A stretch of 64,000 bases of DNA from Parachlamydiales bacterium (GTDB lineage: Bacteria; Chlamydiota; Chlamydiia; Chlamydiales; Rhabdochlamydiaceae). The stretch is taken from positions 1,664,001-1,728,000 of the forward strand of contig OY970065.1 of the NCBI GenBank assembly GCA_963705295.1, read 5' to 3'. The notes under the pieces were generated by a model. The model saw nothing but the letters and a program-made list of their open reading frames with translations. It was not told the origin of the DNA and searched no databases. Positions within the stretch are counted from its first letter, which is position 1. Every line of letters starts with the position of its first letter. Shown one piece after another: positions 1 to 64,000 of the stretch. Both the position numbers and the translations under genes were made by a program.

Positions 1-915
1 AAACCCCAACCACCCATTTCCAAAGAATGGAACTTGCAAAAGCCAGCCACCTTTCTCTTCACCTCCGGATCATCAGGGAAACCCAAAATCGCCTGTCACA
101 CCCTTGCCAATCATCTCTTCAGCGCCCAAGGATCAAACCAACTCATTCCCCTCGAAAAAACCGACCGGTGGGCCCTCACCCTTCCCCTCTTCCATGTCGG
201 CGGCCTTGGAATCTTATTCCGCTGCTATCTCGCCCAGTGCTCCATTCTCCTCAACTCTTTAGAAACCGCCACCCATATCTCAATGGTCCCCACCCAGCTC
301 TTACGATTGCAAACCCCGCTCCCTAATCTCAAAACCATTCTCCTCGGCGGTGCCCCACTACCCGACATCTCCACACCTTGGAATATTCTTCCAACCTATG
401 GCATGACCGAGATGAGTTCTCAAATCGTCACTGGCAATAAAATCCATCCCCACGCAGAACTCAAAATCGCTCCAGATAAAGAAATTTGGGTCCGCGGCCC
501 CGTCCTGTTCCAAGGGTATTTAGAAAACAATGAAATCCACCTTCCCCTCACTGACGGCTGGTTTGCCACCAAAGATCTCGGTGAGTGGCGAGATGGGAAA
601 TTGCATATCCTCGGCCGAAAAGACAACCTTTTCATCTCAGGCGGTGAAAACATCCAGCCCGAAGAAATCGAAGCCGCCATCCGAACCTTCTGCCACATGG
701 AGTCTATCGTTGTCCCTTTCCCTGATCCCGAATTCGGCGCTCGTCCCGCCGTCTTCCTCCCCCCACCCTTCAACCTCCCCAAACTCCAAGCCGCCCTCCT
801 CCCCCACCTCCCCAAATACAAAATCCCCATCCGCGCATTCCCCCTCCCCCCTCAAACCAGCCTCAAACCCAACCGAAAAGAACTCGCCCAATTGACCAAT
901 AATTCCAGTTGTTGA
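1..915 (+). CDS. menE: o-succinylbenzoate-CoA ligase (5'-truncated by window edge)
   Basis: AMP-binding motifs FTSGSSGKPK, YGMTE and GRKDNLFISGGENIQPEEIE; LPLFHVGG typical of MenE; frame is open from position 1. Confidence 0.85.
   Translation, partial: KPQPPISKEWNLQKPATFLFTSGSSGKPKIACHTLANHLFSAQGSNQLIPLEKTDRWALTLPLFHVGGLGILFRCYLAQCSILLNSLETATHISMVPTQLLRLQTPLPNLKTILLGGAPLPDISTPWNILPTYGMTEMSSQIVTGNKIHPHAELKIAPDKEIWVRGPVLFQGYLENNEIHLPLTDGWFATKDLGEWRDGKLHILGRKDNLFISGGENIQPEEIEAAIRTFCHMESIVVPFPDPEFGARPAVFLPPPFNLPKLQAALLPHLPKYKIPIRAFPLPPQTSLKPNRKELAQLTNNSSC
789..891 (+). repeat. Direct repeat copy 1 (3' end of menE)
   Basis: Near-identical to 1598-1690 (agccgccctcctcccc...aaagaactcgcccaa). Confidence 0.95.
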
Positions 916-940
916 TACACTGTGTATACATACGTATCTA
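912..940 (+). promoter_or_regulatory. Putative promoter/operator of the AbrB-Doc operon
   Basis: TTGATA-N17-TATCTA overlapped by palindromes ATACACtGTGTAT (915-927), TGTATACA (923-930) and ATACGTAT (930-937). Confidence 0.65.
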
Positions 941-956
941 CAAAAATAAGGCTTAT

Positions 957-1193
957 ATGACAGTAACTAAAAAACTAACTAGACACGGGAATAGTTACGC
1001 TCTCGTGATTGAACGTCCTATTCTCGAACTCTTGGGGATTGATACCGATACCTTGCTTCGAATTTCTACACCTGATGGGGCCTCCATTGTGATTACACCC
1101 GTCAAAGATAAAGCTCAAAAACGGAAGTTTTCAAGCTCGCTTAGAAAAATTAACAAAAAATATGGTAGAGTTCTCAAAAATTTAGCTGAATAA
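957..1193 (+). CDS. AbrB/MazE-family antitoxin
   Basis: KKLTRHGNSYALVI swapped-hairpin motif; 78 aa; stop overlaps toxin start (TAATG). Confidence 0.85.
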   Translation: MTVTKKLTRHGNSYALVIERPILELLGIDTDTLLRISTPDGASIVITPVKDKAQKRKFSSSLRKINKKYGRVLKNLAE

Positions 1194-1570
1194 TGTATTT
1201 TTTAACTCTCGAAGATGTCTTAGAAATTCATTCCGACCAGATCAACCGGTATGGCGGTAAAAGAGGAATTCGCGATCAAAATCTACTTCTTTCTGCTATT
1301 GCACAACCATTTAGTACTTTTGAGGGGCAATACCTCCATAAAACTATATTTGATAAAGCTTCAGCATATCTTTTCCATATCTGCCAAAATCATCCTTTTA
1401 TCGATGGGAATAAAAGAGTCGCTACAGTCTCAGCACTTTTATTTTTGGCTATGAATGATTATCCTATCGATTTTAAAGAAAGTGAGTTGGAAAAATTAGT
1501 GTTTTCAGTTGCCGAAGGCAAAAAGAAAAAACCTGAAATTGCTGCCTTTCTTGCTAAGAATTTAGGATAG
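1193..1570 (+). CDS. doc: Fic/Doc family toxin (death-on-curing type)
   Basis: HPFIDGNKR Doc motif; GIRD..LL.SA N-terminal motif; coupled to the upstream antitoxin. Confidence 0.9.
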   Translation: MYFLTLEDVLEIHSDQINRYGGKRGIRDQNLLLSAIAQPFSTFEGQYLHKTIFDKASAYLFHICQNHPFIDGNKRVATVSALLFLAMNDYPIDFKESELEKLVFSVAEGKKKKPEIAAFLAKNLG

Positions 1571-1597
1571 ACTTCTATTGACAATCACCCCTTTCTG

Positions 1598-1717
1598 AGC
1601 CGCCCTCCTCCCCAAATACAAAATCCCCATCCGCGCATTCCCCCTCCCCCTCAAACCAGCCTCAAACCCAATCGAAAAGAACTCGCCCAACGGATATCAA
1701 ATCTTCGTAACGAGTGA
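1598..1717 (+). repeat. Degenerate duplicate of the menE 3' end (copy 2, 1598-1690) followed by an alternative menE tail ...ELAQRISNLRNE*
   Basis: Differs from copy 1 by a 9-bp deletion, one missing C and one C>T change; continues in the menE terminal frame to TGA. Confidence 0.9.
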
Positions 1718-1772
1718 GTGTCGAGTTTTCTTCTAGATTGGTAATTGGATCCCCAGGTAACATTTTTGCATT

Positions 1773-4262
1773 ATGCCGGGAGTTCCTCCATTTCAAACGC
1801 AGAGGCTAGAGAATCTTTTCCGTCCGCCTGTTCTCGATAAATATATTCAAAAAACACCCGCGAAGAAAAAGAATTCCAAACCATTCTTGAAATGGATGTT
1901 TTTAGGCTTGGGAGTGATTTGTACCGTTATTTTTGTGTGGATGAGAACACCGGAAGTTCAAGAGTCGTTTACATATTTAAAAGGGCCGTTTCCTGATTTT
2001 ATCGGGCGAGAGAAATACTTGAATATTTTGAGTAGAGAACTGGTTCGTGTCGCTCCTGGAACTGTTCGAATGAAAGTGATTTGGGGAAGAGGCGGGTATG
2101 GAAAGAGCGAACTGGCTGTAGAATTTGCCAACCGTTTTAGGTCCCGTTTTTCACTCATTTGGACATTTTACTGCGATAGCGAGGAAAACATCCATCAAGG
2201 GTACCGAGATCTAGCTAATAAGTTGGGCATTTTGAATCCTTCCGATTCTTTTTCTAAAATCCGAGAGAAAGTCCATTTTTACTTAGAAAACCATCACTTT
2301 CATCTCCCCTGGCTGTTGCTCTTTGACAATGTGGAGGAAGAATTCAAGGAATATCCTCAACGGGGCGGAGCTATTTTAATCACTTCGCAGAAAAAAGTTT
2401 TAAATCCAGAATATCTTTTGGAAATCCATCCTTTTTCAAAAGAAGAATCGATCCAACTTCTGGAGAAAATTACCCATGAACCGCGCAGCGCAGCGATGGA
2501 AGAAGTTTTTCAAGACTTGGAAGGGATTCCCCTGCTGCTGAACTATGCTGCCCATTACATTAAAGCAACGCCCGGTTGCGGGGTCTCTGATTACCATACT
2601 CTTTTTTCATCCCATCTCTATGGAAAAGAAGGGCCTCTTTGGAATGAAACCGATGTCAATCGGAGATACTTTAAGAGTTTATTTTCTTCCTGGCAATTTC
2701 CTCTGAAAGCTCTAGAAAAAGAAAATCCACTTGCCCTTCAATGGCTCTATGTCTGCAGTTATTTGTATCCTGAACATATCCAAGAAGACTGGATCGATGA
2801 CTGGCTAAAGTTTAAACTTGGAAAGGAAAAACCTCTTGAAATCGAACGGAAAGAAATTCTAAAAACCCTGCAAGATTACGGTATCATCAAGTATCAGAGA
2901 GAATCGAAAACATTTTATCTCCACCGTTTTTTTCAACATATGATCCGCGATAGTCGTGAGGCGCATGCAGAAGACGACCTCAAAGAGACTGTTTCCCTGC
3001 TCGAGAAACACGAAGATGATTACAACTTTTTCAAAACATCGTCGTGGCAAGCCGGGAAAAATTGGCATTTACATGCAGTTGAAATCAAAAAGTGGCTTCA
3101 AAAATACCCGCATTTCTTATCTGATTCTTTTTCGATCAAGGTAAAAGCTGGCCTCTATGAATCGATCGGCATTTGGGATCTCTTTAATTACAGGTACCAT
3201 GATTCGACAGAAAACTTAAAGGAAGCCTTAAATTTGAGATTATCTTTGAATGAAAATTCTTTCCTTTTGGGAGAAGATTATTCTTCTATTGGATGGGCTT
3301 TGCTGGAAGAAGGAAACTTGAGGGAAGCCTCTGAATATCTTGCTAAAGGTGGCGAAATCCTCCAACTTTTTGTCGAGGGAGAACAAGGCCACCGGTTCGC
3401 TGACAATCTCAATTCACTCGGCCTGACAAATTTTGTCATGGGAAATTATGAAACGGCGCTCACTTATTTTCGAGATGCTTTAGCAATCAATGAAAAAAGA
3501 GAAGGGAACATCTATCAAATCTATACGAGCTGTAATCTCAATAACATTGGGCGGTGTCTCTTTGAACAAGGCCATTTCGATCAGGCTGAACGAACTTTTG
3601 ATCGATCGATTCAAGTGATGGACAAATCGTGCGATACCAAGCATCCGTATTATCTGTGGGTGCAAGTTTGGAAAGCCGATTGTCTATCGGCAAGAGGAGA
3701 TTTTAATAAAGCCTTACCGATGATTGAGAAAGCCTTAGCAGCATATCAGGGCCCTGAACATGGGGAATTAAACTACCCTTACAATGGCATGGGGGTGTGT
3801 TATTTCCACCTCAACCAATTCAAAAAAGCAAAGGAGATGTTCAAAAAAGGGTGTTATTTCGGTCAGAAATATTTTGGAAAAGAAAATCCTTATGCCGCTA
3901 GGTCGTATCCAGGTCTCGGTTGGTCGTATCTCAAGGAAAAAAAGGTCCGAAAAGGGGTGAAGTATCTTTTAAAAAGCCTCACTGTCGGGGTGCAGTGTCA
4001 TTTTTCTCCAGAGAAGATGACAAAGTTTCTCACCGATTTTCAAGAAGGGTTAAAAGAAGCAATCTATATTGAAGGAAAAACCGAGTACGTTAAGCATGCT
4101 GCTGCCATGGCGGGTGAGATCAGCGAAAAGGTGCTAGGCAAAGAGCACATTTTAACTCGATTTTTTCAAAACGATTATCTAGACTTGAAGCAAAATGAAA
4201 ATGGTCATCCTTTACTTTTTACTACCTTCTTTAATCTGGGGAGCAAGGAAAGAGCAAATTGA
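1773..4262 (+). CDS. Membrane-anchored NB-ARC (STAND) NTPase with C-terminal TPR repeats
   Basis: TM helix WMFLGLGVICTVIFVW; FIGRE; Walker A GRGGYGKS; Walker B WLLLFDNVE; sensor ILITSQ; GxP motif LEGIPLLL; TPR_12-like repeats (NLNSLG, NLNNIG). Confidence 0.85.
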   Translation: MPGVPPFQTQRLENLFRPPVLDKYIQKTPAKKKNSKPFLKWMFLGLGVICTVIFVWMRTPEVQESFTYLKGPFPDFIGREKYLNILSRELVRVAPGTVRMKVIWGRGGYGKSELAVEFANRFRSRFSLIWTFYCDSEENIHQGYRDLANKLGILNPSDSFSKIREKVHFYLENHHFHLPWLLLFDNVEEEFKEYPQRGGAILITSQKKVLNPEYLLEIHPFSKEESIQLLEKITHEPRSAAMEEVFQDLEGIPLLLNYAAHYIKATPGCGVSDYHTLFSSHLYGKEGPLWNETDVNRRYFKSLFSSWQFPLKALEKENPLALQWLYVCSYLYPEHIQEDWIDDWLKFKLGKEKPLEIERKEILKTLQDYGIIKYQRESKTFYLHRFFQHMIRDSREAHAEDDLKETVSLLEKHEDDYNFFKTSSWQAGKNWHLHAVEIKKWLQKYPHFLSDSFSIKVKAGLYESIGIWDLFNYRYHDSTENLKEALNLRLSLNENSFLLGEDYSSIGWALLEEGNLREASEYLAKGGEILQLFVEGEQGHRFADNLNSLGLTNFVMGNYETALTYFRDALAINEKREGNIYQIYTSCNLNNIGRCLFEQGHFDQAERTFDRSIQVMDKSCDTKHPYYLWVQVWKADCLSARGDFNKALPMIEKALAAYQGPEHGELNYPYNGMGVCYFHLNQFKKAKEMFKKGCYFGQKYFGKENPYAARSYPGLGWSYLKEKKVRKGVKYLLKSLTVGVQCHFSPEKMTKFLTDFQEGLKEAIYIEGKTEYVKHAAAMAGEISEKVLGKEHILTRFFQNDYLDLKQNENGHPLLFTTFFNLGSKERAN

Positions 4263-4959
4263 TCTCGTTCAAGAGAGGGCCGAATATTCTTCGCTCATCC
4301 AGGAGATTGCATTAACTCTTCAAGAGAAGAAAATCAAACTCGTGATGACCGATCTCAAAAACGAGAAAGACCATCTCGGGCTCGGCTATATCGTCATCTG
4401 GGACAGACCCGCTTCGATTACACCTGAAGTTCTGCGCCGTTTCGCACACAAAAAGCCGGTTTTATTTCTCTGGGAACCGGAAGCTTATGACCCTGCATAT
4501 GTGGCCCTTTTCAAACGGGTCTATACCTGGAATGACGACCTTGTTGACAATCAGAAATTTTTCAAATTTTACTATCCCGTCCTCCAAGCGATGGCAGGAA
4601 ATCTCCTCCCGTTTGAAAAAAGAAAACTCGTGACCCATAATCCTAAAGAGGCAGCCGAATTCAGATTCTGCATTTGCAAGGAGAAAGTGGAAACCAAAGG
4701 ATACATCTCCGAGAAGATCTTCCAGTGTTTTGCTGCGGGCTGCGTGCCGATTTATACGGGATCCAGCAATGTCACAGACTATATTCCCTCAAACTGCTTC
4801 ATCGATGGAAGAAAACTCCAGAATTTAGAAAACATAAGCCCGGCGACGTATGAAGAGTATCTAAATCATATCCGAGAGTTCCTCAAAAGTGATGAGGCCC
4901 ACTTATTTTCAAAAGAGATGTTTCAAGTTATTTTCTTGGAAGCCATTCGATTTCCTTAA
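4195..4959 (+). CDS. Glycosyltransferase family 10 (alpha-1,3-fucosyltransferase-like), possibly internally shortened
   Basis: FRFCICKE...GYISEKIFQCFAAGCVPIY matches the GT10 motif; LWEP and VYTWNDDLVD N-terminal motifs; signal-like N-terminus. Confidence 0.7.
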   Translation: MKMVILYFLLPSLIWGARKEQIDLVQERAEYSSLIQEIALTLQEKKIKLVMTDLKNEKDHLGLGYIVIWDRPASITPEVLRRFAHKKPVLFLWEPEAYDPAYVALFKRVYTWNDDLVDNQKFFKFYYPVLQAMAGNLLPFEKRKLVTHNPKEAAEFRFCICKEKVETKGYISEKIFQCFAAGCVPIYTGSSNVTDYIPSNCFIDGRKLQNLENISPATYEEYLNHIREFLKSDEAHLFSKEMFQVIFLEAIRFP

Positions 4960-5044
4960 GTATTAAGTAGTTATATTTATTAAAAGTGTAATCATTGTCG
5001 GAAAAAGGATCCTTTCTTATAATCCGGCACTTGCTTGCAAAAAT

Positions 5045-6979
5045 ATGGCAATAAAAAGATCGCATCTAGAAAACCCAATAGACTTTTTTTTAATGGAGGG
5101 AGAACGGGCTCTTTTGGTAGGGGACCCGGCGGGTATCGATTTTTTTGAAAAAGCATCGGAACTCGATCCCTCCAATAGCGAAAATTTTTATAGACAGGGT
5201 CTTGCCCTCTTCGAATTTGGCTCAGTGAAAGGAAGAGAAAAAACTCTTTTACTGGCATCAAAAAAATTTAAAATGGCGACCCGGCTTTCACCCCAATTTT
5301 TCGAAGCTTGGCATGCCTGGGGAAATACCCTGTTCCTCTTGGAGCGGCCTCAAGAGGCAGAGGAAAAGCTTCAACAAGCGGTGAAAAACAGCCTCCATCA
5401 ATCTCCAGATTTACAAGCGGAACTCTTTTGGGACCTCGGCAAAGTCTGGATTGAAATTGGACACCATTCGGGCGAAGCCAGTGATTTACAAAAAGGTCTT
5501 GACGCCTTTCAAAAAAGTTGTGAGCTCGATAAGAGTCTTCCTCAAGAATTTTGGATTGATTTCGCTCTGGCTTATTTGGAAATGTCGGAGCGGATCAATG
5601 ATACCCACCAACTGATCAAAGCAATCCACCATCTCAAACACGCCGTTTCACTCGAGCTTTCCTCTTTCGAAGGATGGATGAATCTTGCCCGGAGTATGGG
5701 AAAACTCTACACCTATGTTCAAGATGAAGCCCATTTCAACGGAGCACACGAATACTTTTCCGCGGCAGCCAATCTCCGGCCTCACAATCTAGAAACATGG
5801 CACGAATGGGCATTTTTCTTATTGAAAGCAGGACAGCAAACGAGCGACACAAAAAAACTCCGCACGTGCATCGAAAAATGTAAGCGAGGCTCTGCTTTAA
5901 ATTCTCAAAGTCCAAACCTTTTAGCCATCTGGTCCGAAGCTTTAGCAACCCTCGGGCAAATGACAGATAATATCGATCTTCTCCATGATGCCCAAAATAA
6001 AATTGCCGAAGCCCATGAATTTTCTGAAGAAGGAGAAATCGATGTTCTCCACTATGAAGGTAAAGTTCTTTATTACTGGGGAAATTATTTCAATGATTTT
6101 GAATATTACTACCAAGCCATTGAAAAATTTCAAGAAATCATCTCTTACGACCGGACCCGGTTCCAAGATTGGTTTGCGATTGCAAAAGTTTATTCCAAAA
6201 TTGGAGAAATCGATGACGACATCGATGCATTTGAAAAGGCGCTCCGGTTTTACGCCAAAGCCGTCGATTTAAGACCGTCGAGCCTCTATTATTTTGAATA
6301 TGGACTCACACTTTCCCATTTGGGAGAGATGAAAAGGGACCCCGAATTTTTGCAGCAGGCCATCACATATTTTGAATACGCCCTTCAAATTCAAAGGAAA
6401 GCGTTGTACACCCACCCAGGGTGGCTTTTCCACTATGCGATTACACTCGATCTTTTAGGCGATCTCCAAGAAGATGAATCTCTCTACCAAAAATCTTTCG
6501 AAATCTTTAGCCAAGTGCTCATGGTCGATCCCGATTTTCCCCGCATCCATTATCACCTCGGCCTCAGCTTTTCTCATCTAGGAGAAGCTCTGGGAGAAAT
6601 GGACTATTTTTACCGAGCTGTCCATCACTACCGTCTAGCCTTTAAACATGCTGAGGAAGACGATTTCATCATCCTTGACTGGGGCATCACCCTTATCCAC
6701 ATCGCTCAGCACACCTTTGACAAAGATATCGCCGATGTTTGTTACCGCGAGTCGGAAATAAAACTGCTCCAAGCGGCCCGTCTGGGCAGTGAACAATCGT
6801 TCTACCAACTCGGCTGCCTCTACTCACTCCTGAAAAACTACGATAAAGCCCTCTATTTTCTCCAAAAGTCCCATGAAGCCAAATCGCTCCCCCCTCTTGA
6901 AGAGCTCCTCGACGACGAGTGGCTCGACGGCCTCCGCCTCACCCCCTCCTTCCAAGAATTCCTCGCCCTCTTATCCTAA
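5045..6979 (+). CDS. Long TPR-repeat protein (chlamydial conserved type)
   Basis: Multiple TPR helices (AWHAWGNTL, IHYHLGLSF, FYQLGCLYSLL). Confidence 0.75.
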   Translation: MAIKRSHLENPIDFFLMEGERALLVGDPAGIDFFEKASELDPSNSENFYRQGLALFEFGSVKGREKTLLLASKKFKMATRLSPQFFEAWHAWGNTLFLLERPQEAEEKLQQAVKNSLHQSPDLQAELFWDLGKVWIEIGHHSGEASDLQKGLDAFQKSCELDKSLPQEFWIDFALAYLEMSERINDTHQLIKAIHHLKHAVSLELSSFEGWMNLARSMGKLYTYVQDEAHFNGAHEYFSAAANLRPHNLETWHEWAFFLLKAGQQTSDTKKLRTCIEKCKRGSALNSQSPNLLAIWSEALATLGQMTDNIDLLHDAQNKIAEAHEFSEEGEIDVLHYEGKVLYYWGNYFNDFEYYYQAIEKFQEIISYDRTRFQDWFAIAKVYSKIGEIDDDIDAFEKALRFYAKAVDLRPSSLYYFEYGLTLSHLGEMKRDPEFLQQAITYFEYALQIQRKALYTHPGWLFHYAITLDLLGDLQEDESLYQKSFEIFSQVLMVDPDFPRIHYHLGLSFSHLGEALGEMDYFYRAVHHYRLAFKHAEEDDFIILDWGITLIHIAQHTFDKDIADVCYRESEIKLLQAARLGSEQSFYQLGCLYSLLKNYDKALYFLQKSHEAKSLPPLEELLDDEWLDGLRLTPSFQEFLALLS

Positions 6980-7452
6980 TGAATAGGGAAGGCGGCGAAG
7001 ACGACAAAGTTGTTGACGCCGGGGTTTCGGCTCGAGAGGTGGGCGTTGGAAACGTGGTAGAACATGCCGCCGAAACGGTAGCCGCCACGGAAACGGTAGG
7101 CTCCCTCGAAGGCGGAGCGGAATTCTATCGGAAAACCTAAGTCTTTTCCGTAACCTCGGGAATAGACTCCAGGACAAAAACTGGGAGTAAAAACCAATCT
7201 TTTCCCGATGAAAATGTCGTAGCTGATTCCCCCATAAAGATAAGTTGAACCCATTTCTGAGCCGAAGATGCCAACCTGGGGCCGGAGCTGATCAATGACC
7301 GGTTTAAACTTGTATTCGACCTCCCAAAGATACCTTTTATGAACTCCCGTGACATTAAAAAGACCCATTCCCACAGAAAGAAGGCCCGGATCATCGATTG
7401 CATAGACTTTTCCTAGGAGAAGCAAAATAAAAATGCCAGTATATACCCTCAT
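6976..7452 (-). CDS. pagL: Lipid A 3-O-deacylase PagL / acyloxyacyl hydrolase family outer-membrane protein
   Basis: Signal peptide; EFRS..E and catalytic YHVSNA..NPG motif. Confidence 0.8.
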   Translation of the reverse strand: MRVYTGIFILLLLGKVYAIDDPGLLSVGMGLFNVTGVHKRYLWEVEYKFKPVIDQLRPQVGIFGSEMGSTYLYGGISYDIFIGKRLVFTPSFCPGVYSRGYGKDLGFPIEFRSAFEGAYRFRGGYRFGGMFYHVSNAHLSSRNPGVNNFVVFAAFPIH

Positions 7453-7522
7453 CCTTGTGTATAGATCCCCCGTTTGTTACAATACAGGTTTTGCAAAAAG
7501 TGTCAACCTTCCGAGGAAATAG

Positions 7523-9316
7523 ATGGATAAACGAACGATCATTTTTGTGGTTCTGATGACTGCGGCCTTCTTTCTGGTGAACCACTTTCTATTTCCCTCC
7601 AAACCTCAACCGGTCGCTCCTGTTGCGGTGCAAACAACTCCGGTCAAAGAGAAAACCGCTGTTGCTGTTTCCAATGAGATAAGATACGTGATCCAGAACG
7701 AATACCAACAGCTGGTGATATCCAATCTGAATGGGGGTGTTGCCGAAATCAACTTGCCTTTCAAAAGCCAAGAAAATCCGCAGAGTGTTGTCCGGAAGAT
7801 TCGGCCCGATATCATCTTAGAGGATGACTATCCAAACAGAGATCGATTTCCCGCAGGTCCGTACCAAACCTATCAAGGTAGTTTCAATCAAGGCGCCGTC
7901 GATGGGTATTATCCTTTGATCAGAAGAAGTAGCGCTCCTGAATACTACGCTCTTGCAACAGCTGCAAGCTCCCCTTTTAAATTGAAAAGATTGGAAAAAA
8001 ATTTGATTGAAATTGAAGGTTCAACCGACCACGGAACGATCACAAAGACCTACACATTGCCAGCCGATCCATCGGCAACGCCGTATTCATTCGATCTGCA
8101 AATCAAAGTTGAAGGGAAACCGGAAAACCTTTTTTTAACAACGGGTGTTCCAGAGGTAGAAATTGTTTCAGGAAGTTCGACTCAGATGCTGAAATACCGA
8201 TTGACGAAGGGGAAAAAAGGGATTGTCGAACAAATCTCTCTTCCGAAAACCGAAACGACCATCGGTTCGATTATCCCCAATTGGATTGCCAACTCGAATG
8301 GATTTTTTGCTGTGATTCTAGATCCTCAATCCGAAGTAGGACCAGGTGTAACAGCTTGGAAAGTCGATGGAAATCTTGTTCCGACAAGACTGACGGTGAT
8401 CGATTCGGAATATAACCTTTATCCTCCAAGCAACTATCCAGGATATCTCATGCAACTTCCCCTGAAAAACCAGGAAGGAACATACCATTTCCGGGTTTTT
8501 GCTGGACCACTCGCCACGACGATTTTGGAGAAGAATGACGCCGTCTATAAAGGCGACTATATCGCGACCAAGAGTTTCCATGGATGGTTTGCGTTTATTT
8601 CGGAACCTTTTGCGAAATTTTTATTCTTCCTCATGAAAATTTTCTATGCAGTCGTCCGGTCCTGGGGGGTTGCGATCATTCTTTTAACGATTGCACTGCG
8701 CGTCATGCTCTATCCTCTGAATGCCTGGTCGATTAAATCGACCATCAAAATGCAAAAACTGTCCCCAAAATTAACGGCTATTCAAGAGAAGTACAAAAAA
8801 GATCCTAAAAGAGCTCAAGTTGAAATCATGAACATGTACCGTCAGCAAGGGGTCAATCCATTAGGAGGATGTCTTCCTCTCTTGATCCAAATGCCGTTTT
8901 TGATTGGAATGTTCGAACTGCTGAAAACGACCTTTGAACTGAGGGGAGATCGGTTTATTCCGGGATGGATCGACAACCTGGCTGCACCCGACATCCTTTT
9001 CTCCTGGCATGCCCCGATTTGGTTTATCGGGACTTCGTTCCATCTTCTCCCCTTCCTGCTCGGTGCTACGATGTACTGGCAACAACGGATGTCGACGGCG
9101 GGCAAAGATCCGAAACAACTCACCGATCAGCAAAAGCAGCAACGGTTCATGGGAAATATCATGACTGTTGTTTTCACTGTTCTCTTTTACAATTTCCCTG
9201 CGGGCCTCAATATTTACTGGCTTTCGTCCATGTTACTGGGTATCCTGCAACAATGGTGGATGACCAAGAAAAGAGCCGATGAAAATTTGGGAAGAGTTCC
9301 TTCAAAACCAAGTTAA
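7523..9316 (+). CDS. yidC: Membrane protein insertase YidC
   Basis: MDKRTI N-terminal TM; WGVAIILLT; NPLGGCLPLLIQMP; PAGLNIYWLSS. Confidence 0.97.
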   Translation: MDKRTIIFVVLMTAAFFLVNHFLFPSKPQPVAPVAVQTTPVKEKTAVAVSNEIRYVIQNEYQQLVISNLNGGVAEINLPFKSQENPQSVVRKIRPDIILEDDYPNRDRFPAGPYQTYQGSFNQGAVDGYYPLIRRSSAPEYYALATAASSPFKLKRLEKNLIEIEGSTDHGTITKTYTLPADPSATPYSFDLQIKVEGKPENLFLTTGVPEVEIVSGSSTQMLKYRLTKGKKGIVEQISLPKTETTIGSIIPNWIANSNGFFAVILDPQSEVGPGVTAWKVDGNLVPTRLTVIDSEYNLYPPSNYPGYLMQLPLKNQEGTYHFRVFAGPLATTILEKNDAVYKGDYIATKSFHGWFAFISEPFAKFLFFLMKIFYAVVRSWGVAIILLTIALRVMLYPLNAWSIKSTIKMQKLSPKLTAIQEKYKKDPKRAQVEIMNMYRQQGVNPLGGCLPLLIQMPFLIGMFELLKTTFELRGDRFIPGWIDNLAAPDILFSWHAPIWFIGTSFHLLPFLLGATMYWQQRMSTAGKDPKQLTDQQKQQRFMGNIMTVVFTVLFYNFPAGLNIYWLSSMLLGILQQWWMTKKRADENLGRVPSKPS

Positions 9317-10532
9317 AGATTTAGGGGCTGGCACCATTGAAAAATGGGCAAAGTCGCTCAAAATTGTCCATTTTGATGCAGGCAACCTCTACCTAGAAGC
9401 AGCCGATGCCTTTCAAGTGAGTTGGTTTGAAGAGTATTTGCGGCCAAAAGTTCAAAAATTCTTCAAAAACAACAATCAAAGGCCGATCAAGGTCCATCTT
9501 TCTCTCGCATCTGCTTTCATGAAACCGAAAAAAATCTGGAAACCGGTTCTTCAACTGGCTCCCGATCCTGTAGATCCCGCTTCCCTTTTAGAAACCTATT
9601 ATCCAGGAAAAACGAACACCCTCCACTTCTCCCTTTTTAAAGAGACACTGCAAAATTTGAGCTTTAATCCGATTTATCTCTATGGCCCCTCCGGCTGCGG
9701 AAAATCACACCTTCTCATGGGTGCTACATCGTATTTGCAAGCCATGGGAAAAACGTGCCTCTATATCAAAGCAGGCACTCTCACCCAGCATATTGTCGCA
9801 GCCATCCGGTCCAGTAGCATGCCCAAATTACGGCAATTCTATCGAGGGCAAGACGCTCTGATCATCGACGATATCCATCTCCTCGCTAACAGAACGGCGA
9901 CGCAGGAAGAGTTTTTTCACACCTTCAATGCACTTTCCATAGCCGGAAAACAGATCATTTTGTCTGGAAATGATCTTCCCTCCCGGCTCGGTGGAATTGA
10001 ACCGAGATTGACCAGTCGATTTGAATGGGGAATCACCCTACCCTTTTTTCCCTTAAGTACAGAGGAGCTGAAAGAGTTGGTGCACCAAAGAAGCTCTCTT
10101 CCTAAAGAAATTCAAGATGATTTAGCGGCTCAATTCACCACGGTTGCCGATCTGCTCAAAGCTTCCGAAATTTTGAAAAAGAAAAAAGATTTTTCCGATA
10201 TGGGAAAATGGCTGGCCCCTCTCCTGTCTCATCAAAAACAAAAAGCCATTACACCTGAGAAAATTGTGCAAATAACAGCTGAACTCTTTGAGATCAGCTC
10301 GCCGGATATTTTGGGGAAAGGTCAAACAAAAACTTTAAGCCTCCCCAGGCAGATCGCGATGTATTTCTGTCGCAAAAATCTTAAAATGCCTTTTTTAAAA
10401 ATAGCCGAATTTTTCTCTCGAGATCACTCGACGGTGATGACAAGTGTGAAAAGTGTGGAGAAAAAAATAAAAGAGCAAAATACAGTTTTGCTCTCGTATG
10501 TCAATGCGATTGAATCGAAACTTAGATCTTAA
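9279..10532 (+). CDS. dnaA: Chromosomal replication initiator DnaA (CT250-type copy)
   Basis: FNPIYLYGPSGCGKSHL; LIIDDIH; TQEEFFHTFN; RLTSRFEWG; RQIAMY; RDHSTV. Confidence 0.96.
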   Translation: MKIWEEFLQNQVKDLGAGTIEKWAKSLKIVHFDAGNLYLEAADAFQVSWFEEYLRPKVQKFFKNNNQRPIKVHLSLASAFMKPKKIWKPVLQLAPDPVDPASLLETYYPGKTNTLHFSLFKETLQNLSFNPIYLYGPSGCGKSHLLMGATSYLQAMGKTCLYIKAGTLTQHIVAAIRSSSMPKLRQFYRGQDALIIDDIHLLANRTATQEEFFHTFNALSIAGKQIILSGNDLPSRLGGIEPRLTSRFEWGITLPFFPLSTEELKELVHQRSSLPKEIQDDLAAQFTTVADLLKASEILKKKKDFSDMGKWLAPLLSHQKQKAITPEKIVQITAELFEISSPDILGKGQTKTLSLPRQIAMYFCRKNLKMPFLKIAEFFSRDHSTVMTSVKSVEKKIKEQNTVLLSYVNAIESKLRS

Positions 10533-11058
10533 TGAACGGTTGGCCGGGTTTGCCAGGAGTTCCTGGTCCTCCGGGAGTTGGTCCATGTGGAGGTTGTGGC
10601 ATTCCTGGACGGACGGGCGTTGTATCTTGCGGTTCACGCCCTTCGCTGATATCTTTCGCTCTCTTTCTCCAACGTTCAACAGCTTCGACAAAAATAGGGG
10701 CGAACCTGCGGAGTGAAGAAGGATCTGCTCCAATTCCCATTTCGAGGACACAGTGCATCAGAATCAGCTCTTCATTGACTGCAACTCCGACACCACCGCC
10801 GGCCATCTGACCACCCAACATTGAACCTTCTAAAAGGGATTCGTAGAGCTTTAGCCGAATCGCTGTATCTTTTGGAAGACCATCTAAAATGGGAGAATAT
10901 AAATAGAGACGGTCGGAATGAGGCTCATAGGTGATATGCAATGAAAATGTGTTATCAATTCCTAGAATGCACGTATGGTTTTCATCAAATTGCAACCCTT
11001 CAAGATTGAGCTCTTTTCCAAATTCTTTTAGGTTGGCTTTGGCATTTTCATAAGACAT
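10522..11058 (-). CDS. slc1: Type III secretion chaperone Slc1 (CT043 / CesT family)
   Basis: HSDRLYLYSPILDGLP...LLEGSMLGGQMAGGGVGVA is the recognisable CT043 signature; adjacent to glgX as in Chlamydia. Confidence 0.9.
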   Translation of the reverse strand: MSYENAKANLKEFGKELNLEGLQFDENHTCILGIDNTFSLHITYEPHSDRLYLYSPILDGLPKDTAIRLKLYESLLEGSMLGGQMAGGGVGVAVNEELILMHCVLEMGIGADPSSLRRFAPIFVEAVERWRKRAKDISEGREPQDTTPVRPGMPQPPHGPTPGGPGTPGKPGQPFIKI

Positions 11059-11148
11059 TTAATAATCCTCCGCGATAATGAATAGGTTATAGTGTCTCAA
11101 TTCTTCAAAAAAATTGCAAATACATTCCTCCTTCTGTATGAAAAGAAT

Positions 11149-13104
11149 ATGTATCAGATTGAGAATGGGACGTCTTCGCCGCTGGGAGTTACGAAAATTC
11201 CAGGCGGGTTCAATTTTGCCGTTTATGCTGCAGCTGAAAAAGATGTTTTTCTCCACCTATTTTCAACGGGCGAGCACGTCCCTTTTGCAAAAATTCCTAT
11301 GCAAAGAACCGAGTCGATCTGGCACGTCGCGGTGAAAAATCTCCACTGTCTTTTCGATTACGGGATTTTTATCGATAATCATCTCCTGATCGACCCATAT
11401 GCAAGAAATACGAATGCCTCCAATATCTGGGGCGATCCTTTCTATAACGAGTATAAGCCCCTCGGGAGGTACTCAGAATCATCGTACGACTGGGAGGGTG
11501 ATTCTCCCCCTAACCTTCCGTTTCAAGATTTAATTATCTATGAGATGCACCTTCGCGGCTATACAGAAGATCCATCGAGCCATGTCAAACACCCGGGAAC
11601 TTTTTTAGGAATGATTGAAAAGATTCCTCATCTCAAAGAGCTCGGGATCAATGCCGTTGAACTCATGCCTATTTTCGAATTTGACGAGTGTGATAACCCT
11701 CGCAAAAATCCCAAAACCGGAAAAAAATTATTTAACTACTGGGGTTATAACACGATAAACTTTTTTTCACTCATGAATCGATTTGGAACCATCGATGATT
11801 TTAAAACCCTCGTCAAAGAACTCCATAAAAATAAAATCGAAGTGATTCTCGATGTAGTCTATAACCACACGGGTGAAGGAAATGAATCGGGGAGAACGTT
11901 TTCGTTCCGAGGTCTCGATAATAAAACCTACTATATCTTAGGCCCCAAAGGAGAGTATTATAATTACTCAGGCTGCGGCAATACCTTCAATTGCAATGTC
12001 CCTGTCGTCACCACTCTCATTGTCGATTCGCTCCGCTATTGGGTGACCGAGATGCATGTCGATGGATTTCGGTTCGATCTCGCGTCGATTTTAACGCGCG
12101 ATCCTCAAGGCCAACCCCTCGGTGATCCTCCGGTGGTCAAAAAAATCACCGAAGATCCTCTTTTAAAAAATGTCAAACTGATTGCCGAAGCTTGGGATGC
12201 TGCAGGGCTTTATCAAGTGGGACATTTTCCCGCCTATGGGAAATGGGCCGAATGGAACGGCCGTTACCGAGATGCTGTCCGCCTCTTTATTAAAGGAACG
12301 GATGGTGTAGCTGGAGCTTTTGCAGGAGCCCTTGCCGGGTCGCAAGATCTCTACGGAAACTCCAATAGAAAACCATACCACAGTATCAACTTTGTCACCG
12401 CCCATGACGGCTTTACCCTCCATGATCTTGTTAGTTACAATCAAAAACATAACGAAGCCAATGGAGAGAACAACCAAGATGGGGCCAATGACAATGAAAG
12501 TTGGAATTGTGGGCATGAGGGTGAAACCTCGAATATCCACATTCTTCAACTCCGCCAAAGGCAGATGAAAAACTTTCTCGTTGCCCTCTTTGTCTCCCTT
12601 GGAACGCCGATGGTTCTCATGGGAGATGAATATGGACATACCCACTCTGGAAACAACAATACCTGGTGCCATGACGGCCCTCCAAATGCATTCTTATGGA
12701 ACAAACTCCCCCAAGAAAAAAACCTCCTCCATTTCTGGAAATCTCTGATTCATTTGAGAAGAACCAATCCGTTGCTCCGCCGCGCTGAATTTCTAAAACC
12801 GGAAGATATCGACTGGCATGGAACGGTACCCTTCCATCCCGATTGGGGACCGACCAGCCGTTTCGTTTCCTACACCCTCAAAGACCACAACCGAGAGCAC
12901 CACCTGTATATTGCCTTCAATGCCACCCCAAACCGTCCCAACATCCAACTCCCTCCACCACCTAGCCATAAAAAATGGTACCGGTTAGTCGACACCGCCC
13001 TAGCCCCTCCTCATGACTTCATGGATCATCCTACCCAGCAACCCCCTCTTAAAACCATGTGCCGCATGGAGGGTTATTCTTCTTTGATTCTCATTGCCCA
13101 ATAA
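11149..13104 (+). CDS. glgX: Glycogen debranching enzyme (isoamylase)
   Basis: NYWGY, DVVYNHTGEG, DGFRFDLAS, EAWD and FVTAHDGFTL GH13 motifs; start set at MYQIENG. Confidence 0.96.
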   Translation: MYQIENGTSSPLGVTKIPGGFNFAVYAAAEKDVFLHLFSTGEHVPFAKIPMQRTESIWHVAVKNLHCLFDYGIFIDNHLLIDPYARNTNASNIWGDPFYNEYKPLGRYSESSYDWEGDSPPNLPFQDLIIYEMHLRGYTEDPSSHVKHPGTFLGMIEKIPHLKELGINAVELMPIFEFDECDNPRKNPKTGKKLFNYWGYNTINFFSLMNRFGTIDDFKTLVKELHKNKIEVILDVVYNHTGEGNESGRTFSFRGLDNKTYYILGPKGEYYNYSGCGNTFNCNVPVVTTLIVDSLRYWVTEMHVDGFRFDLASILTRDPQGQPLGDPPVVKKITEDPLLKNVKLIAEAWDAAGLYQVGHFPAYGKWAEWNGRYRDAVRLFIKGTDGVAGAFAGALAGSQDLYGNSNRKPYHSINFVTAHDGFTLHDLVSYNQKHNEANGENNQDGANDNESWNCGHEGETSNIHILQLRQRQMKNFLVALFVSLGTPMVLMGDEYGHTHSGNNNTWCHDGPPNAFLWNKLPQEKNLLHFWKSLIHLRRTNPLLRRAEFLKPEDIDWHGTVPFHPDWGPTSRFVSYTLKDHNREHHLYIAFNATPNRPNIQLPPPPSHKKWYRLVDTALAPPHDFMDHPTQQPPLKTMCRMEGYSSLILIAQ

Positions 13105-13148
13105 ATAGAATTGATACAAAATTGGATTCTATATTGGTGGAGGATCGC

Positions 13149-13769
13149 ATGCGCAAATGGGGAGCTTTATTACTAGGAATTTTTCTAGTCGGATGTGGGA
13201 ATCAAGATCGCGACACTGCACTTCTGGAGACACCGAAGCTGCAGCGCCCTTTAGTTGCCTTTGTTCCTGTGATGGATGCTTCAAAGCATGACCTTAATTG
13301 GGACGTCTCGGAGGAATTATCCTCTGCTATGCGACATAATCTCACACAGAAAAACCGACTTTATCTTGTTGGTGGAGAGAGTTTTCTTCCCCATGCCAAA
13401 CGGGCTCTCGCCACCCATCACCCGTTTGAGCCCGACACCACTTGGATTAAAAAGGCATTTCCTCAAAATGAATTCGTTGTGTTTACAGAGCTCTTAGAAC
13501 ATGATGAAATTCCTTCCCCTTCTGAGCTCATTTTAAAAATGCGAGTCGGAATTTTTGATCTCCGCGACAAAACCCCTAAAATTGTTCTCCAAGAAATTGT
13601 TGAACAAGCACACCACATTCCCCAACAATTCACAAAAACAAACTTCAATCAAGTTCCGTGGGGAGATGAACTATTTGATGTTTCTCCTCTAGGCATTGCA
13701 CATGATCAACTCTGTAAAGAACTCTCGAGCCGGATCGAAGATTACATTTTGATGACGAGTAAGCCGTGA
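13149..13769 (+). CDS. CT253-family lipoprotein
   Basis: GGAGG RBS; lipobox FLVGC; SPLGIAH..L..RIEDYI C-terminus; precedes the CAAX protease as CT253-CT254. Confidence 0.75.
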   Translation: MRKWGALLLGIFLVGCGNQDRDTALLETPKLQRPLVAFVPVMDASKHDLNWDVSEELSSAMRHNLTQKNRLYLVGGESFLPHAKRALATHHPFEPDTTWIKKAFPQNEFVVFTELLEHDEIPSPSELILKMRVGIFDLRDKTPKIVLQEIVEQAHHIPQQFTKTNFNQVPWGDELFDVSPLGIAHDQLCKELSSRIEDYILMTSKP

Positions 13770-14614
13770 TCATTTCGGACAGTGTTCAGATTCTTTTGCT
13801 TCTTGCCTTATGGGCGGCTGCCATCAACTATTTTGCCTGGAAAAAGAGGTTCTATACCTGGCATCCTCGGTTAGTTCCCCCCGTTTCATTTAAAGATGTG
13901 GCGAGTGTTTTCGTCATTTATTTATTCGCCCTTCTCATTGCTGCCCCTTACCTATCTTCTCTTTTTCTCAAATTCTCTTCTCAAATCCCCAGCTTCGGGA
14001 TCATCGTCGCTGTCCAATTTTTCATTATTCTAGGAACGATGGCGGGTATTTTCTTTTACTGTCGGTCTCAAGCAAGGGAAACCTTTATCCAGGTCGTGAA
14101 AAATCCCCAATCGAAATCATCGCTTTGGTTTGATGCTACCCTGGGTCTCCTCACTTGGTTTATTGCCTTTCCCATCGTTGCGTTTCTCAGTCAACTCTTC
14201 GATCTTTTACTCTATCTCATCTTTGGACTGGAAAGTTATGAACAAGTCGCCGTCCGGTATCTGAAGAGCACACTAGCTTCCCCTTCTTTGACTATTTTAG
14301 CCTTAATATCGATCCTCATCATCGCCCCTACCATCGAAGAGTTTTTATTCCGAGGGACATTGCAAACCTATTTTAAAAGAAAGCTGGGCGCCAAAGCCGC
14401 TATTTTGCTCGCAGCAGCCTTTTTTGCAATGTTTCACTATTCCCCGTCTCAAGGACTCGGCAACCTATCGTTACTTCCTTCTCTTTTCGCGTTCGGTTGC
14501 TATCTCGGATTTATTTATGAAAGGCAGGGATCTCTTTTGGCTTCGATTGCCCTCCATGCGACATTCAATTTAGCGAGCGCACTGCGTATCCTTTTTTCAC
14601 CGGAGTCTGCATGA
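13766..14614 (+). CDS. CPBP/Abi (CAAX-type) intramembrane metalloprotease
   Basis: APTIEEFLFRG, FAMFH, ASIALHATFN motifs; multiple TMs. Confidence 0.92.
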   Translation: MIISDSVQILLLLALWAAAINYFAWKKRFYTWHPRLVPPVSFKDVASVFVIYLFALLIAAPYLSSLFLKFSSQIPSFGIIVAVQFFIILGTMAGIFFYCRSQARETFIQVVKNPQSKSSLWFDATLGLLTWFIAFPIVAFLSQLFDLLLYLIFGLESYEQVAVRYLKSTLASPSLTILALISILIIAPTIEEFLFRGTLQTYFKRKLGAKAAILLAAAFFAMFHYSPSQGLGNLSLLPSLFAFGCYLGFIYERQGSLLASIALHATFNLASALRILFSPESA

Positions 14615-15708
14615 AAAAATTCATCTCCCTTTTTATATTGTTTCTTTCCCCTTTACTTTCGAACGGGGTCACCGATTTTGGATTGGATCTGTTACAGACA
14701 ACATCGACACCCCAAAAAAACACCCTCCTCTCTCCCTACTCCATTTCACGGTGTCTCAGTATGGTCTCCTCAGGAGCTAAAAAAGAGACCCTCAAAGAAT
14801 TGAAACGGGTTCTCTATTTAACAGATGAAATGCCTTATATCGAAGATTCCCATTTGCACGAAGCCAGCACTCTTTGGATCAGTCCCCATTTTTTTGTCTT
14901 GCCCCAGTTTCAAGCTTCTATCCAGAGGATTGAGCTTAATGCTCCTGAAAATGCCGCCCACATCATGAATACGTGGATTGCCGAAAAAACCGAGCAAAAA
15001 ATCAAAAATCTTATTTCTCCATCCGATCTCTCCCCGTTTTCCAAGCTTATTCTGATCAATGCACTCCATTTTAAGGGAGAATTTTTCCACCCTTTTAGCG
15101 CATCGCGTACCAAATCTCATCTATTTTGGGTGGATGATAAAGCTTATGTACCGACACCCATGATGAATAAAACAGCACATCAATCGTACTCCGAGGACAA
15201 CCTGTTTAAGGTTGTCTCTTTTCCTTTTATCGACTCCAACATCAGCCTGGTCATCTTCTTGCCAAAAGAGAGAATTTTTTCCGATCTCGCCACCTATTTG
15301 AATCCCGAGAGATTCGAATTACTTCTCGACAACTTATATACCAAAAATGTCCAAGTAAAAATTCCGAAATTCAAAATTCAAGACCGCTACGACCTCATTC
15401 CCCTACTCCGCAGCCTCGGGCTTTCACTTCCGTTTTCGCAAAAAGCCGATTTCTCAGGCATTACCGGAGAGAAAAATCTCTATCTCAGCCATGTGCTTCA
15501 TGGAGCTTTTTTTGAACTGAGTGAAAAAGGGGTAACAGCTGCTGCTGCCACAGCATCTGTGATGAATGTCACCAGTTGTTTTCAAGAGGAATACCCTTTA
15601 GAATTTAGAGCCGATCATCCGTTTATCTTTGCACTGGTCGACATGGAAACAAAAACCCCGCTTTTTTTAGGCGAATTCTATAAACCTGATGAAAATTCCT
15701 TTCGTTGA
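14611..15708 (+). CDS. Secreted serpin (serine protease inhibitor)
   Basis: Signal peptide; SPYSI; LINALHFKG; IPKFKI; hinge EKGVTAAAATA; FRADHPFIF. Confidence 0.93.
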   Translation: MKKFISLFILFLSPLLSNGVTDFGLDLLQTTSTPQKNTLLSPYSISRCLSMVSSGAKKETLKELKRVLYLTDEMPYIEDSHLHEASTLWISPHFFVLPQFQASIQRIELNAPENAAHIMNTWIAEKTEQKIKNLISPSDLSPFSKLILINALHFKGEFFHPFSASRTKSHLFWVDDKAYVPTPMMNKTAHQSYSEDNLFKVVSFPFIDSNISLVIFLPKERIFSDLATYLNPERFELLLDNLYTKNVQVKIPKFKIQDRYDLIPLLRSLGLSLPFSQKADFSGITGEKNLYLSHVLHGAFFELSEKGVTAAAATASVMNVTSCFQEEYPLEFRADHPFIFALVDMETKTPLFLGEFYKPDENSFR

Positions 15709-16426
15709 AAGTTTTGGGATCTCCGACATTGGAACATCCCGTTCCAATAATGAAGACGTTTGGGGTGAACTTCCCGATGAACATTTTTATGTGCTTGCCG
15801 ATGGGATGGGCGGACACCTCGCTGGAGAAGTGGCTGCTAAAGAAGGTGTCTTACATCTCTGTGATTCGATTGAGCGGTTTCTACGAGTCAATCCCAACCC
15901 CACAATAGAGATGGCCACAACTCATCTCAAAAATGCGTTTTCAGAAGCCAACCGGTGGATCCGGTCCCTGACAGAAGAAAACCATCGATTTGCCGGCATG
16001 GGAACAACCTTATGCTGCGTCCTTCTCCTCAAAAATGAAATCGTCTACGGCCACATCGGAGATAGCCGTATCTACCGGTTTCGAAAACAACTAGAACGGC
16101 TCACCGAAGATCATACCCTCAAAGCCGAGCTCCTTGCTGCCGGCGAAATCACCAAGCAAATGTCAACCCGGTACAAAAATGTCCTGACCCGCGCTCTTGG
16201 TATCGCCCCCTTTATCCAACCCGACATCCATCACCTCCCCTACCAATCCGGAGATATCTACCTCCTCAGCTCCGACGGCCTCCACGAATCCCTCTCCGAC
16301 TTTCAAATCGAAGCCATCCTGCGCGAAACCCCCTCCATCAAGAATGCCGCCATCGAACTCGTCGAAGCCGCCAAAAATGCCGGCAGCACCGACAACATCA
16401 CTGCCCTCGTCATCCTTTGCCATTAG
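15689..16426 (+). CDS. PP2C-family Ser/Thr phosphatase (CT259-like)
   Basis: SDIG..RSNNED, ADGMGGH, GMGTT, GDSRIY, SDGL, DNIT. Confidence 0.95.
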   Translation: MKIPFVESFGISDIGTSRSNNEDVWGELPDEHFYVLADGMGGHLAGEVAAKEGVLHLCDSIERFLRVNPNPTIEMATTHLKNAFSEANRWIRSLTEENHRFAGMGTTLCCVLLLKNEIVYGHIGDSRIYRFRKQLERLTEDHTLKAELLAAGEITKQMSTRYKNVLTRALGIAPFIQPDIHHLPYQSGDIYLLSSDGLHESLSDFQIEAILRETPSIKNAAIELVEAAKNAGSTDNITALVILCH

Positions 16427-16913
16427 ATAAAGCTTCAATTACCTTTAAATCATCCATCGCATCTTCCATTCTCCCGACATCTCTCAGCAATGCACTTCTC
16501 CGGTGAAGAATTTCCGTCACAAAAGGTATATTCCCAGGATCGCATGTAAAAGCCTCCATCAAATCCCGTCTACAGTTTTCAGCTTCTCTCTTTTGCAGAT
16601 AAATAGCGGCCCTTTCAACCAAAATCTTAGCCCGCAGCGGATCCCGATCACTCTCATAATCTACAAGAGCTTTCGTCAGATCACTGAATGCCCTCTCAAA
16701 TAAATCTTGTCTGGCATACAGCCTCCCCCTCAACCAGAGAATCTCCCGATTGAGATCCGCCTTTCTTGATCGGCAATAGAGCGCCTTTGTGTACCTTTCT
16801 ATAGCTTCCTCCGATCTCTCCGTTTCCTCTAAAAAAAGGGCTTGGACTAACAACTCTTTAGCCCGAATTTCAACATGAAGATCGTAATTATTATTCCTTG
16901 TAATTGCAGACAT
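16410..16913 (-). CDS. Small TPR-repeat protein
   Basis: TPR-like helices (AIERYTKAL, RGRLYARQ, AFSDLTKAL). Confidence 0.65.
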   Translation of the reverse strand: MSAITRNNNYDLHVEIRAKELLVQALFLEETERSEEAIERYTKALYCRSRKADLNREILWLRGRLYARQDLFERAFSDLTKALVDYESDRDPLRAKILVERAAIYLQKREAENCRRDLMEAFTCDPGNIPFVTEILHRRSALLRDVGRMEDAMDDLKVIEALSNGKG

Positions 16914-16962
16914 TATAATATATATTTAAACGAAAAATGATATTCCATATTGAGGATTATTT

Positions 16963-18081
16963 GTGAGGAAAATTTACTTAGATAACAACGCAACGACGGG
17001 ATTAGATCCGAGGGTCATGGAGGCGATGCAGGAGGTTTTGACGGCGATCCCGTGTAATCCATCGAGCACCCACATCTTTGGACAAGATGCCAGGAAATAT
17101 TTGACCAGGGCGCGGGATGCAATCTCGCATGGGCTCCATGTCAAACCCCACGAATTGGTCTTTACTTCGGGTGGGACGGAAGCCCTTAATTACCTGATCC
17201 GAGGGTTTTATAGTTTAAGCCGTGGCTGCCACGTGATCTCCTCGAATGTTGAACATCCAGCCGTGCGAGAAACTCTCGATAGTTTAGGGGCCAATACCAC
17301 CTATTTGCCAGCGGGGCTTTGGGGAGCCGTTCAGCCGTTTCAATTGGAAGAAGCGATCCAGCCTGAAACGAGAATGATTGTGCTCATGTCAGCCAATAAT
17401 GTGACCGGAGTTAAAACCGATCTGCTCGCCATTGCAGATATTGCGTACAGGCATAATATCCCTCTCATCGTCGATGGAATTCAACATCTCGGAAAAGAAG
17501 TTCTCCATATCCCTCCAGGGGTCACAGCCATGGCCTTTTCAGCTCACAAGCTCCATGGTCCTTCAGGTGTCGGGGTCGCCTTTGTTCGCTCGCCGTTCAA
17601 ATTACCTCCCCTCCTCACAGGCGGACCTCAAGAAGGAGGACGTAGAGCTGGAACCGAAAACTTGCCCGGAATTGTCGGATTCGCAAAAGCTGTTGAACTG
17701 CTCGCCCTCGAGCTTCCCAAAGCCTCCGACCACATGCGGACCCTTCGCGATCGATTGACCGACAGCCTCATGCAAACCCTGGGCAATATCGTCGTCCATG
17801 GCCAAGGCCCCCGCCTCTGCAATACCGTCCACATCGGCTTTCCCCATATCGATGGTGAAACCCACCTCATGCAGCTCGACCTAGCCGGCATCGCAGTCAG
17901 CCATGGCTCTGCCTGCTCATCAGGCGGCCTCGAGCCATCTCCCATTCTCCTCAACATGGGAATTCCCCTCACCCTCGCCCGCACCAGTCTCCGATTCTCT
18001 TTAAGCCGCTTTACCACAGAACAAGAGATCGACACGACAATACAGGTTATTTCAACCCTAAAAAACCGTCTATCAATCTGA
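16963..18081 (+). CDS. iscS: Cysteine desulfurase (IscS/NifS class I)
   Basis: IYLDNNATT, FTSGGTEA, SAHKLHGP (PLP Lys), GSACSS. Confidence 0.95.
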   Translation: MRKIYLDNNATTGLDPRVMEAMQEVLTAIPCNPSSTHIFGQDARKYLTRARDAISHGLHVKPHELVFTSGGTEALNYLIRGFYSLSRGCHVISSNVEHPAVRETLDSLGANTTYLPAGLWGAVQPFQLEEAIQPETRMIVLMSANNVTGVKTDLLAIADIAYRHNIPLIVDGIQHLGKEVLHIPPGVTAMAFSAHKLHGPSGVGVAFVRSPFKLPPLLTGGPQEGGRRAGTENLPGIVGFAKAVELLALELPKASDHMRTLRDRLTDSLMQTLGNIVVHGQGPRLCNTVHIGFPHIDGETHLMQLDLAGIAVSHGSACSSGGLEPSPILLNMGIPLTLARTSLRFSLSRFTTEQEIDTTIQVISTLKNRLSI

Positions 18082-18092
18082 CAACAATGCTC

Positions 18093-18121
18093 TAGACTGA
18101 TTATTCCATTACTGATATAGT
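18093..18121 (+). promoter_or_regulatory. Putative sigma66 promoter just upstream of the toxin ATG
   Basis: TAGACT-N17-TATAGT with an extended TG; ATG 8 nt after the -10; no SD. Confidence 0.5.
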
Positions 18122-18129
18122 TTATAACA

Positions 18130-18516
18130 ATGATTGAGGAATTGTCGATTCGGCCTATTATATGGATTGCGTCTTCAAAGAGTGATTTAATGGATATGCC
18201 TGATGATGTGATTGATGACTTCGGTCATGGGCTATTCCAGGCACAAATTGGAAAACATCCCGATATAGGAAAAACTTTAGGCGGTTTTGGCAGCGCAAAT
18301 GTTATTGAACTAGTAAAAGATCACAAAGGAGATGCTTTTCGAGCTGTCTACACGGTTAGATTTACAGAAGTTATCATTGTGTTACATGCTTTCCAAAAAA
18401 AGAGCAAAAAAGGCATAGAAACACCTAAGGCAGATATGGAGCTCATTCGTTCGAGACTGAGACTGGCAGAAGTAATTTACAAAGAATGGAAAAATAAAAG
18501 AGATAAAAATGGCTAA
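18130..18516 (+). CDS. RelE/ParE-superfamily toxin (Gp49/DUF891, HigB-like)
   Basis: WIASSKSDL...RAVYTVRF..IIVLHAFQKKSKKGIETPK. Confidence 0.88.
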   Translation: MIEELSIRPIIWIASSKSDLMDMPDDVIDDFGHGLFQAQIGKHPDIGKTLGGFGSANVIELVKDHKGDAFRAVYTVRFTEVIIVLHAFQKKSKKGIETPKADMELIRSRLRLAEVIYKEWKNKRDKNG

Positions 18517-18850
18517 AACAAAAGAAGCTGATTATGAAGTCACTGAAGGGAACGTTTTTGCTGCTCTTGGCAGAGAAAATGCAGAAGAATTATCGGCCAG
18601 GGCAAAGCTTTTAGATGAAGTAAGCTCTCTCATCAAAAAAAGCGGACTTACTCAACAAAAAATAGCCAAAAAATTAGGAATAACTCAATTCAAAGTTTCT
18701 ATGCTAGTCGGGGGACATTTATCAGCTTTTAGTTCAGAGACACTCATGCATTATCTCTTAATTTTGGGCTGTGGAGTTGAAATCAGAATACATAAACCAC
18801 GCTCTCGCATTGGCATTTTTAGACGAACAGGTTATATCGCTGTTTGTTAA
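18509..18850 (+). CDS. XRE/HTH antitoxin (HigA-like)
   Basis: GNVFAALG motif; HTH LTQQKIAKKLGITQFKVS; overlaps the toxin. Confidence 0.85.
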   Translation: MAKTKEADYEVTEGNVFAALGRENAEELSARAKLLDEVSSLIKKSGLTQQKIAKKLGITQFKVSMLVGGHLSAFSSETLMHYLLILGCGVEIRIHKPRSRIGIFRRTGYIAVC

Positions 18851-18936
18851 TAGATTGTCACCTTTTTATAGCCCCCGTTAATAAACAGCAATAAAAGCTT
18901 TTGACAGCAAGAGAAAAAACATGATTCAGTTTAGAA

Positions 18937-20229
18937 ATGGCTAATAATTTGATTGTAAGACCCCCAGAGTGGCCCTTGCCGGATGAAATCACTCTTGGCA
19001 TTCTTCAAAAACTACCACCTCAAGCCATCCTGTCTTTTCGAGTCGTATGCCGGTATTTTGCTCACCTGGCAACCGATTCTGATCTTTGGAGGTCTTTCTG
19101 TCAGAGAAAATTTGGGATTATACCCGCGTCTGACGATCCTGTTTTCTCTATCTATTTGAGGGCTTTCAAAAGAAAAAGGTCGATTGAACAGGGTGCATTT
19201 CAAACAGTCTTGGATGACAGGCCTGCGAAGAAAGCTGTAAGGCCTAAAACAGAGGCCCGTTCTTTGGATAATAATCACTTGATTTTAGACCGAGACAATA
19301 GGCCTCCGGTGATTGTGGGTGGCGACATTCAACCCATCGGTTATGACGGCAAGATAGAGAGAGTGGTAAAGATCTACGAGCTTAACGCCCACTTTTTCAT
19401 TTATGATGCGGGAGGTTCCGTCAAAATCAATCAAAGGAAAAAGAGTCCGGATGGGAGAGAATATTTTACGCATGTCTATACCTTCACCTGCCGTTTCAAA
19501 TCTTTTTCTAAAGCGGCCTGCTCCGATGATCGGGCTATATATGCTTCCCGTGAGGGAATTATTTATGCTATCCCTTACCGGATGGACGGTGCAGAAAATA
19601 TGGTTTTTGATCCTTCTGTGATTATACCAGGATCTTATGGCGTCATTAATAATCTGAAAACGGTCGATGATTATCTCTGTATTGATTCTGGCAATAGGCT
19701 TATCGTCCTAAAAAGGGGTGGGAATTTTGAGCGGGTTGCTACTTTTCCACCGGGAGAGTGGATGCATGCCTTTGGAAGATTCTATATTAGGGATCTACTG
19801 GATTGTTATACGTGCTGGATAAAAGAAAATGCAATCTTTCGACCCTTTCTTTCTTTGACAATGAGATTTGACCATGTGTCAACATCTCAAAACTATCTCA
19901 TCCATGAATCTTTCCTTGGAATTATTGTTATCCGAGATAAAACAATAGTTCATCTCCCCGTCATTCAAACTTTGCAATTTCTTCCAGGTGAAAATATTAT
20001 CCGCGCTATTTCCCTCTGCTGTAATTACCTCATTATAGCCATAGATAGAAATGGAAGAAGCTGTCTAAAATTCTTCATAAAAGATGGGGACAACCCTGGG
20101 TTTATCCCAGTGCCAGTCAAAATATTTTCTTTTAAAAATAGAATTAAATCTCTCCACATCCTTGGAAATCGCTTAGTTATTCTTTTCTATAATGGTGACC
20201 TTCAAGCCCTCGACTTTGAGGCTCAATAA
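18937..20229 (+). CDS. F-box protein, putative host-directed effector
   Basis: LPDEITLGILQKL...LSFRVVCRYF...DSDLW F-box; beta-rich C-terminal region. Confidence 0.85.
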   Translation: MANNLIVRPPEWPLPDEITLGILQKLPPQAILSFRVVCRYFAHLATDSDLWRSFCQRKFGIIPASDDPVFSIYLRAFKRKRSIEQGAFQTVLDDRPAKKAVRPKTEARSLDNNHLILDRDNRPPVIVGGDIQPIGYDGKIERVVKIYELNAHFFIYDAGGSVKINQRKKSPDGREYFTHVYTFTCRFKSFSKAACSDDRAIYASREGIIYAIPYRMDGAENMVFDPSVIIPGSYGVINNLKTVDDYLCIDSGNRLIVLKRGGNFERVATFPPGEWMHAFGRFYIRDLLDCYTCWIKENAIFRPFLSLTMRFDHVSTSQNYLIHESFLGIIVIRDKTIVHLPVIQTLQFLPGENIIRAISLCCNYLIIAIDRNGRSCLKFFIKDGDNPGFIPVPVKIFSFKNRIKSLHILGNRLVILFYNGDLQALDFEAQ

Positions 20230-21446
20230 ATCGTTCGGATGGCGATCGTTTTGACATTACCTAGAAGGGTGGTTTCTTCGACGGTGAGTTCGAATTGATC
20301 GATGCGGACTGATTCTCCTGTAGAGGGAGGATGGCCGAGAAGTTTGGTGACGAGATCTTCTAAGGTCTCGGCATCTTTACCGTCGAGATGAACATGGTAT
20401 GCCAAGTTGAAATCGGTGATTTTGGTATCTCCGGGAAACGACCTATCGACGACAACGCGGTGGGCTCTTGGGATGATTTCTTCAAATGACATCCAGTTAT
20501 CGGAGAGGCCAAAGATTTCATCGATGATTTCGTCCAGGGTCAAGATCCCTCGTGCAAGACCGGCTTCATTGAGAACAATTGCCAAGCTCTGGTTATTTCT
20601 TCGAAATTGTCTCAAAATCGACATGATCGAATCTTTCTCGGTGATAAACCAAGGAGCCCGTGCATAGTCGCGGACTTTCTTATTGTCGGGAATTCGGAGA
20701 AAATCGCGGGGATAGGCTACGGCAATGATATTTTCAGGATTTTTATGAAAAATAGGGACAAACGGATGGTAATGAGATTTGAGCAGGGTTCTCATTTCAG
20801 TCAGAGTACAAAAAGAAGGGATCGATTGGATGTTTTTTAACGGTTGCATGAGATCCTTTGCTGTCATATGACGGATAGCAAAAATTTGCGATGCAATCGT
20901 GTTAAACTCTTCTTCATCTTTTTCTTCGAGAATTTTTTGGAGCTCCTCGCGACTGACATAGAGTCCAGCAGATTCTGCACTCCCCAGAAGCTTATGCACG
21001 ATTCTACAAAGGCCATCCAAAAGCCAGATGATAGGGCTTAAGATAAACGACATGATATAGAGAATAGGAACTCCGATCATGGCAGCATGTTCCGCATACC
21101 GTCTCCCCGCAAAAAGGGGTGAAATCTCGGCAAAAATAAGGACGATAAAGACCTGTGTAAAGGGGGCGATATCAGGGCTCATTCCGAGCGCATCATAAAA
21201 ACGGCGGGCCGCTTCTGACCCCACTTGAAGGGCGGCATTGATACAAATGAGTGCCGTACCAAAAAGGCGCCCTGGATGTTGCAGAAGGTCGCTCAGCCAA
21301 ATGGCCCTACGGTTGTTTTTACTCACATAGTATTGGAGCCGAATTTTATTGAACGAGACACACGCCATCTCGACCATAGCAAAGAATCCCTGAATCACAA
21401 GGCAAACAAGAATGATAACAAGAAAAAATTTCCAGTTATGCGTCAT
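20223..21446 (-). CDS. CNNM/CBS/CorC (TlyC hemolysin-like) transporter
   Basis: GFFAMVEMA DUF21 domain; CBS pair; CorC C-terminal domain (CT257-like). Confidence 0.88.
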   Translation of the reverse strand: MTHNWKFFLVIILVCLVIQGFFAMVEMACVSFNKIRLQYYVSKNNRRAIWLSDLLQHPGRLFGTALICINAALQVGSEAARRFYDALGMSPDIAPFTQVFIVLIFAEISPLFAGRRYAEHAAMIGVPILYIMSFILSPIIWLLDGLCRIVHKLLGSAESAGLYVSREELQKILEEKDEEEFNTIASQIFAIRHMTAKDLMQPLKNIQSIPSFCTLTEMRTLLKSHYHPFVPIFHKNPENIIAVAYPRDFLRIPDNKKVRDYARAPWFITEKDSIMSILRQFRRNNQSLAIVLNEAGLARGILTLDEIIDEIFGLSDNWMSFEEIIPRAHRVVVDRSFPGDTKITDFNLAYHVHLDGKDAETLEDLVTKLLGHPPSTGESVRIDQFELTVEETTLLGNVKTIAIRTIY

Positions 21447-22681
21447 TTTTTCCTCAGACGGCGGATATAAACGCGGCGGACGCGGGTCGGTTCTGCTGCC
21501 AAAACATGGAAGAGAAAATCATCGGTCGTATATTTGCTTCCACTTTTGGGAATATCTCCCATTTTTTCTGTTAAATAACCTCCGATCGTGACCATGTGAT
21601 TCTCTGTTTGAAACGGGATATCAAAGATTCTTTCGAGCTCTGATAGCTCCATTTTTCCATTGGCAATGATCACATCTTCGCCCGACAGCGTGTAGAGGTT
21701 TTTTTCATCGCGCCGATCGACGATTTCTCCGATCACGGTCTCGACTAGATCTTCAAGCGCAACAATCCCCGATACAGAGCCGTATTCATCGACAACAATA
21801 GCAAACGAATCTTGCCTATCATAAAATTGCCTCAGCAATGTTTTTGCTGGCACAGTCTCGGGGACAAAAAACGGTTTTTCCAAAATACCTTTTAAATCTT
21901 CACTCGTTTGAATCTTATCCCGATGAAGAAAGTACAAACGACTAGTGATCACACCTAAAATTTGATCGAGCCCTTTATCGCAGACAGGGATCCGAGAACA
22001 CTCTTGATCGACAAATAGATGGATCAACCTTGAAAGGGGCTCGTCGAGGTCGAAATAGAGAACTTCTTCCCGAGGACGCATCCGCTCTTTCACGGTCGAT
22101 TCTTGTAGGGCAAGATATCCCCTGACAAGTTCTGCTTCATCTTCGTTTAAAATCCCAATTTTACGGGATGTTCGGAGGGTATGTTGAAGCTCATCGATTG
22201 AAATATCTTGTTCTTTTCGCAAAAAGAAAAATAAGACCCGCGAAATATAGTTCGTCGAAGTGACCAACATTTTCCTCAGCGGCATCAACATTTTTTGGAG
22301 AAACTGCAGAACAGGAGACATCCGGTAAGCGATTTTTTCATTATGAACAAGGCCGATCGATTTCGGAATCACTTCACCTAGAACAAGTGTCAAACCCAAA
22401 GGAACAAGCACATTGATAAGACCATTGGTGGCCTCCCCAAAAAGAGAGGATGTGACGTTCTGAATGATGATATTGACCGCCACATTGAGCATGATGATGG
22501 TGACCAGCAAATCTCGAGGCGATGCAAGGAGTTGCGCAATGAGTTGCTTGCGCGGATCTTTGTTCTGCTTATACGTCTTGACTTTCAGTGATGACAGGGA
22601 AAAAAGCGCTGTTTCCGATGCTGAAAAAAGCCCCGAAAAAAACAGAAGGACTGCAAGAACAAGTATTAAAGAAATCATCAA
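21443..22681 (-). CDS. CNNM/CBS/CorC (TlyC hemolysin-like) transporter
   Basis: FSASETALFS, GEVIPKS, SRIPV, VVDEYG (CT256-like). Confidence 0.92.
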   Translation of the reverse strand: MMISLILVLAVLLFFSGLFSASETALFSLSSLKVKTYKQNKDPRKQLIAQLLASPRDLLVTIIMLNVAVNIIIQNVTSSLFGEATNGLINVLVPLGLTLVLGEVIPKSIGLVHNEKIAYRMSPVLQFLQKMLMPLRKMLVTSTNYISRVLFFFLRKEQDISIDELQHTLRTSRKIGILNEDEAELVRGYLALQESTVKERMRPREEVLYFDLDEPLSRLIHLFVDQECSRIPVCDKGLDQILGVITSRLYFLHRDKIQTSEDLKGILEKPFFVPETVPAKTLLRQFYDRQDSFAIVVDEYGSVSGIVALEDLVETVIGEIVDRRDEKNLYTLSGEDVIIANGKMELSELERIFDIPFQTENHMVTIGGYLTEKMGDIPKSGSKYTTDDFLFHVLAAEPTRVRRVYIRRLRKK

Positions 22682-22953
22682 TTTTGAAAATAAACTTTCA
22701 CCTGGCCTTCAGGTACGACACCAAGGTTACGCTTTAAGACCATTTCTACCCAAGCAGGATCTGATTGGCTTTGCAATTGAAGGAGAAGTTCCTCGCGCGT
22801 TGCCAGAGCGATATTTTTTTCATTTTCGAGACTTTTAAGTTGAAGAGCGGCTTCGTTGTACACTTTGTTTTTGGTTTGAGAAGCTTGAAAATAAAAAAGC
22901 AAGCATACCAGTCCAAAAACAACCACCCACCAGGAACTTCCTTTTTTTGCCAT
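22678..22953 (-). CDS. FtsB/DivIC-like small bitopic coiled-coil protein (CT038-like)
   Basis: TM + coiled coil + DPAWVEMVLKRNLGVVPEGQ; next to dcd. Confidence 0.7.
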   Translation of the reverse strand: MAKKGSSWWVVVFGLVCLLFYFQASQTKNKVYNEAALQLKSLENEKNIALATREELLLQLQSQSDPAWVEMVLKRNLGVVPEGQVKVYFQN

Positions 22954-23044
22954 CTTAAGCTCGATTGTATGGAGAGCCGTTTTTTTTGCGATGAATTTTT
23001 TTGCTTCGAGATGTTAAAGATTTAAATCATTAAGAGCAAGAAGC

Positions 23045-23611
23045 TTACGCGATAGGTAGCGTAATTTCACTTTGCCGCATGTATTTTCCAGCACGGTCTG
23101 CATAAGAGATTTCACACACATCGGAGGCTTGATAGAAGAGAACTTGAGCCAGTCCTTCATTGGCATAAATTTTGGCAGGTAGTGGGGTCGTATTGGAAAT
23201 TTCCAATGTGACTTTCCCTTCCCATTCCGGCTCAAAGGGGGTCACATTGACAATGATTCCGCACCTGGCATAGGTCGATTTTCCAACACAGATCGTGAGA
23301 ACATCGCGAGGAATTCTAAAATATTCAATGCTCGTTGCGAGTGCAAAAGAATTCGGAGGAATGATGCACGAATCTCCTTCGATGTGGACAAACGCATCAT
23401 CGCGGAAATGTTTCGGATCGATCAAAGAGTTGTGGATATTGGTGAACACTTTGAACTTCCTATCGACACGGAGATCGTATCCATAGCTCGAAAGGCCGTA
23501 GCTAATCACTTTTTGCCCTTCGCAAGTCCGGACTTGCACATCGACAAAAGGCTCGATCATCGCATGCTTCCTAGCCATCTCCCGAATCCATCTATCCGAC
23601 TTGATACTCAT
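23045..23611 (-). CDS. dcd: dCTP deaminase
   Basis: [29 protein letters not shown]. Confidence 0.97.
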
Positions 23612-23673
23612 AGTGTCCTTGTTTATTTAAAAGGTATAGCTCGCCAAATCGTTTTTTGCTACAGTTTTGTAAA

Positions 23674-24714
23674 ATGTCGGACGATAAATTTGTTGAGTCT
23701 TCGCTAAAAACTACCAAAATCGATGAAAAAATTGAAAAGTCGCTTCGACCTCTTTCTCTGAATGAATTTGTCGGTCAAGAAGCCGTGCGAGAGAGGCTCG
23801 ATGTTTTACTACTTGCGGCGCAGCAAAGAAAAGAGTCTTTGGGCCACTGCCTTTTCCATGGCCCGCCAGGTGTTGGAAAAACGACCCTGGCCCATGTGAT
23901 TGCTAAAACCATGGGCTCGCAGCTCACCGTTACATCAGGTCCTGTCATCGAAAAAGCGGGCGATCTTGCCGGACTTCTCACCAATCTAAAACCGGGCGAT
24001 ATTTTATTTATTGATGAGATCCATCGCCTTTCGAAAAACGTCGAAGAATACCTCTACCCTGCCATGGAAGACTTTGCTTTAGATCTGCTCATCGATAGCG
24101 GTCCTTCTGCCCGGTCAGTCCAAGTGAAACTCAATCATTTCACCCTTGTTGGAGCGACAACCCGAATGGGCCTGCTCAGCAGTCCACTCCGCTCACGGTT
24201 TGCCTATACCCTTCGCCTCGATCATTATTCCGAAGAAGAGCTCATCAAAATCTTAAACCGGTCGGCAACCATTTTGCAAATCCAATTACATCCACTCGCT
24301 GCCCGTGAAATTGCGATGCGCGCCCGTGGAACTCCCCGCATTGCCAATAACCTCCTTCGGTGGGTGCGCGATTACTCTCAAATCCGCAACGAGACCACCA
24401 TCCATCAAAAAACCGCTGCCGACGCTTTGGCCATGCTCTCGATCGACCACCGGGGACTCGATGAGATGGATAAAAAGATTTTAAGCGTGATCATCGATCA
24501 ACATGGCGGTGGACCCGTTGGAGTCAGCACACTTGCCGTCGCCATTGGTGAAGAATCGCATACCGTTGAAGAAGTCTACGAACCTTACCTCATCATGCAA
24601 GGCTTGATCAAACGGACACCTCGCGGACGAGAAGCGACACCGCTCGCTTATACCCATTTAGGAAAAAAACTCCCCAAAACCTTTTTAGGAGATCTATATG
24701 AAACGCATGACTAA
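23674..24714 (+). CDS. ruvB: Holliday junction helicase RuvB
   Basis: [38 protein letters not shown]. Confidence 0.97.
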
Positions 24715-25831
24715 TTTATTTTGGCTGTTTTTGCTGATCACAATTTCTGGCACAGCCAACCCCCAAGACACCGATTTTTCACAAAAATCGAAACCGGTGA
24801 CCCTCAAAGTTCTGATTCAAAAACAACAGCCTGAAGTCGTTCTAGAAGTCAAAGGACGGCACTACATTTACAACCCTCTAGACGGCACCCAAATCTCTTG
24901 GGGAATCATGGGAAAACGGCACACCGTGATATCCGATACGTATGGGATTCAGTGGGGCGAGAAATTCCCTTTTCATCAGCTCCGTTTTGTTCCAGGCGAT
25001 TCCCAAAGCACCATTCTTGTTAACGGCATACAATACCGTGGATGCATTGAAATCTACCACACCGATGGAAAATTCAATGTGATCAATGAAATCGATGTCG
25101 AACACTATCTCAAAACCACCCTCTCTGCAAGTTTCCCAAAACCTCTTAACGAAGAGGTGATGAATGCGATCACCATTGTAGCCCGTACCAATGCGTATTT
25201 TATGGCCCAGCGTAATAAACAAGCGTTTTGGCATGTCACGGCCGGGGAAGTGAATTATTCAGGAGCTGCCATTCTTCCAGAAAAACATATCGAAAAAGCT
25301 GTCGACACAACACGGCAAGCGATTTTGACATTCCATGAAACCTCCTTCCCAGCGGCCTGGACTCAAAATAGCGGAGGAAAAACAGCCGATTTTGCCGCTG
25401 TCTTTCGTAAAGCCCTCACAACACCGACCGGTGTCACCGCACCGCTGGCCGCAAAAGATCGAGAAAAAACCAAATGGACCTGCTCTTTTTCCAAAGCCGT
25501 TCTCTCCAAAATGGTCGATCTCAGTCGGATCACCGGCATCGATCTCTATCTCACCCCCGATTCTGAAAAAGTTTATGCCATCAAAATAACCGGTGAATGC
25601 CAAGTGAAAGATTTCGATTTCACAACGTTCCAAAAAATCATTGGACCCGATCTCCGTAGCAACGACTTCGTTGTCCAAATTAAAGGAGATGATCTTCTCT
25701 TTTCCGGTTATGGTGAAGGACCCGGTGTCGGCCTCTGTCTTTACAGCGCCCACATCATGGCAGAAAAAGGTGAAAAAGCCCCCCAAATCCTCCAGGCTTT
25801 CTTCCCCCAAACCAAACTCGAAAAACTTTAA
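24698..25831 (+). CDS. SpoIID/LytB-domain protein (CT041-like)
   Basis: YRG.I...[26 protein letters not shown]; follows ruvB as in Chlamydia. Confidence 0.85.
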
Positions 25832-25836
25832 GAATA

Positions 25837-25875
25837 AGGAGAAACCACAGAGCCACAGAGAAAGTGGTTTCTCCT
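25837..25875. terminator. Hairpin between convergent genes; short version of the 29568 palindromic element
   Basis: Perfect 12-bp stem AGGAGAAACCAC/GTGGTTTCTCCT. Confidence 0.7.
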
Positions 25876-25881
25876 ATCTTT

Positions 25882-28800
25882 TCAAGAGAGCAAGGAAGCT
25901 CGGGCTTCTGGGTTTTGAGGGTCGATTTCTAAGGCTTTTTTGAAGTGTTTTTCTGCTTCGGAAGGCAGGCCCTGTTTTTTTGCTAAGCGGCCCAAGCGGA
26001 GTTGGAGGGCCAGTTTTATGTGACTGTCGCTTGGATCCACATGCTGCCACGCTTTCAGATATGATTGCTTAGCTTCGCTTGGACGGGAGTCGAAAATCGC
26101 ATTTCCGAGCCCAAAACATGCATAAACATTTTTGGGGTCGAGTCCAAGGGCTTTTCTAAAATTCTCCTCCGATTCTTGGAGGCGGTTCTGCTCCAATTTG
26201 AGTTCACCGAGTCCAATAAAAGGCTGAGGACTTGTTAAATCCAATGTTATCGCATGACGATAATGTTCTTCTGACTGTTTTAATTCCCTCCTTGCGAAAT
26301 AAATTTTGCCGAGCGATAGCCAAACCAGTGGATGTGTATCATCGATTCCTTTAGCCTTCTCAATAATCTTTTCGGCATCCAAATATTTCCCCTGGAAAAC
26401 AGCCACTTGACCCAGACCCAAAAGGGCGTTGAAATTCTGCTTATCAAATTCTAATATGGTTCGTAAATAAATTTCAGCCTGAGCGAGATTTTTTTCCCTG
26501 AGACAAATCTCACCCAACCCATTCAAAGCTTCGGTATTTTTACGATCGAGTTCGAGAACTCGCAAAAAATAAGTACGCGCTCTTTTGATGTCGTATTGTA
26601 AGACAACATGTCCCAATTTTAATAATCCCTCAAGATGATGCGGATCGAGCTCAACGGCTTTTGAGAGGTAGAGCTCGGCATTTTCCAGAAGTCCTTGCCT
26701 GATAAAAATTTCGCCCAGTCCGACACGAGCTCGGACACAATTACGATGGATTGCTATAGCTTCTGAGTATCTCTTCGCTGCCTCCGCATATTGACTCCGT
26801 GATCCAGCCACATTTCCCAGGCCGCAGAGAGCTTCAAAATCATTCGGATCACACCTCAGTGCTTGTCGATAATATTGCTCTGCTTTCTCAAGATTTCCTC
26901 CTCGAAGTTCGACCTCTCCAAGTCCCGTATAAGCTAAAGAATACTCTTCATTTAAACGACGAACTTTTTCAAAGATCCCTCGCACTTCTATAAGAGGTTT
27001 TCCTTGCCGCAGTGCTAATTCTCCGAATTGTGCCCACACGCTAGGGTTTTGTGTATCGCAGAGAAAAGCCGTCTTTAACCTCTCTTCCACTTTTGCCCAA
27101 TCTCCCTCTAAACGAGCTGCACGAGCAAGTCCCAAATGCGCCATGGTATTCTTTTCACTCAGTTCGAGCACTCTATTAAAACAGACTTCTGCTTCCCTTC
27201 TAGATCCACGAGAAAGTTCGTTCTCCCCAAGGTTATGTAAAATGGAGAGCCTCTGTCCTAGATTTTCAGGAAGTGTCCGCCGCAAACCATCTTCAAGATA
27301 TTCTCTAGCTTTTGTGTGGTTTCCAGTCACCATCGCACATTTTCCCAGCCCAATTTGAACACGCCCATCTTCACTTTTAATTTTTTTATAAATTTTTTCC
27401 GCTTCCTCGAATTTTCTTTGTTGGAAAAGAATATTACCGAGAGCGAGTAAAACATCCGCGTCATTCGGCTCTAATTTTGCCGCTTTTTTGAAACATTGGT
27501 AGGCTTGATCGAGTTTATGCTCATCGATAAACTTATACCCCTGCCTCAGCAAATCCTTGGCCTTAGTTGAAATGTCTAAGAAAGCTTCGGGACGGACACG
27601 AATAACAACCTTGGGAGTGGCTTGGCCACCTTTCGAGCGGAGACAATCTGCTATATCGGTCTTATTAAGATCGATCGCAAGATCGAGAGGAGTCTGCCCT
27701 TTTTTATTTTTTTTATTGATTTCAGTTCTTGAATCTGAGCACAGAAGTCGAACGATTTCGATGTTCCCTTTTAAGACAGCAAGATGAAGAGATGTCGATT
27801 CAGCGGGTTCACAAACTGCATTTGGATCTGCACCAGCACCTAATAAAAGTTTTGCTACATCGACTTTATTTTCCTGAGCCGCCCAGTGAAGAGGGGTCCT
27901 CTGAGACGAATCTCTTGCATCCACTTTAGTCCGTTTATCTTCCAAGAGTCTTTCTAAAAAAGGCTTTTGACTACATGTTCTATGTAAAAGTGAAGATTTC
28001 TCAACACCTTGCACCGTATTTGGATCTGCTCCTTTATCGAGAAAATAAGAAAAAATCCCTAAATTTCCAGTTAGGGACAGTGGCGTAGCTCCAGTCAAGT
28101 CAGGTTTGTCGCAGCTGCTTCCTGCTTCGACCAATCTCCGTATAACCTGTAAATGATTATTCCCAACCGCAGTATGTAAAGCGGTATCATGAAAAGGGCC
28201 ATTTTCCGCATCAACTTTAGCTCCTGCTTGCAGTAAAATCTGGGTAACCTCCAAACTTCCTCGCATGGAAGCATAATAAAGAGATGTTGTCATCGTATTT
28301 TCTTCATCGAATTTCCATTTTTTCTCCGCACACAATTTCCGCATTTGTTCCAGACTCTGCCCTGGACCCAAAAAAAAGGTGATCGGTCTTCTACACTGGC
28401 TATTGACGTCTATTCCTGGAATTTCGAGTAGCCGTTTGAGCATATTGGCCCTTCCATTTTCTGCAAAAAGGTGGACCAGGTTCGCGTCATTAGGATTGCA
28501 AAGAACAAACGGATTGGCTCCCCTTTCAAGAAGAAACTCGAAAGACTTTTGTCTTCCATTTAAGGCAGCAAGACTGAGCGGTGTATGGTTACCCGGCGTT
28601 TTAGCTTCGATATTGACACCTGGAGTTTCAATTAGAACCTTGAGGATATCCAGATGATCCCTAAGAACGGCGATATGTGCCGGAGTCAGACCTTCATTCG
28701 TGGTTGCATGGATACTCGCGCCTTCTTCTAAAAGAAGTGTAACAGAGCTCAATTGACCTGCAAAAATGGCGTGGGCCAGAGGCGTATTTCCATTCGTGGA

Positions 28801-29499
28801 GCGAACATCATCCACTCCCCTATGAGCCGCCTTTGCGATCAGTCGACGGAGAACATTAACATCTCCCCAGGCAGCCGCTATATGAAGAGCCGTTAATCCT
28901 TCGGGTCCATTTTGTTGATAGACATCGATAGTTCCACTCTCTAGGAGGGCAGAAACAGCTCCCGAGTGTCTCCCTGCCAAGGCGTAATAGAGAGGAGAGC
29001 ATTGATCGCTTGCAAGCAGATGAACATCGATATCAGGAAGTCCTTTCCTGCAGCGCGAATGGCAGAGCAGATAAACAATTTCGGCATGTCCATGGAAAGC
29101 AGCTCCATGCAGAGCGGTTGAACCATTCGAATTTTTTTCATTCACATCGGCATCGCTGCGCAGCAAAGCTTCAACAAGCTTTTCTTGCCCAGATAAAGAG
29201 GCATGAAAAAGAATCGTGTCACCTTGTTTATCTTTCAGATTGACCAATTTCTTCAGCTCGGCTGGTCTCACCTGCAATTGATTCAGAAAAGAAACAATGA
29301 TCTCAGGAGAACAATTATTTTTAACCATGTAGTGCAAATATGAGTCTCCCCCGTCAGTGATAACGAGTGGATCGGCTCCTTGTCTCAGCAACCTTTCCAT
29401 CCTCCCCTCATCCCCTTTCAGCAGGGCTTGATGCAAATCGGTCAACCCCCCCACCCTTCTCTGATTAACACCATTAAAACCATTAATTCTCATTGTCAT
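25882..29499 (-). CDS. Ankyrin-repeat + TPR-repeat protein (1205 aa), putative effector
   Basis: Many TALH/TPLH ankyrin repeats in the N-half; regular TPRs (ALxGLG) in the C-half. Confidence 0.92.
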   Translation of the reverse strand: MTMRINGFNGVNQRRVGGLTDLHQALLKGDEGRMERLLRQGADPLVITDGGDSYLHYMVKNNCSPEIIVSFLNQLQVRPAELKKLVNLKDKQGDTILFHASLSGQEKLVEALLRSDADVNEKNSNGSTALHGAAFHGHAEIVYLLCHSRCRKGLPDIDVHLLASDQCSPLYYALAGRHSGAVSALLESGTIDVYQQNGPEGLTALHIAAAWGDVNVLRRLIAKAAHRGVDDVRSTNGNTPLAHAIFAGQLSSVTLLLEEGASIHATTNEGLTPAHIAVLRDHLDILKVLIETPGVNIEAKTPGNHTPLSLAALNGRQKSFEFLLERGANPFVLCNPNDANLVHLFAENGRANMLKRLLEIPGIDVNSQCRRPITFFLGPGQSLEQMRKLCAEKKWKFDEENTMTTSLYYASMRGSLEVTQILLQAGAKVDAENGPFHDTALHTAVGNNHLQVIRRLVEAGSSCDKPDLTGATPLSLTGNLGIFSYFLDKGADPNTVQGVEKSSLLHRTCSQKPFLERLLEDKRTKVDARDSSQRTPLHWAAQENKVDVAKLLLGAGADPNAVCEPAESTSLHLAVLKGNIEIVRLLCSDSRTEINKKNKKGQTPLDLAIDLNKTDIADCLRSKGGQATPKVVIRVRPEAFLDISTKAKDLLRQGYKFIDEHKLDQAYQCFKKAAKLEPNDADVLLALGNILFQQRKFEEAEKIYKKIKSEDGRVQIGLGKCAMVTGNHTKAREYLEDGLRRTLPENLGQRLSILHNLGENELSRGSRREAEVCFNRVLELSEKNTMAHLGLARAARLEGDWAKVEERLKTAFLCDTQNPSVWAQFGELALRQGKPLIEVRGIFEKVRRLNEEYSLAYTGLGEVELRGGNLEKAEQYYRQALRCDPNDFEALCGLGNVAGSRSQYAEAAKRYSEAIAIHRNCVRARVGLGEIFIRQGLLENAELYLSKAVELDPHHLEGLLKLGHVVLQYDIKRARTYFLRVLELDRKNTEALNGLGEICLREKNLAQAEIYLRTILEFDKQNFNALLGLGQVAVFQGKYLDAEKIIEKAKGIDDTHPLVWLSLGKIYFARRELKQSEEHYRHAITLDLTSPQPFIGLGELKLEQNRLQESEENFRKALGLDPKNVYACFGLGNAIFDSRPSEAKQSYLKAWQHVDPSDSHIKLALQLRLGRLAKKQGLPSEAEKHFKKALEIDPQNPEARASLLS

Positions 29500-29567
29500 A
29501 TCGATCTATTTTATTACATTTTTTAATAAAAATAAATTACAATTAAGACTTTAAATTAGAAAGGATT

Positions 29568-29747
29568 AGGAGAAACCACAGAGAGAGAGGGAAGAGTTAG
29601 GAGGAGAATAGGATTTTCAACCACCGAGATCACCGAGGATACCGAGGCGGCTTCGCCGCAAAGAAAAAAGAATTTCTGCATTTTCTCGGTGCTCTCGGTG
29701 TGCTCGGTGGTTGAAATCTTCTCCTCTCTCCCTCTGTGGTTTCTCTT
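29568..29747. repeat. Nested palindromic REP/MITE-like element
   Basis: Outer IR GAGAAACCACAGAG/CTCTGTGGTTTCTC; inner IR TTTCAACCACCGAG with 3x ACCGAG vs 3x CTCGGT; central GCGGC-TTC-GCCGC hairpin. Confidence 0.85.
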
Positions 29748-29751
29748 ATTA

Positions 29752-31041
29752 TTAGAATTTATCGAGGAAGTGGGGGAGCTCGGCCAGTTTTTGGAAGCCT
29801 GATACTTTGCGGAGGACGGTGCCGTTGGGGTGAAAGACGAGAACGGTGGGCGTGGCCTTCACTTTATAGAAATCGAACCACCGTTGTCCTTTTTCCCGGC
29901 TGATCTTGAGAAAGCAGAGTTTTCCCTGGAACCGAGAAGCCCAGTCATTGTAGATGTTTCTAAAGATCCTGCAGGGCGGGCAGAGTTCGGAGTAAAAATA
30001 GACGGCGGTTGGTTTATCGAAGTGGATATTTTCAAGAGAAGGTACTTCTAGGACAAGTTCGCACATTTTACGTTTATGAGAGTTGCAGGCTGGGGTATCG
30101 ATATATGTTCGGGTTTGGAATGCGGCTTTCGTTGCATCGCCAGCTGCAGTGATCGCTTGTTTGAATTCATTATCTGTCACGTCTCCTGCTGCGAAGAGGC
30201 CCGGTACGGATGTTTCTTGTTGGTTTTTGAGAACAATATACCCACCTTGATCGAGCTCCACTTTCCCTTGAAGAAGCACTGTATTGGGATCGGATCCAAG
30301 GGCCAGAAAAGCTCCATGGACATCGAGGGATTCACCTGTGCTCAGCTGCAGAGATAAGCCCTTTGGTGTTTTTTTGAAGGCTTCGACATGGGCATGGAGA
30401 ACTTTTACATTGAAAAATCTCGCGACATCAAAACACTCTTTTTCGGCAATGACATACACCTCTTTTGCAATTTTAGAGAGGAACTGAGTTTCGATAAGTG
30501 CCTGATTTCCACTTCCACCATTTGCAATTAGGGCGACTTTCTTATTTTTAAATTGATACCCATCGCACGTGGCACAGGTAAAAATTTTTTTATAGAGACT
30601 TTGTTGTTCCCCAGGGACATCAGCGAGTTTGGGCATTCCGCCAAGGGCGACAATGCACGTCTCTGCTTTGATCGTTTCAACCGTCTGTTTTTCGAACAAA
30701 TTTTGAACTTGAATGACAAAAGGTCTCTTCGAAACATCGATATCGACGACCTGTCCATAATAGAAAGCGACCCCTTTTTCTTCCGCTTGGCTTTGGAGCC
30801 GATCCATGAGTTTGGCGCCGCTGATGCGAGTCTCTCCAGGCCAATTATGGATCTTGAACGATTGCACCAATTTGCCGCCCGGCGCACTGCCCGTGATCAC
30901 CAAAGGCTGATACCCCAAATGACTCACTTGAACCGCCGCCGTGAGTGCGGCCACCCCGCTCCCCAAGATGACAACAGGATATTCTTGAGGATTCGCGTAC
31001 AGAAACCCTATACAAATTGATAATATAATCCGCTTTAGCAT
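29752..31041 (-). CDS. Thioredoxin reductase-like flavoprotein fused to a C-terminal thioredoxin, with signal-like N-terminus
   Basis: ILGSGVAAL FAD motif; CATCDG; TSVPGLFAAGD..KQAITAAG; C-terminal CPPC Trx domain. Confidence 0.85.
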   Translation of the reverse strand: MLKRIILSICIGFLYANPQEYPVVILGSGVAALTAAVQVSHLGYQPLVITGSAPGGKLVQSFKIHNWPGETRISGAKLMDRLQSQAEEKGVAFYYGQVVDIDVSKRPFVIQVQNLFEKQTVETIKAETCIVALGGMPKLADVPGEQQSLYKKIFTCATCDGYQFKNKKVALIANGGSGNQALIETQFLSKIAKEVYVIAEKECFDVARFFNVKVLHAHVEAFKKTPKGLSLQLSTGESLDVHGAFLALGSDPNTVLLQGKVELDQGGYIVLKNQQETSVPGLFAAGDVTDNEFKQAITAAGDATKAAFQTRTYIDTPACNSHKRKMCELVLEVPSLENIHFDKPTAVYFYSELCPPCRIFRNIYNDWASRFQGKLCFLKISREKGQRWFDFYKVKATPTVLVFHPNGTVLRKVSGFQKLAELPHFLDKF

Positions 31042-31046
31042 AAAAT
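31017..31046 (+). promoter_or_regulatory. Putative sigma66 promoter of the SRP RNA, lying mostly within the start of the divergent CDS
   Basis: TTGATA-N18-TAAAAT ending 8 nt before the RNA 5' stem. Confidence 0.5.
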
Positions 31047-31054
31047 AACCTTTT

Positions 31055-31150
31055 GCTGGGGATCTTGTGGATAGAGACTCTTCGAACCAGGTCAGGACCG
31101 GAAGGTAGCAGCCTTAAGAGATAGTCTCTATGTTACGATCAATCTCCAGC
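31055..31150 (+). ncRNA. ffs: Signal recognition particle RNA (4.5S)
   Basis: Domain IV CAGGTCAGGACCGGAAGGTAGCAGC; terminal stem GCTGGGGAT/ATCTCCAGC; inner stem TAGAGACT/AGTCTCTA; T-run follows. Confidence 0.93.
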
Positions 31151-31155
31151 TCTTT

Positions 31156-32166
31156 TTAAAAACTCACTGATATCCCACCCGTCGCTCCATGAATCACGGC
31201 GTGCCCATTGGTTCGAATACGATGCTTCGGATGGGGATGCTGAATGATCTGATCGGGTGCAAGAGCAATATTATCTAAAAATAAAACTTGATAAGCGGCG
31301 TGGAGATTGATGTACCTCCATGGCTGGTAGGTGAGAGAGAGACTCGCATCGGTCATCAGCACTGCAGACAACTCGCTCTTCTTGAAGTCCAAGAGGTGCC
31401 TATGGTGATTTCCCATAAAGGTACGTTGTTTATTCCAAGCACACCCAGGACCAGCCTTTAACCTTAAATCCCAACTCAAATACCACGTCGGATTCCAAAT
31501 CACACTGAGGCCCGCCTGAGCAACCCCTATCTGATCCGAAACAGTGATGTCGTAGACGCTTCTATGCTTCTTTGTCCGGTGAAAAGAAAGATCGAGATCT
31601 TCATGCAGATGGACATACCGAAGACCGACCATCCAAGCGGCAGAAAAATAATCCCCTTTTCGAGGGGTCATGTATCTAAAAAAATTGAGCTCTCCATTCT
31701 GAAATCTCGAATCGTAATGGGCGGCTGCAGACCGAGCCTTACTAAACCCATGAAAATACCGCTGATGTTTCCGAGAGAAAAATATTGAACGGTGATGAGG
31801 ATCTAGTCTATGACACGAACTCATCCAAGGACTTATCCATAAGTAATTGGCTTCCAAGGACGTATGCCTTGTCAAATAGGCAGCGCCTGCCTGAAACCCT
31901 GGCTCGTAACGAAATCTTGTGACCAGGTTCTTTCCCGTACAATGCTCAAAGCGAGGCTTCGGCTTGATTAAATTATCAGGCTGATTCCGATCGTGATGCT
32001 TCCGCTTTTTCTTTTTTGAGATCAGGGTATGGCGGCCCCCTTCCGATCGACGGTAGTAGGCGAGATCTCCCCAAAATGACAAATAATTATTTAGACTCCA
32101 ATCATCTTCCCACGCAACCAGTTGAGTACACATTAGAGTCGCCGCAATCCATAGAGATTTTTTCAT
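31156..32166 (-). CDS. Outer-membrane beta-barrel protein (Lpg1974/MOMP-like)
   Basis: Signal peptide; YEPGFQAG; GLRY; alternating beta strands; C-terminal ..GISVSF. Confidence 0.65.
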   Translation of the reverse strand: MKKSLWIAATLMCTQLVAWEDDWSLNNYLSFWGDLAYYRRSEGGRHTLISKKKKRKHHDRNQPDNLIKPKPRFEHCTGKNLVTRFRYEPGFQAGAAYLTRHTSLEANYLWISPWMSSCHRLDPHHRSIFFSRKHQRYFHGFSKARSAAAHYDSRFQNGELNFFRYMTPRKGDYFSAAWMVGLRYVHLHEDLDLSFHRTKKHRSVYDITVSDQIGVAQAGLSVIWNPTWYLSWDLRLKAGPGCAWNKQRTFMGNHHRHLLDFKKSELSAVLMTDASLSLTYQPWRYINLHAAYQVLFLDNIALAPDQIIQHPHPKHRIRTNGHAVIHGATGGISVSF

Positions 32167-32282
32167 AAAGTTTTTACCATACCATCCCGGTAAAATATGC
32201 GTCTAGTGTTCAGTAAAATTAAAATTTATTCTATGTGGTTTAAATATATCTAATTATATTAAAATATTAACATCAAATTAAT

Positions 32283-34997
32283 ATGACAAAGGCAGTTGGT
32301 TACGCTCTTAGTTTTTTTAATCCGTGGGCTTACGGCAAAACCACAACTCAAATAGTCGTGGCTCAAAGTGTCTTGTCTGCAGCGACAACCTATGCGCAAA
32401 ATAGAGCGCTCGAATCTGTCACACAAGTTTCAGATCCTCTTCTAGACAGGGCGTATCAAACAATTAAAACTTTAAAAGAGCAGATCTCATCCAAGAATTT
32501 TTCAGCTGCAGAATCTGCCCAAATGGCTGAAACCCTCAAAAGAGTTCCGCAAACTCTCTTAAGTCTGGGCGAATATGGTCAAATCCAAAGGCTCTGCGTC
32601 CAAATCACTCAAGGAACTCTCTACACGGACAATGATAGAATCACAAAAGTTGAGATCGTTCATGAGATCATTCTCAGGAAATGGGCTCAACAAACAGGCG
32701 TCGTTGCCCGTGTTATAGATGCTGCACAGACTCAGCTTAGTCGAGGAGGGACTCCAACTGCTGCCTCTTCGACGGTAGGTCTTGGGAAAATGGAAGCGGA
32801 CGTGCGAGCCACTCTTGCAGCACGTGTCGTCATGCCATCGCTTCCTGTGGGACCCCAAGAAAATAGAATGGGAGGAATTGAAACTGAATTCAAACGGCTC
32901 CGATCGAATGTTCTCCGCATTCTTCTGGGCCAGCTTGTTCTCCCTCCTGGAAAGAACACGACGGTTTTAAAAATCATGAAAGAGGTCTCTTCCGATGGAG
33001 ATTTCAAAGACAGGATTTACGAACAGATCGATCTCACCCGGTATAATATTATTACGAGGTCACTGTCGAAATGGTATTTCAACTTTTTGGAAGCGATTCT
33101 TTCGTATTACCTGACCACGTTTTTCGACAATTTTCTCAGTGATATAAAACTCTTTGTTGAAAAGGATCCCGACAAACGGCTCGAAGATTTTGTTCAAGTC
33201 GGCGTCAACCCAGCGATCGATTTTTTCACATTCATTCAAGACACTCTGAAAACCATTTCAGACAAAACAGGTCAAAACAAAGCACCTGTTCGGACGTTGG
33301 GAGATCGGATCAACCAAGCTAAAATTGGAGAGTTAACCCAACAACAACTGCTCCATAAACTCATGCGAGCTTTTTTAAGGTACGCACCACAACTTCACTG
33401 GGCTACATCGGCAAGCGACCATTTTTACAGCCGGGGAAAAGATACGGCTTCCTTTGTGGCAAAAACGTGGTTTTATGGGTGGTATTGTTTGTTCGCTATC
33501 ATTGGGAAAATCATCGCACCTCTCCAATGGTCGGTGAATAAAACAATCCACAAAATCTTAGAAAATGCTTTAGCCAAAGTTGCTTTCCCTTCTCTTTACC
33601 AATCGACGATGCAAGCGATCGGTGTTGGAAGCCTCTATTTACACTCCATGAACGATTTCATGCTGAGAAAACTGAATGCGATCGAATTCCAGATTTTAAA
33701 TCCTCAAGACACGGGTCCTAGGAGTGAGCAACACGCTTCTCGGATGATGGAAAAAACCTTCAGCCAATTCGTTAGAAATCTTCTGGAAACCCTCACGACA
33801 TTGGATAAAGCACAAGTCTTAAATAATCTAAGAGAGTTTCAAGCCAATAACGCTGCTCAGACAGTACTGCGTGGTATTGATGAAGGATTAACTTCGAGTA
33901 TCAAATCGACCCTGACAACGCAACTCCTCAGTCTTTTAGAGTCGTTCCTCCAAAAAGAATCTTTGGAAGACTTTCTTCTCCAATCCCTCAGAAACCTCAA
34001 TGAACAATGTTTTAATCCGACCAGCATTACCATAACTCCTGAAGAGATGAAAATTACCGAGCAACGAAGGTCAGGAAAGCTCAAAGAACTCGTTGCCCTC
34101 GCTGTCAATAAAGCCGTGGACGATATTTTTAACCCAGCTCAAAACATTCAAGCCGCAGCAAATGGGTTTGTCGATGGATTCAAAAATGATATTCGTGCAT
34201 TAAACCAGAATATTCAAACACTTCCCCCCAATGATACCGGACGATTATATAAATTATGGGCCGATACACACGCTTCCATCACGAGTCGTTACGAACATGC
34301 AAAATCGAGGGTGAATGGTTCAACGCAAGAGGCGATGCTCCAAATCTTAGACCGATTTAGAAAGGAGACACCTCAGATTGCAGAACGTATCAGAGAGTTG
34401 CATCTCAAAGGCGAAGAGAAAAGAGCAAAGCAAGCTCCTTTGCAAAAATTACAAGGCTGTTTTACCCGCTATCTTCTAAACAAACCAGACGATAGACCTG
34501 AGAAAAATATAGAACTTTTAACTGCTCTCTGTGACCATCTCCGTGGCCCCTACTCGAAAGCGCTGAGTCACAGTTTAACTCAATTTAAAGTCTCTTTAGA
34601 TCAGATCATAAAATTTCCCCTAGCGAGACAGAAGGGGCATAATGAATTGATTGAACAACACATTAAACTTTGCAGACTTCACATTGAAAAAATGTTCGAA
34701 ACAGAGCAATTTGATAGTATTCAAATGTCGCGTGATTTTGCCCTGGTCAAAAAAGACCTAGAACCGCTGAGTGCTTGGGCACAAACAGTTCAACCGATCG
34801 CCTGCGGGGTCGAAGATTCCGTTGTTTTAAGAGGAGCGGAGAAAATTGTGAGTGGTGTCGATGCTAAGAAATTCTTTACCGACAAAATTTACTCGATAGC
34901 CGACGATTTATTTACTTTCCTCCACGAATCTCATCACATGAAAGGTCTCTTGCGCTATATTGCTGCAGGATATCTCGAGAGAAGAAATGGCGCTTGA
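32283..34997 (+). CDS. Hypothetical 904-aa alpha-helical protein, possible secreted effector
   Basis: Long ORF; S/T/Q-rich N-terminus; AT-rich upstream region; no recognised domain. Confidence 0.6.
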   Translation: MTKAVGYALSFFNPWAYGKTTTQIVVAQSVLSAATTYAQNRALESVTQVSDPLLDRAYQTIKTLKEQISSKNFSAAESAQMAETLKRVPQTLLSLGEYGQIQRLCVQITQGTLYTDNDRITKVEIVHEIILRKWAQQTGVVARVIDAAQTQLSRGGTPTAASSTVGLGKMEADVRATLAARVVMPSLPVGPQENRMGGIETEFKRLRSNVLRILLGQLVLPPGKNTTVLKIMKEVSSDGDFKDRIYEQIDLTRYNIITRSLSKWYFNFLEAILSYYLTTFFDNFLSDIKLFVEKDPDKRLEDFVQVGVNPAIDFFTFIQDTLKTISDKTGQNKAPVRTLGDRINQAKIGELTQQQLLHKLMRAFLRYAPQLHWATSASDHFYSRGKDTASFVAKTWFYGWYCLFAIIGKIIAPLQWSVNKTIHKILENALAKVAFPSLYQSTMQAIGVGSLYLHSMNDFMLRKLNAIEFQILNPQDTGPRSEQHASRMMEKTFSQFVRNLLETLTTLDKAQVLNNLREFQANNAAQTVLRGIDEGLTSSIKSTLTTQLLSLLESFLQKESLEDFLLQSLRNLNEQCFNPTSITITPEEMKITEQRRSGKLKELVALAVNKAVDDIFNPAQNIQAAANGFVDGFKNDIRALNQNIQTLPPNDTGRLYKLWADTHASITSRYEHAKSRVNGSTQEAMLQILDRFRKETPQIAERIRELHLKGEEKRAKQAPLQKLQGCFTRYLLNKPDDRPEKNIELLTALCDHLRGPYSKALSHSLTQFKVSLDQIIKFPLARQKGHNELIEQHIKLCRLHIEKMFETEQFDSIQMSRDFALVKKDLEPLSAWAQTVQPIACGVEDSVVLRGAEKIVSGVDAKKFFTDKIYSIADDLFTFLHESHHMKGLLRYIAAGYLERRNGA

Positions 34998-35457
34998 AAA
35001 ACACTTCACGGCTACAGCTTATATTGTCGATCAGGGAAAGGTTCTCCTGATTCTTCATCCTAAGCTTAAAAAATGGCTTCCTCCCGGTGGCCATCTCGAA
35101 GTGAATGAAACCCCTCCGCAATGTGCTAAGAGGGAAGTGAAGGAAGAGACAGGTCTTGATATTGAGTTCATCCGTCAGGAAAATCTTTGGGTCGATTTTT
35201 GGAATGCCTCCAGTATCGAAAGGCCGTATCTTTGTCTCTTAGAAAATATTCCAACCCATGCCGATATTCCAGCACATCAACACATCGACATGATCTTTCT
35301 TGCAAAACCGGTGGGCGGCTCACTTCTTCCCCCTGCTAAATGGTTTACTTTGGAAGAAATCGAACACCTCTCTAACGACGAGGAGATTTTTGCAGAAACG
35401 AAAACAACTCTTCGGCATCTGCTTTCTTCAGACAAGATCCCGTGCGGCACGTTCTAA
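34987..35457 (+). CDS. NUDIX hydrolase
   Basis: PGGHLEVNETPPQCAKREVKEETGL Nudix box. Confidence 0.93.
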   Translation: MALEKHFTATAYIVDQGKVLLILHPKLKKWLPPGGHLEVNETPPQCAKREVKEETGLDIEFIRQENLWVDFWNASSIERPYLCLLENIPTHADIPAHQHIDMIFLAKPVGGSLLPPAKWFTLEEIEHLSNDEEIFAETKTTLRHLLSSDKIPCGTF

Positions 35458-36367
35458 GGCGAGGACATCTCGTCTCAAAAGCTTGTCCATAGGGACAAGG
35501 TCCCTGCCACGCGATATGGTGCTCTCCCAGGGGCTTATAAATGGACGCGCGTGAAGGGCCAAAAAAACTCAGCGATGGAGTCTGAGTCGTCCCACAAAGG
35601 GCCAGTGCGGCAGAATCAACTGCCACGACCAGTTTCATTTTTCGCATCAAAGCTTGCCATACCGGGAACGAGAGGTTCCCAAGAGATATCCCGCCAAACT
35701 TCTCCTGAAGTCTTTCAGCCCTTTCTTTTTCCTCCGGATTTCCCCAGATAAAATAAAAATGGGGATGGTCTTGCTCGGCAATTTTTCGAACGAGATTTTC
35801 TAATGTCAGTTCTGAAAGTGTTTTATTCGACCATTTTGAGCCACAAGCCACCATCACACAATTCGGAGGAACTGCAATCTCTTCTAAATGGAGAGAAACT
35901 CCCTGAGGAATAAAATCTGCAGGATCGTCATAAAACTTTTGAACGAGTTGCAAATACCTTTTTTGGATTTGCAGATGTTGGTCGACGGATATCCGAGTTT
36001 TTGTTGCAAAAAAGTTTGGAAATTCAGCAAGAGACTCCCACCCAAATCCAACTTTGTCGTTTGCTCTCGCCAAGAAGGTGATGCATGCTGACTTGGTGTT
36101 CCCTTGGAGATCGAAAAGAACATCGTAATATTCCTCTCTCAATGCTTTTACGAAGGGCTGGATGTCTCTCCAGCTGCGGAATTTTCTCCAGCTTCTCGAC
36201 TGCAAGGTGATGGCTCTTCGAATGTCCGGATGCGACCTTATGAGACCTTCATACTCTTTTTCCACGACCCAATCGATGACGGCATGCCGTTTTTTCAAAT
36301 ACTCGATGACAGGAAAAGATTGAATAATATCCCCAATGGAGGATGTCTTAACAATGAGAATTTTCAC
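35372..36367 (-). CDS. waaC: Glycosyltransferase family 9, LPS heptosyltransferase I-like
   Basis: MKILIVKTSSIGD, IDWVVE, YDVLFDLQG..KSA, VDSA, FGP. Confidence 0.8.
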   Translation of the reverse strand: MKILIVKTSSIGDIIQSFPVIEYLKKRHAVIDWVVEKEYEGLIRSHPDIRRAITLQSRSWRKFRSWRDIQPFVKALREEYYDVLFDLQGNTKSACITFLARANDKVGFGWESLAEFPNFFATKTRISVDQHLQIQKRYLQLVQKFYDDPADFIPQGVSLHLEEIAVPPNCVMVACGSKWSNKTLSELTLENLVRKIAEQDHPHFYFIWGNPEEKERAERLQEKFGGISLGNLSFPVWQALMRKMKLVVAVDSAALALCGTTQTPSLSFFGPSRASIYKPLGEHHIAWQGPCPYGQAFETRCPRLRTCRTGSCLKKADAEELFSFLQKSPRR

Positions 36368-36412
36368 TACTTAATAGTAGCAAAATATAGATATTTGCGA
36401 TAACACGAGAAA

Positions 36413-37687
36413 ATGAGACAGCCTAAAGAAATGTATTACTTGTCTTTGATCGAAATGTGTCAAAGATTTGCTTTTTGGGGTATTGGGACCTTACTCGTTC
36501 TTTTTCTAGTGCAGCAATATCAATTTTCAGACGCCAAAGCCGCTTCTCTCTATGGGATTTTTACCGGAGTTGCGTTTGTTCTTCCTCTGCTGGGAGGATA
36601 TATTGTCGATCGAACGAGCTACCGCGGCGGGGTGATCGTTGGGTCGATCTCGACTGCAATAGGATGTTTTTTAATCGCTACAGGACAACCCTCTCTCCTT
36701 TATTTGGCATTATTATTCGCAGCGGTCGGTGCCAGTATCTTCACGCCGAGTATCTATACGATTTTGGGCAATGTCTACCACGGCGAATCTTCGCTCAGAG
36801 AAGGGGGCTTTTCCATTTATTACGCGGCCGTCAATATTGGAGTATTTTTAGCGACGTTTATTCTAGGGGCCCTCGGGCATGCAGGGGCGTGGGGAGTGGC
36901 TTTCCTATTGGCCGGTTTTGTGCAGCTTTTAGGACTGGTCATTTTCATCAAAATCATGAAACGGCCCGCTTTTGCTGAATTTCATGGAAGACAGAAAGAA
37001 ATCACGCGAAAGAAAGTTCCTCTGAATACAAAAGAACGAGATAGGATCATCGTCATTTGTGTTCTTTCATTTATTTCGATTCTATTCTGGATCTCGTACA
37101 ACCAGGGATGGTCGTCGATGAGTATCTTTGCCCTCCGTTTCACAGAAAGGCAGTTCGGCTCGTTTAATATGCCCGCTTCGTGGCTTCTTTCTTTTGAGAG
37201 TTTGTTTTTGGTCATTTTAGCGTTTCCGTTGGCATGGTTTTATAATTTTCTCCAAAAAAGAAATCTCAATCCTTCTCCTGCGATGAAAACTTTTTTCAGT
37301 CTCGTTGCCATTGGTTTTTGTTTTTTTCTCATGCGCCTCGGAGCATCTCAAATTCCAGAAGGAGCAAAAGAGGCTGCGGTCAGTCCCTTCTATTTGATCT
37401 CGGCGTACGCTTTCATGGCCATTGGAGAAATGTTTCTAGCCCCGATTGGCCTTTCAATGGTCACTCGTCTCTCTCCGCGCCGTTATACAGCCTTTTTGGT
37501 CGGAGCGTGGTATCTTTGCATCGGCGTTGCTTTTTATCTGGGTGGTCTAATCGCGAGCTTTATGTCGTCGATGCATGAACTTTCGGGGTTTTTCACGATC
37601 TTCGTGCTGGCTTCGTGGATTCCTGCGGTTTTGCTCTTTTTCGGTGCGAAAAAGCTTCAGAAAATGAGCCATACCAACACTCTCTAA
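36413..37687 (+). CDS. Proton-dependent oligopeptide transporter (POT/PTR, MFS)
   Basis: EMCQRF (ExxER variant); GFSIYYAAVNIG PTR2 motif; GEMFLAPIGLS. Confidence 0.9.
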   Translation: MRQPKEMYYLSLIEMCQRFAFWGIGTLLVLFLVQQYQFSDAKAASLYGIFTGVAFVLPLLGGYIVDRTSYRGGVIVGSISTAIGCFLIATGQPSLLYLALLFAAVGASIFTPSIYTILGNVYHGESSLREGGFSIYYAAVNIGVFLATFILGALGHAGAWGVAFLLAGFVQLLGLVIFIKIMKRPAFAEFHGRQKEITRKKVPLNTKERDRIIVICVLSFISILFWISYNQGWSSMSIFALRFTERQFGSFNMPASWLLSFESLFLVILAFPLAWFYNFLQKRNLNPSPAMKTFFSLVAIGFCFFLMRLGASQIPEGAKEAAVSPFYLISAYAFMAIGEMFLAPIGLSMVTRLSPRRYTAFLVGAWYLCIGVAFYLGGLIASFMSSMHELSGFFTIFVLASWIPAVLLFFGAKKLQKMSHTNTL

Positions 37688-38497
37688 GGCTGTCTGGAAG
37701 TCTCGAGGAAGCGGAGCGACGATTTCGATCCGCTCTCCCGTCAATGGATGGGGAAACGAGATTTTATAAGCATGCAGCAGATGCCTTTTGGCCCTGTAAG
37801 GACAACTGAACTTTTTCGCGTATTGATAATCTCCTACAATCGGATGTCCTGATTCTTTCAGATGAACCCGTAGTTGATGGGTCCGCCCCGTGATCGGTTT
37901 GCAAAGCAATAAAGAGCTCTTCTCGCCAAGTCCTACCAGCTCCCACTGAGTCACAGCCTCCATTCCCTTGGGAGATGAACCGTAGATCGTTTGTCCTTGA
38001 TAGAAATGTTTGGGGCTAAGTCTTGAAACAATGGTTTTCGTTTTTTCATGGATGAGGCCATCGACCAGAGTGATGTACTCTTTTTCGACTTTTTTCTCCC
38101 GAAAAAGAGTGATCATTGCATTGAGGATCTCCTCATTTTTTGCAACCAGAAGAACTCCCGATGTTTCTTTATCTAGGCGATGGACCCCCAAGTGACCTGG
38201 GTCACCTGGAAAATTTTTAGCTTCAGAAACAAGGCCCGCCGGCTTATCAAACGCCTTTAAAACATCGTCTTCCCATAAAACAACTGGTTTTAAAACAGCG
38301 ACATCATCTTCGAGATCAATTTCGACAACATCTCCCTTCTTCAGAAGATGGGTTGAAAACGTTTCGACTCTCCCGTTGATCGTACAACTCTTTCTCTCAA
38401 TAGCTCGTTTGATCGCTTTGACAGAAGGGGCGCCTGGAAGATGATCTCTCAGAAAAGCGAGAAGTCGCTCCCCTTTTTCAACCTTAAATTTTTTCAT
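37547..38497 (-). CDS. RluA-family pseudouridine synthase with S4 domain
   Basis: HRLDKETSG, TGRTHQLRVH, LHA. Confidence 0.93.
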   Translation of the reverse strand: MKKFKVEKGERLLAFLRDHLPGAPSVKAIKRAIERKSCTINGRVETFSTHLLKKGDVVEIDLEDDVAVLKPVVLWEDDVLKAFDKPAGLVSEAKNFPGDPGHLGVHRLDKETSGVLLVAKNEEILNAMITLFREKKVEKEYITLVDGLIHEKTKTIVSRLSPKHFYQGQTIYGSSPKGMEAVTQWELVGLGEKSSLLLCKPITGRTHQLRVHLKESGHPIVGDYQYAKKFSCPYRAKRHLLHAYKISFPHPLTGERIEIVAPLPRDFQTALESVGMAHFLKLFRTEKEQNRRNPRSQHEDREKPRKFMHRRHKARD

Positions 38498-39947
38498 GTT
38501 TTTGGAGAAAATCGAGGAGAAGCCGAATCCCCACTCCAGTTGCGGGAGTTAAATGGTAGTGGCGCGGAGCTCCCAGATAAGCCGTACCCCCAATATCCAA
38601 ATGGGCCCATGGAATCTTTCCAATGAATTCTTGGATAAAAATAGCTCCCCTTATAGGAGAAGCTTTTCGATCAGGCCCTGAATTTTTAATATCGGCGATA
38701 TGCGACTTGAGTCCCTCCTTGTAATCGGAATAGAGAGGAAGCCGGCATAGCCTTTCATGCGTTTGAATACCCGAACTGATCAGAGAAGTAGCTAGATCGT
38801 CATCATTAGAAAAAAGGCCCGTCGTATCTTCACCCAGCGCGACGACGACTCCTCCCGTGAGGGTTGCGATATCGATGATCCGGCTCGGTTTGTATTTGTC
38901 CTGGACATAACTGACCGCATCGGCCAAAACCAGTCTTCCTTCCGCATCGGTGTCCCAGATTTCAACGGTCTTACCGCTGTAACTTTTATACACATCGCCA
39001 GGCTTATAACTCTTCGATCCAATGGCATTTTCAGTACAAGGAATGGCGCCGATGAGATTGACTTTAAGACCCAAAGCCGCGGCAGCTTTAATGGTTCCCA
39101 TGACAGCGGCTCCGCCCGACATGTCGTCTTTCATCGTCTCCATCCCACCTTTTGGCTTAAGAATAAGCCCTCCTGTGTCATACGTAATTCCCTTTCCAAC
39201 CAGCGCTGTCACATCGGAAGATCGGGGATTTCCTCGGTATTCGAGAATAATAAATGTAGGCCCCTGCATCGAAGCGCGAGCTACAGCAAGAAGAAGTCCC
39301 ATTCCGACTTTTTCGAGAGCTTTTTTATCCAAGACCGTTGTTTTAATCGTCTTGGAAGCCAACCCTTGTGCTGTCTTTGCCAAAAATTGAGGAGTGATAT
39401 CATCGGCATTTCCGTTGATGAGATCGCGCGCGAAATTCACAGCAGAGATGATCGTCTCCGCCTTTCGACACTCTTTGATATCGGTATCAATGAAACAAAT
39501 CTTCTGTACGAGAATATCTTTTTCCGATTTCAGCTTATCAAAGGTGTAGTTGGCAAGAAAAAGCCCCTCAGCCGCTGCATAGGCGACTTCAAAGTCTGTC
39601 TCAGGAAGAGCAACAGAAATACTTCTTAGCCTTTTTTGCAAACAACTTTTTAACGCAGCTCCATACCCTCTTCGAATCGTCTCGAGAGTGCATTGTTTTT
39701 CGCTCCCTAGTCCCACGAGAAGGATCCTATTTTCTTTCCGATCCTTCTTATAGAGAAAGAGGGTTTCCCCTTCTTTCCCTTTGAAATCACCTTCTTCAAT
39801 GGGAACTCTGAAAAGAGACCGAAACTCCGACATACCCCCTGTCATTCTACTGGCGGGAAGCGCATGTGCCCCTTCATTCCAGAAAGGTAAAATCAAAGCA
39901 TCCGAAGGCGGCCTATCGGAAAAAGTCTTGCAACTCTCTAATTTCAG
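38484..39947 (-). CDS. pepA: Leucyl aminopeptidase (M17); probable CTG start at 39947
   Basis: GKGITYDTGG, MKDDMSG, DTDAEGRL, WAHLDI; the frame extends 17 codons above the TTG at 39896 to a CTG overlapping the ssb stop. Confidence 0.93.
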   Translation of the reverse strand: MKLESCKTFSDRPPSDALILPFWNEGAHALPASRMTGGMSEFRSLFRVPIEEGDFKGKEGETLFLYKKDRKENRILLVGLGSEKQCTLETIRRGYGAALKSCLQKRLRSISVALPETDFEVAYAAAEGLFLANYTFDKLKSEKDILVQKICFIDTDIKECRKAETIISAVNFARDLINGNADDITPQFLAKTAQGLASKTIKTTVLDKKALEKVGMGLLLAVARASMQGPTFIILEYRGNPRSSDVTALVGKGITYDTGGLILKPKGGMETMKDDMSGGAAVMGTIKAAAALGLKVNLIGAIPCTENAIGSKSYKPGDVYKSYSGKTVEIWDTDAEGRLVLADAVSYVQDKYKPSRIIDIATLTGGVVVALGEDTTGLFSNDDDLATSLISSGIQTHERLCRLPLYSDYKEGLKSHIADIKNSGPDRKASPIRGAIFIQEFIGKIPWAHLDIGGTAYLGAPRHYHLTPATGVGIRLLLDFLQKHEKI

Positions 39948-40414
39948 AAAGGAACCTCGTCATCTGAAAAAGTTTGCTTTCCTTGACCAAAAGCAGACCC
40001 ACTCTGGTCTCCTGGATGGCCACCGGCATGGGCAAAGCTCTCCGCGTTCTGCTGCGGCTGTTGAGTCTCTTGAGAAGATTCTGAACTGTTACCACTATCA
40101 GGACGTCCGAACGGACTAAACGAGATCTGAAAGGCTGTCAGACTCATCGAAACCTGGGGTTTCCCTTCCCTGTCTGTGAAAATTTCAGGTTTATTGAGAT
40201 CACCCATGACCATGATCGGACTTCCCTTCTTAAAATAAGGAATAATCTTGTCAAATTGCTCTCCCCAGATCGTCACCCTCCACCAAATCGTCTCATCTTT
40301 TCCCGACCTTCTGCTCCGCGCAGCGACTCGCAGTGTCGTCACCTTTTGCCCTGACGATGTGAAACGAACTTCAGGATCAGCACCTAAATGTCCAGCTATC
40401 CAAGCATTGTTCAT
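39944..40414 (-). CDS. ssb: Single-stranded DNA-binding protein
   Basis: GHLGADPEVR; OB fold; acidic tail DDEVPF. Confidence 0.96.
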   Translation of the reverse strand: MNNAWIAGHLGADPEVRFTSSGQKVTTLRVAARSRRSGKDETIWWRVTIWGEQFDKIIPYFKKGSPIMVMGDLNKPEIFTDREGKPQVSMSLTAFQISFSPFGRPDSGNSSESSQETQQPQQNAESFAHAGGHPGDQSGSAFGQGKQTFSDDEVPF

Positions 40415-40498
40415 AGTTTTCCTCCAACTTTCCTCTAGCATAGCGAATTCCGATTAAAAGTTGATCTAAATAAACACGTGCTGTAAGACGAACATATT

Positions 40499-41662
40499 AT
40501 GGGCGAAAAGTTCTCGGATCTTCGAGGGACAGACGAGAAAGACCTTCCACCCCTCACGCATTTCCATCCCCTCGATGAAGCGTCCGATTTTCACGATCCG
40601 TACTCGGACCTCAATCTCTTCCTAACCCGCCAGATCAAAGAAGAATTTAAAGAGACAGGAGTAAAAAAATGGTCGATCTATCTGCAGGAAAAACTGATTA
40701 CCAAAATCGGCCCTGAATTCCGAAAAAAATTTCCCCATTACCGCCTCGGAGTCGCCGCGCTAAAAAAAGTCTGGGAAAAAATCGCCTATTATTCTCAAAC
40801 CTTCGAAAGTCAAAAAGAAGCGTTAACACCCGATGGTCACCTGGATTTACATTTTCTCATCCGAGAAAATCTCAAACAATTTTTCAAAAACAAAAAAAAA
40901 TTCCCGTTCCATCCCTACTTACTCGCCCAACAAGTTGCCCTCAAAATCAGCGAATGTCTTGCCGCCTACGACGGAATCCGCCCCATGCTCCAACATATGA
41001 CAAAACTCATCTGGGCCGTAGAAAGACACCTCATTCCGCCGCAACAAATCCCCGCCCTCGCCAATCCGTACGAAGAGTGCGACTCCCTCGATAAACTCAT
41101 CTTAAAATTCATGCTCGAAGCCCTCGGAAAAAATCCCCAGCTATCCCAGGAAGAACTCCAGAGACAAGTCAGACTTACCCTCCAATCTCTCGATGCGGTA
41201 GATGAAGAAACCATCCACATCCTCATCGACAACCCTCATCTCTCCCCCATCCAAGCTTTCGAAACCGCCTCCCTCTTCTTCAAAAAAGCCGCCGCCCTCG
41301 TCCAATCCTCCAACTGGGTCGAAATCGAACACAAAATCACCCTCTGGACGATCCAAGGCGACCTTGTCTACCGCCTCATTCGCATAGAGCGAAACCCCCT
41401 CCTCGACCTCATCACCTCCCACGAAAGCCGTGACATTACCCAACTCTATATTTCCCTCTATCCTTCCCTCACTCCCTTCGCTCCCTCCATCTCCTCCCGT
41501 GTCACCATCCTCACCCGGTATGCTTGGTACTCCCTCCTCTCCTCTCCGGAACAATCGACCTTCGATCGCTTCCTCGAATGGCATCAATCTCAAGGCCTCT
41601 CAACTTCCCAAATCGAAGACCTTTGCAAAAGCCAGCTCCCTCTACTTCCCTCTGGCTTCTAA
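40499..41662 (+). CDS. Hypothetical protein
   Basis: 387-aa ORF with core-like codon usage; no motif recognised. Confidence 0.6.
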   Translation: MGEKFSDLRGTDEKDLPPLTHFHPLDEASDFHDPYSDLNLFLTRQIKEEFKETGVKKWSIYLQEKLITKIGPEFRKKFPHYRLGVAALKKVWEKIAYYSQTFESQKEALTPDGHLDLHFLIRENLKQFFKNKKKFPFHPYLLAQQVALKISECLAAYDGIRPMLQHMTKLIWAVERHLIPPQQIPALANPYEECDSLDKLILKFMLEALGKNPQLSQEELQRQVRLTLQSLDAVDEETIHILIDNPHLSPIQAFETASLFFKKAAALVQSSNWVEIEHKITLWTIQGDLVYRLIRIERNPLLDLITSHESRDITQLYISLYPSLTPFAPSISSRVTILTRYAWYSLLSSPEQSTFDRFLEWHQSQGLSTSQIEDLCKSQLPLLPSGF

Positions 41663-41666
41663 AAAA

Positions 41667-41715
41667 TGGAGTTGCAAACTCCAAAAATTGTGTTAAAATG
41701 GAGTTTTCAACTCCA
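41667..41715 (+). promoter_or_regulatory. Promoter with tandem palindromic operators
   Basis: TGGAGTTgcaAACTCCA (41667-41683) and TGGAGTTttcAACTCCA (41699-41715) overlapping TTGCAA-N16-TAAAAT. Confidence 0.75.
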
Positions 41716-41728
41716 AAAATAGGAATTT

Positions 41729-42880
41729 ATGTATAAGCGACTGTTAGAGAGGCCCTTAAAGAGCAAACAAAGTTTCTTCCTTTTTGGTCCTCGAGGAACG
41801 GGGAAAACTTCTTGGGCACGAGAAAAAATTCCTCACGGATTTTATATCGACCTTCTTGAAACAAACGCATTCATAGAACTCTCTGCAAATCCCGGCAGAA
41901 TCGAAGATATAATCCCCGACCATTTCTCTGATTGGATCATCATTGACGAAGTCCAGAAAATTCCCCAGCTTCTAAATGAAGTGCACCGCTTGATAGAAAA
42001 AAAACATTATAAATTCATCCTGACAGGTTCAAGTGCAAGAAGTCTCAAGAAAAAAGGTGTGAATCTGTTGGCGGGCCGTGCCCTCTCTTTCAAAATGTTC
42101 CCACTCACAGCTATGGAATTGAAAAACGATTTTCACTTAAGAAATTCTCTCAAATTTGGACACCTACCCTACATTTATACAAAAGATAACGAACAGGCAA
42201 AAATCGATTATCTTGAGGCTTACACTCAAACCTATTTAAAAGAAGAAGTGATGCAAGAAGGACTCACGCGTAACATTGGAGCTTTTTCTCGTTTTCTCGA
42301 AACAGCGAGTTTTTCTCAAGGCTCCATCATCAATATGTCTGAAGTAGCACGAGAAACTTCCATCAATCGAAAAGTCATTGAGAGTTATTTTCAAATTCTC
42401 GAAGACCTCCTCTTAGCTCAAAGTATCCCCATCTTTACCAAAAGGGCAAAAAGAAAACTGATCGCCCACTCTAAATTCTTTTTCTTTGATGTCGGCGTCT
42501 TTCGGGCCATTCAACCTAAAGGTCCTTATGATACCGAAGAGGAAAATGATGGGGCTGCATTTGAAACACTCACCTACCAAGAACTTCAAGCCATCAATCA
42601 CTATTTTAACTTCCAATACAAAATCTATTTTTGGCGCACCGTTGACAAGGTTGAGGTCGACTTTGTTCTCTATGGCCCCAAAGGGATTATTGCCATCGAG
42701 GTCAAGAGAACAGCCTCCATCGATCCCAAAGACTTGAAAGGACTCAAATCTTTCGGTGAAGATTATCCTGAAGCCAAATTATTTCTCTTTTATGGTGGGA
42801 AAAGAAGAGAATATAAAGACAATATTCAAATCATTCCATTAGAAGAAGCCTTACCGCTCCTTCCTGAACTTCTCTCTTAG
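41729..42880 (+). CDS. AAA_14 ATPase + DUF4143 (wHTH / PD-(D/E)XK-like) protein
   Basis: GPRGTGKT, IDEVQK, LTGSS, LAGRA, FWRT..KVEVDFV...IEVK. Confidence 0.9.
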   Translation: MYKRLLERPLKSKQSFFLFGPRGTGKTSWAREKIPHGFYIDLLETNAFIELSANPGRIEDIIPDHFSDWIIIDEVQKIPQLLNEVHRLIEKKHYKFILTGSSARSLKKKGVNLLAGRALSFKMFPLTAMELKNDFHLRNSLKFGHLPYIYTKDNEQAKIDYLEAYTQTYLKEEVMQEGLTRNIGAFSRFLETASFSQGSIINMSEVARETSINRKVIESYFQILEDLLLAQSIPIFTKRAKRKLIAHSKFFFFDVGVFRAIQPKGPYDTEEENDGAAFETLTYQELQAINHYFNFQYKIYFWRTVDKVEVDFVLYGPKGIIAIEVKRTASIDPKDLKGLKSFGEDYPEAKLFLFYGGKRREYKDNIQIIPLEEALPLLPELLS

Positions 42881-43669
42881 CAAAAGCCATAATCCCCAAA
42901 TAATAAAGGGAATGCTGAGCAATTGACCCATCGTGAGGGGGAAGGGACTCTCGAGAAAAAGCCAGCTTTGTTCCTCTTTCAAGAATTCGATGAAGAAACG
43001 GAAGGTGAAGACAAGGACCAAGAAAAGGCCACAGGTTCTTCCTTCTTTCCACCGACCGCGAAGAAACCAAAGGAGGATAAAAACTCCTAGGTAGAAAAAT
43101 GCTTCGTAAAGCTGAACAGGATGACGTGGCACGGGAAAACTTCCATCGGCTGGATGACCGAACGTGACTGCCCAAGGTAGATCTGTTGGTTTTCCTAAGA
43201 TCTCTTGGTTGAAAAAATTACCGAGTCGTATGAAAAATCCAGCGAGACCCGCAACGAGAGCCAGCAAATCGAGAAGTCTGTACCACGAGCAAAATTTGTG
43301 TCTCTTTTGAAACAGAATTAAAGCAACAACAATCCCCAGCGCTCCCCCATGGCTGGCGAGTCCCCCTTCCCAGACTCTGAAAATCGAAAGCGGATCGTGA
43401 ACAATAACGTCTAAATTCTCATAGAAAATAACATCAAAAAGGCGGGCACCGATGACCGTTCCCATGATCACATAAAATGTCAAAGAATCGGCGATTTTTT
43501 TGGCTTCAACTTTCGATTTTTCTTGCCTGAGCAAATGAAGGACGATACCGTAGGCGCACAAGAATCCGAGCGCAAATAAAAACCCGTACCACAAGATGGG
43601 CCGGTTCAAAAGAGGAATGTTCCATGGAACAACGGCCCTCGAAGGATCCCAGTAGAAAAAGGCTATCAT
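42851..43669 (-). CDS. lgt: Prolipoprotein diacylglyceryl transferase
   Basis: WYG, GARL, WEGGLASHG, RLGNFFNQE, RHPVQLYE, RFFIEF. Confidence 0.97.
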   Translation of the reverse strand: MIAFFYWDPSRAVVPWNIPLLNRPILWYGFLFALGFLCAYGIVLHLLRQEKSKVEAKKIADSLTFYVIMGTVIGARLFDVIFYENLDVIVHDPLSIFRVWEGGLASHGGALGIVVALILFQKRHKFCSWYRLLDLLALVAGLAGFFIRLGNFFNQEILGKPTDLPWAVTFGHPADGSFPVPRHPVQLYEAFFYLGVFILLWFLRGRWKEGRTCGLFLVLVFTFRFFIEFLKEEQSWLFLESPFPLTMGQLLSIPFIIWGLWLLLREKFRKER

Positions 43670-44127
43670 GCTTTTTTAGGCGCCAACATTTCACGAAAAT
43701 AGAGCATCGCTCCATTCATGAGTGCCGAGCCGATCGCCACATCGACAAAACCTCGGACATCCAAGGGAATGGGCACGAATCGAAAGATCATTCCAATTCC
43801 AATCATAGCCGCAAGAACAATATAATATTTCCGATCGTACACCTCATGGATGCTCAACTGCTCAGCCACCCGAATCCGTGCACCAATCCTCTTCACTGTC
43901 TTGGCTAAAACCGTCCGACCTTTAATGAATCCAATCAAGAGGCCTAGGCAAATGAGCATCAGAGTCCCTTGTTGCTTCGACCCAGCAATCCGCGCCAGCC
44001 ACCCCACTAAAGCTCCTTGCTCTGTCGATGCCACAACAAAACGGAGTCCTTTCATCAGGAGCATCATCCCAATTCCGAGCCAACTAACACCTGATATAAT
44101 AAACCAAACACGCCGTGATAATTTCAT
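43666..44127 (-). CDS. Membrane protein (4 TM), coupled to lgt
   Basis: Hydrophobic segments; ATGA overlap with lgt. Confidence 0.7.
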   Translation of the reverse strand: MKLSRRVWFIISGVSWLGIGMMLLMKGLRFVVASTEQGALVGWLARIAGSKQQGTLMLICLGLLIGFIKGRTVLAKTVKRIGARIRVAEQLSIHEVYDRKYYIVLAAMIGIGMIFRFVPIPLDVRGFVDVAIGSALMNGAMLYFREMLAPKKA

Positions 44128-44146
44128 GAAATCATTTTACATTTTT

Positions 44147-44629
44147 TTAAAAACAAATTCCATAAGAAATAGAGACTCCGGGACAAAAACCAACCATTGT
44201 CAGCCCTCCATTCAATAAATCCTTGAAAGGCCAGTCGATTTGCGCTTGAACAAAACGTAGATTTCCCCTTTTCGTTGTAAATTCATTTCCAATGACAAAT
44301 TCAGGGGAGAAAAAAATGCCGCCAAATTTTTTATCGAACAATTCTGAGAAGGCAATTCCAATCCCTTCATAAAATTGTGACTTTGTGTTGGGATTAAAAT
44401 AATGGAGATAGACGAGGCTTTGCTTGGCAGCAAAATCATAAAACCATGCCAATTGTATGAGTGCATCCAATCCATGATGTCCATTTTGATACCTCCATCC
44501 CAAACCTACTTGCGGTGCAGGTATGGGTAGGGGTCCGATACCCACGTTGACATATCCATGAGACGACTTGACTTCTTCTGCAAAAACAGCGCCACAGGCT
44601 ATTAAACAAATAATTCCAAATTTTTTCAT
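44147..44629 (-). CDS. Small outer-membrane beta-barrel-like protein
   Basis: AGGAG RBS before MKKFGII; signal peptide; C-terminal SYGICF. Confidence 0.6.
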   Translation of the reverse strand: MKKFGIICLIACGAVFAEEVKSSHGYVNVGIGPLPIPAPQVGLGWRYQNGHHGLDALIQLAWFYDFAAKQSLVYLHYFNPNTKSQFYEGIGIAFSELFDKKFGGIFFSPEFVIGNEFTTKRGNLRFVQAQIDWPFKDLLNGGLTMVGFCPGVSISYGICF

Positions 44630-44762
44630 GAATATTCTCCTTAACGCCATTAATTAGATCAGAGAATTTCATTATTGAACAAGAATTAAAATAAACATTA
44701 AATAATAAATTTAAGTAACGCTCATTCATGAACTGGTAGATAAGAATGCTTTCCGTTGCTGA

Positions 44763-44955
44763 TTAACCCGACACGCAAAAAAGAGACAAGATGCGTAAGC
44801 GAACCCCTGTCAGATCGAAGCGTCAGCGGTCCGACCGACGAGGACCCCATCGATAGGTTAGGGCGATAGGCTAGGCCGAGGAGGAGGATCGATCTGCCCC
44901 TATCTGACAGGGGGGTGCAGCCAGCAGGTTGTCTCTTTGTTGCGTGTCGGGTTAA
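44763..44955. mobile_element. Non-autonomous palindromic element (MITE) with TTAA/TA ends
   Basis: TTAACCCGACACGCAA.AAAGAGACAA...CCCCTGTCAGAT paired with ATCTGACAGGGG...TTGTCTCTTT.TTGCGTGTCGGGTTAA; GC-rich in AT-rich context. Confidence 0.85.
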
Positions 44956-45484
44956 TATTTTCTGAAGTGTGATCGGATAAAATGAATTGAGCGGCAATGT
45001 GTCCCTGATCTGCTGCTTTTCGATACCACTTGATGGCTTCATTCGAATTTTGCTGCACTCCATACCCATTTGAATAACACTTTCCTAAGCGATATTGGGC
45101 TTCAGCAACTCCTTGATCTGCTGCTTTTCGATACCAAATAAATGCTTCAATATTATCTTGAACAACACCTCGACCAAAATGGTAACAATATCCTAGGTTG
45201 GATTGAGCAAGAGCAAACCCCTGATCTGCAGCTGCTCTGAAATAGTTAAAAGCCGTGGCTTCACTTTTTGTTACTCCGTATCCATTAAAGTAACATTCTC
45301 CCAGCTTGAATTGCGCTGGAGCAAATCTTTGATCCGCGGCTTTTTTAAACCACTCAGCAGCCACTTTACGATCTATGGCTGTTCCAAGGCCTAAGCTATA
45401 GAACATTCCAATTCGATATTGCTGAGTTGAATGAGGTGCAATAGTCATATCTTCAATATCCTTCGTAACCTGTCCAGTTTCCAT
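44900..45484 (-). CDS. Sel1-repeat protein; C-terminus replaced by MITE sequence
   Basis: Four AQxxLG.CY..G.GV...A..W.RKAADQG repeats. Confidence 0.85.
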   Translation of the reverse strand: METGQVTKDIEDMTIAPHSTQQYRIGMFYSLGLGTAIDRKVAAEWFKKAADQRFAPAQFKLGECYFNGYGVTKSEATAFNYFRAAADQGFALAQSNLGYCYHFGRGVVQDNIEAFIWYRKAADQGVAEAQYRLGKCYSNGYGVQQNSNEAIKWYRKAADQGHIAAQFILSDHTSENINPTRNKETTCWLHPPVR

Positions 45485-45953
45485 ATTTTATAACAAAGTG
45501 ACCTGGTTGAGAGACCAGATTATCAATTTTTAAACATCTCTCGGCGTCTAATTCGTCCAGCGATGTCAAACGTCTAAAATATGCCAATCCGGCTTCTGTG
45601 ATTTTTGGAATGGAGCAAAGCATAATTCTTCTGATGCTAGCGCTCCGATTTTTGTCACAACTCTCAGCGATCACTTTGAGATCACTGTCTTGGAGATCAT
45701 AGCAATGTGAAAAATCTAAGCATTCACATTTAAAACAAGTTTGCAAAAACTCCTCAAGAACATGAGGAGTAAATGTTTTATTTTTAGCATATTGAAGCCT
45801 GATAGCTTTTACACTTTGTCCTAAAGAACTTGCTGCCTTAAAAATATCATCCGCACAGATATCGTTAGGGACACTGTAATTAGACGGGTGTATTGGCTCA
45901 TGTAGATCAATACAAATATTTAATGGAAATGGCAATAATGTAACCATGCTCAT
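45453..45953 (-). CDS. Leucine-rich-repeat (cysteine-containing, AMN1/FBXL-like) protein; possibly the N-half of a frameshifted LRR-Sel1 gene
   Basis: LDFSHCYDLQDSDL, ITEAGLAYFRRLTSLDELD..C..I. Confidence 0.65.
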   Translation of the reverse strand: MSMVTLLPFPLNICIDLHEPIHPSNYSVPNDICADDIFKAASSLGQSVKAIRLQYAKNKTFTPHVLEEFLQTCFKCECLDFSHCYDLQDSDLKVIAESCDKNRSASIRRIMLCSIPKITEAGLAYFRRLTSLDELDAERCLKIDNLVSQPGHFVIKYGNWTGYEGY

Positions 45954-45970
45954 AATAATTCTCCAAATGT

Positions 45971-46840
45971 TTATTCAAGATCGTAACCGATCTTAAAACC
46001 TTTTTTTTCTTTTTTAATATTTCGAATCGATACCGTTCCTATCTCTGAGGTATTCATGACATGCGTACCTCCGCAAGGATAAGCAGGCAGGTCGCCAAAC
46101 TGTATTGTTCGAGGAGTCTCTTCCCATCGATTTTTGAGTGGAAGACGTTCTTGAATCAATTTATTGACAAGATCACAGGCTCTTTCTTTCAGTTCTTGGA
46201 GATTCTCTGGAAGTTGCTCACCATCAAATAATACGAAGGCTTGTTTTGGAAAATGATTTCCATTACATCCGTCTACTTGAGGATAGAGTCGATGAACTGC
46301 ATTGGATAAAAGATGGCCTGCTGAATGATACCGAGCAAATAATTTGCGCGATTCCATATGAATGACTTGTAAAACGACCTGATCGACTCGGAGAACATTT
46401 TGATCAGAAACATAATAATGTTTGATGATATACGGATTCTCATAAGGATTGCGTGGTGCCGATAATTTACTGACGGTAAATTTAGTTCCATCGACCTCAA
46501 AATAGCCTTGATCGTCTGGCTGTCCTCCTCCTTGGGGATGAAATACCGTTTTATCGAAAACCACAAACCGACCCTTTTCGTCATCTCCTAAACTGAGAAT
46601 TCTTGCATCGAGTCGATCAAGATAAGTATCTCGATAGTAAACTCTTTCTGTTGATGGGATTGTTGGCGTCATAATTTTTTCTCCTATATTTATTTTTTTT
46701 GATTCAGATACAAAATGTCTTTGGGTGAAAAATAGGGCATTTACCTTCCTATTTGCCTGAGCCGCTTTGACCCTGTTCATTCTTGAAAAAGTCAAATTCA
46801 CCCGAAAGCTCCCGATACCCCTTTTTGCATGGATTGCCAT
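45971..46840 (-). CDS. Free-standing alanyl-tRNA editing protein (AlaX family); internal SD-led start at 46672
   Basis: TERVYYRD, DKTVFHPQGGGQPDD, HSAGH and CGGTH Zn motifs. Confidence 0.9.
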   Translation of the reverse strand: MAIHAKRGIGSFRVNLTFSRMNRVKAAQANRKVNALFFTQRHFVSESKKINIGEKIMTPTIPSTERVYYRDTYLDRLDARILSLGDDEKGRFVVFDKTVFHPQGGGQPDDQGYFEVDGTKFTVSKLSAPRNPYENPYIIKHYYVSDQNVLRVDQVVLQVIHMESRKLFARYHSAGHLLSNAVHRLYPQVDGCNGNHFPKQAFVLFDGEQLPENLQELKERACDLVNKLIQERLPLKNRWEETPRTIQFGDLPAYPCGGTHVMNTSEIGTVSIRNIKKEKKGFKIGYDLE

Positions 46841-46841
46841 C

Positions 46842-47669
46842 TTAACTCCAAAAATGCATGGGTTTGTTCTCTCCTTGATACAGAATAAACCCAGAAAGGG
46901 AAATACGTGTCTGAGCTTCCCCTACTTCAGATACAGCATGCACTTTACGCGGATTGAAAATGACAAGCTCTCCTGGTTTCGGTTGAATCGTTAGACCAGG
47001 GGGTGGAAGTAACGAACGGTCAATACCGTAACTTGAACCCCGTAATTTGTGATAGACTTTGTCCTCGAGGGAAATGTCCCAAAGTTGTAGGGCTCCTCCA
47101 GAAGGAGGTACGGCTAGATAACAATTGAAAGCTGCTTGTCCAACGTAATGAGTTTTTGACACAATCGATGGATCGTCTCTTTCTAGTTTATCTTCATGAG
47201 GAAGAATTTCTTTTCTTGTAGCACGGATTAATCCTACGAACATCGAACCTTCCCCTAAATTTAAAAGAGATGCCCCGTGATTCCACATGTCTTCAAGAGT
47301 CAAGCGGACTTTGTCTATCGGTGAGAGATAAGGTGAAAATATATCGCGAACTGCCCTTATAGAGGCCGAAACCTGATGGTAGTATGCGTTTTTTGAAGTA
47401 GGATCTTCTACCTCAAAATAAGCCATACCGATATCTTTGTATTTTCCCACTCCTGCTGCATTTGTATAATCAACAATTTCTTTTTCCCGCAATTTAGCAA
47501 GAGCGTGATCCAAAACGTTTGTGGAACAAAATTCTGGAACCCTTAATACAGAAATTTTTCCCTGAAAAAGATCATGGATATCTTCAATCCTTAAGGAATC
47601 AGATTGCCTACATACCCAGGGTTGTTGCATGACGGTTTTTGGGCTTTCGCATGTTCTTGTCGTTGTCAT
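46842..47669 (-). CDS. 2OG-Fe(II) dioxygenase
   Basis: HED...NCYL...GGALQLW...PKPGELVIFN..H.V...R.S facial triad and 2OG-binding RxS; GGAGG RBS. Confidence 0.85.
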   Translation of the reverse strand: MTTTRTCESPKTVMQQPWVCRQSDSLRIEDIHDLFQGKISVLRVPEFCSTNVLDHALAKLREKEIVDYTNAAGVGKYKDIGMAYFEVEDPTSKNAYYHQVSASIRAVRDIFSPYLSPIDKVRLTLEDMWNHGASLLNLGEGSMFVGLIRATRKEILPHEDKLERDDPSIVSKTHYVGQAAFNCYLAVPPSGGALQLWDISLEDKVYHKLRGSSYGIDRSLLPPPGLTIQPKPGELVIFNPRKVHAVSEVGEAQTRISLSGFILYQGENKPMHFWS

Positions 47670-47803
47670 AAAAAACCTCCTAAATTTGGTTATGCGATCT
47701 ATGCTATCCTTAAGTTGGATTAAATTTCAAACAAAAAGATCAGAAATAGATCATGCCAGTCCAGAAAACGAATGTTTTTAGACAAGAAATCATTTTTTGA
47801 TAT

Positions 47804-48427
47804 TCAGAAAAATATCAGCTTAAAAGCAAATCCTATCAGAAGAATCCCCATGACAAGGGTTAGATGAGGTTGAATACGTTTGAATCTGTGATTAAACGAT
47901 GGGTGAGTGAGAATGAAGCTGAGTAATGCAAACCAAGAAAAAGTAATGAGCACAATTTCTGAAGCTATGAGTGAAAGATGTGCTACAGAAATGGTTGGCT
48001 GAACAATTTGTGTGAAAAGACCCATAACGAATAAACCGGCCTTAGGATTCAGGATATTACATAAAAAACCAGAAACAAAAGCTTGTTTGGCTGATATCTC
48101 TTGACCCATATTTTCTGTTTTTACCTCGGATGCACGGACTTTTTGTTTCCAAATGAGTTGACTACCGAGATAAAACAGATAAGCTGCGCCAGCATATTTG
48201 ATGATCGTATACACGATTTTCGATTGTTGAATGATCACGGCAAGCCCCAGTGATGAATATAAAACGTGAATAAGAAGGGCTAATGCGACACCGAGGCCTG
48301 TTAAAATCCCCATTCGTCTTGAACCGATAAGGCTATTTTTTGTGACCAAGACAAAGTCAGGCCCAGGACTTATTGCACCTAAAAGGACAATCAAACCCAG
48401 AGAAAAGAACTCAAAAAGATTAAACAT
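47804..48427 (-). CDS. LysE/RhtB family amino-acid exporter
   Basis: SPGPDF, GAAYLFYLG, GFLCNILNPKA. Confidence 0.93.
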   Translation of the reverse strand: MFNLFEFFSLGLIVLLGAISPGPDFVLVTKNSLIGSRRMGILTGLGVALALLIHVLYSSLGLAVIIQQSKIVYTIIKYAGAAYLFYLGSQLIWKQKVRASEVKTENMGQEISAKQAFVSGFLCNILNPKAGLFVMGLFTQIVQPTISVAHLSLIASEIVLITFSWFALLSFILTHPSFNHRFKRIQPHLTLVMGILLIGFAFKLIFF

Positions 48428-48462
48428 CGTCAAAATATGATATCAGTTTTGGGTATAGGTTG

Positions 48463-49083
48463 TCACCTTTTTATGGCCCTCGGGTTAATAGAACGTAAAG
48501 ACTCTTCAACAAGAGTACGCCGCCCCTGAGAGGGAATTTTCTGAATCATAGCAAAGGCTTTTTTAACATTGAAAGAGGAGGGTATTTCAATTTCTGGCAA
48601 ACTTTTAAACCAGAGAGATTTTGCTGGCTTTAAATAAAAAAAATCGAGAAGAGCTTTTTCTGGAGTTGCCATTTTAACATGGGTTTTTGGATCAAAGGTA
48701 TAGTCAAAGAAGAATTCAGGTGCAATATGATGCACCGATATGACTCCGAGCGGAGTTTCAATGCGACGTGTCCGTGCAAGAGAAACAACTGTGATAACAC
48801 GGGGAATTTGATCGATCATTCCATGGTGATAAAGAGCGGTTTGTAAAGAGATATAACAAGGAAAAGGTTCTACTAAATATTCCGGAATGAGCAAAGGGTT
48901 TAATTGAAGATCGATAACCCAGAGACCTCTCGATAGATGAATAATGTGTTTTTCCATCGCTAATCTTCTGAGAACCTGACTTGCGTGTCCATTACTCAAA
49001 CCCAGTTTATATGCAACGTCCTCTGTTTTCATCACCGGAACTTTTACACTTTGAAGAACTTTTAAGGCCGATAACAACCTCAT
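48463..49083 (-). CDS. AbiEi-type (type IV TA) antitoxin
   Basis: N-terminal wHTH (LRRLA...LSRGLW); YISLQTALYHHGMIDQ; ATPEKALLD. Confidence 0.85.
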   Translation of the reverse strand: MRLLSALKVLQSVKVPVMKTEDVAYKLGLSNGHASQVLRRLAMEKHIIHLSRGLWVIDLQLNPLLIPEYLVEPFPCYISLQTALYHHGMIDQIPRVITVVSLARTRRIETPLGVISVHHIAPEFFFDYTFDPKTHVKMATPEKALLDFFYLKPAKSLWFKSLPEIEIPSSFNVKKAFAMIQKIPSQGRRTLVEESLRSINPRAIKR

Positions 49084-49820
49084 TGCAGCGACTCCAAATA
49101 CTCAACGACTGTCAACTGAATTTTATTCCAGGTTTCTCGGTTATATTGTGATTGTAAATCTGCCGGAAAAAAAGCTAGAACCTGATCTTTGAAATCAGGA
49201 AAACTAATATGATATGCATTCTCACAAGCTTTTAGTAAATATTCTCGATCCTCTACTTTCACTCTGTAGGCATGCATGAGGTGAAAAAGGTCCCAAATAT
49301 CGCGAGCTTGCGTTTCGGTTCGAGAAGCTAAGGCCCTTATTTTTTGTTTAAATGCAATCTCAGGGCCATAATGAGGTACAAAGATGGGGTATAGCCGATA
49401 TGCATTTAATACAGCAGAGTCGATCGATTCAAATTCTACAGGAACTTCAAGGCCTCTTCTTGAAAACTCGATTTTGGTGGGAAAAGACATTCCTGCGTCA
49501 GTTTTTAATAGAACTTTCCAACGTTGCGTTGTTTCTGTTTGTTTCGGTTCGGAAATTTGAGCAATTTCAAGTGTATGGGCTTTAAGAATCGTAGCCAGCG
49601 CAGGAGATAATAAAATGTTATTGACAGTTTTTTGTAGTGTTGTAACTCGGATAGTTTTTACATCAAGATCAATATCTTGAGAATAACGAATACTTCCCAA
49701 AAAAAATCTGAGATTGCAACCACCTTTTAGAGAATAGAGTCGTTTGTCTAACCTTCTTCCTAATTGATCTAAAAAAACGAGATGAAAAAACTCTACACTC
49801 TGAACAGGATCGTATTTCAT
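49080..49820 (-). CDS. AbiEii-type nucleotidyltransferase toxin
   Basis: LKGGCNL...RYSQDIDL; KIEFS; QKIRAL..R...RDIWD. Confidence 0.88.
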   Translation of the reverse strand: MKYDPVQSVEFFHLVFLDQLGRRLDKRLYSLKGGCNLRFFLGSIRYSQDIDLDVKTIRVTTLQKTVNNILLSPALATILKAHTLEIAQISEPKQTETTQRWKVLLKTDAGMSFPTKIEFSRRGLEVPVEFESIDSAVLNAYRLYPIFVPHYGPEIAFKQKIRALASRTETQARDIWDLFHLMHAYRVKVEDREYLLKACENAYHISFPDFKDQVLAFFPADLQSQYNRETWNKIQLTVVEYLESLQ

Positions 49821-49826
49821 TTTTTT

Positions 49827-49855
49827 ATAATACGAATAAATGACACTAATGTCAA
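49827..49855 (-). promoter_or_regulatory. Near-consensus sigma66 promoter with palindromic operator
   Basis: TTGACA-N17-TATTAT on the minus strand, 6 nt from the ATG; TGACA-N4-TGTCA palindrome (49841-49854). Confidence 0.75.
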
Positions 49856-49973
49856 CCATTTGTATTATGGACATAAGCTTTTAATCCTTAAGTATATAAA
49901 TCACTGAATCTCTCGAGCTTGTTCTAAAACGATCTTAAATGTAGACTCACACAAAAGCATAATAGGAATTTTT

Positions 49974-51059
49974 ATGAATATATCGTTGGTTTTTTTAAGG
50001 GTGTTGTTTCTGGTGCTCAGCATGGTGTTCATGACCATTTATATGCATTCGATGCCTGAGGGGAAAACGTTTTCCAACACGATTTTTGGAATGGGACTGG
50101 GTTTTGTTTTTGGAATGTTGCTGATTGGACTCGATATGACCTTTCGAAGGTTCAACCTACGATCATTTAATATTGCGATCATTGGAATTTTCATCGGCTA
50201 TTTGATGGGCCAGGCGCTGATTTTGGTATTCGATGCGATCGTCGACATCAGTTCCATTTCCGTTGTGTTCAAACCGCAGACGTTGGAGATCATCAAGATT
50301 GCCCTTCTTCTCTTTGGTGTTTACCTTGGAATGGTTATGACCTTGCGATCGAGCGATGAACTCTATATCAGCATTCCGTTTGTTCGCCTCACACAGGCAG
50401 CCCAGAAGAAAAAAGATCTCGTTGTCGATATCTCTGTTCTTGCCGACCCTCGCATTTATGACTTGGCGGCGACAGGACTTTTGGATCATCAGCTCATTAT
50501 TCCACGATTTGTCATTAAGGAACTGTATGCCCAAGCTGAAACAGGGGATGAAAACACCAAACATCGGGCGAAACGGTGCCTGGAGGTGGCTAAAAAACTA
50601 GAAGAGATCCCCCATCTGGGCCTTCGGTATAACGAGACCGACTTTCCTGACGTCAAAGACATGATGGGAAAAATCGTCCGGCTCTCTCGTCTTCTCGATG
50701 CAAATATTTTGAGTTCCGACATCAGCCGTGTACAAATGGCTACGATTGAGGGTATCACCGTTATTAATATCCACGCGCTGTCCAATGCCTTAAAACCGCT
50801 CATGCAAGGTGGGGAACTCATCCGCATTAAAATCCAAAGATATGGAAAAGAACCGCGTCAAGGAGTCGGCTACCTTGAAGATGGAACAATGGTCGTTGTC
50901 AATGGCGGAGGAGACTACATCGGCCAAACGATCGAAGCGCGGGTTCTCTCTGTCAAACACACCTCTTCAGGACGGATGGTTTTCTGTAATGTTGCCGAAG
51001 AAGAGGGTGAAGAGCCACCTTTTACAGAAGAAGAACCTACGGAAGATGAGGAACAGTAG
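49974..51059 (+). CDS. Membrane PIN/TRAM domain protein (YacL family)
   Basis: 4 TMs; VDISVLADPRI PIN; GKEPRQGVGYLEDGTMVVV TRAM. Confidence 0.9.
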   Translation: MNISLVFLRVLFLVLSMVFMTIYMHSMPEGKTFSNTIFGMGLGFVFGMLLIGLDMTFRRFNLRSFNIAIIGIFIGYLMGQALILVFDAIVDISSISVVFKPQTLEIIKIALLLFGVYLGMVMTLRSSDELYISIPFVRLTQAAQKKKDLVVDISVLADPRIYDLAATGLLDHQLIIPRFVIKELYAQAETGDENTKHRAKRCLEVAKKLEEIPHLGLRYNETDFPDVKDMMGKIVRLSRLLDANILSSDISRVQMATIEGITVINIHALSNALKPLMQGGELIRIKIQRYGKEPRQGVGYLEDGTMVVVNGGGDYIGQTIEARVLSVKHTSSGRMVFCNVAEEEGEEPPFTEEEPTEDEEQ

Positions 51060-51060
51060 A

Positions 51061-51429
51061 GTGGTCCTCGGTGTTGGCAATGACATCCTAGAAATCGAAA
51101 GAATCCGCGAAGCGTATGAAACTCACGGAGATCGATTTCTCCAGCGTCTTTTCACAGAGCTCGAAATCGCCTATTGCGCCAAACATGCCGACCCGGTCCC
51201 CCACTATGCAGCCCGCTTTTCCGCCAAAGAATCGATCGTCAAAGCATTCGGTACCGGCTTCGGCGAGCAAATCTCTTGGCACGACATCGAGATTCTCAAT
51301 GATGAACAAGGAAAACCCGAGGTCACCTTTTCAAATGGCCTTGATACACAATTCAATCATCCCGAGGTTCTCATCTCCATCAGCCATTGTAAACATTACG
51401 TTGTAACCATAGCAATAAGGGTAAAATAA
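51061..51429 (+). CDS. acpS: Holo-ACP synthase
   Basis: GVGNDILEIERI; ARFSAKES..KAFGTG; SISH; GTG start after GAGG (alternative ATG at 51046). Confidence 0.95.
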   Translation: MVLGVGNDILEIERIREAYETHGDRFLQRLFTELEIAYCAKHADPVPHYAARFSAKESIVKAFGTGFGEQISWHDIEILNDEQGKPEVTFSNGLDTQFNHPEVLISISHCKHYVVTIAIRVK

Positions 51430-51431
51430 CC

Positions 51432-52232
51432 ATGAAAAAATTACCGTTGTTCCTTTTATTTTCAAGTGCACTCCTTGCTGGAGAAAGAGTCGAGAAAGCT
51501 CAGAAAGATCTAGAAGAGGCGAAAAGAGGCGAGGCCCAGCTAAAAGGTGAGTATTATTGCGAACCCCTATGTGTCGGTCTTTACAACTTTCAACTCAAAG
51601 GGGGGATTGCTCCCATTGTTTGGACAGGGCGTGAACATTTTCAAGTCCCGACCTGTGAAAATTTTAAATCGTTCCATCGGTTGCCACCGTTCCATAATCT
51701 TTTTTCACTCCCTTGGATGCTCGGCGTCGAGTTTGGTTTTGCGTTGACCAATCACATCGAAATCTATTCTGATTTTCATTATATACAAGCCTCTGGGAAA
51801 CATTTTTCTCTCCATCTTCCGAACCATCCTGTCACACTCCACAACAAATTCAGCGATTATAAATCCCTCTCGCTCTATCTCGGCACCGATTACCACCTTG
51901 AAATCGCCAAAACCCTCTCTTTCTTGTACGGAATTAAAATCGGCTTCACCCATCATGTTCCCTTAAAAGTCCGTACTCGAAGAGCCCATCATCCGCACGT
52001 CACCACATACATCCCCGGAAATAATGTCTTCAGCGGTGGCGGCCGGATCGGCCTCAAATACCGCGTCTGGAAAGGGCTCTCCCTCTTCTTCCTCACCGAA
52101 TGCCTCGCCAACTCGGGCCCTCGCCTCGAAAAAGGAACCATCGAATCTCACCATCTCCCCCCCATACAATTCCCCAGCATCAGCACCGAAATCGTCTTCC
52201 CAATTACCTTGGGCCTCCATTATGTCTTTTAA
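51432..52232 (+). CDS. Outer-membrane beta-barrel-like protein
   Basis: Signal peptide MKKLPLFLLFSSALLA; amphipathic strands; terminal LGLHYVF. Confidence 0.6.
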   Translation: MKKLPLFLLFSSALLAGERVEKAQKDLEEAKRGEAQLKGEYYCEPLCVGLYNFQLKGGIAPIVWTGREHFQVPTCENFKSFHRLPPFHNLFSLPWMLGVEFGFALTNHIEIYSDFHYIQASGKHFSLHLPNHPVTLHNKFSDYKSLSLYLGTDYHLEIAKTLSFLYGIKIGFTHHVPLKVRTRRAHHPHVTTYIPGNNVFSGGGRIGLKYRVWKGLSLFFLTECLANSGPRLEKGTIESHHLPPIQFPSISTEIVFPITLGLHYVF

Positions 52233-55200
52233 TGAGTTTTTCCGGATAAAAGGGTGAGCTGGTTTTTTGCATCGGCATCGCCTTGATCGGCTGCTCTTTT
52301 AAACCACTTGAGAGCTTCTTGACGATCAGGTTTAGGTAATCCTTCCCCATGGAGACAGCATAAGGCGAAGTAATATTGAGCTGGGATAAAACCTTGCTGA
52401 GCAGCTCTTTTATACCATTCTACAGCCATTTTGCGATCTTGAGTTACACCTCCTCCATGATAGAGACAAGATCCATAATAATATTGGGCTGCAGGGATAT
52501 TTCGCTCTGCAGCTTTTCGATACCATTTTGCCGCATCCTCGATTTTCTGAGGAACCCCGTTTCCTTTGAAGTAGCAAACTCCTAAATTACATTGAGCCTG
52601 GGGATGACCTCTTTCAGCCGCTTTTTCATACCACTTAGCCCCTTCTGGGAGGTTCTCGGGAACTCCACGTCCTTCGGAATAACAAACCCCTAAGCTATAT
52701 AAAGCTTCAGGATGATATCTCTCTGCTGCCCTTCGAAACCAATGAAGGGCCTCTTTATAATTTCGTGGGACTGCATCTCCCTGGAAATAACAAGATCCGA
52801 GTTCAAACTGGGCTTGGCAATCTTCTTTTTCAGCCTTTTCTAATAGAGTTAAAATCTTGACCTGGTTTTTTGCATCGACGTCACCCTGCTGAGCCGCTCT
52901 TGCAAACCATTGGACGGCTTCTTTACGATCAGCTTTAGCGACCCCTTCTCCATTAAGATAACAGAGCGCGAGATAATATTGAGCTGAAGCAAGACCTTGC
53001 TCCGCTGCTTTTTTATAATATTCGACGGCTGTACTACGGTGTTGAGATACCCCTTTGCCATGATAAAAACAAGATGCCAAGTAGTATTGTGCTTCTGCAA
53101 TGTTCCTATTTGCCGCCTTCTGATACCATTTGGCTGCTTCATCATGATCCTGAAGAACTCCTTGCCCTTTGAAGTAGCAGATACCCAGACTACACTGAGC
53201 CTCGGCATTATTTTTGTCCGCAGCTTTTCGAAACCAAGCCGCAGCCTGAACATAATCTCGAGGTCGCCCGACCCCAAAATAAAAACAATTTCCAAGCCTA
53301 TATTCAGCTTCTGCAAACCCTTGCTCCGCTGCTTTTAGATACCATTTCACCGCTTCTTCATGATCCTGAGGCACTCTCCTGCCAAAATAAAAACAATTCC
53401 CCAATTCACACTGAGATGCAGCATCACCGCGCACAGCACCTATTTCCAATACTAACAGTTGTAGGACAGCTTGCAGATTTTTGAAAAGTTCCGGCGAAAT
53501 CTTTTTTTCATCCTTCCATTTCATTAAAAGTTCTACTTTTATCAAATGGGCTTTTCCAACTCCTAGGATTTTATTAGCCAAAACATCGAGAACATCTCTG
53601 TTTATTCCTTCAGAGCGGAGAGAAGCTCTAAGTCTCTCCTCTATATCTTTTAAGAACTTATAGTAAGTAAATAGAATAGTCTGAGGAAACCTTATGCAGA
53701 CAATTTCCGTTTCCACTTTTGCAATCAAATCGTGAAAGCGAGCGCTGTATAGAGCATCTAAACAAACCCCGACGAGTTTTCTAAAGGAATCATATGAGTT
53801 AAATACGTCTCTCTGTTGATCAAAAAGCCGCGAAGAGTTCTCTTCGGAAGCAAAGTAGAACCTGAGTAAATTATATATGGCAGGGTGATACCAAGGGGTT
53901 TGCAAATAAGTCCCAATAAGATTGAGAACAGGATCCACACTGTCCTTACCATAAAATTCTTCGATTCCCTTTAAACCAGATACCGATGGTCTTGCATATA
54001 CAGTGCCATAATACTCATTGAACAGAGGATCCGTATCTTCTAATAATCTTCTAACCCATTTAACCCGATACAATTTCCGTAAATGGAGATTTGAAGGAGA
54101 ACCGAACTGTTCGCTCAAACGATGTCCCTCGCGAGACCAACGATGAACAAAGACATTATCGACTAATTGACTTTCTATTTTTGCGACGTACTTATTAGAA
54201 ACTGGAAATTCAATAAAATTAATATTCAATAACATTAAAAACTGTTCGAGTGCAGCCCCTTCTAAAGGAGCCTGGAAAAGCTGAATATAAAACTCGTGAT
54301 CAAGACACTCTAACAAGGTCATATTAGAGGACAAATAAAACCGGATCAACCTTACAACATCTGACACGGTCAATTTATTAATATGAAATAAAGGGACTTC
54401 TTCTTTAAGCGCTGTTTCAATTTGAGATGGCAAGCCCTTAAGAAAGACCTCTATGATGAATTGAGTGATCCGATTTTGGACCCAGTGATGAAGTTCGGGA
54501 TCTTGTAGAAAAATCTTTTCCAAGCTTTGCAAGAGGGATTCGTCCTGTAAAAGGGAAGACGGGTCGTTCTTAAGAGAGTATTCGATCCAGTTTTTGATAA
54601 AACTTGAAATGACGAGGGGGATATTTTGAGACGGAGGGAAAAGCAAAAGATATTCCAAGGCCTCGACAACTTTTTCATAAGGTAGAGGATCTTGAAAGTT
54701 GATTCCCGTCAATAAAGTGATCGATCCTTTCTGCTTTGAATCAACATTTTTTGATAGAAGGGTAACATCTCCATATTCTCGGGCAAGGCTAACAAGCGCG
54801 GCTGAGAGTGGCCTCGTATCCAATAACCATTCTAAGATCAGCCTCAAATGAGAACGGGTGTTTTCCGCTCCTACAAGCTGCTCTATCGCAGATTGAAGAG
54901 CTTTCAATGTGATCTTGATATCACCCAAGACTACTTTGCGGATGACATCAATAGCTGGTTTTTTAGCCGGAATTGCTGATGCATGCAATACATCGAGAAA
55001 AATTTTCAATCGATCGATATTTTTTTCTTTTAGTAATACGAAAATGTAAACACTAAAATCGTTATAAATCAGATTAAATAGAGATAAAATTTCACTCGCA
55101 GGTCTAGGAACAGGCTTGAACCTCTCCTCAATGTATGTAGAAAACTCATTTAGAACAGATAGGAATTCAATATAATCCTGGGGCAGTGGATCCCGAATCT

Positions 55201-56482
55201 TTCTTTGCTGAAGCTCAAGCATCCTGGGTCGGACTCTTTCCAAAATTAGACAAGTTTTGGCAAGTAATTCTGTACATACCGAGGTAAATGAAACAGCATT
55301 AACAGAATTGGCTACCTTTCTTAGCTTTTCAAATGTATCTCGTAGAAAACAAAAAGCATGAACAAAATCAGAAAGTTCAGCATTGTTCATGCTCATGTTG
55401 AACTGAATCAGGTCATAAACATCAACTAAAGTAGAAAGATCAACAAATACGCCCTCCAAAATAATGCTCAATTGAGAGGAAGTCGAACCAAGTTGATAAG
55501 GGATTCCTCCCGGATATCTTTGCCATTCCAATTGGTTGAGACGATTCTTTAAACTTTCATCGCCTGCTTCTAAAATATGGGTGTGAAAAACTCTAACTGC
55601 AGAGGCATCGAGTGTCTTTCTAGGCTCTGTAGGGAAAAAAAGACGATTTAGAGGTCCACTGATTGCCAATTCGGGAGGAGGTCTCTCGAATAAAGATTGA
55701 ATTTTTTGCACCAAATTATAGAGTACATCGTCCTGATTCAGATCCTTAGATTCACAGGCTAACTCTAACCGCAGAAGCATACCTTCTGCAAGCGAGCGAA
55801 ACTGCTCATCAACTCTGTCCAATAGAGATGATAGATAATGATTGCAGTTATCGTAAAACTGTGGACAGACATAGAACGGATTGGGAATGGTAAGCGTGGG
55901 GGTTTGTAAAATCGGAATTCTAGGTAAAGCTATTTCAGAAGTTCTTGAAAAGATAGCCTTTCTGTCACCCAATTTAGCCAGCTCACGTTGAGCATTGAGA
56001 CTATAAGCTTTCATTTTGGCCAACAAATCCCTAGCTCTCATCAGCTGTGGAGAAGATAGATATGCCCATTTTGCTTGACTAAGCCATCGAATTTTTAGTT
56101 TTTCTACTTCGCCCGGGTTTTTCGGCCGAGACGAAAGCCCTGCCCAAAAAGCCTCCGAGGTAAGTTTCGTTCCGATTTCAATGTACCACCGATCGAGCAA
56201 TAACATTTTTAATTCTTGACCCGAGGTGATTTTATGCAACTCTTGCAGAGTGATGTCTGCATGCAACTTCGAGCGAAGTTCTTTAAAAAATGTAGGATCT
56301 AAAGCTGAGATAAATAGATTCCCGAATTCACGAATAATGTTCTGAAACTCTCGGAGCCTATCAGGAGAGAGAAACAGCAACCCATAAGGCGGCCCCCTCA
56401 TCAAGTCATGGTTTTTTAAAGTCGGAGAAGTCCCTAGAGCTCTAGGAAGATCGAAGCATTGAAAAGGATTACTCGCCGACAT
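52229..56482 (-). CDS. Large protein with ~1000-aa unknown N-terminus and C-terminal Sel1 repeats
   Basis: About ten AQxxLG.CY..G.GV..D..EA..WY.KAA.QG repeats in two blocks of five. Confidence 0.88.
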   Translation of the reverse strand: MSASNPFQCFDLPRALGTSPTLKNHDLMRGPPYGLLFLSPDRLREFQNIIREFGNLFISALDPTFFKELRSKLHADITLQELHKITSGQELKMLLLDRWYIEIGTKLTSEAFWAGLSSRPKNPGEVEKLKIRWLSQAKWAYLSSPQLMRARDLLAKMKAYSLNAQRELAKLGDRKAIFSRTSEIALPRIPILQTPTLTIPNPFYVCPQFYDNCNHYLSSLLDRVDEQFRSLAEGMLLRLELACESKDLNQDDVLYNLVQKIQSLFERPPPELAISGPLNRLFFPTEPRKTLDASAVRVFHTHILEAGDESLKNRLNQLEWQRYPGGIPYQLGSTSSQLSIILEGVFVDLSTLVDVYDLIQFNMSMNNAELSDFVHAFCFLRDTFEKLRKVANSVNAVSFTSVCTELLAKTCLILERVRPRMLELQQRKIRDPLPQDYIEFLSVLNEFSTYIEERFKPVPRPASEILSLFNLIYNDFSVYIFVLLKEKNIDRLKIFLDVLHASAIPAKKPAIDVIRKVVLGDIKITLKALQSAIEQLVGAENTRSHLRLILEWLLDTRPLSAALVSLAREYGDVTLLSKNVDSKQKGSITLLTGINFQDPLPYEKVVEALEYLLLFPPSQNIPLVISSFIKNWIEYSLKNDPSSLLQDESLLQSLEKIFLQDPELHHWVQNRITQFIIEVFLKGLPSQIETALKEEVPLFHINKLTVSDVVRLIRFYLSSNMTLLECLDHEFYIQLFQAPLEGAALEQFLMLLNINFIEFPVSNKYVAKIESQLVDNVFVHRWSREGHRLSEQFGSPSNLHLRKLYRVKWVRRLLEDTDPLFNEYYGTVYARPSVSGLKGIEEFYGKDSVDPVLNLIGTYLQTPWYHPAIYNLLRFYFASEENSSRLFDQQRDVFNSYDSFRKLVGVCLDALYSARFHDLIAKVETEIVCIRFPQTILFTYYKFLKDIEERLRASLRSEGINRDVLDVLANKILGVGKAHLIKVELLMKWKDEKKISPELFKNLQAVLQLLVLEIGAVRGDAASQCELGNCFYFGRRVPQDHEEAVKWYLKAAEQGFAEAEYRLGNCFYFGVGRPRDYVQAAAWFRKAADKNNAEAQCSLGICYFKGQGVLQDHDEAAKWYQKAANRNIAEAQYYLASCFYHGKGVSQHRSTAVEYYKKAAEQGLASAQYYLALCYLNGEGVAKADRKEAVQWFARAAQQGDVDAKNQVKILTLLEKAEKEDCQAQFELGSCYFQGDAVPRNYKEALHWFRRAAERYHPEALYSLGVCYSEGRGVPENLPEGAKWYEKAAERGHPQAQCNLGVCYFKGNGVPQKIEDAAKWYRKAAERNIPAAQYYYGSCLYHGGGVTQDRKMAVEWYKRAAQQGFIPAQYYFALCCLHGEGLPKPDRQEALKWFKRAADQGDADAKNQLTLLSGKTH

Positions 56483-56485
56483 AGC

Positions 56486-58762
56486 TTATGCAGAAGCCAA
56501 CTTTGTTTTTTCACGTGACTTTTCATAAATGAGGTCCTGAAGTTCATAACTTCCAAATCCAATTTCGAAAATTTTACCATTGCTGGCCCTTACGTCAGCC
56601 CCTGCAGCCAAGAGAGCTTGTCCAATTCTTAGATGTCCATTTCTGGAAGCATACATTAAAGCATTCCAACCATCACAATTCAAATCATTTACACGAGCTC
56701 CTAACCCTATGAGAAGCTCGACAGTAGCCAACTGTCCATTTTCTGAGGCCTCCATAAGGGGGGTTAGTTCCCGCTCACCTTTTGCATTCACATCAACTCC
56801 TTTGGAGACCAACAAACGTATGATCTCTGTCTGTCTATTTTTACAAGCAGCATGAATCTCTCGATCATGATTACGTCTTTCAGGGGACTGAGGTTCTACA
56901 GAACTGACTTCAGCTCCTAGAGAAAAAAGAGCTTTTACAAATTCAAGATGCCCTTGTTCGCAAGCCACGCGCAGAGGACCTGGTTGACATATTTCACATT
57001 TAATATCGACCCCTTTTTCAACAAGCTCATGCAACTTTTTTGTATCGCCTAATTTGGCTGCTTTCATTAAAGCATCTTCATCTAATTCACGGAGAGAGCG
57101 TAAATGTTGTCTCACCTCGAATAATCTACTTGCTTTTGTCATTTCATACGCACTCTCTCCGTCTTTATTTTTAAGACGATAATCCGCTCCTCTTCTTAAA
57201 AGCTCCTGCACACCTTTGAAATGACCCCCCTTGGCACACAGCATAAAAGATGTATTGCCACTAAACCTGTCTCGCGCATTCAGATCAGCCCCCCTATCCA
57301 GAAGCAATTCCATCATTTCGACATGCCCTTTTTCTGAAACTCCTAAAAGTGCTGCATTTAAAGCTTCTTGCTTTGTAACTTTAGGATCTTGTGTATCTAA
57401 AAGTGCTCTAACGGCATTTGGTCGACCAAGCTTAGAAATTTTTATGAGTGTCTCGGGTGTAAAAGATGCTCCCCCTTTAAGAAGTCTCCGCATGACTTCC
57501 ATGTGTTCATTTTCCATAGCTAAAAATAGAGGCGTCTTTTCATCGAGATCTTTCTTTTCAAGATCTGCCCCATAGATCATTAAAATTTCAACGATCGTTT
57601 CATGACCCATTGAAGCCGCGAGTGAAAGAGCCGTTTCACCAAAACGATTACATGCGTTGACATCGGCTCCCTTGACTAAAAGTAAAATCACAGCTGCTAG
57701 ATGGCCGTGACAAGATGCCTCGATAAGAGCTGTAAAATGATTATGATTGAAAGTATTTACATTTACACCCGCATCTAAACGAGCTCGTAACTCATTGATA
57801 TCACCCCTATAAGCCGCCGCAAAAAATTTCTTCGTATTTTCATCAAACTTTTGCAGAGTATAAGGAATTGAAGTTCGGTTTGGAGCAGCCGCAGGCGAAG
57901 AACGACCATAAAACTGACGCATGGATTCTTCAAGTTCCCTTCTCACCTCAGCTCCAGAATCGGGGGAACTACCACCTTTGGAATCAACGCGTATTCCCTT
58001 CTTATAAAGGTAATCTTTGAGTAACCGCTTAATTTCATTGTCTGACACCTCCTGATTTAATAGATCTATTATTTTACTTGGATTTATCACCTTTGCTTCA
58101 TTGAGAAAGGTTTCGACCATCGCTACATAGCGTATTGTACAAGCATGGCTCAGGGGAGACCCCCCTAATATTCCTTCCAAATCGACATCAGCACCTGCTT
58201 GTAGAAGTACTCTAGCTACGTCTATTTTGAAAAATATCACTGCATACATTAAAGCCGAATGGCAGAGGGGGACTCTAATATTCACATTTGCTCCAGCTGC
58301 TAAGAGAAGTCTCACGGCTTCAACATGGCCAAATTGAGCCGCCTGTATCAAAGCAGGTGTTTTAAGATAACGGTCCTCAATATTTGCTCCTGCCTTTAGT
58401 AAAGCTAACATAACTTCCAAAAACCCTTTTCTGGACGCAAGCATCAAGGGTGTAGAGCCTTCTGAATCCCGAGCATTCACATTTGCACCTAGAAGAATCA
58501 TACGTTTGACCTCTTTAGTATCTCCTAGAGTTGCAGCCTTTATTAGAGCTTCCGTATGAGATTTAAGAAGACTTATCTTTCTACTCTGTAAACAAATATA
58601 ACCGGATGTTATCGCGGTAATACCTGCAAAAATAACCATGATCACTTCGGTCCCAAAAAACAGAAACATGCATTCGGGTGAATCGCTTACTATCCCTCTA
58701 CACCACCATCTGCTTATCTGCGTATTCCATTCAACTGGGGATTGTAAAAGACGTATGGCCAT
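56486..58762 (-). CDS. Ankyrin-repeat protein with N-terminal hydrophobic segment (paralogue A)
   Basis: Many GADVNA/TPLM.AS repeats. Confidence 0.9.
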   Translation of the reverse strand: MAIRLLQSPVEWNTQISRWWCRGIVSDSPECMFLFFGTEVIMVIFAGITAITSGYICLQSRKISLLKSHTEALIKAATLGDTKEVKRMILLGANVNARDSEGSTPLMLASRKGFLEVMLALLKAGANIEDRYLKTPALIQAAQFGHVEAVRLLLAAGANVNIRVPLCHSALMYAVIFFKIDVARVLLQAGADVDLEGILGGSPLSHACTIRYVAMVETFLNEAKVINPSKIIDLLNQEVSDNEIKRLLKDYLYKKGIRVDSKGGSSPDSGAEVRRELEESMRQFYGRSSPAAAPNRTSIPYTLQKFDENTKKFFAAAYRGDINELRARLDAGVNVNTFNHNHFTALIEASCHGHLAAVILLLVKGADVNACNRFGETALSLAASMGHETIVEILMIYGADLEKKDLDEKTPLFLAMENEHMEVMRRLLKGGASFTPETLIKISKLGRPNAVRALLDTQDPKVTKQEALNAALLGVSEKGHVEMMELLLDRGADLNARDRFSGNTSFMLCAKGGHFKGVQELLRRGADYRLKNKDGESAYEMTKASRLFEVRQHLRSLRELDEDALMKAAKLGDTKKLHELVEKGVDIKCEICQPGPLRVACEQGHLEFVKALFSLGAEVSSVEPQSPERRNHDREIHAACKNRQTEIIRLLVSKGVDVNAKGERELTPLMEASENGQLATVELLIGLGARVNDLNCDGWNALMYASRNGHLRIGQALLAAGADVRASNGKIFEIGFGSYELQDLIYEKSREKTKLASA

Positions 58763-58846
58763 TTAACCTTCCTTTTCTAAAGACTTTAATTTTTCTGCGG
58801 CCTAGATAATCTAGTAAATACTTTGATGATACCCACATCATTGCAC

Positions 58847-61159
58847 CTATCTTTTTATAGCTTCAAGCAGAAGCCTGGGCCAACTTTGTTTTTCACGTGA
58901 CTTTTTATAAATGAGGTCCCGAAGCTCATCATTCCCAAACACATTTTCGAAAATTTTACCATTGCTGGCCCATACGTCAGCCCCAGCAGCCAAGAGAGCT
59001 TGTCCAATTCTTAGATGTCCATTTCTGGAAGCATACATTAAAGCATTCCAACCATCAGAATTCAAATCATTTATACGAGCTCCTAACCCTATGAGAAGTT
59101 CGACAGTAGCCAAATTATCTCGCCCTCTTGAAGCATATATAAGAGGGGTCGATTCATCCTCGCCTTTAGCATTCACGTCAACACCTTTTGAGACTAACAA
59201 TCGTATGATTTCTGTATGTCCCCTATAAGAAGCAATATGAATCTCTCGATCATAATAACGTCTTCCATAGGACGGTGGGACTACAGGATGGACTTCAGCT
59301 CCTAGAGAAAAAAGAGCTTTTACAAATTCAAGATGCCCTTGTTCGCAAGCCACGCGCAGAGGACCTGGTTGACATATTTCACATTTAATATCGACCCCTT
59401 TTTCAACAAGTTCATGCAACTTTTGTGTATCGCCTAATTTGGCTGCTTTCATTAAAGCATCTTCATCTAATTCACGGAGAGAGCGTAAATGCTCTCTCAC
59501 CTCGGATGACCCTCTTGCTTTTGCCATTTCATATGCACTCTTTCCGTCTTTATTTTTAAGACGATAATCCGCTCCTCTTCTTGAAAGCTCCTGTACTCCT
59601 TTGAAATGACCCTCCTTAACACACAGCATAAAAGACGTATTGCCAAATATGTCTCGCGCATTCATATCAGCTCCCCTATCCAGAAGCAATTCTACCATTT
59701 CGACCAGCCCTTTTTCTGAAACCCCTAAAAGTGCTGCATTTAAAGCTTCTTGCTTTGTAACTTTAGAATACACTGTTTCTAACAACATATCTAAAAGTAC
59801 TCCAACGGCATTTGGTCGACCAAGCTTAGAAATTTTTATGAGTGTCTCGGGTGTAAAAGATGCACCCCCTTTAAGAAGTCTTCGCATGACTTCCATGTGT
59901 TCTTTTTCCATAGCTAAAAATAGAGGCGTCTTTTCATCGAGATCTTTCTTTTCAAGATCTGCCCCATTGATCATTAAAATTTGAACGATTGTTTCATGAC
60001 CCATTGAAGCAGCGAGTGAGAGGGCCGTTTCACCAAAACGATTACATGCGTTGACATCGGCTCCCTTGCCTATAAGTAAAAGCACAGCTGCTAGATGGCC
60101 GTGACAAGACGCCTCCATCAAGGCTGTGGCATGATTATGATTGAAAGTATTTACATTTACACCCGCATCTAAACGAGCTCGTAACTCATTGATATCACCC
60201 CTATAAGCCGCCGCAAAAAATTTCTCCGTGTTTTCATCAAACTTTTCCAGAGTATAGGGGATTGAAGTTCGATTTGGAGCAGCCGCAGGCGAAGAACGAC
60301 CATAAAACTGTCGCATGGATTCTTCAAGCTCCCTTTTCACCTCAGTTCCAGTATCGCTGGAACTACCCCCTACGGAATCAACGCGTATTCCCTTCTTATA
60401 CAGGTAATCTTTGAGTAACCGCTTAATTTCAGTGTCTGACACCAGATTTAATAGACCTATTATTTTACGTGGATTTATCACCTTTGCTTCATTAAGAAAG
60501 GTTTCGACCATCGCTATACCGGAAATTGTACAAGCGTAGCTCAGAGGAGACCCTCCTATTGTTCCTTCCAAATCGACATCAGCGCCTGCTTGTAGAAGAG
60601 CTCTAGCTACTTCTATTTTACGATATATCACTGCATACATTAAAGCCGTATTGCAGAAGGAGATATTAACATTTGCTCCAGCTGCTAAGAGAAGTCTCAC
60701 GGCTTCCACGTGGCCAAATTGAGCCGCCTCTATCAAAGCAGGTTTTTTAAGATAACTTTCCTCAATATTTGCTCCTGCCTTTAGTAAAGCTAACATAACT
60801 TCCAAAAACCCTTTTCTGGACGCAAGCATCAAGGGTGTATAGCCTTCTGAATCCCGAGCATTCACATTTGCACCTAGAAGAATCATACGTTTCACTTCTT
60901 TAGTATCTCCTAGAGTTGCGGCCTTTATTAAAGCTTCCGTATGAGATTTTAGAAGACTTATCTTTCTACTCTGTAAACAAGTATAAGCAGACCTTATCGC
61001 AGGAATACCTGCAACAGTAACCATCCACAACACTTCGGCCGCAAAAAAATTAAACATGCATCTAGATTCGGGATATGAATCGCTTACTATCCCTCTACAC
61101 CACCATCTGCATATCTGCGTATTCCATTCAACTGGGGATTGGAAAAGACGTATGGCCAT
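58847..61159 (-). CDS. Ankyrin-repeat protein with N-terminal hydrophobic segment (paralogue B)
   Basis: Collinear with and highly similar to paralogue A, including upstream DNA. Confidence 0.9.
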   Translation of the reverse strand: MAIRLFQSPVEWNTQICRWWCRGIVSDSYPESRCMFNFFAAEVLWMVTVAGIPAIRSAYTCLQSRKISLLKSHTEALIKAATLGDTKEVKRMILLGANVNARDSEGYTPLMLASRKGFLEVMLALLKAGANIEESYLKKPALIEAAQFGHVEAVRLLLAAGANVNISFCNTALMYAVIYRKIEVARALLQAGADVDLEGTIGGSPLSYACTISGIAMVETFLNEAKVINPRKIIGLLNLVSDTEIKRLLKDYLYKKGIRVDSVGGSSSDTGTEVKRELEESMRQFYGRSSPAAAPNRTSIPYTLEKFDENTEKFFAAAYRGDINELRARLDAGVNVNTFNHNHATALMEASCHGHLAAVLLLIGKGADVNACNRFGETALSLAASMGHETIVQILMINGADLEKKDLDEKTPLFLAMEKEHMEVMRRLLKGGASFTPETLIKISKLGRPNAVGVLLDMLLETVYSKVTKQEALNAALLGVSEKGLVEMVELLLDRGADMNARDIFGNTSFMLCVKEGHFKGVQELSRRGADYRLKNKDGKSAYEMAKARGSSEVREHLRSLRELDEDALMKAAKLGDTQKLHELVEKGVDIKCEICQPGPLRVACEQGHLEFVKALFSLGAEVHPVVPPSYGRRYYDREIHIASYRGHTEIIRLLVSKGVDVNAKGEDESTPLIYASRGRDNLATVELLIGLGARINDLNSDGWNALMYASRNGHLRIGQALLAAGADVWASNGKIFENVFGNDELRDLIYKKSREKQSWPRLLLEAIKR

Positions 61160-61223
61160 TTAACCTTCTTCCTTTTTTAAAGACTTTAATTTTTGACACG
61201 TTTCCTCAATGAGGGTGGTGAGT

Positions 61224-64000
61224 TTAGAATAAGATAGCTTTAGCTTCGTTACTGATTTCAGCCCCAGCATCCAGAAGGGTTTTTGCGACAGACCGATGTC
61301 TCCCTTTAACAGCACATTTTAAAGCATTCCATCCACCACGATCCAGATCATTTACACTAGCCCCTGATTTAAGAAGAAACTCAACAGTCGTTAAATGCCC
61401 ATTTCCGGAGGCACACATCAATGCCGTATGACCATATTCAACTTTATCATTTACACCAGCTCCCGCTTCTTGAAGAACTTTTGCAACATCGAGATGACCT
61501 CCAATAGAAGCATGCATTAGAGCATTCTGGCCATGGCAATCAAAATCATTTATGCGTGCGCCTGATTTAAGTAGAAAATTGACAGTAGTTAAACGGCTAT
61601 TTTCGGAGGCACACATGAGTGATGTTTTCTTCCATCTACCTTTAGCATTCACATCAGCTCCCGCTTCTAGCAAAGCTTTTACGACTTCTTGATGCCCCCC
61701 TATAGAAGCATACATTAAAGCATTCCACTCTTCAGTAGTATTCAGTTCATCTACACGAGCACCTGATTTAAGAAGAAACTGAACGGTGGTCAAATGACCA
61801 TTTTCAGAGGCACACATAAGTGGGGTGCAATTTCGTCCGTTTTTAGCATGTACGTCAGCTCTTTTGGAAACTAATAATTCTACGATGTCTCTATATCCCT
61901 TTTCAGAAGCAATATGAATTGCAGTAGAACGTCCAGCATTCACTATAGCTCCAGCTTCTAGGAGAACTTTTGCAACATTTAAATGTCCATTTTCGGAAGC
62001 ATGCATTAGAGCATTTTGCCCTCCAAGATCGAATGTATTTACAGATGCGCCTGAATTAAGAAGATGCTCAACAGTCGTTAAATGTCCATTTTGTGAAGCG
62101 TAAATTAGCGGAGTACTTCGGCTACCTTTAGCATTTACATCAGCTCCTTTCTCTAGGAGAACTTTTGTAACACTTAGGTGACCCCCTTTAGAAGCATGCA
62201 TTAGAGAATTCTGTTCCCAATAATCCAAATCATTTATACGTGCACCTGATTTAAGAAGAAGCTCAACGGTCGTTAAATGTCCATTTTTTGAAGCAAGTAT
62301 AAGGAGGGTTTGGGCCCACTCCCCTCTAGCATTCTCATCAGCTCCTGCCTCTAGGAGAACTCTTACCAATTCAGTATCCCCTCTTTCACAAGCCCTTAAC
62401 ATTAAACCATTTTTCTGTTCATTAGATTTCAGGTCATTAACATGTGCACCCATTTGAAGAAGAAGCTCGACGGTAGTCAGATGTCCACTTTCTGAAGCAA
62501 GCATAACTGGGGTTCGGCCCCACTCGCCTTTAGCATTCACGTCGGCCCCTTTGGAGACTAACAATCGTACGATATCTGTATGTCCATTTTTAGAAGCAGC
62601 GTGAATCTCTCGATCCTCACAACGTCTTTCAGGGGAGTGCGGTTCCACAGGGCTGACTACAACTCCTAGAGAAAAAAGGGCTCTAACAAATTCTAAATGC
62701 CCTTTTTTGCAAGCCCACTGCAAAGGACCTGGTGGATAAAGTTCACATTTAATATCGATTCCTTTTTCGACAAGCTCGTGCAACTTGTTTGTATCGCCTT
62801 CATCGGCTGCTTGCATTAAAGCATCTTGATCTGCTTCACGGAGAGCACGTAAAAGCATCCATATCCCCGAGTAGCCACTTTGTTTTGCTATTTCATACGC
62901 AGTCTCACCGTGTTTATTTTTACGACGATGATCAGCTCCCCTCCTTACAAGCTCCTGAACAGCTTCGAAATGGCCCCGATTAGCGCAACACATGATAGAT
63001 GTATTGTCAAGTATGTCTCTCGCATTAATATCAGCTCCTTTATCCAAAAGCAGTCCCATCGTTTCGACTTGCCCATTTTCTGAAGCGCTTAAAAATGCTT
63101 TGTTTAAAACTTCTGGTTCTTTGGCTTTAGGATCTTGTGTACTTAAAAGGTCTCTAACGGCATTCATTCGACCTAGCTTAGAAATTTTTGCGAGTGTATC
63201 AGGTGTAAAAGATGCACCACCTTCCAGAAGTATTCGCATGACTTTAGTTCTATCATTTACCATAGCTAAGAGTAGAGGTGTCTTGTGATCGAGATCTTCC
63301 TTTTCAAGATCCGCCCTATAGATCATTAAAATTCGAACGATGGTTTCATGACCCATTAAAACGGCAAGTGAAAGGGCCGTTTCACCAAAACGATTACACG
63401 CGTTGATATCGGCTCCCTTGCCTAAAAGTAAAATCACAGCTGCTAGATGACCGTGACAAGATGCCTCCATGAGAGCCGTAAAATGATTATGATTATATGT
63501 ATTCACAGCAACAAGACCTGCTTTGATCAGGTCACGTAATTCATTGACATCACCACTATAAGCCGCCGTAAAAAATTTCTCCGTGTTTTCATCAAACTTT
63601 TCCAGGGTATAGGGGATTGAAGTCGATCGTTTTGGATTAGCAGTAACAGTAGAAAGACCATAAATGTGTCCCATTGTATTTCTCACTGTTTCCCTAATGT
63701 TTCTATCTAAATCAGGTTTAGGGTCGCCCTTTCTCTTGGACAGATAAGCCCTTAGGGACTCGACTGGTAATCCCTTCTTAGAGAGGTAATCTTCGAGTAC
63801 TCCTTCAGTTGCATTGTTAAACACTCCTTGACTCAATATATCAATGATTTTACTTGTATTGATCACCTTAGCTTCATTGAGAAGGGTTTCGACCATCTCT
63901 ACATTGGGAGACATTTTACAAGCATAGCTCAGAGGAGACCCTAATGTTCCTTCCAAATCAACATCAGCACCTGCTTGGAGAAGGACTCTAACCAACTCAA
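61224..64000 (-). CDS. Ankyrin-repeat protein (paralogue C, 5' end outside window) with expanded C-terminal repeats
   Basis: Shares TSIPYTLEKFDENT and NHNHFTAL blocks with A/B; extra two-ankyrin units; frame is open to the window end. Confidence 0.9.
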   Translation of the reverse strand, partial: ELVRVLLQAGADVDLEGTLGSPLSYACKMSPNVEMVETLLNEAKVINTSKIIDILSQGVFNNATEGVLEDYLSKKGLPVESLRAYLSKRKGDPKPDLDRNIRETVRNTMGHIYGLSTVTANPKRSTSIPYTLEKFDENTEKFFTAAYSGDVNELRDLIKAGLVAVNTYNHNHFTALMEASCHGHLAAVILLLGKGADINACNRFGETALSLAVLMGHETIVRILMIYRADLEKEDLDHKTPLLLAMVNDRTKVMRILLEGGASFTPDTLAKISKLGRMNAVRDLLSTQDPKAKEPEVLNKAFLSASENGQVETMGLLLDKGADINARDILDNTSIMCCANRGHFEAVQELVRRGADHRRKNKHGETAYEIAKQSGYSGIWMLLRALREADQDALMQAADEGDTNKLHELVEKGIDIKCELYPPGPLQWACKKGHLEFVRALFSLGVVVSPVEPHSPERRCEDREIHAASKNGHTDIVRLLVSKGADVNAKGEWGRTPVMLASESGHLTTVELLLQMGAHVNDLKSNEQKNGLMLRACERGDTELVRVLLEAGADENARGEWAQTLLILASKNGHLTTVELLLKSGARINDLDYWEQNSLMHASKGGHLSVTKVLLEKGADVNAKGSRSTPLIYASQNGHLTTVEHLLNSGASVNTFDLGGQNALMHASENGHLNVAKVLLEAGAIVNAGRSTAIHIASEKGYRDIVELLVSKRADVHAKNGRNCTPLMCASENGHLTTVQFLLKSGARVDELNTTEEWNALMYASIGGHQEVVKALLEAGADVNAKGRWKKTSLMCASENSRLTTVNFLLKSGARINDFDCHGQNALMHASIGGHLDVAKVLQEAGAGVNDKVEYGHTALMCASGNGHLTTVEFLLKSGASVNDLDRGGWNALKCAVKGRHRSVAKTLLDAGAEISNEAKAILF

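Follow-up and report, generated by a model that had tools for sequence, protein, structure and literature searches.

We asked what a LysE-family exporter, an Fe/2OG oxygenase and an AlaX-family deacylase would do together when they are encoded within 2.5 kb on one strand in the genome of a Parachlamydiales bacterium. The window, which denotes the whole stretch of 64,000 nucleotides that was analysed, had been described in an earlier note as carrying three such co-oriented genes, interpreted as a cassette that makes, exports and protects against a non-proteinogenic amino acid. All three open reading frames (ORFs) are present on the minus strand at the positions where that note placed them, and their family assignments were obtained by Pfam. 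The features of the cassette are as follows.

47804..48427, minus strand: LysE/RhtB-family amino-acid exporter, 207 aa from the ATG at 48427; the ORF opens at the TTG at 48433.
46842..47669, minus strand: Fe(II)/2OG oxygenase with a WelO5-like fold, 275 aa; Pfam WelO5 (PF22814) and 2OG-FeII_Oxy_3.
45971..46840, minus strand: long alaX ORF, 289 aa, from the junction ATG at 46840, one base past the oxygenase stop.
45971..46672, minus strand: AlaX-M-like free-standing tRNA deacylase in its core form, 233 aa, from the ATG at 46672 with AGGAG 8 nt upstream.
46673..46840, minus strand: in-frame stretch of 56 codons, basic and non-conserved, which may extend AlaX at the N-terminus or be an untranslated spacer.

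The oxygenase ORF, with AGGAGG 6 nt before its ATG at 47669, matched Pfam WelO5 (PF22814) at 1.1e-11 (45.2 bits against a cut-off of 27) over residues 178–275 only and 2OG-FeII_Oxy_3 at 2.5e-07. The family is rare; only 27 proteins were found at E ≤ 0.001 in 5.77 billion, and the ESM Atlas name for the protein is "WelO5 family". In the alignment of the 27 family members, H158, D160, H244 and R255 were invariant and represent the HxD...H triad and the 2OG-binding Arg, and H244 and R255 aligned with the His and Arg of WelO5 by phmmer. Foldseek with the AF2 model (pLDDT 92.2, pTM 0.88) gave WelO5 chains first (TM 0.66–0.76, E about 1e-13) and the N-substituted amino-acid dioxygenase SadA as the second-best solved fold (TM 0.58–0.61), and OGFOD1 was also among the matches (TM 0.46–0.47). 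WelO5 (PDB 5iqs/5iqt), a carrier-protein-independent Fe/2OG halogenase, is the best structural match and has PF22814 in common with the oxygenase, but the identity between the two is only 16–19%, and WelO5 has Gly where the oxygenase has Asp in HxD. The substrate of WelO5 is an indole alkaloid, a free small molecule, and SadA, a β-hydroxylase of N-succinyl amino acids, also acts on small molecules.

The Pfam and UniRef names suggest a halogenase. In halogenases of this type, Gly or Ala (Gly in WelO5) stands in place of the HxD carboxylate and leaves a site for chloride. All 27 members carry H-E-D and not HxG/A, and the halogenase reading was rejected; the WelO5 G166D variant 5iqu was among the Foldseek matches. 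Hydroxylation, not chlorination, is predicted because Asp is kept in HxD, and the oxygenase is therefore a predicted hydroxylase.

In regards to alaX, the ORF matched tRNA_SAD (Pfam, 3.8e-09) and the solved AlaX-M chains 9iuw and 2e1b (1.3e-20 and 6.1e-20, respectively), and its FHPQGGGQ, HSAGH and CGGTH aligned with these chains at the GGGQ, HxxxH and CxxxH motifs. All three motifs were kept in the linked homologues aligned. The NCBIfam AlaXM equivalog model matched at 2.9e-29 with 102.5 bits, below its cut-off of 300, and judged by these scores the protein is a divergent AlaXM relative and not an equivalog. It is free-standing and lacks both a synthetase catalytic domain and DHHA1; the AlaX-M of Pyrococcus horikoshii (2e1b) and its homologue 9iuw are likewise two-domain proteins without the C-terminal DHHA1. 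Unlike the P. horikoshii protein, the cassette AlaX lies in a separate clade that travels with the oxygenase, and in the tree this clade (SH-aLRT 97) holds most of the oxygenase-linked AlaX proteins. In genome G000 the cassette AlaX was the sole free-standing AlaX, and the second match was the AlaRS (G000:C1:670431-670850, in an open frame of 807 aa).

The earlier note had placed the oxygenase and alaX one base apart. The TAA-G-ATG string is indeed present at the junction, but the true gene boundary is uncertain because AlaX homology begins only at about residue 62, covering residues 62–277 of the long ORF. The existing annotation calls the gene in its 233-aa form (P0028), and alaX may start at the junction ATG (46840) or at the internal ATG (46672); in the latter case, 169 nt would separate the oxygenase from alaX. 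The 56-codon stretch between the two ATGs encodes 12 K+R against 2 D+E. A similar layout, in which a junction ATG 1–6 nt past the stop is followed by an open basic stretch of 26–66 codons and an internal SD and ATG, recurs in loci L002, L004/L008 and L007 and was absent in loci L005 and L006. An Rfam search of 44500..50100 gave no match at E ≤ 1, which indicates that the 168-nt stretch before the AlaX core holds no known leader or riboswitch.

The exporter ORF matched Pfam LysE at 5.9e-35 (121 bits against a cut-off of 25.6), with residues 18–207 aligned to positions 2–190 of the 193 in the profile. The best NCBIfam match was TIGR00949, the homoserine/threonine efflux subfamily (157 bits, below the cut-off of 184), and the RhtC and LeuE models matched more weakly and also below their cut-offs. 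The cassette exporter thus has Pfam LysE in common with the RhtB, RhtC and LeuE exporters, with specific scores that are sub-threshold. No substrate-defined subfamily (RhtB, RhtC, LeuE, LysE or EamB) was reached by the ORF in NCBIfam, and the transported compound cannot be named because all subfamily and equivalog scores fell below the cut-offs.

The cassette lies in an island, the features of which are given below.

44651..49973, no strand: genome-specific insertion of ~5.3 kb that carries the cassette and its neighbours, defined by the gene order in relatives.
44900..45484, minus strand: Sel1-repeat protein at the left end of the island, 194 aa; Pfam Sel1 4.5e-46, 4 repeats.
45453..45953, minus strand: small LRR-like ORF, a possible accessory gene, 166 aa, directly downstream of alaX; no Pfam match.
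48463..49083, minus strand: AbiEi-like antitoxin at the right end of the island; Pfam AbiEi_1 4.2e-4, 21 bits against 22.2.
49080..49874, minus strand: AbiEii toxin at the right end of the island; Pfam 1.6e-15, 58 bits against 22.5.

The related genomes G004 and G006 have the order Lgt, orf153, orf167, PIN/TRAM and AcpS, with ~0.4 kb between orf167 and PIN/TRAM in place of 44651..49973, and Lgt, orf153 and PIN/TRAM are contiguous in G002. The GC content was 0.36–0.41 inside the island and 0.44–0.47 outside, and the Sel1 gene was missing at the corresponding position in the relatives. The claim of the earlier note that the island is bounded by an AbiE module and repeat-effector genes held for the island itself, AbiEii and Sel1. 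It held less well for the AbiEi-like ORF, which scored below both curated cut-offs (NCBIfam TAA_AbiEi at 2e-13 with 50 bits, cut-off 150, in addition to the Pfam score above), and for the LRR-like ORF, which had no Pfam match. The AbiEi-like and AbiEii ORFs overlap by 4 nt, and such an overlap is typical of AbiE (type IV toxin-antitoxin) pairs. The LRR-like ORF showed 23% identity over 130 aa (pairwise E 3e-07) to a 145-aa ORF at the same position in L007; L005 has a longer LRR protein downstream of alaX (Pfam LRR_6 6.7e-16), for which sequence comparison with the window ORF detected no relationship.

The window contains no tRNA genes and hence no tRNA integration site. The repeat search found a 33-nt inverted repeat (44762/44924) and a weak 21-nt pair (44762/48469) and no clear direct repeats at the island borders. 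Promoter- and terminator-like sites numbered 10 and 5, respectively, against 14.0 and 4.0 expected from shuffles; they were no commoner than in the shuffles, and the operon structure is for this reason only putative. No regulator family was found among the island ORFs, in which the sole DNA-binding-type neighbour is the AbiEi-like antitoxin, located upstream.

The earlier note had held that its reading would fail if the three families were never linked elsewhere. Linkage was found, both in the close family and in distant proteobacterial triads. None of 40 relatives had the oxygenase, and a sample of 400 genomes across the phylum contained it in 10. We counted 12 distinct close-family loci (the window, L002–L008, G083, G166, G214 and G231) and left out G289, whose oxygenase is distant (E 1e-34) and lacks an AlaX within about 6 kb, and G205, a partial match on a 1.7 kb contig. 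AlaX adjoined the oxygenase in 11 of the 12 loci, directly downstream on the same strand in 10 and divergently in L003, and no AlaX was found within 6 kb of the G231 oxygenase. LysE lay ≤2.5 kb from the oxygenase in 5 of the 12 loci and was absent nearby in the other 7; the LysE homologues beside the oxygenase-AlaX pair in L002, L005, L007 and G083 showed 39–42% identity. The genes that surround the pair varied between the loci. For 12 of the 26 other oxygenase matches, the longest contig was exactly the same size as that of an AlaX match. Oxygenase and AlaX divergence were correlated over 19 pairs (Mantel r 0.84, reached in 0 of 5000 permutations), which indicates co-inheritance only because such a correlation is expected for linked kin. 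The oxygenase clade was concentrated in endosymbionts (Chlamydiales and Mollicutes-related endobacteria) together with fungal records.

Among more distant relatives, 17 plasmid or chromid records matched, and the loci of 11 of these were examined (oxygenases with 24–37% identity). AlaX was adjacent in 5 of the 11 and LysE was present as well in 3; the 6 without AlaX had other contexts, including an aminotransferase, RiPP-like genes and a methyltransferase. The sole cargo of NZ_CP068209.1, a 6.3 kb MOBP plasmid of Acinetobacter johnsonii, is AlaX, oxygenase and LysE, and the triad is also present in Photobacterium sp. GJ3. These triads place the same three Pfam families side by side as the cassette does. 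Their oxygenases align end to end with the cassette oxygenase and keep the catalytic triad, the YGI motif and the C-terminal WS, and their AlaX proteins keep the zinc motifs. They differ from the cassette in that the identities are only 33% (oxygenase) and 30% (AlaX), the gene order is AlaX, oxygenase, LysE instead of LysE, oxygenase, AlaX, and the proteins have no N-terminal leaders.

What was shown directly is the identity of the genes, their catalytic and zinc motifs, the conservation of their linkage and the island. On this basis the cassette probably serves, as a minimal mobile cluster, to produce a hydroxylated analogue of an amino acid, to clear it from tRNA and to export it. A free proteinogenic L-amino acid would be hydroxylated by the Fe(II)/2OG oxygenase, most plausibly at the β carbon. 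The product would resemble its parent closely enough to be charged onto the tRNA of the parent; the AlaX-family deacylase would then selectively hydrolyse the mischarged tRNA and keep the producer proteome clean, and the LysE-type exporter would pump the analogue out, which for an intracellular bacterium would mean into the inclusion or the host cell. Horizontal transfer would have brought the unit in on the ~5.3 kb island that also carries a putative AbiE toxin-antitoxin pair.

A mini-pathway of this kind is in print. According to Millar et al. (2026, Nat Chem, PMC13149037), the first was described in 2026 as the Alf cluster of Alcaligenes faecalis, which comprises an AlaX-family deacylase, a regulator, a transporter and an Fe/2OG dioxygenase (4 genes, 134 genomes). 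AlfC hydroxylates free methionine at the β carbon to give (2S,3R)-hydroxymethionine, which AlfB, of the AlaX family, removes from tRNA-Met, and BesG, of the same family, removes β-ethynylserine from tRNA-Thr. Both residues bear a β-hydroxyl, as does serine, the canonical AlaX substrate; canonical AlaX edits Ser- and Gly-tRNA-Ala in primary metabolism (PMC13149037). The cassette AlaX may act on a tRNA other than tRNA-Ala; the AlaX-family deacylases in print work on tRNA-Met (AlfB) and tRNA-Thr (BesG).

We set the cassette beside the Alf cluster by gene classes. The Alf cluster unites the same three functional classes and is likewise small, self-contained, conserved in many genomes and independent of NRPS, PKS or RiPP genes. 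It differs in having a dedicated regulator, which the cassette lacks, and its host is a free-living proteobacterium, whereas that of the cassette is an intracellular PVC bacterium; the cassette oxygenase, moreover, belongs to a rare clade of 27 proteins. As a counterpoint, the benefit of an antimetabolite for an obligate intracellular bacterium is not obvious. Among the relatives listed for the plasmid oxygenase (120 rows, the majority of them nameless), none of the names given was Alcaligenes. In the β-ethynylserine cluster of Streptomyces cattleya, BesG provides AlaX-family self-resistance to a β-hydroxy amino-acid product, as is proposed here for the cassette, but it sits in a pathway of five enzymes. 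A link to this bes cluster was rejected; the sole oxygenase relative found on the S. cattleya megaplasmid (25% identity) had no AlaX within 9 kb.

The make, export and self-protect function that the earlier note had suggested is thus a predicted one, supported by gene context and by published precedent. The note knew of no such module in Chlamydiota, and the literature search listing showed nothing relevant on such a cassette or such small-molecule biosynthesis in Chlamydiota, but the concept itself had already appeared with the Alf cluster. What is new is a member from a rare clade common to fungal endosymbionts and fungi; the kind of cluster is already known.

The three activities would also fit a detoxification, a reading that the earlier note raised. 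A toxic analogue from the host or from neighbouring microbes would be inactivated by the oxygenase, AlaX would clear the mischarged tRNA, and LysE would expel the analogue or the product. Millar et al. cite deacylases that protect against xenobiotic amino acids (PMC13149037). Furthermore, an AlaX paralogue in the same genus is accompanied by LysE, an aminotransferase and a regulator of the YheO type, and about 6 kb around it contain no oxygenase, which indicates that AlaX and LysE can work without a linked producer enzyme. We nevertheless consider detoxification unlikely. In the sole characterised cluster of like composition, the oxygenase creates the mischarged species and does not destroy it (PMC13149037); the near-obligate pairing of oxygenase and AlaX (11 of 12) would be expected of a producer and its immunity protein, and a deacylase would be largely redundant beside a detoxifying oxygenase.

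The basic N-terminal sequences bear on a second alternative, in which the oxygenase, the long AlaX or both would be secreted and act in the host cell, possibly in mitochondria, and the leaders would direct the secretion or targeting. In most members of the oxygenase family, the conserved core follows a leader that has much Arg, Lys, Ser and Thr and few acidic residues, and such leaders also form the open in-frame AlaX extension in the window, L002, L003, L004 and L007. In a control set of 37 ORFs from the window, only 8% carried a net charge of at least +5 over the first 30 residues, and the concentration of the clade in endosymbionts and fungal records would suit an action in the host. However, many of the leaders may be over-extended ORF calls, the N-terminus of the window oxygenase is short and non-basic, and no AlaX leader was found in L005, L006 or the Rhizophagus record. 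The proteobacterial members keep the triad without leaders, and the presence of a membrane exporter in the cassette speaks for proteins that act within the bacterium. Such host-directed action of the proteins appears quite improbable.

It appears similarly improbable that the oxygenase hydroxylates a translation protein, an RNA or an aminoacyl-tRNA, with AlaX as a related quality-control factor and not as immunity: one relative is named "Rps23 Pro-64 3,4-dihydroxylase Tpa1-like", OGFOD1 is among the Foldseek matches and basic leaders could aid tRNA binding, but OGFOD1 reached TM 0.46–0.47 against about 0.72 for WelO5, the substrates of WelO5 and SadA are small molecules, the recurrence of a LysE amino-acid exporter suggests that the product is a free amino acid, and AlfC acts on free methionine (PMC13149037).

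The preferred reading, that of a hydroxylated analogue made, edited and exported by the bacterium, has a speculative extension that we also regard as unlikely. The rare clade in Chlamydiales, Mollicutes-related endobacteria of arbuscular mycorrhizal fungi and fungi would represent a host-interaction device that releases a β-hydroxy antimetabolite into the host; from its two starts, alaX would yield a short form for the bacterium and a long form with a basic leader that is exported or targeted to host organelles, and the genes would have been transferred horizontally between bacteria and fungi.

With three genes in 2.5 kb, the cassette is small enough for direct work in E. coli. For biocatalysis, the clade may offer a new oxygenase subfamily that hydroxylates C-H bonds of amino acids, and for research on translational fidelity a new AlaX specificity. 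It is patchily distributed over Chlamydiales, fungal endosymbionts, fungal records and proteobacterial plasmids and is thereby useful for tracing gene flow among intracellular organisms. If the preferred reading is true, an obligate intracellular chlamydia-like bacterium would make and export a non-canonical amino acid.

We identified the following features on the window's island:

47804..48427, minus strand: LysE-type translocator (Pfam LysE, 5.9e-35, 121 bits against a cut-off of 25.6)
46842..47669, minus strand: Fe(II)/2OG oxygenase (Pfam WelO5 PF22814, 1.1e-11; 2OG-FeII_Oxy_3, 2.5e-07)
45971..46840, minus strand: AlaX-like ORF (Pfam tRNA_SAD, 3.8e-09; NCBIfam AlaXM, 2.9e-29, 102 bits against a cut-off of 300)
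Upstream of these three cassette genes: an AbiEi-like gene and an AbiEii gene (Pfam/NCBIfam; AbiEii solid, AbiEi under the cut-offs)
45453-45953, downstream of the cassette: LRR-like ORF of 166 aa
Downstream of the cassette: Sel1-repeat protein gene (Pfam search)

The three genes that the earlier note had described as a candidate make/export/self-protect cassette are real and co-oriented, all ORFs being found on the minus strand. The best NCBIfam matches of the LysE ORF were the homoserine/threonine efflux subfamily, RhtC, and LeuE, all under cut-off. The AlaX-like ORF matched the solved AlaX-M chains 9iuw and 2e1b (~1e-20) in alignments that pair the GGGQ, HxxxH, and CxxxH motifs.

We examined gene linkage in 12 distinct close-family loci: the window, L002–L005 from species genomes, L006–L008 from metagenomes, and G083, G166, G214, and G231 from the phylum sample. 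The phylum-sample genomes G256, G086, and G101 represent the contigs of L002, L003, and L005, respectively, and were not counted again. G289, whose oxygenase is distant (E 1e-34) and lacks an AlaX neighbour, was left out, as was G205, where the match is partial and the contig 1.7 kb long. The AlaX gene adjoined the oxygenase gene in 11 of the 12 loci, directly downstream on the same strand in 10 and divergently in L003; no AlaX was found within 6 kb of the G231 oxygenase. LysE was located ≤2.5 kb from the pair in 5 of the 12 loci (window, L002, L005, L007, and G083), the count being uninformative for L008, where the contig stops inside AlaX. Other flanking genes varied from locus to locus. For 12 of the 26 other oxygenase matches, the longest contig was exactly as long as that of an AlaX match. 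The pairwise identities of oxygenase and AlaX were correlated across 19 pairs (Mantel r 0.84, a value reached in 0 of 5000 permutations), and this shows co-inheritance, which by itself is no evidence of function.

Deeper relatives were found on plasmids, where tblastn with the oxygenase gave 17 records at 24–37% identity. An AlaX ORF was adjacent in 5 of the 11 records fetched (Acinetobacter johnsonii, Undibacterium, Caballeronia, and two Photobacterium replicons), with LysE also present in three of these five; the remaining six exhibited unrelated gene contexts. In A. johnsonii, AlaX, oxygenase, and LysE are the sole cargo of a 6.3 kb MOBP plasmid, whose oxygenase aligned end to end with that of the window and carried the same motifs. 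This oxygenase is part of a large family, with 196 proteins matching at E ≤ 1e-20 and hosts including Pseudomonas, Xenorhabdus, Photorhabdus, Pectobacterium, Halomonas, and Advenella. The earlier note had stated that its claim would fall if the genes were never linked elsewhere; linkage was observed in the close family and, for the triad, on plasmids.

Individual loci showed further features. In one Chlamydiales genome (L045, G083:C2, 6600-8542), two tandem oxygenase copies precede a single AlaX, and LysE lies on the opposite strand at a distance of 0.9 kb. An LRR-like ORF follows alaX in the window and in L007 (6802-7239); the two share 23% identity (pairwise E 3e-07) and a C-terminal W-GYEG. 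A longer LRR protein at this position in L005 (9463-10497) shows no detectable relation.

In regards to the oxygenase, its family is rare: of 5.77 billion proteins, 27 matched at E ≤ 0.001. In the alignment of these 27 sequences, H158, D160, H244, and R255 were invariant; invariant residues sit in a striking HEDKLERD motif, and a C-terminal WS is also conserved. The AF2 model was confident (pLDDT 92.2, pTM 0.88), and Foldseek placed WelO5 chains first (TM 0.66–0.76), followed by SadA (TM 0.58–0.61), with the rest below 0.5. SadA is an N-substituted amino-acid dioxygenase and a β-hydroxylase. WelO5 carries Gly where the window's family has the triad carboxylate. Because this carboxylate (D160) is retained, we read the enzyme as a predicted hydroxylase rather than a halogenase, in spite of the WelO5 family name. 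Most family members begin with leaders of 20–45 residues that are Arg/Ser/Thr-rich, nearly devoid of Asp/Glu, and look like mitochondrial presequences or secretion signals; they also occur on clearly chlamydial contigs (L003 7875-, L004 7923-, and L005 7869-). The window's own oxygenase has a short, non-basic N-terminus without such a leader.

The earlier note had placed oxygenase and alaX one base apart. An ATG does follow the oxygenase stop (...TGG AGT TAA) after one base and opens a basic stretch of 56 codons in the AlaX frame, but AlaX homology begins at a second ATG at 46672, with AGGAG 8 nt upstream, and the collection's gene call also starts there (P0028, 233 aa). The same two-start layout was found in L002, L004/L008, L007, Gigaspora rosea-labelled records, and P0029: a junction ATG 1–6 nt past the stop, 26–66 open, basic, non-conserved codons, and an internal SD and ATG. 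The in-frame stretches are 46673-46840 in the window, 8808-8906 in L002, 8789-8866 in L004, and 5767-5964 in L007. No alaX leader was found in L005, L006, or the Rhizophagus record. Since four such stretches would, by a rough estimate, stay open by chance with a probability of the order of 1e-4 to 1e-5, the long AlaX form may well be translated, and the layout could provide two isoforms or translational coupling. The codons of the oxygenase's conserved C-terminal Trp-Ser, TGGAG(T/C), provide a GGAG before the junction ATG.

The oxygenase was present in 1 of 41 genomes among the nearest relatives (the window's own) and in 10 of 400 phylum-sampled genomes, in nine families including the window's own. 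The relatives G004 and G006 have the order Lgt, orf153, orf167, PIN/TRAM, AcpS, with ~0.4 kb in place of window 44651..49973; G002 is similar without orf167. GC is 0.36–0.41 within the island versus 0.44–0.47 outside. Because the oxygenase is patchy, relatives do not have the segment, and its GC is lower, the cassette, AbiE, Sel1, and LRR-like ORF form an insertion that is specific to this species and lies at a variable site. No tRNA gene was found in the 64-kb window and no clear border repeat at the island edges. A 33-nt inverted repeat (44762-44794/44924-44956, 91% complementary, 129 nt apart) at the left border reaches into the 3′ end of the Sel1 gene, and a partner of 21 nt, weaker in match, occupies 48469-48489, a short way upstream of lysE. 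G016, another species of the genus, carries a different ~3.7 kb insert between PIN/TRAM and orf153 (L029, G016:C1:1037900-1044400, 1036-4758), and this intergenic spot appears to be a hotspot of variable content. Defence/mobile-type ATPases (AAA_21 'putative AbiEii toxin', AAA_14/DUF4143) adjoin the cassette in several loci (L006 6896-8254, L004 6591-7730, and window 41729-42880), consistent with a variable-region location.

In an unrooted quick tree, the window AlaX grouped with most oxygenase-linked AlaX proteins (SH-aLRT 97); two others, L005/P0085 and P0103, were placed in a neighbouring clade. The window's clade carries the labels Rhizophagus irregularis, Gigaspora, Funneliformis, Apophysomyces, Candidatus Moeniiplasma, Chlamydiales MAGs, and a Leptospiraceae MAG, and the R. 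irregularis-labelled protein (62% identity) is encoded on an 879 kb contig. The nearest relatives (47–62% identity; P0030, P0031, P0052, P0057, P0058, and P0064) are fungal-labelled (R. irregularis, Gigaspora rosea, Funneliformis, Entrophospora, Apophysomyces) or from Mollicutes-related endobacteria. These labels suggest that genes have moved among fungi and intracellular bacteria, in a direction that the unrooted tree does not give.

A species in the window's genus carries another AlaX paralogue (L010/L015, G015:C22; L015 7933-8718; 31% identity) beside LysE (7303-7911), a YheO-type PAS/HTH regulator, and a class I/II aminotransferase, with no oxygenase within ~6 kb; this is a second type of AlaX-LysE module. 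In three relatives, an AlaX-like gene lies beside a β-eliminating-lyase/threonine-aldolase-like gene (L012 1498-2220, L013 1468-2184, and L014 1495-2205), and its product has DGGTQ/DGGTI where the CGGTH zinc motif is usual.

Among the matches listed for AlaX and Chlamydia, judged by titles and abstract openings, no such module appeared. Millar et al. (Nat Chem 2026, PMC13149037) show that clusters for the biosynthesis of non-canonical amino acids are marked by AlaX-family deacylases. The methionine hydroxylase AlfC of Alcaligenes faecalis forms (2S,3R)-hydroxymethionine, which the deacylase AlfB preferentially strips from tRNA-Met, and BesG has the equivalent role for β-ethynylserine on tRNA-Thr; the substrates named there (Ser, β-ethynylserine, and hydroxymethionine) all bear a β-hydroxyl (PMC13149037). 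By gene class, the window's cassette has three of the four parts of the Alf cluster. We infer every step of the following mechanism: the oxygenase would hydroxylate a free L-amino acid, the product would be mischarged onto the tRNA of the parent amino acid, AlaX would hydrolyse this mischarged tRNA, which need not be tRNA-Ala, and LysE would export the product. We favour the β carbon as the site of hydroxylation, because the named AlaX-family substrates carry a β-hydroxyl and both SadA and AlfC are β-hydroxylases. The conserved context and the published precedent (PMC13149037) support the earlier make/export/self-protect reading, here as a putative amino-acid make/edit/export cassette. Because this kind of cluster is already in print, the window cassette adds another example to it, one that comes from a rare clade and an unexpected lifestyle.
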